This document shows, piece by piece, positions 1-47,667 of a DNA stretch of 47,667 bases. Under the pieces are notes generated by a model that was given only the letters and a program-made list of their open reading frames with translations, made no database searches and had not been told where the DNA came from. Position 1 is the stretch's first letter. Each line of letters begins with the position of its first letter. The stretch spans positions 1 through 47,667 of the forward strand of contig JBIIPZ010000025.1 in the NCBI GenBank assembly GCA_044342325.1, given 5' to 3'. The translations under genes and the position numbers were made by a program. Source of the DNA: Terrimicrobiaceae bacterium (GTDB taxonomy: Bacteria; Verrucomicrobiota; Verrucomicrobiia; Chthoniobacterales; Terrimicrobiaceae).

Positions 1-693
1 TTGCTGAACGAAATCGAAAGCATAGCCAAGGATTTCGACACCAGCAAACCGCTCGCCAAAATCGAGACCGCAAAAACAATCAGCTCCATGCACCTGGCCA
101 AGGCCCGGAACGCAGCAGTATCGGGGGACAAGACGGCCATGGAAAACGAACTCCGCTCAGCGGCTGAAATCTGGCCACGCAACCCGGCTCTTGCCGAAGT
201 GGGAAACACGATCTTCACGCAGTCCGATGTGCAGCAACAAGCGATGAACGATTTCGACCGCCTTCTCAGCCAGAAAAACCATCGCCAGATTTACAATGAT
301 AAACTGCGCTTCATCGCTGCGGCCGCGATGTATCCCGAGAAACAACAACAGCTGAACAATGTCCTGCAAGGCATGGCCGCCGTGGAAGGGGCCATTCTCA
401 AAGCCAAAGAAATCGCCGGCCGCGGCGATCCTGCCGGAGCTTGGGAAAGCGTCGAAGCGGCTCAAAAAGAATTCCCCGACGACACCGAACTAAACCAACT
501 CCGCGCGTCCCTAACCACCCAAGCGGCTGATTTTGTCCAAACACTGGCGAAGGCCGAGGCGCTTGAGAAACAGAACCAACCCGGCCCCTCGCTGGCGTGG
601 TATTTGCAGGCTCGGAAAAAGTATCCCGCTAGCACATTCGCCCGCGCCGGAATAGACCGCCTCAGCGCACAGGTGCTGCCGGACGCCAAGTAG
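1..693 (+). CDS. Helical/TPR-like hypothetical protein, 5'-partial (C-terminal 230 aa)
   Basis: Frame is open from the window edge to TAG at 691-693; TPR-like helical segments (AAEIWPRNPAL, AQKEFPDDTEL, ARKKYPASTFA). Confidence 0.7.
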   Translation: MLNEIESIAKDFDTSKPLAKIETAKTISSMHLAKARNAAVSGDKTAMENELRSAAEIWPRNPALAEVGNTIFTQSDVQQQAMNDFDRLLSQKNHRQIYNDKLRFIAAAAMYPEKQQQLNNVLQGMAAVEGAILKAKEIAGRGDPAGAWESVEAAQKEFPDDTELNQLRASLTTQAADFVQTLAKAEALEKQNQPGPSLAWYLQARKKYPASTFARAGIDRLSAQVLPDAK

Positions 694-740
694 AAATATC
701 CACTACATCAGGCTGAAACGGGAAAGAAACTTTTGGCCAC

Positions 741-769
741 GGGCAGGCGCTGCTCCCAGCGCCCCTACC
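741..769 (-). repeat. GTAG-type REP-like palindrome
   Basis: Minus strand reads GGTAGGGGCGCTG-GGAG-CAGCGCCTGCCC: a GTAG tetranucleotide followed by a GC-rich hairpin, in an intergenic position. Single copy in the window. Confidence 0.4.
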
Positions 770-915
770 GATGCTAATCGACCAGCCGCAGCGCCAGGCC
801 AGAGTTTTGAGGGCAGAGTGGGATGACGCTCCCGCTCGACGAGGAGCAGGAAGGGACTGAAAAAGACGCAGTTTAAAATCTTGAGGGAAGAGCGGCATGT
901 CATTAAGCAAGCGCC

Positions 916-3900
916 ATGCGTATTACATGGCCATCCCTTGTCCTCATAGCCGGTCTGAGCTTTACGGCTTATAGCGAAAACGACCGCAGCGAGTCTGATT
1001 CAGCAGAAAAGAAGACCTCCCCTCAATCTGCAATGATTTCGGTGGAAGGCGGAGTCATGCCAGCAGGTTCGCGCTGCAAAGACACAATGGTCGCTTCGTT
1101 TTCCCTAAGCCAAACTGAGACAACATGGACTGAATGGCAGGCTGTGCGTTCCTATGCGGAAGATCATGGATACGAATTGAAAAAGACGCCGACAAACGCG
1201 CTTCCCGACCATCCGGCGCAAGGCATTAGCTGGTTCGATGCTATAAAATGGTGCAACGCAAAAAGCGAGATGGAGGGCCTCCAACCGGTCTACACAAGGA
1301 ATGGAGAAGTTTATAAAAAAGGAAATTTCATCCCCGGATTCAACCCCCAGGCGAATGGCTACCGACTTCCCATCGGTGCAGAGTGGGAATGGGCCGCTCG
1401 AGGCGGATCGGAGAGCAAGGGATTCACCTACAGTGGCGGCAATGATTTGAACAAAGTCGCTTGGAACTGGAATAACTCAGCAGGGGCCAAGCAAGAGATG
1501 TCGGACGGACGCGGCACATGGCCCGTCTCGCAGAAGGAAGCCAATGAACTCGGTTTCCACGACATGAGCGGCAATGTCGCCGAATGGTCTGGCGATGAAG
1601 CCAACGGCCCCTTTCGAGGAATCCGTGGCGGCGCTTGGTATGGAGCGGCATCTGATTGCGCAGTGAATCACACAAACTTCAGCAGCGCGGAACTTGGCTA
1701 TGATTTTATCGGTTTCCGGACTGCGCGAGGCGGAGCGATTCAACCAAACACGGCAATTCCCCAACTCGTCTTTTCCAGCGCCCAGGCATTGCCAAGCGGG
1801 AAAACCGGGATGCCTTACAATGCTGAACTTCAAGCTCAAGGAGGCGTGGCACCAGTCTATTTTGCAGTCAAAAAAAATACCCCCCTCCCTGCTGGTCTGA
1901 CTCTGGCAAATGGAAAAATATCGGGCATTCCAACAGCCTCGGGATCTTTTCCCTTCAGTGTTTTGGCCGAGGATTCCAACCCATCGCTACGGAACACGAC
2001 GGAACAATCCTTCACCTTGGAGATTGCCTCCTATGGCTTGGAAATCAGCTCCGATCCGGCGCTGATTTCCGCGAAGGTCCAGGAACCTTTCTCTGTCGCC
2101 TTCACCGCTACCGGCGGTGAGCCTCCTCTCAAATGGTCCGCACCGGACGGGCTTCCTCGCGGCCTCAGTCTAGACGCATCCGCAGGCCTTCTCAGTGGAA
2201 CGCCAAGCCGTCCTGAAAGCGCCTCCATCACGATCCGAGTTACGGACTCCAAAGGCTTCCCAGCAACGCGCTCAGTTCCCGTTTCCATCACCACCGACCC
2301 GCTCCAGATTTCTCAAACCCCTCCCCCATCTGTCATGACTGGGGTGGATTTTCTCTGGCAACTTGAAGCGAAGGGTGGCATGCCCCCCTACAAATACTCA
2401 CTCACTACCGACTCCAAGCTGCCTTCCGGTCTTTATCTCAGCACATACAACCCACCCGGTCGCATTCTGGGAAAATCCAAGTCTGAGGGTTCCCACACCG
2501 TCAAAATCCTTGTTACGGATTCCCTGGCGCAGACTGCCGAACAGGAATTCACGCTGAATATCCTGCCCTACGATCTCGCGATTGAGGACATTTCCACACC
2601 TCTCGAGGGCAAGTATGGCGAACCTATCTCCCAATCACTCAAGGCCACAGGCGGCGTGCCTGCGCTGACTTGGACTGCCGTATCCGACCTCCCCAAAGGC
2701 ATCACTTTAAATCCCGCCACTGGTTCGATTCAGGGCACACCACTCACGGCAGGCTCTTTCGATGTCGTTTTCAAAGTCACTGACTCGAACTCCCGAACGG
2801 TCACAAAAAATGCAACTTTCCGCATTACTGTCGATCCCGTTGCAATAACCACCTCCAGCCTTTCTGCCGCAAAGGCCGGAACACCCTACACAGCAGATAT
2901 TCTTACGACTGGAGGAGTTCTTCCAGTCGCCATTTCCGTCAAATCAGGCAGCGAACTCCCGCCCGGGCTCAGTCTCGCCAAGGGCAAAATTTCCGGCACT
3001 CCATCAGTTGCCGGAAGCTTCTCGTTCACCATTGTGGCACAAGACTCGAACTCTTCCGCCAAATCCCAATCGGAGCAAACCTTCGATCTTGAAATTGCAC
3101 CCTACGGTATGGAGATCAGCTCGGAACCAGCCATGATTTCCGGCAAGGTCAAAGAACCTGTCTCCGCACCATTCACCGCCACGGGTGGAGAACCTCCCTA
3201 CAAATGGTCCGCAACCGGCGACCTGCCTCGCGGTCTCTCGATAAACGCCACGACTGGTGTATTCGGCGGCATCCCTTCAAACTTGACCAGCAGCACGATC
3301 ACAATCCGGGTCACAGATTCCAAGGGATTCCCTGTCATGCGTTCGATACAGGTCTCGATCACCGCTGACCCTCTCGCCATTGCTTTAGATGCCCCTCCCT
3401 CGACCATGGCAGGAGCAGATTTCCTCTGGCAGGTTCCAGTCAAAGGCGGACTTCCCCCCTACAAAGTCGAGCTCGCACAAGCCAGCAAACTCCCACCGGG
3501 GCTTTTCCTCAGCGAGTATGCGCCTCATGGCCGCATAATGGGCGAACCGAGCGCCACAGGTTCCTTCCGCTTCAAAGTCATCGCCAAAGACACACTCGCA
3601 CAACAAGTCGAAGAGGAAGTAACCATCACAGTCATCCCTTACGACCTCGCAATTGCTGACATCTCCCAGTTCGAGTCAAAATACAATGAACCATTGAAAA
3701 TCGCTCCAACCGCGACTGGAGGTGTGCCTCCGCTAGCTTGGAGCATCCTAGGCACACTACCGAAGGGAATCACAATCAATGCTACCAGCGGCGAGATCAA
3801 CGGTGAGCCGCTGAAAACAGGCTCATTTGACTTCACGGTGAAGGTGACAGATGCCAAGCGCAAATCCGCTACCACCAATGCAAGTATCCGCATCACCTCC

Positions 3901-6231
3901 GACCCGCTTTCTATAACCACATCAAGCCTCCCCGCAGCCAAAGCTGGAGTGCCATTCAACGCTGAAATCGCCAGCAACGGCGGCATTCTTCCCGTGAACT
4001 TCTCGGTCAAATCCGGCAACAAGCTCCCGCCGGGACTGACGCTTAGCAAAGGCCGGATTTCGGGCACGCCATCCGCCGCAGGAAGTTTCACATTCACCAT
4101 CACGGCGGAGGATTCTAATTCTTCATCAAAATCGAAAATCGAGCAGACCTATAGCCTCGAGATTCAATCCTACGGCATGGAAATCGCCCCTGATCCGGAC
4201 TTGATATCAGGGAAAGTCAAGGAACCCCTGTCCGTCACATTCACCGCCACAGGCGGCCAACCTCCTTATAAATGGTCCACAACCGGCGACCTGCCGCGCG
4301 GACTTTCGATCGATGCTTCCACGGGCATTCTTGCGGGCATGCCCAGCGAGCTGAAAACCGGCACCATCATGATCCGGGTTTCGGATGCCACAGGATTCCC
4401 ATCCACACGCTCCATTCCGGTGTCTATCACTACCGATCCATTGGAGATTATCCATGAACCATCCCCAGAAACGCGTCCGGGCGTTGATTTCAAGTGGTCC
4501 TTTCAACTCAAGGGTGGTCTCTCACCACTCCCGATCAGACTGGCAAGCGAGAGCACCCTACCGCCGGGACTTTATTTGAGCTTCAGCGGCACATCCGCTA
4601 GCATCCAAGGAAAGCCCCGCAGCGAGGGAACATTCAACTTCACGCTTATTGCGGAGGATGCGGGGTCCGAACCGGTCAAAAAAGATCTGGTGCTTGTCAT
4701 TCCCCCCACCCCGCTTGAAATCGCTGAGAGTCCCCTACCCGTTGCCATCACCACACAATCCCTGCCGCCGGCTCGCTTGGGAACACCTTACAGCCAAGCT
4801 ATCGAGACCTCGGGTGGTCTGCCGCAGCTGAAACTTGCCCTGAAACCTGGAAGCCAACTTCCTCCCGGCATCCTTCTTGTTAAAGAAAAACTCACCGGAA
4901 CGCCGTCCGTCGTCGGCAACCATACCTTCACACTTACGGCAACAGATATCCAAGCCTCAAGCGCGGAAGCCACATTCACGCTATTTGTTAGCGAAAAACC
5001 GATGCAAATCGCCGGCCCTAGGAACGCCAAAGGCGAAGAGTTCAAACCATTCACCGCCGAGTTGCGGGTGAAGGGCGGAAAAGCTCCCTACACATGGTCA
5101 AACCGCGATCCACTTCCGGCAGGGCTCACACTGAACGCATCGACTGGCATTCTCTCTGGACAGCCCGTCAAAGGCACTGCGGGCAACCACTCCGTGGCCG
5201 TGCAAGTGACCGATGCGGAAGCCCAGGCAGCCTCAGGCCTCTTTGCCTTCACCCTCACCGCTGGCGAGCCCTTGACCATCTTAGAAAAAACCTTGCCGAC
5301 CGCGACACTCAACATGCCCTACAGTGCAAAACCCACTGCCAAGGGCGGCAACGCGAAGAAACTCAAATGGACTATCGAATCCGGAAAACTTCCACCAGGG
5401 CTGTCATTGAACGAGACAACAGGTGAGATCTCGGGAAGGCCCCCCCAAGCAGGCACCGAGGAGATCGTTGCCAAAGTGGAGGACTCCTTCGGCAACACCA
5501 GCATCCAACTCTTCCCGATCACGGTCGGCGTGGAATTCAATCCCGGTATGGTTTTTGTGCTTGGCGGAAAACTACCCGCCATCTCCCCGCTCGGTGAACA
5601 AACCGTGGCAGATTTTTATATAAGCCGCTACGAACTGACCTGGGGCGAATGGAAAACGACACGCGCGACGGCTTCCACAAAAGGCTATGACATCACGGAG
5701 TCAGGAAAAGGAACCGCCGATGACCACCCTGTTCAAAATGTGACATGGTATGAAGCCGTCAAATGGTGCAACTTGAAAAGCGAGAATGAGGGTCTCACGC
5801 CCGTCTACACGATTGGAGGTGCCACCTACAAAACCGGCAATCAGGCTCCGGAAGCCAATCCCCAGGCAAATGGTTACCGCCTTCCCACTGAACTCGAATG
5901 GGAATGGGCTGCCCGAGGTGGTGTTTCCTCGAAAGCCTCAAACTACAGTGGAGCCAACGAACTCGATGCCGTAGCCTGGCATGCGGGAAACAATTCCTCC
6001 GGCGAGACCCACCCTGTGGGCGCCAAGCGGGCTAATGAACTTGGAATTCAAGATATGAGCGGCAATGTGCAAGAGTGGTGTTGGGATTCCCACAAAAACT
6101 ACCGCCGCGTGCGTGGAGGCAGCATTAAAGACGAGTCCTTCGCGTGCTCGATCACGAGTAGCGACTTCAACATTCCTGAACGGGCATCACAAAACACAGG
6201 CTTCAGGCCCGCCCGGAATTTTAAAAAATAA
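916..6231 (+). CDS. Large secreted protein: signal peptide, N-terminal FGE-sulfatase (SUMF1-like) domain, 14 He_PIG/Ig-like repeats, C-terminal FGE-sulfatase domain
   Basis: Both ends carry GYRLPxxxEWEWAARGG, NELGxxDMSGNVxEW, RGG and GFR motifs. The middle is ~90-aa repeats with GGxPP and LPxGLxL...G.ISGTP motifs. Confidence 0.9.
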   Translation: MRITWPSLVLIAGLSFTAYSENDRSESDSAEKKTSPQSAMISVEGGVMPAGSRCKDTMVASFSLSQTETTWTEWQAVRSYAEDHGYELKKTPTNALPDHPAQGISWFDAIKWCNAKSEMEGLQPVYTRNGEVYKKGNFIPGFNPQANGYRLPIGAEWEWAARGGSESKGFTYSGGNDLNKVAWNWNNSAGAKQEMSDGRGTWPVSQKEANELGFHDMSGNVAEWSGDEANGPFRGIRGGAWYGAASDCAVNHTNFSSAELGYDFIGFRTARGGAIQPNTAIPQLVFSSAQALPSGKTGMPYNAELQAQGGVAPVYFAVKKNTPLPAGLTLANGKISGIPTASGSFPFSVLAEDSNPSLRNTTEQSFTLEIASYGLEISSDPALISAKVQEPFSVAFTATGGEPPLKWSAPDGLPRGLSLDASAGLLSGTPSRPESASITIRVTDSKGFPATRSVPVSITTDPLQISQTPPPSVMTGVDFLWQLEAKGGMPPYKYSLTTDSKLPSGLYLSTYNPPGRILGKSKSEGSHTVKILVTDSLAQTAEQEFTLNILPYDLAIEDISTPLEGKYGEPISQSLKATGGVPALTWTAVSDLPKGITLNPATGSIQGTPLTAGSFDVVFKVTDSNSRTVTKNATFRITVDPVAITTSSLSAAKAGTPYTADILTTGGVLPVAISVKSGSELPPGLSLAKGKISGTPSVAGSFSFTIVAQDSNSSAKSQSEQTFDLEIAPYGMEISSEPAMISGKVKEPVSAPFTATGGEPPYKWSATGDLPRGLSINATTGVFGGIPSNLTSSTITIRVTDSKGFPVMRSIQVSITADPLAIALDAPPSTMAGADFLWQVPVKGGLPPYKVELAQASKLPPGLFLSEYAPHGRIMGEPSATGSFRFKVIAKDTLAQQVEEEVTITVIPYDLAIADISQFESKYNEPLKIAPTATGGVPPLAWSILGTLPKGITINATSGEINGEPLKTGSFDFTVKVTDAKRKSATTNASIRITSDPLSITTSSLPAAKAGVPFNAEIASNGGILPVNFSVKSGNKLPPGLTLSKGRISGTPSAAGSFTFTITAEDSNSSSKSKIEQTYSLEIQSYGMEIAPDPDLISGKVKEPLSVTFTATGGQPPYKWSTTGDLPRGLSIDASTGILAGMPSELKTGTIMIRVSDATGFPSTRSIPVSITTDPLEIIHEPSPETRPGVDFKWSFQLKGGLSPLPIRLASESTLPPGLYLSFSGTSASIQGKPRSEGTFNFTLIAEDAGSEPVKKDLVLVIPPTPLEIAESPLPVAITTQSLPPARLGTPYSQAIETSGGLPQLKLALKPGSQLPPGILLVKEKLTGTPSVVGNHTFTLTATDIQASSAEATFTLFVSEKPMQIAGPRNAKGEEFKPFTAELRVKGGKAPYTWSNRDPLPAGLTLNASTGILSGQPVKGTAGNHSVAVQVTDAEAQAASGLFAFTLTAGEPLTILEKTLPTATLNMPYSAKPTAKGGNAKKLKWTIESGKLPPGLSLNETTGEISGRPPQAGTEEIVAKVEDSFGNTSIQLFPITVGVEFNPGMVFVLGGKLPAISPLGEQTVADFYISRYELTWGEWKTTRATASTKGYDITESGKGTADDHPVQNVTWYEAVKWCNLKSENEGLTPVYTIGGATYKTGNQAPEANPQANGYRLPTELEWEWAARGGVSSKASNYSGANELDAVAWHAGNNSSGETHPVGAKRANELGIQDMSGNVQEWCWDSHKNYRRVRGGSIKDESFACSITSSDFNIPERASQNTGFRPARNFKK

Positions 6232-6246
6232 GCCACCTCTCAGAGG

Positions 6247-6333
6247 TCACTGCAGCGGCTTGAGAAAAGGCGCAACGACGCAGCTGAGGGCTAGAATGGA
6301 AAAAACAGCGAGGACTAGGAAATGGAGAAACAT
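6247..6333 (-). CDS. Candidate 28-aa hydrophobic membrane peptide MFLHFLVLAVFSILALSCVVAPFLKPLQ
   Basis: Hand-translated ATG(6333)..TGA(6247); AAAGGAGG at 6354-6347 (13 nt upstream); TTGATT-N17-AATAAT further upstream. Too short for the ORF track. Confidence 0.45.
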   Translation of the reverse strand: MFLHFLVLAVFSILALSCVVAPFLKPLQ

Positions 6334-6503
6334 GCGAAAACCTACGCCTCCTTTCAGACTTCGCAACCAGTGACAGGATTATTTTATACCTCCCAAAGGG
6401 AATCAAGGTAACGAGACCAAGCGGGATTCCTATCTGGGGCTCGCCTATAACTTCAAAAAGAAGTTTTTCCCTTTTCCAAAGGCCTGTTTAACCTCCCGCA
6501 CCT

Positions 6504-7619
6504 ATGCTCAAAACAGGAATCGTCGGGCTCCCGAATGTGGGAAAATCCACTCTCTTCAACGCCGTCACCCGCACGCGCAAGGCCCAAGCGGCCAACTTCC
6601 CATTCTGCACCATCGAACCGAATGTCGGTATCGTGAACGTGCCCGATGAACGCTTGCAGAAACTTGCGGATCTCTCGAAGTCCGAAAAAATCCTGCCAGC
6701 GGCGATTGAGTTTGTGGATATCGCAGGGCTTGTAGCTGGCGCGAGCGAGGGAGAGGGGCTTGGAAACCAGTTTCTGAGCCACATCCGAGAGGTCGATGCC
6801 ATCATTCAAGTCGTGCGCTGTTTTGAAAGCGAGGACATCCACCATGTCGCCGGAGCAGTCGATCCCGTGCGCGACATCGAAGTGATCAACACGGAACTCA
6901 TCCTTGCCGACCTCGGGGCAATAAAAAAACGCGCCGAGCGAAACCAAAAAGGCGCCCGCAGCGGAGACAAGGCAGCAAAGGCGGAAGTCGCCCTGGCTGA
7001 GAAACTCATTCCCCACCTCGACTCCGGCAAGCCCGCTCTCACGGCCGAACTCAGCACTGACGAAAAAGAACTCCTGCGAGGATTTTTCCTGCTCACATCG
7101 AAGCCGACACTCTTTGCCTGCAACGTGGGAGAAAACGATCTCTCGGACCTTGATGCTGACTCCCCTGCGGCCAAGCATGTGAAGGCCGTGCGTGAATATG
7201 CCGCCAAGCATCTGGGCTGTGAAGCTGTGGTCATCAGTGCCCAGATCGAGAGCGAGCTCGCAGAACTTCCCGCTGAAGAGGCTGCTGAGTTTCTGGCTGG
7301 CTTGGGTGTCAAGGACAGCGGCGTAAGCCAACTCATCCGCGCCGCCTACCATCTGCTTGGCCTGCGCACCTACCTCACAACCGGTCCCAAGGAATCCCGC
7401 GCATGGACGATCAATGCGGGTGACAAAGCCCCTGCCGCTGCGGGCGTCATCCACAGCGATTTCGAGCGCGGATTCATCGCGGCGCAGATCGTTTCCTTCG
7501 AGGATCTCATGACTCTCGGCTCTGAAGCCAAAGCGCGTGAAGCCGGAAAGCTTCGCCTTGAAGGCAAGGAATACGTGGTCCAAGACGGCGACGTCGTGGA
7601 GTTTCGATTCAACGTCTAA
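6504..7619 (+). CDS. ychF: Redox-regulated ATPase YchF (Obg family)
   Basis: [31 protein letters not shown], and C-terminal [17 protein letters not shown]. Confidence 0.97.
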
Positions 7620-7655
7620 TCACTCTTCAGAGCAGCAGGAAAAATCCTATCAGGC

Positions 7656-8270
7656 TCAGGCTGCGACGGTCTCTGGCCGCTCGATGGGACGGAAACGAAA
7701 ACGCTCATGGTATTTTCCACCGTTGTGCTTGCGACAGCATTTGATGCACGCAGCCTTGCGGCGGAGAATTTTTACACGGGCCAGGATCGTTGAGCACTCG
7801 GGGCAGGCATAAAAAAACTTTCGCGTGATGCGGCGGCGTTTGAAGGGGAGTTCATGGCAACGCGCCTCGTTGGGAATTCCAAGATCGGCGCAAGCCTGAT
7901 GCCACTCCTCACCGTGCGCTTCGATACGATGGCGACCGACACGGTGCTTGGCCAGAAGGTGAGCCAACTCATGGCGCAGCGTCCGCTGAACCTCTGCAGA
8001 AGAAACCTCAAGAAGCTTGGGATTCAAAACGACCATTCGATCACTCCACACGGCCAGACCAGCCGTAGTGCGGAGGCCGGGATTCCAAAAGACACGCACT
8101 TGAAGTTGCCTACACCCAACCGACTTCAGAAGCTGGTTTGCAAAATCCTCCAGCAACGGATCATGGCGCAGGCGGGTCTTGCGCCTTGGGAGTGCTATTT
8201 CATCCGGAGAAGTGCGCACGCGCCTCATGACCGAACGTCCAAAATCCATGACGAGTTGCTTGTATTTCAC
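7656..8270 (-). CDS. SprT-like zinc metalloprotease family protein
   Basis: LRTTAG, HELAH (HExxH), HGxEW and a C-terminal CxxC...CxxC zinc ribbon. Confidence 0.85.
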   Translation of the reverse strand: MKYKQLVMDFGRSVMRRVRTSPDEIALPRRKTRLRHDPLLEDFANQLLKSVGCRQLQVRVFWNPGLRTTAGLAVWSDRMVVLNPKLLEVSSAEVQRTLRHELAHLLAKHRVGRHRIEAHGEEWHQACADLGIPNEARCHELPFKRRRITRKFFYACPECSTILARVKILRRKAACIKCCRKHNGGKYHERFRFRPIERPETVAA

Positions 8271-9412
8271 GCAGCCAATGCAGGTTGAAGTTTTGCGACG
8301 CGGGCGATGGCTGTGGATGCGAGATCGACACCAGCCTCCGTGGTGCCACGCCCCATGGAAAACCTGACTGTGGCCAGAGCTGTTCGTGAATCAACGCCCA
8401 TAGCAATGAGAACATGGGAAGCCTGAATCGAGCCGACCATGCAGGCAGAACCACTGGAAACACAGACGCCCTCCAAATCGAGTCCCATCAAAAGCGATTC
8501 CCCATCCGCCCCCGGGAAACTGACATTCAGTGTATTGGCGAGTGATCGTGCAGGGTCACCGTTTCGAATCGCTTGCGGGCAGGTGGAATGAATTCCCTCC
8601 CAGAGCCTCTCACGGAGTGGTGCAAGGCGCTCCGCGTCCTCTGCAGCGCGGTTAATTGCGACTTCGGCGGCTGCGGCCATTCCCACGATGGCCGCGACAT
8701 TCTCCGTTCCCGGACGACGGGAGTTTTCATGCGAACCGCCATAAGAAGTGCGTGAGAGCGCAATGCCAGCGCGAAGATAAAGAGCTCCCACTCCTTTGGG
8801 ACCATAGAACTTGTGAGCTGCGATTGAAATAGCTGAAAGACCCGGTAACGAGGTGGTGACAGGGATTTTTCCGAATGTCTGAACGGCATCTGTGTGAAAA
8901 AAAACGCCACGCTCTGCGCAGACCGCTGCAATTTCTTCAAGCGACTGGATTACCCCAGTCTCGTTGTTCGCGTGCATGATGGAGACAACGCTGGTCTCCT
9001 TGCGAATCAGACGGGCCAAAAGCGCAGGATCAACGACTCCGGCGGAATCCACCGGAAGAATAGTGACCTCGAAACCTTCAAAATGCTGCAGGTGTTCGGC
9101 CGCATGGAGGACGGCATGGTGCTCCACAGCGGAAATGATGATATGTTTGCCGCGCACGGCATGGGCGCGGGCGATGCCGATCAGGCCTAGGTTGCAAGAC
9201 TCGGTGCCACCTCCAGTGAAAATAATCTCATGCGCCTTCGCCCCGAGCAAAGCCGCCATGCGGTCGCGAGCATCATCCACCGCCGCTCGCGCACGACGCC
9301 CCGCTGAGTGGATGGAAGAGGGATTCCCATACTCCCCGTCAAGAAAAGGCAACATGGCCTCTCTGGCCTCGCTGGCTAGGGGTGTGGTGGCGTTGTGATC
9401 TAGATAAACCAT
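8267..9412 (-). CDS. iscS: Cysteine desulfurase (IscS/NifS family)
   Basis: YLDHNATTP, GNPSS, HTDAVQ, AHKFYGPKG (PLP lysine), SSGSAC. Confidence 0.93.
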   Translation of the reverse strand: MVYLDHNATTPLASEAREAMLPFLDGEYGNPSSIHSAGRRARAAVDDARDRMAALLGAKAHEIIFTGGGTESCNLGLIGIARAHAVRGKHIIISAVEHHAVLHAAEHLQHFEGFEVTILPVDSAGVVDPALLARLIRKETSVVSIMHANNETGVIQSLEEIAAVCAERGVFFHTDAVQTFGKIPVTTSLPGLSAISIAAHKFYGPKGVGALYLRAGIALSRTSYGGSHENSRRPGTENVAAIVGMAAAAEVAINRAAEDAERLAPLRERLWEGIHSTCPQAIRNGDPARSLANTLNVSFPGADGESLLMGLDLEGVCVSSGSACMVGSIQASHVLIAMGVDSRTALATVRFSMGRGTTEAGVDLASTAIARVAKLQPALAA

Positions 9413-10317
9413 TCGATTTCCTCGGATGCGGTGCGTTTGGATTTATTAAGGATACGCAATTGTTTCTCCTCGTAAACCACCAGCGAATCCGAAGGAACGC
9501 TTTGCATTAGGAAAACATTGGCACCGATGGTGCTACGATCACCGATTAAAGTCTCACCACCAAGAATTGTGGAATTCGGGTAAATGGTCACACGGTCTCC
9601 AACTTCGGGATGGCGCTTCCCGCCCTTCACGATTTGTCCGGAATCATCCTTGGCAAAGCTGCGGGCCCCGAGCGTCACGCCATGGTAGAGCTTCACGCGT
9701 TTGCCGATGCGGCATGTTTCGCCGATGACTACCCCGGTGCCGTGATCGATGAAAAAATACTCCCCGATTTCCGCGCCGGGATGGATATCGATACCGGTTC
9801 GCGTGTGGGCCCACTCGGTCATCATTCGCGGCAGAAGGGGCACGCCCTCGCGATAGAGCACATGGGCACACCGCTGGATCGCAATGGCCTCAAGAAAGGG
9901 GTAGGAAAGAATAATCTCCTCGCTGCTTACGGCGGCAGGATCGCCTTCATAGGCGGCAAGAATATCTGTTCTCAACAACTCCCGCACCGCAGGCATGCGA
10001 CCGAGAAAGCGCATCAGGACTTCCTTGGCGAGCGATGTCGGCGCTTGAGGATTTGTAACCAAAAGGCTTTTCCCAATCTGATCCTCAAACTGCTCCGCCA
10101 GAGCCCCGAGCCGTTCGCGTGTGATTAAGGCCAATTCGCTTTTGTGAATCGGCCGCTCATCATGAAAACCCGGAAATAAAAACTGAAGCAACTGTTCGCA
10201 GAGATTGTCCAGTGCCCGCTTGGAGGGCAGGTTGTGGCCGTCTGTATTATTCAAACCTCCAACCTCTTCGTAGGAGGCAAGAATCCCCTCTGCAATCTCA
10301 TCCAATCTGCGTTCCAT
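9400..10317 (-). CDS. cysE: Serine O-acetyltransferase
   Basis: GDPAA, TGIDIHPGAEIG, FFIDHGTGVVIGET, KRHP. Confidence 0.92.
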   Translation of the reverse strand: MERRLDEIAEGILASYEEVGGLNNTDGHNLPSKRALDNLCEQLLQFLFPGFHDERPIHKSELALITRERLGALAEQFEDQIGKSLLVTNPQAPTSLAKEVLMRFLGRMPAVRELLRTDILAAYEGDPAAVSSEEIILSYPFLEAIAIQRCAHVLYREGVPLLPRMMTEWAHTRTGIDIHPGAEIGEYFFIDHGTGVVIGETCRIGKRVKLYHGVTLGARSFAKDDSGQIVKGGKRHPEVGDRVTIYPNSTILGGETLIGDRSTIGANVFLMQSVPSDSLVVYEEKQLRILNKSKRTASEEIEWFI

Positions 10318-10403
10318 GGAGCGATACTATTCGGTCGGGGACGCGCTCTGCGAGCTATTTGGACGATGGAGAAGCAGTGCTTGCGTATTTTCCCGAACAA
10401 TAA

Positions 10404-10434
10404 AAAAACGCGCCGATTGTGTCGGCGCGTTTTT
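10404..10434. terminator. Intrinsic terminator downstream of rpmA (potentially bidirectional)
   Basis: AAAAACGCGCCGA-TTGTG-TCGGCGCGTTTTT perfect stem with A and T tails. Confidence 0.85.
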
Positions 10435-10459
10435 AAGATTTATTGAACTGCGTAACGAA

Positions 10460-10714
10460 TTAGTTCGCGGTAACTGGAACAACGTTCACACGGCGACCAT
10501 TGCGGTCAAATTTTACGTGGCCATCCACAAGTGCCCAGATCGTGTAGTCACGGCCGAGGCCGACATTGCTGCCGGGCTCGAATTTGGTTCCACGCTGGCG
10601 GAGGATGATGTTACCGGCGATGACGGACTCGCCGCCGAATTTTTTAACGCCAAGACGCTTGCTGATGCTGTCGCGTCCGTTTTTGACACTGCCTTGTCCT
10701 TTTTTATGAGCCAT
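10460..10714 (-). CDS. rpmA: 50S ribosomal protein L27
   Basis: [28 protein letters not shown]. Confidence 0.98.
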
Positions 10715-10720
10715 AAAAAG

Positions 10721-11038
10721 TTACTTAGTTGAGATGGATTCGATTTTGAGTGTGGTGAGACGGCGGCGGTGACCGACCGTGCGGTGATAGCCTTTACGGC
10801 GACGGAATTTGAAAGCGATGACCTTGTCGTCTTTGAATTGATCAACAACGGTCGCCTTTACGGTGGCACCATCCACGAAAGGTGCTCCAACGTGAAGGTT
10901 GCCGCCGTCCGAGACGAGCAGGACTTCAGAGATTTCAAGTGCCGCGCCGGGTTCGACGTCGAGTTTTTCGACTTCGATCTCATTGCCAGATTCAACGCGG
11001 TATTGTTTTCCGCCTGTTTGGATGACTGCGTATGCCAT
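10721..11038 (-). CDS. rplU: 50S ribosomal protein L21
   Basis: MAYAVIQTGGKQYRV...GHRR; start reassigned to ATG at 11038; canonical rplU-rpmA pair. Confidence 0.97.
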   Translation of the reverse strand: MAYAVIQTGGKQYRVESGNEIEVEKLDVEPGAALEISEVLLVSDGGNLHVGAPFVDGATVKATVVDQFKDDKVIAFKFRRRKGYHRTVGHRRRLTTLKIESISTK

Positions 11039-11068
11039 AAAGTATTTCCTATTGAAGAAGGGCCGAAC

Positions 11069-11096
11069 AAAATGAAGGGACAAAAGTATTTTGCAA
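11069..11096 (-). promoter_or_regulatory. Putative sigma-70 promoter of rplU-rpmA
   Basis: TTGCAA-N16-CATTTT on the minus strand upstream of rplU. Confidence 0.45.
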
Positions 11097-11130
11097 GCGT
11101 AAAAACGCCGAAGAGAAAAAAAGTTTGGAT

Positions 11131-12030
11131 ATGCCTGAAAAGAAAACGCGCGTTTTGATAGTTGGCTCCCAGGGGAGGCTTGCAGGTTCTCTGTTAAAAT
11201 GCTGGTCGAAATCCCACGAAGTAACCGGACTCGCTCGTCCAGCATTGGATGTTTCAGATTTAAATTCCTTGCCAAGGATACTCGGCGATCTGGAATTCGA
11301 TGTGCTCGTGAATGGCACAGGTCTTACCAATGTAGACCGCTGTGAATCCGCTCGTGAAGAGGCCCATATCGTCAACGCCCTTGCACCGGGAGTCCTGGCG
11401 GAATGCGCTTCCCAGCAAGGCGCCAGGCTCATTCATTTCAGCACGGACTATGTCTTCGACGGAAAAAAACGCGAAGCTTACAGTGAAGAAGACACACCCT
11501 CACCGCTTGGTTTCTACGGCACATCCAAGCTTGAGGGCGAGCGGCGTGTGCTGGAGCAGGATACTCGCCACATGGTAGTTCGGGTTTCGTGGGTTTTCGG
11601 CCCGGCCAAGCCATCGTTCGCAGATTCACTCATAGAACGCGCCATGCGAGAGGATCGCGTAGAAGCCATCGAGGATAAATTTTCCTGCCCCACATCGGCC
11701 GAAGACACAGCCAAGTGGCTGGAGTTTTTTTTGGAGTCCTCTGTTGAAGGAGGGCTTTATCACGCCTGTAACAGCGGTCAGTGCTCGTGGCGCGAGTATG
11801 GAGCAAAGGCTATTGAATTAGCCAGCGAGGCCGGCTTGGCGCTCAGGCCGAATCAGGTGGCACCGATCCGCCTCGCAGACATGAAACAATTCATTGCACC
11901 GCGCCCCGTTTTTTCGATGCTCTCCACCCGCAAGCTCACTGCTACGACTGGCATGCCGCCCCGACACTGGCACGAAGCCCTGCGCGAATACATTTTCAAA
12001 AAATATGCACCGATTTCATCTCCGACCTGA
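11131..12030 (+). CDS. rfbD: dTDP-4-dehydrorhamnose reductase
   Basis: GSQGRLA Rossmann start, HFSTDYVFDG, YGTSKLEGE, PRP. Confidence 0.9.
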   Translation: MPEKKTRVLIVGSQGRLAGSLLKCWSKSHEVTGLARPALDVSDLNSLPRILGDLEFDVLVNGTGLTNVDRCESAREEAHIVNALAPGVLAECASQQGARLIHFSTDYVFDGKKREAYSEEDTPSPLGFYGTSKLEGERRVLEQDTRHMVVRVSWVFGPAKPSFADSLIERAMREDRVEAIEDKFSCPTSAEDTAKWLEFFLESSVEGGLYHACNSGQCSWREYGAKAIELASEAGLALRPNQVAPIRLADMKQFIAPRPVFSMLSTRKLTATTGMPPRHWHEALREYIFKKYAPISSPT

Positions 12031-12745
12031 AAACTGGGAATCCGCCACACTCGACGCGGAAGAGTCCCACCATTGCCTCAATGTTCTCCGCCTCGCGGAG
12101 GGAGATCGCATCACGGTTTTTGATGGAGCTGGGCGCGAAGGGCAGGCCGTGATCGCATCCACCGCTGGATCGAAAGCAAAGTTGAAAATCTCCTCCACCG
12201 CGACAACGCCCCCCCCACCCTGCGCGATCACGCTCGCACAAGCCGTGCCGAAGGGAAAAAATATGGATCTCATCGTGCAAAAGGCCGTCGAGCTCGGCGC
12301 AGCACGCATCGTCCCACTCCTCTCGGACCGCACGGTGGTTCAGATCGACGCCAGCGAAGCCGCCAAGAAGCGTGAAAAATGGAGCGTCATCGCACTCGAG
12401 GCATGCAAGCAATGCGGCCAAAATCATCTTCCGGAAGTTGCCGATCCCGTCTCGCCAAAATCCTTTATCGAGCGTTTGGAAAAAGGCGACCTGCACCTCA
12501 TCGCTTCGCTTCAACCCGATGCGCGCCCGATTAAAACCGTCCTTGCCGAATATAGCAAAGCCCCGAAACGCGTGACTATTTTTGTTGGCCCAGAAGGGGA
12601 TTTCACACCCGCAGAAATCGCGCTCGCGAAGAGCCATGGGTGCCAACCAGTGACCCTCGGTCCCATCATACTCCGAACTGAAACGGCTGCGATTTACTGT
12701 CTCAGCGTGCTAGCACACGAACTATTCAGCCAGCCCCAGGCGTAG
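12005..12745 (+). CDS. rsmE: 16S rRNA m3U1498 methyltransferase
   Basis: HCLNVLRL, QKAVELG, EACKQCG, VGPEGDF, LGPIILRTETA; start at ATG 12005. Confidence 0.95.
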   Translation: MHRFHLRPENWESATLDAEESHHCLNVLRLAEGDRITVFDGAGREGQAVIASTAGSKAKLKISSTATTPPPPCAITLAQAVPKGKNMDLIVQKAVELGAARIVPLLSDRTVVQIDASEAAKKREKWSVIALEACKQCGQNHLPEVADPVSPKSFIERLEKGDLHLIASLQPDARPIKTVLAEYSKAPKRVTIFVGPEGDFTPAEIALAKSHGCQPVTLGPIILRTETAAIYCLSVLAHELFSQPQA

Positions 12746-13154
12746 GCGGAGGCTCGCCAAGCAGTGGAGGCAGGGGTTCAGGAGTCGACTCGGGCTCGAT
12801 CAGCTCAGGTGTTGGACTCGGCTTTGACAAGGGCCGAACTGCAGGCGTTGGACTTGACCGAATTAATTCGGGACGCTTCAAAAGCGGCTGCAAATAAAAC
12901 CAAGCCACGGCAAGGATCACAGGCCAAAGAATCGCAATGAATGAAACAATCAATGCCAGAGAGGCCTTTCGCGAAACAGCACCCATTTGCAACCGCGCAA
13001 GTTCCCGCTCCTTCTCGGCAATCAATTCGACGCAGGCAAGCCTCTGAGCAGACCGCTCGCGAAACGTCGGGGCTATAGTCTTTAGCCTCTCCAGCGAATA
13101 CTGGGAGAGACCAGCACGGGCATTATCAACAAGCTCAAATTCCTGATCGTCCAT
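12726..13154 (-). CDS. Hypothetical single-pass membrane protein with Pro-rich C-terminus
   Basis: 142-aa ORF with TM segment LALIVSFIAILWPVILAVAWFYL and a PTP/PEP-rich tail. Confidence 0.65.
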   Translation of the reverse strand: MDDQEFELVDNARAGLSQYSLERLKTIAPTFRERSAQRLACVELIAEKERELARLQMGAVSRKASLALIVSFIAILWPVILAVAWFYLQPLLKRPELIRSSPTPAVRPLSKPSPTPELIEPESTPEPLPPLLGEPPPTPGAG

Positions 13155-13206
13155 CGTTAGAGCAAATCAAGCAGCCCAGGACAACTGGGCGCAAAGGTTT
13201 TTTAGT

Positions 13207-13242
13207 AAAAAACAAGAGGCACTCCCTCGCGGGAGTGCCTCT
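13207..13242 (-). terminator. Intrinsic terminator of the flagellin gene
   Basis: AGAGGCACTCCC-TCGC-GGGAGTGCCTCT 12-bp stem, followed on the minus strand by TGTTTTTT. Confidence 0.88.
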
Positions 13243-13278
13243 GAATCATTTGATATCAATCTTGGCTTGGTGCTACGC

Positions 13279-14163
13279 TTAGCTGATTAAGCGAAGGATC
13301 GACTGAGTCGATTGGTTCGCCTGAGCGAGCATCGCGGTTCCAGCCTGCTGCAGGATATTAAACCGGGCAAGCTTCGTGCTCTCGTCGGCGACATCCACAT
13401 CGATGATGCGGCTGTTTGCGGCCTCGAGGTTGGTTTTATTCACTGCGAGCATGTCTGCAGCGAAGGTCAACCGCGACTGCTCGGCACCATTGTTGGCACG
13501 GAGGGTTGCGAGGTTTTGAATCGCTGTCTGGATGTAACCAACGGCATCACGGGCATTGTCCGTTGTGCTGATATCCATGTAACTGCTTGTCGAGGCGGTG
13601 TCGGTGATATCAAAAACAATCTGGTTCAAATCCACTTGCGTAATGCCAATGGTCTGATTGCCATCATGGGAGGCCACGACGACCAATGTTGGATTTGTGT
13701 CCATATCGAGCCCGTCTGCAGAAGCAGAACCACCAGCCGCAACACCCTCACTAAACAGGCTGATCCCATTGAACTCTTCGTCCAACATCAAGTTGAGCTG
13801 GCCCTTCAATTGGGTCAGTTCCGTGTTGTAGAGAGCGAGGTCGCTGGTGGATTTGGTCACGTCTTGAGCGAGAGTTGCGAGTTCGGACATGCGGTTGAGG
13901 ATTTTATCCGCTGTTTTGATGACTCCGTCCTGTGTTTGCAGGAAGGCGATTGAATTATTGACATTTGCCAAGGTGGCATCGGTGCGGCGGATGGAAGCGC
14001 TGAGCTTCATCGACACAGCGAGACCGCCGGCGTCGTCATAGGATGAGTTGATACGTGAACCACTGGAAAGGCGGTTGAGGCTTCTCTGGAGATTGACGTT
14101 TGTATTGCTGAGGTTGTAAGCGGCTGATGTGGCTGCTGAATTGGTGTTGATTACGACTGACAT
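13279..14163 (-). CDS. fliC: Flagellin
   Basis: N-terminal INTN..LQRSLNRLSSGSRIN..DDAGGL; C-terminal RANNGAEQSRL, SRIIDVDVADE, ILQQAGTAMLAQAN. Confidence 0.95.
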   Translation of the reverse strand: MSVVINTNSAATSAAYNLSNTNVNLQRSLNRLSSGSRINSSYDDAGGLAVSMKLSASIRRTDATLANVNNSIAFLQTQDGVIKTADKILNRMSELATLAQDVTKSTSDLALYNTELTQLKGQLNLMLDEEFNGISLFSEGVAAGGSASADGLDMDTNPTLVVVASHDGNQTIGITQVDLNQIVFDITDTASTSSYMDISTTDNARDAVGYIQTAIQNLATLRANNGAEQSRLTFAADMLAVNKTNLEAANSRIIDVDVADESTKLARFNILQQAGTAMLAQANQSTQSILRLIS

Positions 14164-14260
14164 ATCCTTTGTCTTTATGTGTTGCGAAGTCCGTCTCGCT
14201 GTCGGGCCGCTTTTGTTCAGTGTTCGACCTCACTGGGGGAGTTTATCTCCGTTGGTTGAA

Positions 14261-14288
14261 GTATCGGCTGGCCTCTGAAAGAACTTTA
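14261..14288 (-). promoter_or_regulatory. Sigma-28 (FliA/SigD) promoter of flagellin
   Basis: Minus strand TAAAGTTC-N12-GCCGATAC, equivalent to TAAA-N16-GCCGATAC, matching the TAAA-N15/16-GCCGATAA consensus, ~100 nt upstream of fliC. Confidence 0.85.
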
Positions 14289-14350
14289 GAAATATTTTTA
14301 TTTAGCTCGGAGTGTTGGAAAGAATACTCGCTTCGGGCCATACTTGAATA

Positions 14351-15451
14351 ATGGATGAATCCCTTCCCGATATCTCTCTGGCTCTGATCGCGCGAGATGA
14401 GGAAGCTCACATTGAAAGGTGCCTGAAATCCGCATCAGGACTTGCTGCGGAGATGATCGTTGTCGACACGGGATCGACTGACAGAACAAAAGAAATCGCC
14501 ATCACATGCGGAGCGAGAGTTTTGAATTTCCCGTGGATCGACGACTTCAGCGCCGCGCGCAATCACGCTCTGGAGGCGGCTCGCGGGCGATGGATTCTTG
14601 TTTTGGATGCGGATGAATACCTACCTCCTGCGAGTATTGAAGTCATTCGGGCGCTGACATCGAGTGCCGATGCAGCGGATCGCGCTTATCATTTAGTCAA
14701 TAAAAGCTCAACGGATGAGGGGCGCACGGGCATTTCGGGGTTGATTGTGAGACTATTTCCAAACGATCCGCGTGTGCGATACGAGTGGCCTGTTCATGAG
14801 CAAGTTGTCACGAGCCTGCAGCGCGCGAACATCCCGATCGAAAATACCGGGATCGAAATCATTCATACCGGCTACTCAAGTCCAGAAGTGAACGCCACAA
14901 AGCAGCAACGCAATCTGCGGATTCTTGAAAAGATGACCACGCAAGCAGAGGGAGCACACCCGATGGCATGGTTCCTCAAAGGGGGCGCATTGCTTGACCT
15001 GGAGCGGACTGACGAGGCTCTGGCGGCCTATTCGCAATGCGCGGGCATGACGCATTCTGGCGATAGCATTCATGAGGCGGCTTTGGTGCGCCGGGCATCG
15101 TGTTTGGCTAATTTAAAACGCTTCGATGAAATTCGCGAAATTGACCCGGCAAACCAAGAATCGGACTGGCATCCGGAACTCCTCCTCCTTCGAGGACAAG
15201 CTGAGATCGCCCTTGGCGACATACGGACTGGATTGGTTTTTCTCCATCGCGTTTTTGGATCTCCATCGCTCCCACGAATCCCGGCTTATGACCCAATACG
15301 AGTAAAAGTCCGCGCCCTGATGTCCATCGCCGCACTCTGGGAGAAATCCGCTCCCTCACGAGCAGTTGCTATGCTTCGATTGGCTTCGCAATCGATTCAA
15401 ACGGGACGCGAGATCAGTCTATCCGAGGTCTTGGCCTCGGAAGAAATCTAA
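14351..15451 (+). CDS. Glycosyltransferase family 2 with TPR-like C-terminus (candidate flagellin glycosyltransferase)
   Basis: IARDEE, VVDTGSTDRT, WIDDFSAARN, LDADE (DxD), VHEQ, IIHTGY; divergent from fliC. Confidence 0.85.
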   Translation: MDESLPDISLALIARDEEAHIERCLKSASGLAAEMIVVDTGSTDRTKEIAITCGARVLNFPWIDDFSAARNHALEAARGRWILVLDADEYLPPASIEVIRALTSSADAADRAYHLVNKSSTDEGRTGISGLIVRLFPNDPRVRYEWPVHEQVVTSLQRANIPIENTGIEIIHTGYSSPEVNATKQQRNLRILEKMTTQAEGAHPMAWFLKGGALLDLERTDEALAAYSQCAGMTHSGDSIHEAALVRRASCLANLKRFDEIREIDPANQESDWHPELLLLRGQAEIALGDIRTGLVFLHRVFGSPSLPRIPAYDPIRVKVRALMSIAALWEKSAPSRAVAMLRLASQSIQTGREISLSEVLASEEI

Positions 15452-15469
15452 CCAACTCCTGCACAAAAA

Positions 15470-18400
15470 TCAGAAACTCTGTGTTTCGTTATTCTCGGCC
15501 GTGTTCAAGATCGATGCGATCCGCTTTACGGCGGGGGTTGACAGCATTTCCGCCCATGAAGAGCGGGTTATTTCAACGGCGGCGCTTGGTAGAATTTCCT
15601 GCCAAGCATTGGTCGATTCTGAAAGATCGGCGGGAAGAATGATTGTGGCCGGAATGTCGCAAACAGGAAATCGATAGTTCTTAAGAATCGACTCATGCCG
15701 CGCAGCCACCGCCGTGGATGCAGGCTGGGGTTCCATCCGGGAGATCGGGGCTGAACGCTTGAGAGCCTTTTTCATCGAATCCAGCCACCCTCGGGGTTTG
15801 TCCGTGTGTGGAGGCAGGGAACCGATCAAGACCACGCGAGGCAGGGAACGCCCAGCCGCTTGAAGTTGGCGGGCCATTTCCAAGGCCACGATTGCACCGA
15901 ATCCAAAACCCGCGAGCTGAAAATCCTGCAGCGGTGCATCCTCAAACAAAGCCGCGATGTATTGCGCAGCAGCGCTTTCAATCGAGGGATGGCACGCCTC
16001 GGGATTCAGCGCCCCCCGCGCGGCGATACCAATCACCCGACGGGAATTGCCAAGAGCCCCGAGAAGGTCCGAGTAGGAGTCCGTGAAACCATCCGCCGGA
16101 TGAACAAGAACCAGAGTGCTACCAATACTTCTTGGGCACATTTCAACGAGTGGTGTCCAAGCGGATTGAACTGGACGCTTGGCTGCAGGGGCAGCTTGAA
16201 GAGCTTTTGCCACTTGGGCTGCGGGCGGAGTGCTTGTCGACTGAACCGGCTGAGGAAGGGCGGACTCATCAACCCAACCGGCGCGGTTAAGAAGCCACTG
16301 CTTGACACAGACCGCTCCGGAGACCGGATTGTCCGCAAGAGCGTAAATCGCTTGTGCCCCGACGAAGAAATCCAACACCTGAGGTAAAACATCGCGAGCT
16401 GACTGAGCCTGGGCTGCCGAGGGAATGCCAAGAACCTTACGGGATCCACTCTCCAAATACACATCGCCATCCCAATCCCTCCAAGCATTGAGCCCGGTAT
16501 CCAAGCCAAGCCTTCCACCAGCATCCGGCAGGTTTTTCCATCCTGGGAATTTCAGGGAGAGGCGTCCGACATAGCCGGGGGGAACTTCAAGTCCATCCGC
16601 ATCGGCTATGACTGCTTCGCATTCGGCGGATGGTTTTCCAACCGAGAGGCGCAGAGTGTTTTTGCGAACAATTCCTGCAAGACCGAGTCCACAGAGCGAG
16701 GCGGGGCTGAAAAAAACAACCTGTCGCAGTGGATGAGTTGTTTGTTTTTGCCAGATAGATGCAGCCGAAAAAAGTGGTGAACCGACTTCCACCGCCACAC
16801 ACCTGACTGACGGAGAGCAAGGTTCGCCTTCGTGTCCCCAATCCGCAGCTTGGTTCGCCCACTCCGGAGTAGTGAGGCGCAGATGGGTAACGGGAGCCGC
16901 AGCAGAGTCCACCATATCGTAGCCGGCAACATAAGCTGTCCCGCCAGAAAGAAGAGGAATGAGCCATTCATCAAAAAACGCCCCCCCGCCGGGCATGGAG
17001 CGGACGAGGAATGAATGACCGGGCTGAAAATCCAAAACTCTGGCACCTTCGAGTGCTGAAGAAACCAGCATGCTGTGTGTCAGCGCACGAACCATGGGTG
17101 GGGCGCCATCCGAATGCCCCGGCATGGTGGCGGCGAGTTCGTCGGGGCCGATATTTCTGGGCTCGGCGGGTGCGGGTTCCAATGTTTCCCAATCCTGATC
17201 GATGGTGATGCGGCGGCGTGTGCCGGCATCGATAGCTGCTGAACTGGCGCCATCGCAAAAGACCAGAGCGACATCGTGAGCGGCAAGTGTCGACTCAACC
17301 CAATCAGCAGGAGCTGTCGGATCAATGGCGAGGCAGGAATTTCCAGCCTTCCAAGCGCCGAGCATGGCCACACTGATCCAAGCCGAAGGGGAGAGAAAGA
17401 GAGCGGCATGCCACCCGCCGGCGAGACCGGTTTGAGCGAGGTGAGCGGCGAGTTTGTCCGAGAGGGCATCCAACTCAGCATAGGTCATTTCATAATCGCC
17501 AAATTTGACGGCAACAGCCCCACTGTCTCGTTGAACGACCTTGCGGAAAGCCTCAACAATCGAAGCTGGTTGCTGGCGAATCTCAGGCCCGCGCGACCAT
17601 TCACGGAGCTGAAGAATTTCGTCGGGCAAAAGAATTGGCATGCGGTTCACTGGCTTGGCGAGGTTCTCGGACAGAGACCCGATAATCTCAATCAGACGGG
17701 AAAGGAAATCCTTCAGGACCGCTTCGGATCCGAAAGAACCGGTGAGAGAAAGCTCCAAGCGAGGTCCAGGGCGGGCCTCAAGCACAAGACCCTGCAGGGT
17801 GGTTTGCTGGAGTTGGGCGTCGAAATTGATCCACCGTGGCAGAGCGGTGTGAATGATGTCGTTGATGGATGATCCCCGCCAAGCGAAGGTCACCGGTGTA
17901 TCCTGCTGGGTGAAATCCAATCCGGCACTGCGCAAAGCCTCATCTCCCTCGATCCAGATGTTCTCGGACATCGCATCAGTCAGCGCCTGTTCGGCATCAA
18001 GCCAGTCGCCAACGGATTCGTTCCAGGAGTGGACCACGGGAAGCCAGTTTTGAAAAAAACCGGCCTCGGTGGATTCACCACGGGCGTCGAACAGGGTGAG
18101 CATGACATTGCCGGAGGCTCCGAATCGGCGCAGAAGGAGGGACCACAGGCATCGCAGAGCGAGACTTTCTTCGAGATCGTGATCGAGGCAGAATTTCGAG
18201 AAGGCGGATGTTTTATCCCGGTTCAGCAGGAGCGAGGCACGAACCTGCTCCCCGTTTCCGAAGCGGGGTTCCAAGCGCAATGGGGCCTCGGCATTTTTGA
18301 GAAAATCCGTCCAACCTTTGGGCTTGAGATACTCTGGGAGATTTCCCACAGGCGACAAAGGCGCCTGCCCAAGCGTGAGCAGCAAATCCAAAAGGACTCG

Positions 18401-18838
18401 GGTAATCGAAAATTCATCCAGCAAAAAGGCTGGAGCTGTGAGCAAATAATGCCCGGAGCCGCCAGGAAGACGGATCTCGTGAAAACGAATCAGTGGAATG
18501 GCGATTGGCTCGAAATCAGCCAGAGCATCTGCAGCGAGGAGGTCATTCCATTTCGAGGGGATTTCCTCTGGGGGAACGCTCTGCCAATCGAGAGAGATCC
18601 AGTGTGGTTCGGCTTTGTCCGCCTCGCGCACCATGACGCCTTCCAGTGTTTTTGTGAAGGCTGAGCGAAGGATGGGATGCCGCTGGATGACGACTTGCCA
18701 TGCCTGACGGAGAAAATCCGAATTCGTGCTTTCACCAAAACTGATCGAGACTTGAGTATGGGCACCCGGAGCGCAAGGCGCGCTCTGGTAGCGGTGGTAA
18801 GCCGCAGCCTGCATGGGATTGGCCGGGTATTGCCTCAT
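15470..18838 (-). CDS. NRPS-like protein (condensation, adenylation and thioesterase folds; no carrier domain; catalytic motifs degenerate)
   Basis: C fold: RHPILRSAF, GFFQNWLPV. A fold: MTYAELDALSDKLA (A1), AWKAG (A2). TE fold: LVLVHPADG, SIESAAAQY, GFGFGAIVALEMARQL. Confidence 0.8.
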   Translation of the reverse strand: MRQYPANPMQAAAYHRYQSAPCAPGAHTQVSISFGESTNSDFLRQAWQVVIQRHPILRSAFTKTLEGVMVREADKAEPHWISLDWQSVPPEEIPSKWNDLLAADALADFEPIAIPLIRFHEIRLPGGSGHYLLTAPAFLLDEFSITRVLLDLLLTLGQAPLSPVGNLPEYLKPKGWTDFLKNAEAPLRLEPRFGNGEQVRASLLLNRDKTSAFSKFCLDHDLEESLALRCLWSLLLRRFGASGNVMLTLFDARGESTEAGFFQNWLPVVHSWNESVGDWLDAEQALTDAMSENIWIEGDEALRSAGLDFTQQDTPVTFAWRGSSINDIIHTALPRWINFDAQLQQTTLQGLVLEARPGPRLELSLTGSFGSEAVLKDFLSRLIEIIGSLSENLAKPVNRMPILLPDEILQLREWSRGPEIRQQPASIVEAFRKVVQRDSGAVAVKFGDYEMTYAELDALSDKLAAHLAQTGLAGGWHAALFLSPSAWISVAMLGAWKAGNSCLAIDPTAPADWVESTLAAHDVALVFCDGASSAAIDAGTRRRITIDQDWETLEPAPAEPRNIGPDELAATMPGHSDGAPPMVRALTHSMLVSSALEGARVLDFQPGHSFLVRSMPGGGAFFDEWLIPLLSGGTAYVAGYDMVDSAAAPVTHLRLTTPEWANQAADWGHEGEPCSPSVRCVAVEVGSPLFSAASIWQKQTTHPLRQVVFFSPASLCGLGLAGIVRKNTLRLSVGKPSAECEAVIADADGLEVPPGYVGRLSLKFPGWKNLPDAGGRLGLDTGLNAWRDWDGDVYLESGSRKVLGIPSAAQAQSARDVLPQVLDFFVGAQAIYALADNPVSGAVCVKQWLLNRAGWVDESALPQPVQSTSTPPAAQVAKALQAAPAAKRPVQSAWTPLVEMCPRSIGSTLVLVHPADGFTDSYSDLLGALGNSRRVIGIAARGALNPEACHPSIESAAAQYIAALFEDAPLQDFQLAGFGFGAIVALEMARQLQAAGRSLPRVVLIGSLPPHTDKPRGWLDSMKKALKRSAPISRMEPQPASTAVAARHESILKNYRFPVCDIPATIILPADLSESTNAWQEILPSAAVEITRSSWAEMLSTPAVKRIASILNTAENNETQSF

Positions 18839-18851
18839 GGTCTATCGGGAT

Positions 18852-20546
18852 TTACAGCCCGCCGTCGGTGACGGCGCCTTCGGATGCGGTGGAGACGAGC
18901 TTGGCGTATTTTGCGAGGACACCACGATCGTAGCGTGGTTTCGGCTTCTTCCACTTTGCCAAGCGAGCAGCAATTTCCTTCGCTGGGATATCGAGAGTGA
19001 GCGAGTGCTTCACGCCATCGATCGTAATCGGGTCGCCATTTTTCACAATGGCCAGCGCGCCGCCATCAAACGCCTCGGGAGTGATGTGCCCGACGACGAA
19101 TCCGTGGGTGCCTCCTGAAAAGCGACCATCTGTGATGAGGGCGACATCCTTGCCCAGGCCGGCTCCCATGACGGCGCTGGTGGGCGAGAGCATTTCGCGC
19201 ATACCAGGACCGCCACGAGGCCCTTCATAGCGGATCACAATGACATCACCCTTCTTGATTTTGTTGGCGAGGATGGCTTCGAGGGCCTTTTCTTCGGATT
19301 CAAAAACCCGCGCGCTGCCGCTAAATTTTTCGCCTTCCTTGCCGCTAATTTTGGCGACGGCACCTTCGGAGGCGAGGTTGCCCTTGAGAATCACGAGATG
19401 GCTGTCTTTTTTGATCGGATTCTTGATGGGGCGGATGATCTCCTGCCCTTTCGGATAGGGCTTAAAGGCAGCGAGGTTTTGCTTGAGCGTCTTGCCAGTG
19501 ACCGTGAGGCAGTCACCATGGAGCAATCCCTCCGCAAGCAGGGTCTTCATCATTGGCACAATGCCGCCGATGGAGACCAATTCGGACATCAGAAAACGGC
19601 CACTTGGCTTAAGATCGGCCAGAACCGGCACTCGACGGCCAATGCGGGTGAAGTCCTCGAGCGTGAGCTTGATTTTCGCCGTGTGTGCGATGGCAAGCAG
19701 ATGCATCACGGCGTTTGTGGATCCACCGAGGGCGATGATGACCGTGATGGCGTTTTCGAGGGCCTCTTTGGAGATGATATCCGAGGGCAGGATGCCGCGC
19801 TTGAGCATGTTCAGGACTGTGGCGCCGGCGTTCCGGCAATCCGCGTTCTTCTGAGGCGAAACGGCGTTTTGGGCCGAGCTGTTTGGAAGGCTGAAGCCCA
19901 TCGCCTCGATCGCGGAGGCCATGGTATTGGCTGTATACATTCCGCCGCAGGATCCTGGGCCGGGGATGGCATTGGACTCCACATCGTGCAGTTCCTTTTT
20001 GGTGATTTTATTGGCGGCGCACTGACCGACGGCTTCGAAGACAGAGACGACATCCAGTTGTCGTTTGGAGAGGCAACCGGGCAGGATTGTTCCGCCGTAA
20101 ACAAAGACAGCCGCACGGTTCATGCGAACGATCGACATAATGCATGCCGGCATATTTTTGTCGCAGCCGCCGATGGCTACAAATCCGTCAAAGCCCTGAC
20201 ATCCCACGACCGTCTCGATGGAATCAGCGATGACCTCGCGCGAGACGAGCGAGTATTTCATCCCTTCGGTGCCCATCGAGATACCGTCCGAGATCGTGAT
20301 GGTGTTGAAAATCGTTCCCTTGCCCCCCGCTGCATCGACTCCCAGTGCGGCTTCGCGGGCGAGTTGGTCGATATGCATATTGCAGGGGGTGACCATGCTC
20401 CATGTCGAAGCGATGCCGATCTGGGGTTTCGAAAAATCACTCTCTTTGTATCCGACGGGGTAGAGCATGGCACGGCTCGGCGCCCGGTTAAGACCATCGA
20501 AAACGGCTGAGGAATACGGGCGCATGTTGGGTTGGGACTTTGGCAT
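18852..20546 (-). CDS. ilvD: Dihydroxy-acid dehydratase
   Basis: [44 protein letters not shown]. Confidence 0.97.
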
Positions 20547-20678
20547 GGTGAAGATATGAGGCCTGAATTATTCCGAGTCCCATTAGGGAAGAAAAGGCAT
20601 TTTCACCAGCCACTGGTGAACAAAAAACTCTCCACACTTTACAAGCCCCCTTGCAGCCGAGGATTCTGGGTTCCTCAA

Positions 20679-21455
20679 ATGACAATTCTCGATCGTCTCG
20701 AAAAATCACTCGGCCGCTTTGCGATTCCCGGCCTCATCCGCTATGTCGTAGCATTGAACGCGCTGGTCTTCATCCTGCTGACGCTTCAACCGGACTACAT
20801 TCAAGCACTCCAACTCGATCCCATCGCTTTTAAAAACGGCGAAGTCTGGCGTGCGGTCACATGGATTTTTATTCCGGAGACGATGAGCTTCTTCTGGATT
20901 CTCTTTTACCTGATTTTCACCTGGTGGCTTGGCGACATGCTGGAGGAAAGCTGGGGAGCCTTCCGCTTGAACGCCTATTATTTTATCGGGATGGCGTTCT
21001 GCATCGTTTCGGCGCTTCTTTTCGGGGCCGCAGGCGGCAACTTTTTTCTGAACCTCTCACTGTTTCTGGCCGCGGCAACACTGGCACCGAATTTCGAGAT
21101 CATGCTGTTTATGATCATCCCAGTAAAAATGAAGTGGGTTGCCTTGTTCAGCCTGATCGTTCCAGCCGGATACCTACTCTTCGGACCATTAGACATGAAA
21201 ATGATGGTCGTCATGTGCCTGGGTAACTATCTGCTGTTTTTCGCTCCGGCATTCCTGAAAAACCGCGCTGAGTCCGTGCGAACTGGCGAGCGCCGCAAGC
21301 GGTTTGAAAAGTCGCTCCACAGCGAGCAAACGATCCACAGCTGCGAAGTGTGCAAAATCACCGAGGTCTCCAATCCTGATGCCGATTTCCGCGTCTCGGC
21401 GGATGGCAAGGAATACTGCACCGAGCACCTGCCCTCCCGCACCAAGCAAGTGTGA
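20679..21455 (+). CDS. Rhomboid/derlin-like membrane protein with C-terminal Cys/His zinc-finger-like tail
   Basis: GEVWRAVTWIF, several TM helices, CEVC...YCTEH; start taken as ATG 20679. Confidence 0.7.
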   Translation: MTILDRLEKSLGRFAIPGLIRYVVALNALVFILLTLQPDYIQALQLDPIAFKNGEVWRAVTWIFIPETMSFFWILFYLIFTWWLGDMLEESWGAFRLNAYYFIGMAFCIVSALLFGAAGGNFFLNLSLFLAAATLAPNFEIMLFMIIPVKMKWVALFSLIVPAGYLLFGPLDMKMMVVMCLGNYLLFFAPAFLKNRAESVRTGERRKRFEKSLHSEQTIHSCEVCKITEVSNPDADFRVSADGKEYCTEHLPSRTKQV

Positions 21456-21461
21456 GATGGG

Positions 21462-22250
21462 TCAAATTCCCGCCACAAGAGCGGGAATTTCATGCAAGCC
21501 GCGAATGGTGTGGTGAGGCTTTACCGCCGCGTGTTCCTCGGAGCCCGGCACCTGCAACCAGACTGCGGCAGCGAGTTGGGCATTGAGCGCTCCGGCAATG
21601 TCGCGCTCCAGGCTGTTGCCCACCATCACGGCGCGGTCCGCCGAGACGCCAAGCTCACCGAGCAGGATCTGAAAAATTTCAGCACGCGGTTTACCGATGC
21701 CATGTTCACCGGAGACCGCAATCGCATCGAAGTAGCCAACGAGTCCTGATGCTGCGATTTTTTCCCGCTGCAAATCCGGCGCTCCATTTGTGAGGAGGGC
21801 GATCTTGTGGGATTTCTTGAGGCGAACCAGGGTCTCTACAGCGTCCGGCATGAGACGAGCCAACTGGCGCCGTTGGGAACTGAAGTGAGCTGCGAGTTTT
21901 TCGGCAGCGTCGTCATCCGATACATTCTGCGCTCGGAGAACCGCACTGAAGACGGCCACGCGGTAGGTCTGCGACCAGTCGCGCAGCTTGATCAACTCAG
22001 GATTGTCGCCTTCAAAGTGTCCCCAAAGGCATTCATGAAAACTGATGCCGATGGATTTCACATAGTCGTAGCAAGGCCCCTGCCGCCAGAGCTCAGAGCC
22101 ATACTTTTTGGCATCTGCCAGAAAAGCCGAGGTCTCGATACCGGCAAGTTTGGAAGCCAGTTGAGCCGTAGAGGCCAGAGCCTCCTTGGAAACCGCCTCG
22201 TCAACAATCAGTGTGTCATCCAGATCAAAAAGAATCGCATCAACAACCAT
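21462..22250 (-). CDS. HAD-superfamily hydrolase
   Basis: FDLDDTL, LTNG, KPRAEIF, MVGNSLERDI; start ATG 22250. Confidence 0.88.
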   Translation of the reverse strand: MVVDAILFDLDDTLIVDEAVSKEALASTAQLASKLAGIETSAFLADAKKYGSELWRQGPCYDYVKSIGISFHECLWGHFEGDNPELIKLRDWSQTYRVAVFSAVLRAQNVSDDDAAEKLAAHFSSQRRQLARLMPDAVETLVRLKKSHKIALLTNGAPDLQREKIAASGLVGYFDAIAVSGEHGIGKPRAEIFQILLGELGVSADRAVMVGNSLERDIAGALNAQLAAAVWLQVPGSEEHAAVKPHHTIRGLHEIPALVAGI

Positions 22251-22329
22251 ATTCCCTACCCCATTCCACACTCGAAGGGTCTCTGTCGATACTGGAAACT
22301 TTTTTTCGACAGGCAGCGGTCAGACAGAA

Positions 22330-22929
<600 letters not shown>

Positions 22930-22935
22930 ATCCGG

Positions 22936-23820
22936 TCAATCAATGAACCGGCGAGTGATGTCTCCGTAGCTCTCGATGCGGCGATCGCGCAGGAATGGCC
23001 AGTGGGTGCGTTGGGTGTCCACGCTCTCGAGATCGACCTCCACCACGAGCACTTCGTCCTTGTCGCAAGAAGCCTTGGCAATGATCTCCCCCGAGGGGTC
23101 TGCGGCGAAACTTTGTCCCCAGAATTCGATGCCGTCGCCACCATCCGGAGCCTCATGTCCCACGCGGTTTGGAGCGAAGACATAGCATCCGTTGGCTATG
23201 GCGTGGCCGCGTTGAACGGTCTCCCAGGAAGAATGCTGGCGGCGGCCGTATTTGTCTTTTTCCTTCGGATGCCAACCGATCGCGGTGGGATAGAAAAGAA
23301 TCTGAGCTCCTTGAAGTGCAGTAAGCCGTGCGGCCTCGGGATACCATTGGTCCCAGCAAACGCAGACGCCTATGCGGCTAAAACGCGTATCCCAAGCGCG
23401 GAATCCGAGATCTCCGGGTGTGAAATAGAATTTTTCGTAAAAGAGAGGATCATCCGGAATGTGCATCTTCCGGTATTTCCCGAGAAAAGATCCATCCGCA
23501 TCAATAATGGCAGCGGTGTTGTGATAAAGACCGGGCGCGCGGCGCTCGAAGAGGGAGGCGATAATAACGACACCGAGTTCCTTGGCGAGTTCTTGAAAAG
23601 TTGTGGTTGCTGGTCCGGGAATCGGCTTCGCCAGGTCGAAATATTTGTGATCCTCGATCTGGCAGAAATAGACCGATTGGAAAAGCTCCTGCAGGCAGAC
23701 GATGTTCGCACCCTTGGCGGCAGCCTCGCGCACACCCCGGATGGCGGCGGCGGTGTTGGCTTCGACATCGAGCGAGCAGGCATTTTGGACGAGTCCGACT
23801 TTGATTCGGGAATTTGGCAT
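22936..23820 (-). CDS. Carbon-nitrogen hydrolase, probable N-carbamoylputrescine amidase (AguB-like)
   Basis: LQELF, YRKMHIPDDP, CWDQWYPE (Glu-Lys-Cys triad), RDRR; start ATG 23820. Confidence 0.85.
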   Translation of the reverse strand: MPNSRIKVGLVQNACSLDVEANTAAAIRGVREAAAKGANIVCLQELFQSVYFCQIEDHKYFDLAKPIPGPATTTFQELAKELGVVIIASLFERRAPGLYHNTAAIIDADGSFLGKYRKMHIPDDPLFYEKFYFTPGDLGFRAWDTRFSRIGVCVCWDQWYPEAARLTALQGAQILFYPTAIGWHPKEKDKYGRRQHSSWETVQRGHAIANGCYVFAPNRVGHEAPDGGDGIEFWGQSFAADPSGEIIAKASCDKDEVLVVEVDLESVDTQRTHWPFLRDRRIESYGDITRRFID

Positions 23821-23931
23821 ACGTGAGTGGTATTTTTTTGAAGCGGGCGAGTAAAGGGCTCTGTGTGTCACATTTTTTTCCCACTTGGAAAATCGGCTTG
23901 CCTCAAAAATCCGCATTCCAGAGTATGAAGT

Positions 23932-25515
23932 ATGAAATCTTCATCACACGGGGCGCGCGGCGCCGGAGATTGGGATAGTCTTTTCTACAAAGCAGCTGAC
24001 GATTTCTTCCTTGGCTGCGAGGGCTTGGCCCTGACCTACGACGATGTGTCGCTTGCCACACTCTACAGCGAGATTCTGCCAAAGGACGCGAACTACGAAA
24101 CCCGGCTTGCCGATGGCTTGAATCTCCACTTGCCCGTGGTCTCGGCCGATATGGATACGGTCACCGAATCCCGCATGGCGATCGCCCTTGCGCTTCATGG
24201 TGGCCTTGGATTGATCCATTACAACATGCCGCCCAAGCAGCAACTCTCCGAGGTTTCTAGAGTCAAAAACCATGTCCACGGGTTGATTCGTGAACCCATC
24301 AAAGTCCATCCGGATCAAAAAATCGGGGATGTGTTGAATCTCATCGAAGAGAAAAAATTCACCTTCAGCACATTTCCCGTTGTCGATGAATCTGGGCGTC
24401 TGCTTGGTCTCCTGCCCGGGCACTGCGTTCGCGCACGCTTCGCATCACGGGTTGTGGGCGAGGCGATGGTTAAGAGGCCCTCGGTTCTAACGATTCGGGA
24501 AGACGAACTCGGCGGCGATCCGATTGCGCGGGCCGACCGGTTTTTCACCGACAATATCGGCATCCACAAACTGCTTGTTGTGGACAAGGACGACCACCTG
24601 AAGGGTCTCTTCACTCTGAGCGATATCGAGCGAATTTCGCAGGAGCGCTCACTCCAGACAAAACCGGCGAGGGATGCCAAATTCCGCCTCATCTGCGGTG
24701 CGGCAATCAGCCCGCCAAGACTTCCCGATGGCTCACTCGACAAGGATTCCCTTCTCAATCATGTCGGCGCGATGGTCGAACGCGGTCTGGATGCCGTGGC
24801 GGTCTCCACAGCCCACGGACACACTCGTGGGGTTGGTGAGGCAGTGAAGGCCATTCGTTCCGAGTTCGCCTCTTTGCCAATCATCGCCGGAAATGTCACG
24901 AGCGGCGCGGGTGTTCAGTTTCTGGCCGAGTGCGGCGCGAATACTATCAAGGTTGGACAAGGCCCCGGATCCATCTGCACGACACGCGTCGTCGCCGGCG
25001 TGGGCATCCCCCAACTCACCGCGCTCTATGTTTGTTCGAAGGCCGCCGAAAGTTGCGGGGTCACCATACTCGCCGATGGCGGCATCACCAAATCCGGTGA
25101 CATCGTGAAAGCCCTCACCCTCTCGCACGCAGTCATCTGCGGCAGCCTCTTGGCAGGCTGTCCCGAGGCTCCAGGCCAGATCATGGAAATCAACGGGAAA
25201 TTCTATAAACAATACCGCGGCATGGGCAGCCACGCCGCCATGAAGGCCGGCAGCGCAGCCCGCTACGGACACGGCAAGGACATCAACCGCAAATCCGCAG
25301 CGGAAGGCATCGAGGCACTGAAAGAGGTGTCCGCTCCTGCCGACACCGTTCTCGCCCAGCTCGCCGGAGGCCTCCAAAGCGGCATGGGCTACCTGGGAGC
25401 TGCAAACCTTTCGCAACTCCGTGCCAACGCCCGCTACACCCGCATTACGACATCCGGACTGCGCGAGAGTGCGCCGCACGATGTGATCGAGGTCAAGACC
25501 GGCAACGCACTCTGA
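23932..25515 (+). CDS. guaB: IMP dehydrogenase (with CBS domains)
   Basis: [29 protein letters not shown]. Confidence 0.95.
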
Positions 25516-25522
25516 GCGTCCC

Positions 25523-27448
25523 CTACTCCGCCTGCTTCGGAAACATCTCCGAAATCAGGTGGGCGTAGCGATCCGTGATGACATGCCGCTTGAGCTTAAA
25601 GGTATTGGTCATTTCATCACCGACTTCGAAGGCTTTTGGGACGAAGCGCCAGGCAATAATGCGCTCGAAGGATTTGAAGCCGTTTGAGTGGTTGATGAGG
25701 TTACGAATCTCCTCGTCGATCAGGTGGCCAACCTTCGGATTGGCAGCCAGTTCGGCTGCGGTGGTCTCGGTGAATCCAGCCTGACGGAAATGCTCAAAAG
25801 AAGGCACAATCAAAGCAGCAAGCGCTTTTTGATCCTGTCCGACAACCATGCACTGATCGATGAATGAAGACTCCACCAGTCGCGCCTCGATCGGCACGGG
25901 CTCGATGTTCTCGCCGTTGAGCAGCACGATGGTGTCCTTCGACCTGCCGAGAATTTTCAGGCAACCATTGAAGGTCACCATTCCGATGTCCCCCGTGTTC
26001 ATCCATCCATCGCGCAACACGCGGGCCGTTCCCTCTGGGTTCTTGTAGTAGCCACGCATGACTTGCGGACCCTTCACATGAATCTCGCCGCGCATGCCAC
26101 GCCCGCCGCCGGAGCGTCTGGAGTCGGGATAGAGAATTTCGCCGCTCTGAAGGTCGATGATCCGGACCTCGGTATGCGGATATGGTTCGCCAACCGTCCC
26201 GATCACGAGATTGCTCCAAGTCCGCACAGCAAGCACCGGGGAGGTTTCCGTCATTCCATATCCCTCCAGCACTGGGATGCCGATGAAGTTGAAAAACTCA
26301 TCGACATGCGGCTGCAGAGCTCCGCCGCCGGAGATGGTCCCCCGGAACTCCCCGCCGACGATGGCGCGGAGTTTTTTCAGAACGATGCCATCGAGGAGCC
26401 TTGCTGGACCGATGGATGCAAACCAGAGCAGCGAGTGTTTGAAGGCCAGCTTGAGGCTTTGTAAAGGCACGCGCCCGTGCTCATCGAGTTGCTGGCCTTT
26501 GAAAAAACGCTCCGCTCGTTTGACATTGCGGGTGGCGGCGTAGGCCAGATGAAAGAGTTTCTGTCGAATCGGCGGCGCGGATTTCACATTCGACAGGATT
26601 TTGAGATAGAGGTTCTCCCAGAGTCGCGGAGCGGAGGCCATGACGGTGGGGCGAACCGTTTTCAAATCCTCCGCCAATCCGCGCAGCGAGGTGTAGTAGG
26701 TGCCAACGCCGCGGGAGATCGAGAGCATTTCAAAAGCACGCTCGTAGCTGTGCCAGACCGGCAGGATCGACAGCGCGCGGTCACCCGGTCGCAGGGCGAG
26801 CGGGAGGTTTTCGATCTGGGAGCACATATTGGCGTGGGTGAGCTGCACCCCCTTCGGAGTGCCAGTGGTTCCCGAAGTGTAGATGATGGTGCAAAGGTCC
26901 TCCGGCAGCACGGCGCGTGCGCGTTCCTGCGCGGAGCGATCGCCCGCTTGGCGTTTGTGCGCCCCATCGGCGGTCAGCTGATCCAGACGATAAACACCCT
27001 CCGCCGCCGGAATCTCTTCGGGCTCCATCACAATGATTCCCTGCAAGTGGGGCAATTGCGGGCGGCAATGTTGGACACGAGCCAGCATGGCCTTGTTCTC
27101 AACAAATACAAAACGGGCGTCGGAATGCGTGAGAATGTAGATCAACTCGGCATCCGTGATATCGGTGCCGCGAGGCACATCGGCGGCTCCGGCGAGAAGA
27201 ATAGCATAGTCGGAAAGAATCCACTCTAGGCGGTTGTCGGAGAGGAGTCCGACATGCTCGCGCGGCTCTACTCCCAGGCCGATGAGGGATGTCGCCAGAT
27301 CGAGGCCGCGCTCGTAGGTTTCGCGAAAGCTGAGCGGAACGAAGGCGCCCGACTTATCTTTCCTGCAAAACCCAGGAAGCCCGTCGTAGCGAAGGGCGGC
27401 ATTCGAGTAGACCTCGCAAAGAGTGGATCCGTATTTGAAATCAGGCAT
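25523..27448 (-). CDS. Long-chain fatty acid-CoA ligase (AMP-binding, FadD15-like)
   Basis: YTSGTTGTPKG, EGYGMTET, TGDIG, GRSKD, GENIEP, KLKR. Confidence 0.88.
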   Translation of the reverse strand: MPDFKYGSTLCEVYSNAALRYDGLPGFCRKDKSGAFVPLSFRETYERGLDLATSLIGLGVEPREHVGLLSDNRLEWILSDYAILLAGAADVPRGTDITDAELIYILTHSDARFVFVENKAMLARVQHCRPQLPHLQGIIVMEPEEIPAAEGVYRLDQLTADGAHKRQAGDRSAQERARAVLPEDLCTIIYTSGTTGTPKGVQLTHANMCSQIENLPLALRPGDRALSILPVWHSYERAFEMLSISRGVGTYYTSLRGLAEDLKTVRPTVMASAPRLWENLYLKILSNVKSAPPIRQKLFHLAYAATRNVKRAERFFKGQQLDEHGRVPLQSLKLAFKHSLLWFASIGPARLLDGIVLKKLRAIVGGEFRGTISGGGALQPHVDEFFNFIGIPVLEGYGMTETSPVLAVRTWSNLVIGTVGEPYPHTEVRIIDLQSGEILYPDSRRSGGGRGMRGEIHVKGPQVMRGYYKNPEGTARVLRDGWMNTGDIGMVTFNGCLKILGRSKDTIVLLNGENIEPVPIEARLVESSFIDQCMVVGQDQKALAALIVPSFEHFRQAGFTETTAAELAANPKVGHLIDEEIRNLINHSNGFKSFERIIAWRFVPKAFEVGDEMTNTFKLKRHVITDRYAHLISEMFPKQAE

Positions 27449-27487
27449 AAGAGGGAATTTAGCTTTTAATAGGTGAACTCGGGTAAA

Positions 27488-28528
27488 TCAGCGCGCGTTG
27501 GGTTGAGCGATGAGTTTTCTTATCAATGGTTCATAGGAGTTCCGTGCATTCACTGCACGAAGAACTCCCTTCTGATCGAAAACAAAAACCGTCGGCAGCG
27601 CATTGATTCCAAGCTCCCTCACGAGCGGACTTGACCATCCCTTGCCATCGCACGCCGTCGGCCAATCGGGGAGGGAGACGTCTTTCAGCAATGTGGGGAC
27701 CTGCGTGGGATTTTTATCCAGATTGACCGTTGCCACTTCGATACGGTCGGCGGGCAAGTTTACCAATGCCCGCCGGAAGTCCTCCATCCAAAGAAGACTC
27801 GGAGCGGCTTCAGCGGACCAAAACACCAACACAACAATCCGCCCCCGCTGTTTGGCGATATTGAAGACTCCTCCTTGAACGGTCGGAAATTTTAGAGCGA
27901 GCGGCTTATCAAGCAGGTTCAGTCTGCGAAGATCATCCTCGATGCGGCGATTCAACGCCTCCTCTTTGGAGGCTTGGAGGGCCTCGTCCAAAAGTTGGCG
28001 TTTAAGCGGGGGATCGTTATCACAAATGGTGGCCACCTCGACCAGAAGGCGCGGCGCCCGGCGGTCACCCGGATAACGAATCGAGTAGTTTCGCGCCGCC
28101 GCCACAAGATCGCGACGGCGATCGGATTCCTGCCCCTTCAGGCTCTGCATGAAGAGCGACACACGGCGGAATCCCGCCTCGGCCCGTTGCGAGAGGGTTG
28201 CTGATTTATCCCTCTCAAGAGCCTGCAGGCTTCGCATCGATTCATCCAGAAGACTCTGCCTTTCTTCCATTTTCCCAACTGCGGCTTGAATGGCAGCGAG
28301 TCTCAAGCGGGCATCGAATGCACGCGAATCGTTTGGATTTTCTTTGAGGAACTTCTCGATCAGCGCGGAGTGGCGGACGAAATGAGCCTTCGCCAAGTCA
28401 CGCGCCTCCTCCATGTTCGCTGGCTTGCGCGTCGGCCCGGCATCCATCGAAACAATCACGGCCCAGTCCTCCTCGGCACCAGCGAAAAGAGAGGAAACAG
28501 CGAGCAGAAAAAGGAGAATTATTTTCAT
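27488..28528 (-). CDS. Secreted helical protein with C-terminal TlpA/redoxin-like fold lacking CxxC
   Basis: Signal peptide MKIILLFLLAVSSLFA; RGRIVVLVFWSAEAAPS; GINALPTVFVFDQKGVLR; start ATG 28528. Confidence 0.8.
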   Translation of the reverse strand: MKIILLFLLAVSSLFAGAEEDWAVIVSMDAGPTRKPANMEEARDLAKAHFVRHSALIEKFLKENPNDSRAFDARLRLAAIQAAVGKMEERQSLLDESMRSLQALERDKSATLSQRAEAGFRRVSLFMQSLKGQESDRRRDLVAAARNYSIRYPGDRRAPRLLVEVATICDNDPPLKRQLLDEALQASKEEALNRRIEDDLRRLNLLDKPLALKFPTVQGGVFNIAKQRGRIVVLVFWSAEAAPSLLWMEDFRRALVNLPADRIEVATVNLDKNPTQVPTLLKDVSLPDWPTACDGKGWSSPLVRELGINALPTVFVFDQKGVLRAVNARNSYEPLIRKLIAQPNAR

Positions 28529-29418
28529 TCGGAAGCAGTAATCGTCGTGTAAAGGGGACGGTGGTCGCTGGCCCGACTCCACTCGCGACCGCCACCAATT
28601 CCGCTGCGGGAGAGCTTCACTTCGGGCCAGAGCCCCTCACTGGCGAGGAGGTAATCGATGCGGGAATAAACATCCGCATCCGACCAAAAATGCGTCCAGA
28701 CAAGCCCATGCGAATCGCGCAAGGGAAGATCCCGCATGACAGAGCGCGTCCCGGGAATTCCACGAATATCTTTGACCGGTGATTCGTTCTTCGTGTCGTT
28801 CAAGTCTCCAAATAGAAGAAGGTTCACCGAAGAATCCGCCTTCAGAATCGAATCCAGATGGGCGCGGACGATCAAAGCCTCGCGGGCGCGGAATTTTTTT
28901 TCATCAAAGGTCGGAACAGCCCGACGGGACTTCAAATGAACCCCAACAAGGCGAAGTTGATATTCCGGCGAGACCTCGACTGTGGCATCGAGAATTCCCC
29001 GCGCCATTCTTTGGTGACGGCCATCGAGTTCAAAGGCCACATCCGGCTTCGAGTTGCGGGCCACGATTGGAAACCGACTCAACAGAGCAATATGACGCGC
29101 CCCTTCGGACGAAGCGACCCACTCAGCATGTGGAAAAACCATTCCTGCAGCCGAAAGCCGCTCCTGCAAGTCGGCCAGCATAGTCCGGTCGCCAATCTCC
29201 ACGATACCCAAAATATCCGGCCAAATGCGCTTGAGCATCGTAAGCAAAGCAGAAATCTCAGACTCTGGCTTCGGAGCATTCTCCACACGCCGACCGTCAA
29301 TGACACGCGGCATGGGCAAATAATTCTCAAGATTGTAGTAGGCAACTACAAATTCCTTGGCGGCGAGAGGCTGAAGGAAAAAAAGTAAAACCCAGCAAAA
29401 AATCCCACGCGGCGACAT
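28525..29418 (-). CDS. Secreted endonuclease/exonuclease/phosphatase-family protein
   Basis: YNLEN, DILGIVE, HLKS, GDLND, RIDY, SDHRP; start ATG 29418. Confidence 0.88.
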   Translation of the reverse strand: MSPRGIFCWVLLFFLQPLAAKEFVVAYYNLENYLPMPRVIDGRRVENAPKPESEISALLTMLKRIWPDILGIVEIGDRTMLADLQERLSAAGMVFPHAEWVASSEGARHIALLSRFPIVARNSKPDVAFELDGRHQRMARGILDATVEVSPEYQLRLVGVHLKSRRAVPTFDEKKFRAREALIVRAHLDSILKADSSVNLLLFGDLNDTKNESPVKDIRGIPGTRSVMRDLPLRDSHGLVWTHFWSDADVYSRIDYLLASEGLWPEVKLSRSGIGGGREWSRASDHRPLYTTITASE

Positions 29419-29437
29419 GTGGATTCGCCGTGACGGC

Positions 29438-29674
29438 TCAAGCCGGCTTGTGAGGCTGCTTTTCCGCTGGCTCCTTGATCTCAAGTTCGGCGGTGGATTT
29501 ATGAATTTCACGCTCAAAGTCGTCACGAGCGCGCTTGAACTCACCCAGGCTCTGACCAATTCCTCGGGCCAACTCCGGAAGCTTTTTAGCCCCGAAAAGT
29601 AAAAGCACGATGACGAGAATAAAAACAATTTCAGGCCATCCCGGCATAGACAGGGCAAACAATGGTGAGTTCAT
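29438..29674 (-). CDS. tatA: Twin-arginine translocase subunit TatA/E
   Basis: [26 protein letters not shown]; start ATG 29674. Confidence 0.93.
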
Positions 29675-29867
29675 ATGCTCAGTCATTACGCCGGATATCC
29701 CATGGAAGCAATTTAATAGACAAAGAAGCAGCGGAAAAAAACCAGACACTGCTTCAGAGTGCGAGGGGAAAATCTTTCGGGACAAAACCTTCTACCCCTG
29801 CGCATTTGGGTCTTGGATTGCCGACTTCGCCCGTCACCGCTGGAAATACAGATTCACAGCAGCTTGT

Positions 29868-30332
29868 TTATGAGGCTTTTTTGTCGCTGCTGAAGAAGCC
29901 GGAGATCAAAAAGAGGGCGGCGGCTCCGCAGATGGCGGAGTCGGCGACATTGAAGGCCGGCCAGTGGCCATACCACGGAAGGATGACATCGAGAAAATCC
30001 ACGACATAGCCATGGAGGATGCGGTCGGTGAGGTTGCCAAGCACTCCGGAGACAAGCAGGGCGGCGCCGAAGCGCGAGGGAGCGTCAGCGAAGGCTCCGC
30101 GCCGCGCGAAGATGGCGAGGAGGATCAATGCTACCGAGGCAAGAAGCATGAAAAACAGGTTGTTGTTTTTAAACATACCGAAGGCCGCGCCGGTGTTGTG
30201 GACTTGGACGAGGTAGAAAAAACCAGGGATCACCGGCACGAACTCGTCTGTGGAAATGAAGCGCAGGACGAGCCATTTCGTGACCTGATCAAGCAGGTAG
30301 AGCGGCAGGGTAATAAATAAGAGAAGCTTCAT
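29868..30332 (-). CDS. lspA: Lipoprotein signal peptidase II
   Basis: DQVTK, NTGAAFG, GNLTDR, VVDF, FNVAD; canonical ileS-lspA pair. Confidence 0.96.
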   Translation of the reverse strand: MKLLLFITLPLYLLDQVTKWLVLRFISTDEFVPVIPGFFYLVQVHNTGAAFGMFKNNNLFFMLLASVALILLAIFARRGAFADAPSRFGAALLVSGVLGNLTDRILHGYVVDFLDVILPWYGHWPAFNVADSAICGAAALFLISGFFSSDKKAS

Positions 30333-33052
30333 CCCAAGACGGCGAGGGCTTCCTCACAGCGGGCGCAGAGGGTTGGGTGGTTTGCGCTGGAACCGACTTC
30401 CGGACGGTGACGCCAGCAGCGCTCGCAGCGGGCGTGAGGAGTTTTGGAGATCTCCACGGAGGCGGTGTCGGAGGAGACCACCTCAAGATCGCTGAGGATG
30501 AAGACTTCCTCCAATTCGACTTTGAGAGGTTTGAGAAGAGTGGCCTCCGAATCGGTGACAGAGAGTTTAACCCGCGCTTCGAGCGCGCTACCGATCTCGC
30601 CGGCTTTTTGAGGTTTTTCCACGGCTTGGGAAATGCGGCTGCGGATTTGAAGGAGCTGATCCATCGTTCCGACAGCGTCGGGATTGGTCCAACGGGCATC
30701 GGGTTTTGGGAAATCCTGCAGGTGAACGGATGTGCCGGGCTGGAAGTAACCCCAGGCTTCTTCGGCGGTGAAGGCGACTATCGGCGCGAGAAGGCGGGTG
30801 AGCGCATCCAGCACGCTGTGCATGGCGAACTGCGTCGCGCGGCGGCGTGAGGAAGCCACGGTATCGCAGTAGAGTCGATCCTTCGTGATATCCACATACA
30901 GGCTGCTCAAATCGACGGCGCAAAATTGGTTGATGGTGTGGTAAACACGGTGGAACTCGAGTTTTTCGTAGGCATCGAGGCATGTGGCCACGACTTCCTG
31001 GAGGCGGGCGAGAATCCACCGATCGACGAAGGTGAGGGATTCCGGCGCGGGGGGATTTGCCGCGTCGTAGTCGTGAAGATTCGCAAGAAGGATGCGCAGT
31101 GTGTTGCGGACGCGTCGGTAGGAATCCGAGAGACGCGTGAAGATTTCCTCCGAGAAAGGAACATCGTCTGTGAAGTTCACACTACTGACCCACAGGCGCA
31201 GGAGGTCGGCGCCGTATTTATTCACATAATGGTCGGCATCCGTGGGTTTCTGATATCCACCAGCGGCGGACTTCGAGATTTTCTTGCGGGTGTCGACATC
31301 CATCACGAATCCATGGGTGAGGACGGCGCGGTAGGGGGCGCAGTCGTTCAGGGCAACGGATGTCATGAGCGAACTCTGAAACCAGCCGCGATGTTGATCG
31401 GTCGCCTCGAGGTAGAGATCAGCGGGGAAGCCGAGCTCGGGGCGCTGGCGCATGACGGTTTCGTGACTGAGGCCGGAGTCCATCCACACATCGAGGGTGT
31501 CGTTGCGACGGGCCGTTCCGGCGGGCAGACCGACAAGGGCGCACCATGCGGCGTCATCCATTTCGAACCAGGAGTTCGTGCCTTTTTCCGCAAAAATGTC
31601 CGCGACCTTGCAAATCACGTCGGGATCCAAGATCGGCGCGCCTTTGGCATCGTAGAAAACCGGCAGTGGCACGCCCCATGTGCGTTGGCGGGAGATGCAC
31701 CAGTCGGGACGGGACTCCACGGTGCCGCGAATGCGGTTGCGACCCCAGTGCGGGAGCCATGTGGTGGCATCGACTTCTTCGAGGGCCTTGGCACGGATGC
31801 TTTCGATGCGGATGAAGAACTGCTCAACGGCGCGGAAGATGACCGGCGTCTTGGAGCGCCAGCAGTGCGGGTAGGAGTGTTCATGGGCTCCCTGTCCGGC
31901 GAGGGCTCCTTTTTGTTTCAGAAGTTCGATGATGCCGGCATTCGCCTCGAAGACATTTTTACCAACGAATTCGGGCAAGCCGCACTCCTCGGTGTAGCGC
32001 CCGTAGTCATCGACGGGTGAGAGCAGCGAGAGCCCACGCTCCATGCCGAGCTGGTAGTCGTCCTCGCCATGGCCTGGCGCGATATGAACGCAGCCTGTGC
32101 CGGTATCCAGGGTCACAAAGGCTGCGGTATGAATCGTGGCGTTGCGCGGCAGAAAGGGATGGCTGGCCTCGAGGCCCTCCAATGCGGAACCGGGGAGTGT
32201 TTTTTCGACGGCGATTTTTTCAGCACCGGTGGCCGCGCAGAAGGAATCCAGAAGCGACTCGGCGAGAACGATGGTTTTTTCAGCACCCTCGAGGCGCACG
32301 CGGGCCACGGCGTATTGGTGGGCGGCGTTCACGGCGATGGCGAGGTTCGCGGGAAGTGTCCACGGAGTGGTCGTCCAGATCACAACAGAGGCCTTGCCTG
32401 CAAATTCTCCGCTCACGAGCGGGAAGAGAACATAGACCGCAGGGGAGGTTTTATCCTGGTATTCGACTTCGGCTTCGGCGAGCGCCGTCTGAGCGCCGGT
32501 GCTCCAGAGGACGGGTTTCTTCTTGCGATAAACGAGGCCTTTTTCCACGAAGCGGGCGAACGAGCGGATCATGCCGGCCTCGTAGGAGGGATCGAGCGTT
32601 AGGTAGGGATGTTCCCAGTCGCCAAGGACGCCCAGTCGACGGAATTGGCGGCGCTGGATGTCGATGAATTTGCGGGCGTATTCCTCCGAGCGGCGGCGCA
32701 CCTCGGCGGGGGTGAGACCTGCGGAGGATTTGACCACCCGAAATTCGATCGGGAGGCCGTGGCAATCCCAACCAGGAACGAATGGGGCGCGGAAGCCTGC
32801 CATCGTTTTGGATTTAACCACGAAGTCCTTGAGAATCTTGTTGAGCGCCGTCCCCATGTGGACATCGCCATTCGCGAAGGGCGGTCCATCGTGGAGAAGA
32901 TAGAGCGGAGCATCTTTGCGACGCTCTTGGATTTTTTCGTAAAGCCCCTCCCCTTCCCACTTGGCCAGCATTTCAGGTTCACGCTGTGCCAGACCGGCCT
33001 TCATGGGAAAATCGGTTTTCGGAAGATTGATCGTGTTTTTGTATCCGCTCAT
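30329..33052 (-). CDS. ileS: Isoleucine-tRNA ligase (type 1)
   Basis: LHDGPPFANG, GWDCHGLPIE, WTTTPWT, DWCISRQR, C-terminal CERC...CARC. Confidence 0.97.
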   Translation of the reverse strand: MSGYKNTINLPKTDFPMKAGLAQREPEMLAKWEGEGLYEKIQERRKDAPLYLLHDGPPFANGDVHMGTALNKILKDFVVKSKTMAGFRAPFVPGWDCHGLPIEFRVVKSSAGLTPAEVRRRSEEYARKFIDIQRRQFRRLGVLGDWEHPYLTLDPSYEAGMIRSFARFVEKGLVYRKKKPVLWSTGAQTALAEAEVEYQDKTSPAVYVLFPLVSGEFAGKASVVIWTTTPWTLPANLAIAVNAAHQYAVARVRLEGAEKTIVLAESLLDSFCAATGAEKIAVEKTLPGSALEGLEASHPFLPRNATIHTAAFVTLDTGTGCVHIAPGHGEDDYQLGMERGLSLLSPVDDYGRYTEECGLPEFVGKNVFEANAGIIELLKQKGALAGQGAHEHSYPHCWRSKTPVIFRAVEQFFIRIESIRAKALEEVDATTWLPHWGRNRIRGTVESRPDWCISRQRTWGVPLPVFYDAKGAPILDPDVICKVADIFAEKGTNSWFEMDDAAWCALVGLPAGTARRNDTLDVWMDSGLSHETVMRQRPELGFPADLYLEATDQHRGWFQSSLMTSVALNDCAPYRAVLTHGFVMDVDTRKKISKSAAGGYQKPTDADHYVNKYGADLLRLWVSSVNFTDDVPFSEEIFTRLSDSYRRVRNTLRILLANLHDYDAANPPAPESLTFVDRWILARLQEVVATCLDAYEKLEFHRVYHTINQFCAVDLSSLYVDITKDRLYCDTVASSRRRATQFAMHSVLDALTRLLAPIVAFTAEEAWGYFQPGTSVHLQDFPKPDARWTNPDAVGTMDQLLQIRSRISQAVEKPQKAGEIGSALEARVKLSVTDSEATLLKPLKVELEEVFILSDLEVVSSDTASVEISKTPHARCERCWRHRPEVGSSANHPTLCARCEEALAVLG

Positions 33053-33107
33053 GAGAAGCGAAAACCATTATCAGTCGGAGATCGATGGGTCAACGCCACC
33101 AAGTAGC

Positions 33108-33566
33108 TTAGGAAGCCGATGCAGTCCCCTTGCGCACCAAGTCACCCAAGGCAAGCGAGGCAGGGAACCCCTCAGGAAGACGGACAGGCTTGCCTGCAGG
33201 CATCTGGACCAATGCCAGCGCCTGTCGGCATTTGACAAGCTGGGCGCCATCCGAGGGGCGATTGACTTCAAATTCCACCCAAAAACGGACACCGCTCCAC
33301 TCAACCACACGGCCCTCGATACGGAGAACATCGCCGAGTTTGGCTGGGCGTTTGTAGTCGATCTCGGTGCGACTCACCACCGCATGAACGCCCGTGCGCT
33401 CGATCTCCGCAAAGTCCATACCCATTTGGATCGCGAGAAGAGTGCGGGCTGTTTCTATGAAGCGAAGGTAAACAATATTGTGAACCACCCCACCTGCATC
33501 GGTATCGAAATACATAACGCGCACTTCTGTCGAGATGCGGCAGTTGTCAGGGATGGGCAGTTCCAT
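33108..33566 (-). CDS. Acyl-CoA thioesterase (4HBT/YbgC hot-dog family)
   Basis: VMYFDTDAGGVVHNIVYLRFIETAR, IDYKRPA. Confidence 0.85.
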   Translation of the reverse strand: MELPIPDNCRISTEVRVMYFDTDAGGVVHNIVYLRFIETARTLLAIQMGMDFAEIERTGVHAVVSRTEIDYKRPAKLGDVLRIEGRVVEWSGVRFWVEFEVNRPSDGAQLVKCRQALALVQMPAGKPVRLPEGFPASLALGDLVRKGTASAS

Positions 33567-33583
33567 GGAAGCGAGATGGCGTC

Positions 33584-34909
33584 TTATTTAATCTCTGAGA
33601 TGCGTTTTTCTAGGTTCGCATCGGGCATGACAGCGAGTGCCTCTTGGAATTTGGCTACGGCCAGCTTTTTATCCGTTCCGGCCAGAAGCGTATTTCCCTC
33701 ATCGACGAGGGCCGAAAATTTCGCAATCTGGCCCTCTGCATAAGACTTGATGCTCTCGAGGGCTGCCGTTGTTTTGGAACCAATTTGGCGTCCAGACGGG
33801 CTCAGAGCTGTCACCCCGTCGATAGAGGCCTTGTAGTCCCGCTCAGTGAGGCGCGCTTGAAGCGTTGGGAGGGCATCCTTGAAAGCAATGCAGGCATCGA
33901 ATGCAGGTGAGGGAAGCCAGATTCCCGCAGGAGGAGATCCCGCGCGGAATACGGCGAGTTTGGAGGTCAAACTACCAATCTGGGTCGTGAGTTCCGAAGA
34001 CACAGTTGGGAGGATGCCTTGGGAGAGGGATTCCTCATTCCAAAGGCTCTCGATGCCCAGTTTTAGCGCATCGATTTCCTGTGTGAGTTCCGCCGCGACT
34101 TCCGCTTGGCGGAGCACGCTGGCTGTGCGCGGACTGGGGTCTGGGAGAGACTTGAGTTTATCCAAGAGAATAGCTGCGGCGCTGGGTGAAAGGGGCGACT
34201 GAAGTTTCACCAGGATCGCATCCTGTTCCTCGCGGGAAACAAGCTTCGCACACTCCATTTGTATGGCGTCAAGACGAGCTTGGAGTGCGGCATCGGACGC
34301 GGCGAGCTCGGTGAGTTTGGCAAAATCCGCATTGGCATTGAGATCGAAGTCTTTCTTGATTTTCGCCTCAGCCATAGCGCGGCGGAGTCGCGATTCGACT
34401 TTCTGGATTTCCAATTGGCGGTATTTATCACGGGTCTCCCATTTATTTGGACTGGTCATGACCTCACCTGCGTCGTATCGGCTGGCGATTGTTTGGAATG
34501 GTTTGAGGTATTCCGAAATCACAGTCCCAGCCGCAGGCACGGCCGCGATGGCCGTCTTCATCTCATCGATACTTTTCTGGAGTTCCCTGCGTTGCGAGTC
34601 CTCGATGACCTCGCTGGGCGTTTTGGGCTGGAGAATAAGCCTCACAATGCGAGCGGATGGAATTTGCGTATCTTTACCGCTTGGAAGGCGAAGAACAAAA
34701 TATCCCGCGCCGGCTGATCCCCTTGCCGTGCGATCAGTAAATGCACTGAACTTGACCACTTCTGCTTCGGACGGCTTGGACCAAGGCTGAGGCTTTACCA
34801 GAGCGATCCCGGCAGTTTGAACTATGGTGTTTCCATCCCTGTCTTGAGCGTGGAGTGGAACAAGCGCCATGAGAGCCGAAACAATGGCAAAGCATAGAAA
34901 ATGAGGCAT
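33584..34909 (-). CDS. Hypothetical secreted helical protein
   Basis: 441-aa ORF with signal peptide (..ALVPLHA-QD) and a TPR-like C-terminus; no recognised family. Confidence 0.7.
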   Translation of the reverse strand: MPHFLCFAIVSALMALVPLHAQDRDGNTIVQTAGIALVKPQPWSKPSEAEVVKFSAFTDRTARGSAGAGYFVLRLPSGKDTQIPSARIVRLILQPKTPSEVIEDSQRRELQKSIDEMKTAIAAVPAAGTVISEYLKPFQTIASRYDAGEVMTSPNKWETRDKYRQLEIQKVESRLRRAMAEAKIKKDFDLNANADFAKLTELAASDAALQARLDAIQMECAKLVSREEQDAILVKLQSPLSPSAAAILLDKLKSLPDPSPRTASVLRQAEVAAELTQEIDALKLGIESLWNEESLSQGILPTVSSELTTQIGSLTSKLAVFRAGSPPAGIWLPSPAFDACIAFKDALPTLQARLTERDYKASIDGVTALSPSGRQIGSKTTAALESIKSYAEGQIAKFSALVDEGNTLLAGTDKKLAVAKFQEALAVMPDANLEKRISEIK

Positions 34910-34975
34910 GGAGTCACTCTGTCATTTCCAGTCTAAAAAGGGCAAGCCTTCGGGTGTTATCGGAAAAATTCCGCC

Positions 34976-36037
34976 TCAGCGCAGGCCTTCGATTGCTCTG
35001 CGAATATCTGCCTCCGTGACGGCATCCGAGACGAATGCATCACCCAATCGCTTGAGCAGGACAAACCGAATGCCGCCAGCTGCGAATTTTTTATCTTTTT
35101 TCAATGCAGAGAGAATAGCCTCGGTTTCAATCGAGGCGTCAAGCTGGACTGGAAGCCTGTAGGTATCCAAGGCTTCGGAAACCCTTGCTGCTTCGTGTTC
35201 GGGAAGTCCGGATTTCTCCACCGAAAGCCGGCAAGCCGCCCGAAGCCCCAAGCTGATCGCTTCGCCGTGGAGAAACTTGCCATAGCCCGCCGCCGCCTCG
35301 ATGCCGTGCCCGATAGTATGGCCGAAATTCAGCAGGGCGCGGAGTCCTTTTGTTTCGAATTCATCCTCCGCGACGATCGCTGCTTTGATTCCGACATTTC
35401 GCGCGATGAGAGAAGGAAGGTCATCGAGAGAATCGAGCATCGCGGGATCACGAATTGCGGCATGTTTAATGACCTCAGCAAAACCCTCGTTCAATTCCCG
35501 CTTTGGCAGGCTGCCGAGCGTATCTGTATCGGCAATCACAAGCCGTGGCTGATGAAATGACCCAATGAGATTTTTCCCCCCGGCGGCGTTGACTCCCGTC
35601 TTTCCGCCAACCGAACTGTCCACCTGCGAAACGATGGTAGTGGGAATTTGAATATAAGGAATGCCCCGGTAATAAACGGCAGCGGCAAAACCAGCCAAGT
35701 CTCCGACGACTCCCCCGCCCAGCGCGATGAGGAGTGAGGCGCGATCGAGACCGGCTTCGATCATGGCGTCGCAAATGAATCCCAGTTGGGAAATCGACTT
35801 CGAGGACTCGCCTGCGGGAACCGTGACGCGCACAGGCTGAAAGCCAGCCTGGGAGAGAGAAAGCTCTACCGCCTCAGCATAAAGTGGACCGACATTCGAG
35901 TCTGTCACAACCACACAACGGCAGGGCTTGGACACGCGCGAAATCAACTCGCCGCTGAACGAAATCGCCCCGGCGCCGATGAGAACTTTGTAGGGCGCTC
36001 TGGACAGTTCAACGGAGACTTCAAGGATCGAATTCAT
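34976..36037 (-). CDS. aroB: 3-dehydroquinate synthase
   Basis: GGGVVGDLAGF, DSSVGGKTG, KNLIG, LNFGHTIGH, DKK. Confidence 0.96.
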   Translation of the reverse strand: MNSILEVSVELSRAPYKVLIGAGAISFSGELISRVSKPCRCVVVTDSNVGPLYAEAVELSLSQAGFQPVRVTVPAGESSKSISQLGFICDAMIEAGLDRASLLIALGGGVVGDLAGFAAAVYYRGIPYIQIPTTIVSQVDSSVGGKTGVNAAGGKNLIGSFHQPRLVIADTDTLGSLPKRELNEGFAEVIKHAAIRDPAMLDSLDDLPSLIARNVGIKAAIVAEDEFETKGLRALLNFGHTIGHGIEAAAGYGKFLHGEAISLGLRAACRLSVEKSGLPEHEAARVSEALDTYRLPVQLDASIETEAILSALKKDKKFAAGGIRFVLLKRLGDAFVSDAVTEADIRRAIEGLR

Positions 36038-36378
36038 TGCGAAACTCCCAGCCGGGCCAGTGCCTCCTCCTGATCGTCAGCAATGACGAACAATTGATCC
36101 AGACGGACCAATTCAAAAAGCGTGGACACTTTTTTCTCCAGACCGAAGAGCGCCAACTTGCCGCCGAATTTTGCGGCATCCTTCAAGTATCCAATGAGAA
36201 TCGCGAGACCGCTGGAGTCGATATAGCCGACCCGTTTGAAATCAATCAAAAGCACAGGCGTCTGGGCATCAGAGCACGCCTTCAACTCGCTTCTCAGCGG
36301 ACCAGAGGAGTGCAGGTCGATCTCGCCCGTCAGTTCCAGAACTGTAGAAAAGGGCGATGACATTTTCTCAATCGTCAT
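36034..36378 (-). CDS. STAS-domain anti-sigma-factor antagonist
   Basis: LTGEID, YIDSSGL (phosphoacceptor Ser), FELVRLD. Confidence 0.88.
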   Translation of the reverse strand: MTIEKMSSPFSTVLELTGEIDLHSSGPLRSELKACSDAQTPVLLIDFKRVGYIDSSGLAILIGYLKDAAKFGGKLALFGLEKKVSTLFELVRLDQLFVIADDQEEALARLGVSQ

Positions 36379-36519
36379 AGCTCTTTCTAAACGCGGAGGA
36401 ATTGTGTGAAAAGAACCGATTCGGCCTGATAAGGAAAAAGCTGAATAATGTTGTCAGCGTCCGAGTTTGTGGCAAGTTTCAGGCGGCAACTTGCCTGGAA
36501 AGGAGGGGGAAAAATTATC

Positions 36520-36639
36520 ATGAAATTCGCAACTATCGCTGCCGTGGCAGCTCTCGCGATCGCAGCTCTTGGATTGGGCGCTTGCGCCAGCAAGCCGAAA
36601 CCGGCACCTGCTCCGAGCAAAATCGGAACGTCCAAATAA
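36520..36639 (+). CDS. 39-aa small lipoprotein
   Basis: AGGAGG upstream; MKFATIAAVAALAIAALGLGA-CASKPKPAPAPSKIGTSK with lipobox LGAC; followed by its own terminator. Confidence 0.8.
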   Translation: MKFATIAAVAALAIAALGLGACASKPKPAPAPSKIGTSK

Positions 36640-36650
36640 TGACGATCATT

Positions 36651-36693
36651 AAGGCCGGGTGGAACGCTGTTCCGCCCGGCCTTTTACTTTTTT
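36651..36693 (+). terminator. Intrinsic terminator after the small lipoprotein gene
   Basis: AAGGCCGGGTGGAAC-GCT-GTTCCGCCCGGCCTT followed by TTACTTTTTT. Confidence 0.88.
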
Positions 36694-36762
36694 ATTGGCA
36701 AATGAACCCGCGCCAGATTCCTAAGAATTCGCGAGGAGCACAAATCCAGCACCGAACAGAAA

Positions 36763-37269
36763 ATGAAATCTAAAAAATCAAAAGCCACATCCCCCGTTGT
36801 GGGAGTCGTCATGGGGAGCCGATCGGATTGGAGCACCATGAAGGAAACTTCGGTGTTTCTGGAGAAACTCGGCATCGAACATGAGTGTCGTATTGTTTCC
36901 GCGCACCGCACGCCGGATTTGCTTTCGGAATACGCCAAGGCGGCCGCCACGCGGGGTCTTCGTTGCATCATCGCCGGCGCTGGCGGCGCCGCCCATCTGC
37001 CGGGAATGCTGGCCGCACACACTCACATACCCGTGCTTGGTGTTCCAGTGGAGAGTCACGCCCTGCGCGGCCAGGACTCTCTTCTATCGATCGTGCAAAT
37101 GCCGGCAGGAATTCCCGTGGCGACTTTCGCCATAGGTGTCGCCGGGGCCAAGAATGCGGCTCTCTTTGCAGCAGCCATCTTGAGCACGGACATGCCGACC
37201 GTTGCCAAAAACCTCCTCGCCTTCCGGAAGCGGCAGACGGATGAAGTCCTCGCCGCCACTCTCGATTGA
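36763..37269 (+). CDS. purE: N5-CAIR mutase
   Basis: [34 protein letters not shown]. Confidence 0.96.
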
Positions 37270-38198
37270 AAACCCACATTCTGAAGCCCGGAAATGGGAT
37301 TCCCGAAGCCGTCTCAATACTACGGGAAGGGCTGCCGGTGGCACTGCCGACCGAGACAGTCTATGGATTAGCGGCGAACGCCCTCTCGCCAGATGCCTGT
37401 GCCCGCATTTTTGAAGCCAAGGAACGCCCACTCAGCGACCCGCTGATTGTTCACATTCCCTCGATAGACTGGCTTTCACGCATAGCCGTCCCCTCCCCGC
37501 TGGCACGCACTCTGGCTGAAACTTTTTGGCCCGGACCACTCACGCTCGTTCTGCCACGGCAGGCGACCATTCCAGATATTGTGACTGCCGGTCAGGACAC
37601 GGTCGCGGTGCGCATGAGTGCGCACACGGTTTTTCAGCAAGTTGTGAAAACATTCGGAAAGCCCCTTGCTGCTCCGAGCGCCAACCGTTTTGGCCGTATC
37701 AGCCCAACCTCCGCAGCCCATGTGATGAGCGAACTGGAGGGCCGCATTGGTCTGATTCTCGATGGCGGCCCGTGCACGCATGGGATCGAATCCACCATCG
37801 TCCATGTGCTGGAGGACCGCTTGCAGATCCTTCGCCCCGGACCCATCACAGAAGATGACCTTCGCATTTTTGCGCCCGTATTTCACGGACCGGCAGGAGT
37901 TGCAGCGCCAGGTGGACTCAAGAGCCACTACGCCCCGCGCACGAAGCTCGTCATCGAACAACAACCGAGGCCAAGGGGGCCTCGCAACGGCCTCCTCGCA
38001 TGGTCACAGAGCAGGGAGGGATTTTCCCAAACGGAGTTTCTCAGCCGCAGCAACGACCTTCGCGAGGCGGCAGCGAATCTCTACGGCGCCATGCGCCGCC
38101 TCGACGAAGCGGGCCTTGATCTCATCATCGCCGAGGCACTGCCCGAATCAGGAATAGGCGCCGCTATCATGGAACGCCTCCGCAAAGCCGCCGCCTGA
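37266..38198 (+). CDS. sua5: L-threonylcarbamoyladenylate synthase (Sua5 type)
   Basis: [29 protein letters not shown], PGxxxSHYAP; TTG start overlapping the purE stop. Confidence 0.92.
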
Positions 38199-39793
38199 TG
38201 AACGACGGAAAAAAACTCAACACCCGCGCCAGTGGCGTGATCGCCGCTGCGGTCATGCTCAGCCGCATGCTTGGGCTGGTGCGCGAGGTCCTCTTCAACG
38301 CCCTATTTGGAACAGCATCCATGGGACTTTTTCTCATCGCCTTCCGCTTGCCGAATCTCCTCCGCGATCTTTTTGCCGAAGGCGCGCTCTCGACAGCCTT
38401 CATAACGGTCTTTTCCCAAAAAATTGAAAAAGAAGGCTCGGCAGCGGCCTGGGCACTCGCTTCCAAAATGCTCACGCTGGCGACTGTTTTTATGAGCGCT
38501 GTCAGCCTGCTTGGCATCATCTTCGCAGGCCCACTGGTGAACCTCCTCGCCCCAGGATTTAACCCCGAGGATGCAACTTTCACCATCCTGCTGACCCGGA
38601 TTATGTATCCGTTCATTTTAATGGTATCCCTCGCAGCACTTGTGATGGGCATTTTAAATTCGCGCCAAGTTTTCACCGCCCCCGCCTTGGCCTCGAGCTT
38701 CTTTAACATCGGCTCCATTGCCGGCGGCGTCTTCTTCGGCTGGCTCATCGACCCTTCATTCGGTTTGAAGGCGTTGACCGGCCTAGCCATCGGAACACTC
38801 ATTGGAGGGTTTCTTCAATTCGCCATGCAGCTCCCCAGCCTGCACCGGGCGGGATTCCGCTTCATGCCGGACTTCCGGTGGAATGATTCCGGCATCAAAC
38901 GCACCCTCATCCTCATGGTGCCATCGGTGATAGCCGCCAGCGCGGTGCAGGTGAATGTGCTGGTGAACTCACGATTTGCGTCTTACGCAGGCGCAGAGGC
39001 TGTGACCTGGCTGAACAGCGCCTTCCGCCTCATGCAGCTTCCCCTCGGCGTTTTCGGCGTCGCGGTGGCCACGATCACCCTTCCTGTGGTCTCGCGCATT
39101 GCAGCCGATGCCGACACAAGCCGCTTCGGCCCGACCCTCGGACGGGCAATGCGCCTCGCCGTTTTTCTGACACTGCCTTCCGCAGTGGGCCTTTGGTTTC
39201 TTGCAGAACCCGTCATCTGCCTCATCTACGAGCACGGGCACTTCGTAAAAAACGACACCCTGCAAACGGCATTCGCCCTCCAGTGCTACGCAATTGGCCT
39301 CGTCGCCTACTCCTGTATCAAAGTCCTCTCTCCGGCATTCTACGCCATCAACCGCAAATGGACGCCGATGCTCGTGAGTTTCGGAGCAGTCGCACTGAAC
39401 CTCCTCTTGAACTATTTCTTCATGTTCCGTCTGGATTTAGGGCACAAAGGCCTCGCGCTCTCGACATCGATCTGCGCCATTCTGAACTTCACGACGCTTT
39501 ATATTCTCATGCTCTCCCCGGCAAAAAATCTGGAGAGCGGAAAATTCATTGGCACGCTGATCCGTTGTTTGGCAGCAACCATCCCACTCGCACTGGCATG
39601 CCATGCCGTTCTGAGTTTCGGCCCTACTTTTTTCACAGGAACAAGACTCGCAAGCCAGATCGCTCTCGTTCTCAGCGCCATTATCGCAGGCTCTGCGGCC
39701 TATTTCCTTAGCTGCTTGGTTCTGCGGGTGGATGAAACATCCGCTGCAATGGGAATCATCCGGCGGAAAATCTTCAAAAAGCAAGCACCCTAG
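38198..39793 (+). CDS. murJ: Lipid II flippase MurJ (MviN)
   Basis: SRMLGLVRE, AFRLPNLLRDLFAEGALS, RLMQLPLGVFGVA. Confidence 0.95.
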   Translation: MNDGKKLNTRASGVIAAAVMLSRMLGLVREVLFNALFGTASMGLFLIAFRLPNLLRDLFAEGALSTAFITVFSQKIEKEGSAAAWALASKMLTLATVFMSAVSLLGIIFAGPLVNLLAPGFNPEDATFTILLTRIMYPFILMVSLAALVMGILNSRQVFTAPALASSFFNIGSIAGGVFFGWLIDPSFGLKALTGLAIGTLIGGFLQFAMQLPSLHRAGFRFMPDFRWNDSGIKRTLILMVPSVIAASAVQVNVLVNSRFASYAGAEAVTWLNSAFRLMQLPLGVFGVAVATITLPVVSRIAADADTSRFGPTLGRAMRLAVFLTLPSAVGLWFLAEPVICLIYEHGHFVKNDTLQTAFALQCYAIGLVAYSCIKVLSPAFYAINRKWTPMLVSFGAVALNLLLNYFFMFRLDLGHKGLALSTSICAILNFTTLYILMLSPAKNLESGKFIGTLIRCLAATIPLALACHAVLSFGPTFFTGTRLASQIALVLSAIIAGSAAYFLSCLVLRVDETSAAMGIIRRKIFKKQAP

Positions 39794-39849
39794 AAAAGTT
39801 GAAGCCCGTCGCAGCGATTGCTACAACGGGCTTCTGTTCCCCCCAGAAC
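39794..39849 (-). ncRNA. Candidate ~56-nt small RNA
   Basis: Minus-strand promoter (TTGCAC-N16-TAATTT, TG-extended, A-rich UP tract) leads directly into GUUC-UGGGGG-GAAC and then a 15-bp hairpin that pairs fully only on the minus strand, ending in AACUUUU; no ORF. Confidence 0.55.
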
Positions 39850-39855
39850 GAAGTC

Positions 39856-39883
39856 AAATTAACATGGGTCTGCGACGGTGCAA
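39856..39883 (-). promoter_or_regulatory. Putative sigma-70 promoter of the candidate sRNA
   Basis: TTGCAC (39883-39878)-N16-TAATTT (39861-39856) with TG at -15/-14; same geometry as the rplU promoter. Confidence 0.55.
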
Positions 39884-39978
39884 GGATTCTTTTAATTTTT
39901 TTTCAATACTTCGATTCATCCCGCTCACCTCATAAAAAACTGGTTTCAGCCTCAGACCCTCTCCAAAGTATTTGGAAG

Positions 39979-40632
39979 ATGAATACCGCCTTTCCTACCG
40001 CACTTCTTGAAAAAGTCCGCCAACTCAAAATCATTGCCGTTGTAGTCATCGATGATGCGAATGATGCCACGCCACTTGCGCGCGCCTTGTTGGACGGCGG
40101 CATTTCGGCAATCGAACTGACCCTCCGCACTCCCACGGCTTTTGAGTCACTGCGCCGCATCCGTGAACAATTCCCGGAGATGATGGTGGGCTTGGGAACG
40201 GTCCTGACAACCGAGCAAGTCGATAAGGCCGTTGCAGCAGGTGCCGCCTTTGCAGTCGCTCCGGGATTCAATCCAAACATCGTTCGTGCGGCGAAGTCCG
40301 CCGGCCTTGCTTTCGCTCCTGGCATCGTGACGCCATCTGATATCGAAGGGGCAACCGAACTCGAGTGCAACCTACTCAAATTTTTCCCAGCCGAACCGAG
40401 CGGAGGCATTGCCTACCTGAACTCCATGTCCGCCCCTTACGCCCACCTCGGCTTGGAATATATTCCTCTCGGTGGCTTGGATGAAGGTAACTTCACCCGC
40501 TATCTCTCTCTGAAAAATGTTCCCGCAGTTGGCGGATCCTGGATCGCGCCACGCGACCTGATTCAGAAGAAGGATTGGTCAACAATCACCGCAAACGCAC
40601 AGCGGGCATTAGACAAAAGCTCCACTCTCTAA
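39979..40632 (+). CDS. eda: KDPG/KHG aldolase
   Basis: IELTLRT, GLGTV, PGIVTPSD, KFFPA, PLGG, GGSW; start ATG 39979. Confidence 0.93.
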   Translation: MNTAFPTALLEKVRQLKIIAVVVIDDANDATPLARALLDGGISAIELTLRTPTAFESLRRIREQFPEMMVGLGTVLTTEQVDKAVAAGAAFAVAPGFNPNIVRAAKSAGLAFAPGIVTPSDIEGATELECNLLKFFPAEPSGGIAYLNSMSAPYAHLGLEYIPLGGLDEGNFTRYLSLKNVPAVGGSWIAPRDLIQKKDWSTITANAQRALDKSSTL

Positions 40633-40667
40633 AACAGGCTGGGGCCAGCCTGGCACCCAGAGTTTCT

Positions 40668-41855
40668 TCAGGCAGTAAATAGTTCCGCACCGTGATGGTT
40701 CGTGGTCGGGACTGACATCGGCTCGGGATACTCAAAGATTTTCCCCTCGTAGTTGCGGATCACGATTTTTTCCGAATCGTGGTAGGCGACATAGTTGGGA
40801 TTGATCGGCACCTTGCCGCCACCGCCTGGCGCGTCGATGACATATTGGGGAATGGCATAGCCACTGGTAAAACCGCGCAGGGATTCGATGATTTCGATGC
40901 CTTTTGCGACCGATGTGCGCAAATGGGACGAACCGCGAATGAGGTCGCACTGGTAGAGATAATACGGTCGGACGCGGCAAAGGAGCAGTTTGTGGATGAG
41001 ATCCTTCATCAGATCGGGGCTATCATTGACGCCTTTGAGCAAGACACTCTGGTTCCCGAGCGGAATCCCGCTATCCGAAAGGCGACCCAGAGCATCACGG
41101 ACTTCACTGGTAAGTTCACGCGGGTGGTTCACATGCACACTCATCCACAGCGGATGATACTTGCGCAGCATGGCGCAGAGCTCCGGCGTGATGCGTTGGG
41201 GAAGAAAAATAGGAACCCGGGTTCCGATTCGCAGGAACTCGAGATGCGGGATGGAACGCAAGCGTTGAAGAATCGCCTCCAGGCGAGAGTCCGAAAGCAA
41301 AAGGGCATCGCCGCCGGATAGCAGAACATCCCGGATCGCGGTATTTTTTTCCAGATAGCGAAAGGCCTCCTCAAAATCGGTGACCAACTCCTGTTCTCCC
41401 ACCCCGCTTACAACGCGACTGCGGGTGCAGTAGCGGCAATAAGAAGCGCAGCGATCGGTAACGAGGAATAAAACGCGATCAGGGTAGCGATGAACGAGGC
41501 CTGGAACAGGCATGTGCGAGTCCTCACCGCAGGGATCTGCCATGTCATAGGGCGAATCGTAGCCCTCCTCGATGCGAGGAATCACCTGCCGGCGAATGGG
41601 GCAGTCGGGATTATCCCGCTCGATGAGATTGAAATAATGCGGCGTAATGGCCATCGCCAACTTGGTTCCTGCAAGAAGAACACCCGCTCGCTCCTCGCTA
41701 TTGAGCTGAAGATGCTCCTCCAAAGCAGCCAATGTGGTGACACGATGCCTCTGCTGCCAGCGCCAGTCACCCCACTCGGAGGATTGAGCATTTTTCCAAT
41801 AACCGGGGGCATGAGAAATGAATCGCGGAGCAGGCGCGGTGGACGGTTCGGACAT
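40668..41855 (-). CDS. kamA: KamA-family radical SAM lysine 2,3-aminomutase
   Basis: HRYPDR, CASYCRYCTR, LSGGD, NQSVLLKGVND, DAPGGGGK; start ATG 41855. Confidence 0.88.
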   Translation of the reverse strand: MSEPSTAPAPRFISHAPGYWKNAQSSEWGDWRWQQRHRVTTLAALEEHLQLNSEERAGVLLAGTKLAMAITPHYFNLIERDNPDCPIRRQVIPRIEEGYDSPYDMADPCGEDSHMPVPGLVHRYPDRVLFLVTDRCASYCRYCTRSRVVSGVGEQELVTDFEEAFRYLEKNTAIRDVLLSGGDALLLSDSRLEAILQRLRSIPHLEFLRIGTRVPIFLPQRITPELCAMLRKYHPLWMSVHVNHPRELTSEVRDALGRLSDSGIPLGNQSVLLKGVNDSPDLMKDLIHKLLLCRVRPYYLYQCDLIRGSSHLRTSVAKGIEIIESLRGFTSGYAIPQYVIDAPGGGGKVPINPNYVAYHDSEKIVIRNYEGKIFEYPEPMSVPTTNHHGAELFTA

Positions 41856-41913
41856 TTGAATTTTTAAGAGGCTACGACGATCACTGGGAGTGTCAACGCG
41901 GACGTTCAAGGGT

Positions 41914-41988
41914 GGATTCGGAAACCTTGCCAGCTTCAAACGCCAGCTCTGAAAATCCACTGGCATGACCCCTCGCGATTACAGAAAA
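41914..41988 (+). pseudogene. Remnant of an AraC-family regulator (C-terminal HTH)
   Basis: Translates as GFGNLASFKRQL*KSTGMTPRDYRK, matching the AraC signature GFxxxxxFxRxFKKxxGxTPxxYR, with an in-frame TGA at 41950-41952 and no upstream gene body. Confidence 0.7.
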
Positions 41989-42071
41989 CCCGGCAATCCA
42001 CCCAGTGATCTGTGCAAACTTGAGCAGTCGGCACTCCAATCATTCGACTCGGACTTTTCTTGAGTTTTGAA

Positions 42072-42100
42072 GTGTCATGCCAAGCATCAATTGATATTCT
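42072..42100 (+). promoter_or_regulatory. Putative extended -10 promoter giving a leaderless thrS-fragment transcript
   Basis: GTGTCA-N17-TATTCT with TG at -15/-14; 6 nt separate the -10 box from the ATG, as at cysE (TAGTAT-N6-ATG) and the GT2 gene (CATACT-N6-ATG). Confidence 0.5.
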
Positions 42101-42106
42101 CGCGGG

Positions 42107-43207
42107 ATGTCATCAGCTATCATGTCCCAAAAAATGGACACTATTCGCCAAGCCATCGAGGAAGGCTCGGCAAGCCCTGAGATCGTGGAGGCATTTAGGG
42201 AATGGAAATCCCTGAGCGGCCGCCTGCAGGAACTCGGCGAAACCGAGAAATACTATCTCAAGGCGATGAATTGCCCCCACCACCATCGAATTTTCGCGGC
42301 AGAGCCCCGCAGCTACCGCGACCTGCCGCTGCGACTGGCTGAATACGGATGCTGCTACCGCTATGAGCAAAGCGGAGAGCTTTTCGGGCTGATGCGCGTG
42401 CGTTCGCTGAACATGAACGACGCTCATATTTACTGCACGGAGGAGCAGTTCGCAGAAGAGTTTCGCGCCGTGAACGAGATGTATATCGAGTATTTCAAGG
42501 TTTTCGGATTGGAGAAATACCAGATGAGATTCTCCACACATGACCCCGAAAAGCTGGGGCAGAAATTTGTGAATGAGCCGGAGCTTTGGAAGAAGACCGA
42601 GGACATGGTGAGAAATGTTCTCGTCGAGAGCGGCATCAATTTTGTGGAAGTGCCGAATGAAGCTGCTTTCTATGGGCCGAAAATCGATGTCCAAGTCTGG
42701 AGCGCGATCGGGCGCGAGTTCACCATCGCAACGAACCAAGTTGATTTTGCCGTTCCCGCCAAATTCGGCCTGCACTACCGCGACCGCGACAACACTGAAA
42801 AGACGCCTCTGTGCATCCACCGCGCTCCACTCGGCACGCACGAACGGTTCATCGGATTTCTCATCGAGCACTACGCCGGGAACTTCCCACTCTGGCTTGC
42901 TCCCGAGCAGGTTCGTGTCATCACACTCAATGACGACCCAGTTTTGATTTCTTACGCTGAGCCCATTGTTAATGAACTCCGCCGTCATATGGTCCGCGCC
43001 GAAGCGGATTTCGGCTCCGAGCCCGTAAAGGCGAAGATCGCCGATGCCGAGAAAGCCCGTGTGCATACAATGCTGGTCATCGGCCACCGCGACATGGAGT
43101 CAGGTAATGTGAGCGTGCGCCTGCACGGAAAAGGCAATATCGGCGCCAAGCCGGTTGCCGAGGTCACAGCCGATATCCTTGCCTCAATCCGCGAACGCCG
43201 AGCCTGA
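42107..43207 (+). CDS. thrS: Threonine-tRNA ligase, C-terminal half only (part of the catalytic core plus anticodon-binding domain)
   Basis: YYLKAMNCPHH, SYRDLPLR, YRYEQSG, GLMRVR, AAFYGPKID, IHRAPLGTHERFIG, FPLWLAPEQV; an in-frame TGA at 42092 blocks any N-terminal extension. Confidence 0.9.
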   Translation: MSSAIMSQKMDTIRQAIEEGSASPEIVEAFREWKSLSGRLQELGETEKYYLKAMNCPHHHRIFAAEPRSYRDLPLRLAEYGCCYRYEQSGELFGLMRVRSLNMNDAHIYCTEEQFAEEFRAVNEMYIEYFKVFGLEKYQMRFSTHDPEKLGQKFVNEPELWKKTEDMVRNVLVESGINFVEVPNEAAFYGPKIDVQVWSAIGREFTIATNQVDFAVPAKFGLHYRDRDNTEKTPLCIHRAPLGTHERFIGFLIEHYAGNFPLWLAPEQVRVITLNDDPVLISYAEPIVNELRRHMVRAEADFGSEPVKAKIADAEKARVHTMLVIGHRDMESGNVSVRLHGKGNIGAKPVAEVTADILASIRERRA

Positions 43208-43255
43208 TTGGCGCGGTCTTTTCGCTTGTCACTCAATCCACCTATTTCAAAGTAA

Positions 43256-45240
<1,985 letters not shown>

Positions 45241-45247
45241 GCAGCCC

Positions 45248-47062
45248 GTGAGCGCCAAAGTTCCAGAGCAAATCACCAATATCGCAGCTTATCGCTTTGC
45301 CGAGTTGAGCGATCTGAAGCCACTTCGAGAGCGCCTGATCGGACTTTGCCGAGAGCAGTCGCTCAAAGGCACGATTCTCTTGAGCACCGAAGGCATCAAC
45401 CTTTTCGTTGCCGGCTCGGCAGATGGCATCAAGGTTCTGCTGCGGGAACTCCGCAGTCTCAGCGGTCTCGAAGATCTGGCGCCGAAATTCAGCCTGAGTG
45501 AGCATCACCCCTTCTCACGAATGCTTGTGAGAATCAAAAAGGAGATCATCGCCTTCGGTGTGGATGGCATCAACCCCGCCCGCAGAACATCAGCCAAGCT
45601 CCCTGCCGCCACGCTCAAGCAATGGCTCGATGAAGGCCGGAAGGTCACGCTTCTCGACACGCGCAACGACTACGAGATCAAGCTCGGCACTTTTCGTGGA
45701 GCACTCCCAGCCGGCATCGACCATTTTCGCGACTTTCCGCAGGCCGTGGCCCAACTTCCTGAATCGCTCAAAGACGAACCCGTGGTGATGTTCTGCACCG
45801 GGGGCATCCGTTGTGAAAAAGCAGGCCCCTACATGGAAAGCCAGGGGTTCCGAAACATCCATCAGCTCGATGGCGGAATCCTGAAATATTTTGAGGAATG
45901 CGGCGGGGCGCACTACGACGGCGAATGCTTCGTCTTCGACCAGCGCGTCGGCGTTGATCCCGCCCTGCGCGAAACCGATTCCTCCCAGTGCTTCCGCTGC
46001 CTCTCGCCACTCACGGAGAGTGATCAAAACGATCCCCGCTATGTCGCCGGCAAATCCTGCCCGTTTTGCTTCAAATCGCAGGAAGAGGAAATGAAGTTGA
46101 GTATCTCACAGAAGGAGGAAGCGATTCGGAATGCCACCACTCCCCTGCCCGGCAGCACGCCTTGTGACAACTTTCGCCCGATTGTGATTCCGCCGGAATA
46201 CGACGGAGTCACCATCCTTGAAGCCATAGCCTCTATTTTCAGCCATACGCGGCATGAGGATTGGCAGAAGATTTTTGAAAATTCCTGCCTTCTCGATTCG
46301 GGATTCCAACCAGTCCAGCCCAGTCTCATAGCTCATAGAGGAGACCGCTTTTATCGTAAAACTCCCGCCGATGTGGAACCAGAGGTCAGCGTCGATCTCC
46401 GAATTCTGCATGAGGATGAGGCTCTTTTGGTCATCAACAAACCCGCCCCGCTGCCAATCCACCCCAGCGGCCGATTCAACCGCAATACACTCCAGGCGAT
46501 CTTGCAGACGGTTTATCATCCACAGAAACCAAGACCAGCACACCGGTTGGATGCCAATACGACCGGTCTGGTTGTTTTCACCCGCACACGACATTTTGCC
46601 AAATTTGTGCAACCACAATTCGAGCGTGGCGAAGTTGAAAAAACCTACCTCGCGCGCGTGACGGGACATCCATTGCAGGACACTTTTTTCTGCGATGCGC
46701 CGATCGGCGAAGAGCCTGTCCAAGCTGGAGCCCGCCAGATTGATGTGGAAAATGGTCTTCCCGCCCGCACGGAATTCCGCGTCATCCGCAGAGACTTCGA
46801 CGGCACAGCCTTGCTGGAAGCGCGTCCCCTCACCGGCCGCACAAACCAGATTCGACTGCACTTGTGGCATCTGGGTTTCCCGATTTGCGGAGATCCCGTG
46901 TATTTGCCGGGCCGCGCTCTGGGCAACCGCCAAACACTCTCCCTCGGGGAGCCGCCACTTTGCTTGCATGCTTGGAAACTTACCTTCCGGCATCCCCTCA
47001 CAAAGGAGGCCACAACCTTTGAAGCTCCCGCTCCCGAGTGGAGCTTTGAGCGGCTCGCGTAG
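45248..47062 (+). CDS. Fusion of TrhO/YceA rhodanese-family tRNA U34 hydroxylase and RluA-family pseudouridine synthase
   Basis: GTILLSTEGIN, DTRNDYE, FCTGGIRCEKA, CFVFDQR; then NKPAPLPIHP, HRLDANTTG, TGRTNQIRLH, GDPVY, LHA; GTG start at 45248. Confidence 0.88.
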   Translation: MSAKVPEQITNIAAYRFAELSDLKPLRERLIGLCREQSLKGTILLSTEGINLFVAGSADGIKVLLRELRSLSGLEDLAPKFSLSEHHPFSRMLVRIKKEIIAFGVDGINPARRTSAKLPAATLKQWLDEGRKVTLLDTRNDYEIKLGTFRGALPAGIDHFRDFPQAVAQLPESLKDEPVVMFCTGGIRCEKAGPYMESQGFRNIHQLDGGILKYFEECGGAHYDGECFVFDQRVGVDPALRETDSSQCFRCLSPLTESDQNDPRYVAGKSCPFCFKSQEEEMKLSISQKEEAIRNATTPLPGSTPCDNFRPIVIPPEYDGVTILEAIASIFSHTRHEDWQKIFENSCLLDSGFQPVQPSLIAHRGDRFYRKTPADVEPEVSVDLRILHEDEALLVINKPAPLPIHPSGRFNRNTLQAILQTVYHPQKPRPAHRLDANTTGLVVFTRTRHFAKFVQPQFERGEVEKTYLARVTGHPLQDTFFCDAPIGEEPVQAGARQIDVENGLPARTEFRVIRRDFDGTALLEARPLTGRTNQIRLHLWHLGFPICGDPVYLPGRALGNRQTLSLGEPPLCLHAWKLTFRHPLTKEATTFEAPAPEWSFERLA

Positions 47063-47068
47063 CAGGCT

Positions 47069-47667
47069 TCAGACCGCTTGATCGCCGTATTCGAGCAAAT
47101 GCCCTGCGGCAATGTGCCGGAGGCTTTCCTCGGAAGTGACCTGCTGGAGGCGTTCGCGCAGGCGGGCCCCACCAGGTAAGCCGCGTGTGTAGGACATGAA
47201 TCGCGTCCGCATGGAGCGGATGGCCAACTCCTCCTTGCCTCCCCACCATCCGATCTCACGCCGCGTATGCTCGAAAATGAAGTCCCATTTCATTCTGAGG
47301 GTCACCACTTCAGGAGCGCCCCCGCCATCAATTGCAGATCGGATTTCCCGAAAGATCCATGGATGGCACATCGCGGCCCGACCGATCATCAGACCCGCGA
47401 CATTTGTTTCCCTGAGACGCTGAATCGCAACGGCAGCCGAATCGATATCCCCATTACCAATCACTGGAATATTCACAGCATCGGCAACCGCTCCGATGAC
47501 GCGCCAATCGGCTTCGCCTGTGTAGCCCTGCTCTTTCGTGCGTCCATGAACCGCGAGGCGGGAAATGCCCTCGCCTTCGAGAATGCGAGCCGTCTCGAGG
47601 GCATTGACCGAGCGCGAATCCCACCCGATGCGGATTTTGGCGGTGACCGGCAAACTTTCTGCCGCCG
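47069..47667 (-). CDS. dusB: tRNA-dihydrouridine synthase (DusB-like), 5'-partial
   Basis: PVTAKIRIGW, VHGRT, IGNGDI, MIGRAA..PWIF; frame runs off the window end. Confidence 0.88.
   Translation of the reverse strand, partial: AAESLPVTAKIRIGWDSRSVNALETARILEGEGISRLAVHGRTKEQGYTGEADWRVIGAVADAVNIPVIGNGDIDSAAVAIQRLRETNVAGLMIGRAAMCHPWIFREIRSAIDGGGAPEVVTLRMKWDFIFEHTRREIGWWGGKEELAIRSMRTRFMSYTRGLPGGARLRERLQQVTSEESLRHIAAGHLLEYGDQAV

Follow-up and report, generated by a model that had tools for sequence, protein, structure and literature searches.

The only threonyl-tRNA synthetase (ThrRS) of a freshwater Verrucomicrobiota bacterium (genome G000) is very likely encoded by two genes together, thrS-N and thrS-C, each of which specifies one half of the protein. 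The C-terminal half is encoded in the window, i.e., the whole 47,667-nt stretch of DNA that was analysed (contig C20), and the N-terminal half on a different contig, C54. A sequence-only reading of the window had proposed that the gene was split inside a loop to give a natural two-gene ThrRS, and our present data agree with this proposal: the N-half is present in the same genome, a full-length copy was not found there, and relatives carry the same break. The halves are separate and conserved genes with starts and stops of their own, and no fused copy occurs beside them. The features are as follows, with coordinates in the window except for thrS-N.

40668-41966, minus strand: lysine-2,3-aminomutase-like radical SAM gene (Pfam LAM_C and Radical_SAM), divergent upstream neighbour, outside the system

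42060-42106, plus strand: 47-nt block conserved along with thrS-C in an alignment of six same-genus upstream regions, candidate compact promoter

42092-42100, plus strand: TGATATTCT, -10-like with a TG extension; opens with an in-frame stop (three bases) and ends 6 nt short of the ATG

42107-43207, plus strand: thrS-C, very likely the C-terminal subunit gene of a split threonyl-tRNA synthetase, 366 aa, ATG at 42107, coordinates including the stop codon

42107-42250, plus strand: N-terminal extension or "head" (thrS-C residues 1-48), without counterpart in solved ThrRS structures, where alignments start at residue 42-43

42251-42874, plus strand: catalytic-core part of thrS-C (YYLKAMNCPHHH, motif 2, motif 3; Pfam tRNA-synt_2b residues 46-256)

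42272-42274, 42425-42427 and 42818-42820, plus strand: candidate zinc-ligand codons C56, H107 and H238, invariant in 12 C-halves

42908-43165, plus strand: anticodon-binding domain, residues 268-353 (Pfam HGTP_anticodon, E 8e-12)

43196-43222, plus strand: terminator-like hairpin and T-run overlapping the thrS-C stop codon; weak, one site against a shuffle mean of 1.5, within chance

43268-44536, plus strand: purA (adenylosuccinate synthetase; Pfam Adenylsucc_synt, E 1.8e-180), starting 60 nt after thrS-C

G000:C54:9445-10332: thrS-N, 295 aa, own ATG and stop, within a 303-codon open frame

The thrS-C product carries two Pfam domains and no other, tRNA-synt_2b (E 2.2e-40) and HGTP_anticodon, and matches positions 254-561 of the 565 in the NCBIfam thrS model TIGR00418. 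In a search of solved structures (E 1e-79, 79 bits per 100 aa), its residues 43-364 align with residues 321-635 of Escherichia coli ThrRS (1qf6) and residues 42-343 with residues 322-621 of Staphylococcus aureus ThrRS (1nyq). From these concordant spans it follows that the TGS domain, the editing domain, the DHRKxG segment (DHRKLG in the initial description), class II motif 1 and the SGH loop are all absent from the open reading frame, as had been noted from the sequence, and the Pfam and structure alignments likewise bear out that the remainder is intact, comprising the zinc-ligand region with YYLKAMNCPHHH, motifs 2 and 3 and the anticodon domain. Motif 2 would correspond to residues 84-107 and motif 3 to residues 243-255 by our own reading, and class II motifs 2 and 3 are combined with an HGTP-type anticodon domain, as in the ThrRS class. 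Residues C56, H107 and H238 occupy what we take to be the positions of the zinc ligands C334, H385 and H511 of the E. coli enzyme, according to offsets computed from 1qf6. The Cys/His/His ligands of the threonine-recognition site are thus found in thrS-C by sequence position and by invariance, and R247 is also invariant in the 12 C-halves.

Extension of the frame in the 5' direction is barred by the TGA at 42092-42094, and the gene upstream is the aminomutase-like LAM_C and Radical_SAM gene on the opposite strand, in accordance with the initial failure to find any ThrRS N-terminal sequence there. The same open reading frame recurs at 92-98% identity in five other genomes of the genus and is therefore not a chance frame. 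A hint of expression comes from RNA library X15, which yielded three contigs inside 42423-43032 with 0-2 differences each, bearing in mind that RNA libraries may hold DNA; among the runs examined as contigs, for the C-half region only, no RNA-library contig was seen upstream of 42298.

The free N-half gene that the sequence-only reading predicted is thrS-N. The editing domain, motif 1 and the SGH loop are all on its product, which has tRNA_SAD as its only Pfam domain and terminates 40 residues past SGHLPYY, in ...MFPPMEMDEHREERAKILSRMAELERILTPEG-stop, the C-terminal 26 residues forming a tail. It matches TIGR00418 over positions 1-256 and aligns with residues 70-327 of S. aureus ThrRS and residues 68-326 of 1qf6. 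Since thrS-N reaches S. aureus residue 327 and thrS-C begins at about residue 322, the two halves abut, and the S. aureus alignments put the cut within the catalytic domain instead of at a domain boundary, with motif 1 on one side and the MNCP zinc strand on the other. The N2 editing domain (HxxxH, CxxxH) and motif 1 expected of a ThrRS are present, on thrS-N and not on thrS-C. Neither half attains the curated single-chain equivalog score of 383.65 bits, with 349 bits for thrS-C and 231.6 bits for thrS-N; together they sum to ~580 bits, and fused relatives score 576-681 bits.

A family search and tblastn with both halves over all 78 contigs of G000 returned one copy of each half and no full-length thrS, as anticipated. 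The only third match to the ThrRS family in this genome is seryl-tRNA synthetase. The halves lie on different contigs of a draft that is 86% complete, so for G000 alone the absence of a full-length gene rests on relatives. Across 41 genomes of the genus, 13 have both halves, four have one half and 20 have a fused thrS, and none of the 13 shows a further ThrRS match at E<=1e-40; eight of these two-half genomes (G001, G007, G013, G015, G041, G045, G048 and G049) are 94-98% complete. The four with one half are draft assemblies of 64-94% completeness, and one of them, G023, also has an N-half fragment at a contig end. In G048 both halves are on one contig, 36 kb apart. The breakpoint is thus shared by related genomes, and it recurs in a second group of Verrucomicrobiota comprising six further genomes, in which the halves are collinear, 3.7-8.4 kb apart, flank variable defence and toxin-antitoxin cargo, and are accompanied by no full-length gene. 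The split arrangement made up 17 of the 80 best loci in a search of genome contigs, and 90 of the 120 best proteins of N-half length in a collection of 5.8 billion proteins end in a split-type tail, in 52 distinct versions. Among the 150 matches listed for a 250-genome sample of the phylum, which does not contain the second split group, no further high-identity frame of N-half size was present; two short frames, in G281 and G230, are 47-48% identical. Fused thrS genes with 86-93% identity to the split form occur in the same genus, and their presence in 20 of its 41 genomes means that the split confers no evident benefit.

Both halves are under purifying selection. Nei-Gojobori comparison of all pairs gave pN/pS values of 0.041 for the N core (pS 0.42) and 0.024 for the C core (pS 0.49), with 0.13 for the N tail and 0.26 for the C head. 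In 15 N-halves, H9, H13, C127, H131, the DHRKIG segment (188-193) and P243 of motif 1 are invariant. The cores of the two split groups are 77-85% identical, yet starts, stops and the position of the break are conserved between them. In a protein-level mosaic test, the catalytic core was too conserved to discriminate.

The first alternative is that the two genes have separate jobs, thrS-N as a trans-editing factor resembling AlaX or ThrRS-ed and thrS-C as a paralogue with another role, threonylation being provided by an unrecognised activity. Free-standing editing proteins and truncated synthetase paralogues do exist, and the N-half has a complete editing domain with invariant HxxxH and CxxxH motifs. 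However, the family model, which detects ThrRS in all 14 of the control genomes, including archaea, finds no further ThrRS in the split genomes, be it of the bacterial or the archaeal type, and the N-half retains motif 1 and the SGH loop, ~110 catalytic residues at 90-99% identity that an editing factor does not need. Furthermore, the C-half has kept its zinc ligands unchanged, as it has motifs 2 and 3, and the halves co-occur, with both present in 13 genomes and the four single-half cases being incomplete drafts. We consider this explanation unlikely.

Alternatively, the genes could be a truncated duplicate or decaying remnant of a normal full-length thrS hidden in the unassembled 14% of G000, a reading to which the 86% completeness of the genome and the fused genes in 20 genomes of the genus lend some weight. 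It is largely refuted, and very improbable, for a third ThrRS match is lacking in all 13 two-half genomes of the genus, the 94-98% complete ones included, and a full-length gene is equally lacking in the six collinear-type genomes, whereas core pN/pS values of 0.02-0.04 at pS 0.42-0.49, and starts, stops and a break position kept across groups with such divergent cores, do not befit remnants. The two products might be rejoined, either through a split intein (protein trans-splicing) or at the RNA level, as the extensions that both carry at the break could suggest; this is highly improbable, given that neither half has an intein or Hint domain (Pfam, E<=0.01), that no Rfam family was detected in the 3.8-3.9 kb around either gene, that the genes are unlinked in this genus, and that extensions of 26 and 48 aa are too short for intein halves. 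An artefact of assembly or binning, either a chimeric join upstream of 42107 or contigs from different organisms, has in its favour the 78-contig draft with the halves on different contigs and is extremely improbable, as the junction is bridged without a joint by contigs of two other studies, 12 other genomes of the genus have the same arrangement (one of them with both halves on one contig), both frames start and stop cleanly and are flanked on each side by unrelated genes, and C20 and C54 are alike in composition.

The bridging contigs were assembled independently and argue strongly against the misassembly upstream of 42107 that had been named as a risk: a 3538-nt contig from X3 spans 41700-43324 with three differences and a 2040-nt contig from X4 spans 41700-42591 with eight. 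As to composition, GC is 0.559 for C20 and 0.554 for C54 (G000 overall 0.565, sd 0.013), and the tetranucleotide distances of the two contigs are unremarkable (ranks 12 and 46 of 68). Readings as split intein, pseudogene and misassembly were rejected on the grounds given above.

The loop in which the break lies is highly variable among fused enzymes. The distance from the SGH loop to MNCP ranges from 31 to 285 aa in 56 fused relatives, with unrelated sequences, which substantiates the earlier idea that the loop before MNCP tolerates insertions in Verrucomicrobiota. BLASTP places the N tail and head residues 23-48 on the two arms of a hairpin in one fused relative (L074), the head being the second arm. 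The head is homologous in all split forms, with A29, E32, L36, L40, L43 and G44 invariant in 12 sequences, and is the least constrained part, at 29-38% identity between the two split groups. We propose that it is the C-side remnant of the lineage-specific loop and that it may be helical and act as a docking element; a crude helical-moment script gave z values of 0.03, 1.68 and 1.67, from which amphipathic helices gain no support. A word-indexed search with the head only, aimed at fused ThrRS with a homologous hairpin, returned four clusters, all of 361-376 aa. A head-only profile run against 1.84 billion representatives had 45 matches, of which almost all are fragments 31-193 aa long; a ThrRS of at least 590 aa that matched at position ~270-330 was not among them, with the proviso that clustering at 50% identity can hide such forms.

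Judged by its sequence, the enzyme is probably a two-subunit ThrRS of (alpha-beta)2 composition whose chains would associate and charge tRNA. The thrS-N chain, encoded at the ancestral thrS locus on C54, would provide everything from the editing domain through the linker to motif 1 and the SGH loop; the zinc site and motifs 2 and 3 would come from the thrS-C chain, as would the anticodon-binding domain. The cut separates motif 1 from the MNCP strand at the tip of a lineage-specific surface loop, the site of a long hypervariable insertion in fused relatives. Since neither half can hold a complete active site, we infer that the chains associate post-translationally into a heterodimer. Docking of the halves would be the role of the thrS-N tail (26 aa) and the thrS-C head (48 aa), the arms of the former loop, and the heterodimers would pair, as in ThrRS, to give (alpha-beta)2.

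thrS-C may have a promoter of its own. Conservation of the upstream region begins ~47 nt before the ATG, beyond which four of the six regions are unrelated to those of G000 and G015, and the aminomutase-like gene adjoins thrS-C in G000 only, among seven genomes. The TG-extended -10 box described in the sequence-only reading at 42092-42100, 6 nt before the ATG, was recovered as TGATATTCT, which is identical in five of six same-genus genomes; G015 has GGTTATGCT, with GG at the place of the TG extension that the other five keep. TATTCT (TATGCT in G015) is found at -12 to -7 in all six, which puts a -10 element within 5-8 nt of the start, and in none of the six do the 6 variable nucleotides between this element and the ATG contain a Shine-Dalgarno-like motif. 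A generic sigma-70 scan, which demands a -35 box, had no match at 42092-42100. The conserved 47-nt footprint makes a leaderless promoter of thrS-C a plausible candidate, and transcription of thrS-C would then start at a compact promoter belonging to this gene and yield a very short leader or none. No leader RNA or Rfam family, group II introns included, was detected in 3.8-3.9 kb around either gene. The one match returned by the Rfam scan of both loci is a chance snoRNA (E 0.054). Downstream, purA follows directly, as originally described, with a gap of 60 nt to its start at 43268, and five of the six other genomes checked have the same succession of thrS-C, purA and the gene after it.

A wider joint reading, which we offer tentatively and regard as possible rather than probable, is that the thrS loop serves as a storage site for foreign genes, that the genus of the window represents an end state, and that tail and head constitute a portable heterodimerisation module. 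According to this proposal, the essential thrS gene of some Verrucomicrobiota would have been opened at the tip of a helical insertion, and its halves would have become the conserved flanks of a variable defence and toxin-antitoxin island, with versions that are "split with cargo" and versions with a "fused hairpin" being swapped by recombination in the near-identical flanking core DNA. In the genus of the window the halves would have been forced apart to unlinked loci and become fixed as a genuine two-subunit enzyme, the tail and head module allowing an essential class II synthetase to tolerate a break that parts motif 1 from motif 2.

Split aminoacyl-tRNA synthetases are rare and serve as evidence for the modular build-up of these enzymes. 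To our knowledge, those that have been recognised are cut between domains or belong to class I, and our search of the literature found no description of a ThrRS split inside the catalytic core. The leucyl-tRNA synthetase (LeuRS) of Aquifex aeolicus was reportedly described by Zhao et al. in 2005 (EMBO J 24:1430) as an alpha/beta heterodimer. The present case resembles it in that a bacterial synthetase, normally one chain, is encoded by two separate genes and cut inside the catalytic body, so that both chains would be needed; however, the Aquifex enzyme is a class I LeuRS known from one lineage, whereas here the enzyme is a class II ThrRS whose motifs 1 and 2 are parted at the tip of a lineage-specific loop, fused and split genes coexist in one genus, and in one group the halves flank variable cargo.

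In Crenarchaeota, ThrRS-cat, a complete catalytic and anticodon-binding protein, is separate from the editing protein ThrRS-ed. That system likewise makes ThrRS from two genes, but here the editing chain also has the ~110 catalytic residues that include motif 1 and the SGH loop, and with motif 1 on the editing-domain chain the active enzyme would have to be composite. The term ThrRS-cat is used in PMC3592468 and PMC7916415. The split alanyl-tRNA synthetase of Nanoarchaeum equitans is also a class II enzyme in two pieces from unlinked loci, although it is a different enzyme from a different domain of life. Many genes are split in the N. equitans genome. The cuts in bacterial PylSn/PylSc and in alpha2beta2 glycyl-tRNA synthetase (GlyRS) lie at domain boundaries, so that the catalytic core stays in one piece, unlike the cut in thrS. 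These two systems (PMC10164559 for GlyRS) share with the split ThrRS that a class II synthetase is formed from two gene products and has fused forms in other lineages.

What sets this case apart is a class II core with a cut separating motif 1 from motif 2, kept under purifying selection in many species. The fused relatives at 86-93% identity provide a natural matched pair for what a two-piece synthetase needs, and the collinear relatives suggest how insertion of foreign DNA can open an essential gene and keep it open. The tail and head are a candidate for a small natural docking module, which would be of use for engineered split proteins. In practical terms, each half scores under the curated family cut-off and the names in source annotations are inconsistent, the halves being entered as "threonyl-tRNA synthetase", "threonine--tRNA ligase, partial" or "hypothetical protein".

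The ThrRS reading frame in the window (thrS-C) encodes the C-terminal half of the enzyme, and a separate gene for the N-terminal half (thrS-N) is present on contig C54 of the same genome (G000). The two halves are complementary, both are under purifying selection and no full-length copy was found, which supports the earlier proposal, made from the DNA alone, of a naturally split ThrRS of the two-gene alpha/beta kind.

ThrRS genes of G000 and the 5' neighbour of thrS-C
42107 (ATG) to 43207 (end of stop), + strand: thrS-C, 366 aa
40668-41966, - strand: lysine-2,3-aminomutase-like radical SAM gene, 5' neighbour of thrS-C
G000:C54:9445-10332 (1480-2367 of the fetched locus L002): thrS-N, ORF with its own ATG and stop, 295 aa

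The frame of thrS-C is closed five codons 5' of the ATG by an in-frame TGA at 42092. Pfam assigns residues 46-256 to tRNA-synt_2b (the class II core) and 268-353 to the anticodon-binding domain, and nothing else. The curated thrS model TIGR00418 is matched over positions 254-561 of 565 with 349 bits, below its cut-off of 383.65 bits, and residues 43-364 and 42-343 align with residues 321-635 of E. coli ThrRS (1qf6) and 322-621 of the S. aureus enzyme (1nyq), respectively. Since all of these matches start there, thrS-C begins just 5' of the MNCP strand, and editing domain, motif 1 and SGH loop are all missing from it. ORF analysis, domain and profile searches and structure alignments hence bear out the sequence-only reading with respect to the ORF boundaries, the stop, the starting point and the missing parts.

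A profile search with TIGR00418 over G000 (78 contigs, 2.93 Mb, 86% complete) returned three places, i.e., thrS-C, a match on C54 at model positions 1-256, and a weak match that was rejected as ThrRS, being a seryl-tRNA synthetase. With tblastn of both halves against the whole genome, thrS-N and thrS-C are each present in one copy; the free N-half gene that the split reading called for is thus at hand, and neither search of the 78 contigs gave a full-length thrS. Because thrS-N starts only 8 residues ahead of the editing-domain HxxxH, it has no TGS domain; it spans DHRKIG, motif 1 and SGHLPYYAESMFPPMEMDE, after which 23 more residues (HREERAKILSRMAELERILTPEG) precede the stop. It aligns with residues 70-327 of S. 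aureus ThrRS, up to where the thrS-C alignment takes over, so that on the solved enzyme the halves adjoin each other at a single point. The two contigs carrying the halves are alike in composition, and the neighbours of thrS-N on C54 presumably encode a ThiF/MoeB-type protein (5') and PriA (3').

A misassembly upstream of 42107 had been a concern. The region 41700-43400 is present (at least half of the sampled words) in 14 DNA runs from lake and freshwater metagenomes, and the junction is spanned by contigs from two other studies, X3 (3538 nt, covering 41700-43324 with 3 differences) and X4 (2040 nt, covering 41700-42591 with 8 differences), neither of which has a joint across it. The RNA library X15 yielded three contigs with 0-2 differences each within 42423-43032; RNA libraries can contain DNA, and such contigs are unable to show a transcript start.

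Judged from their sequences, thrS-N and thrS-C are working genes and not remnants. Both cores are strongly constrained, as are the C-terminal extension of thrS-N (the tail) and the N-terminal extension of thrS-C (the head), to a lesser degree.

pN/pS from every pairwise comparison (8 N-halves, 6 C-halves)
N core: pN/pS 0.041, pS 0.42
C core: pN/pS 0.024, pS 0.49
Tail, thrS-N codons 270-295: pN/pS 0.13
Head, thrS-C codons 1-48: pN/pS 0.26

Invariant residues are H9, H13, C127 and H131 (editing) and P243 (motif 1) in thrS-N, and the zinc-ligand positions C56, H107 and H238 in thrS-C.

The split is shared within the genus, where all 41 species genomes, including G000, were surveyed and other ThrRS matches were counted at E<=1e-40.

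ThrRS genes in the 41 species genomes of the genus
Both halves, without a further ThrRS match at E<=1e-40: 13/41
A single half (G004 and G014, N; G023 and G044, C; 64-94% complete): 4/41
Full-length thrS above cut-off: 20/41
Fused-type fragments ending at contig ends (G052, G054): 2/41
No ThrRS match (G005, 61% complete; G042, 83% complete): 2/41

In six other genus genomes fetched for each half, the break falls at the identical residue, and tail and head are conserved, so that the breakpoint expected in relatives is indeed common to them; in G048 both halves lie on the same contig with 36 kb between them. A ThiF/MoeB-like gene precedes thrS-N in 7 of 8 N-half loci (L022-L029), the contig of L025 ending before that side, and a PriA-like gene follows in 5 of the 8. 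A 340-aa ORF, which we take to resemble RhuM-family proteins, intervenes in two of those 5 (L023:3448-4470 of G007; also seen in L024, L035 and L037). The order thrS-C, purA (60 nt downstream in the window), next gene holds in 5/6 genus genomes, and the gene 5' of thrS-C varies: among the fetched relatives compared, the aminomutase-like gene adjoins it in G000 only, and four relatives have at that position what is presumably a malate dehydrogenase gene. Since the fused thrS genes of the genus likewise lie directly 3' of the ThiF/MoeB-like gene, thrS-N occupies the ancestral locus and thrS-C is the part that moved. Three kinds of thrS occupy this locus, namely conventional 'KPMNCPMH' (L014, L015, L062, L092-L094), short-loop 'KAMNCPHHH' (L040-L046) and split (L002). 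The conventional type has 76-82% identity to the N-half and merely 51-52% to the C-half, and the neighbour gene in L062 is 98% identical to its counterpart in G000. This suggests that thrS, or its C-part, was replaced in the genus at a shared locus.

Upstream of thrS-C, six same-genus regions are alignable only from ~47 nt 5' of the ATG, though two of the six have other 5' neighbours. The conserved block consists of TGARTTTTGRAGTGYCAT and, after a gap of 9 variable bases, TCRATKGWTATKCT, with 6 further variable ones before the ATG; it includes a -10-like TATTCT in 5/6 genomes (TATGCT in G015), preceded by TG in 5/6, and no Shine-Dalgarno-like motif was found in it. Both split groups have the first ATG in common as start codon, and later ATGs are not shared. 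Together these features make a candidate compact promoter plausible, from which the mRNA would be leaderless or nearly so. At the other end, a terminator-like hairpin with a T-run covers the stop codon (43196-43222; one found against 1.5 in shuffles, i.e., chance level), by which thrS-C would be a transcription unit of its own, separate from purA.

In a second split group, five genomes (G057-G061; L127-L131) carry thrS-N 5' of thrS-C on one contig and one strand, 3.7-8.4 kb apart, and none of the five has a full-length thrS; in a sixth, titled Terrimicrobiaceae (G310, locus L047), the spacing is 3.9 kb. The intervening DNA is different in each genome.

Cargo between collinear halves
Old-family nuclease (PADLOC Old, 168 bits) and DUF2130 protein
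Metallo-beta-lactamase-fold protein and GHKL ATPase
Three proteins with no family assignment
G058: nucleotidyltransferase/HEPN (MNT/HEPN) pair, PemK/MazF toxin, NHL-repeat protein
G058: IS200-like Y1 transposase with repeat arrays

In G058 the final 179 nt of thrS-N occur as four direct copies (identities 100, 92, 63 and 78%), and the cargo region includes a fragment of the thrS-C head (coordinates of both in L131: 1459-5087 and 3462-3552 / 9116-9204), a pattern that looks like repeated displacement of the thrS-N end by incoming DNA; no such end copies were found outside G058 among the 29 split loci scanned.

An N-core tree built with a quick method on 93 rows (split 25, fused 61, the 7 cut ones unlabelled) requires at least ten changes between split and fused states. 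At least six are required by a more carefully built tree of both cores (N and C), from which the loop was excluded; its 50 rows comprise all 11 split pairs available and 39 fused rows picked from the clade seen in a separate, earlier quick tree. In this careful tree the split rows fail to form a single clade (AU p = 3.6e-8, a test weakened by naming the group after that earlier tree had been seen). Several independent fissions could have produced this distribution, as could re-fusions by deletion. Tail and head are homologous in every split form and the break position is the same; identity between the groups is 50-58% for the tail, 29-38% for the head and 77-85% for the cores. In the collinear group, the catalytic-core DNA flanking the loop on both sides is 92-100% identical between genomes, whereas editing-domain DNA is just 69-80% and anticodon-domain DNA 62-88% identical. 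This mosaic, from comparison of L130 with L074, L131, L128 and L127, is present even for split L130 versus fused L074, and suggests that the middle portion of thrS was exchanged recently; it was not found in the window's genus, with 76-93% identity along the entire thrS DNA. We favor a single old split allele behind all split forms, which in the collinear group would still be swapped with fused alleles via recombination in the conserved core, and in the window's genus would be fixed and vertically inherited with its halves unlinked.

Among known split synthetases, the Aquifex LeuRS alpha/beta enzyme and the crenarchaeal ThrRS-cat/ThrRS-ed pair come nearest. The split ThrRS differs from both in where the cut falls, separating motif 1 from motif 2 of a class II core, in having close fused relatives within the same genus and, in one group, in its link to variable cargo. 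Full-text searches of the main text of mostly open-access papers turned up no description of a two-gene bacterial ThrRS or of one interrupted inside the catalytic domain; the split AlaRS of N. equitans is treated in PMC8887476. The N-half is common in public collections, where 90 of the best 120 N-half-length proteins bear the split-type tail, in 52 versions and on contigs of up to 444 kb, under the names 'threonyl-tRNA synthetase', 'threonine--tRNA ligase, partial' or 'hypothetical protein'.

The break lies in the loop between SGH and MNCP. Among the best 80 loci found with the N-half in public species genomes (Verrucomicrobiota by record titles), most of the nearest (95-98% identity) bear Terrimicrobiaceae in their title; 17 end after the tail and are split, 56 continue into the C-part and are fused, and the 7 missed by the motif pattern proved by tblastn to be fused (6) or ended by a contig end (1). 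Fused genes have 31-285 aa between SGH and MNCP, and these stretches are unrelated in sequence and often charged; the genus also has a conventional type, 'LLKPMNCPMH', of 50 aa with a CxC. BLASTP places N-half residues 1-294 on residues 1-304 of fused L074 and C-half residues 23-366 on 302-650, so that the two arms of the L074 hairpin correspond to the tail and to the latter part of the head; for head residues 1-22, L074 has no equivalent. In four fused ThrRS genes (L048, L096, L102:2989-5358 and L109) this loop is enlarged by ~180-230 aa inserted in frame. The insert of L102 scores 25.6 bits with the IS200-like Y1 transposase family (PF01797; cut-off 23) and retains an HxH motif, placing a transposase-like domain within an essential synthetase.
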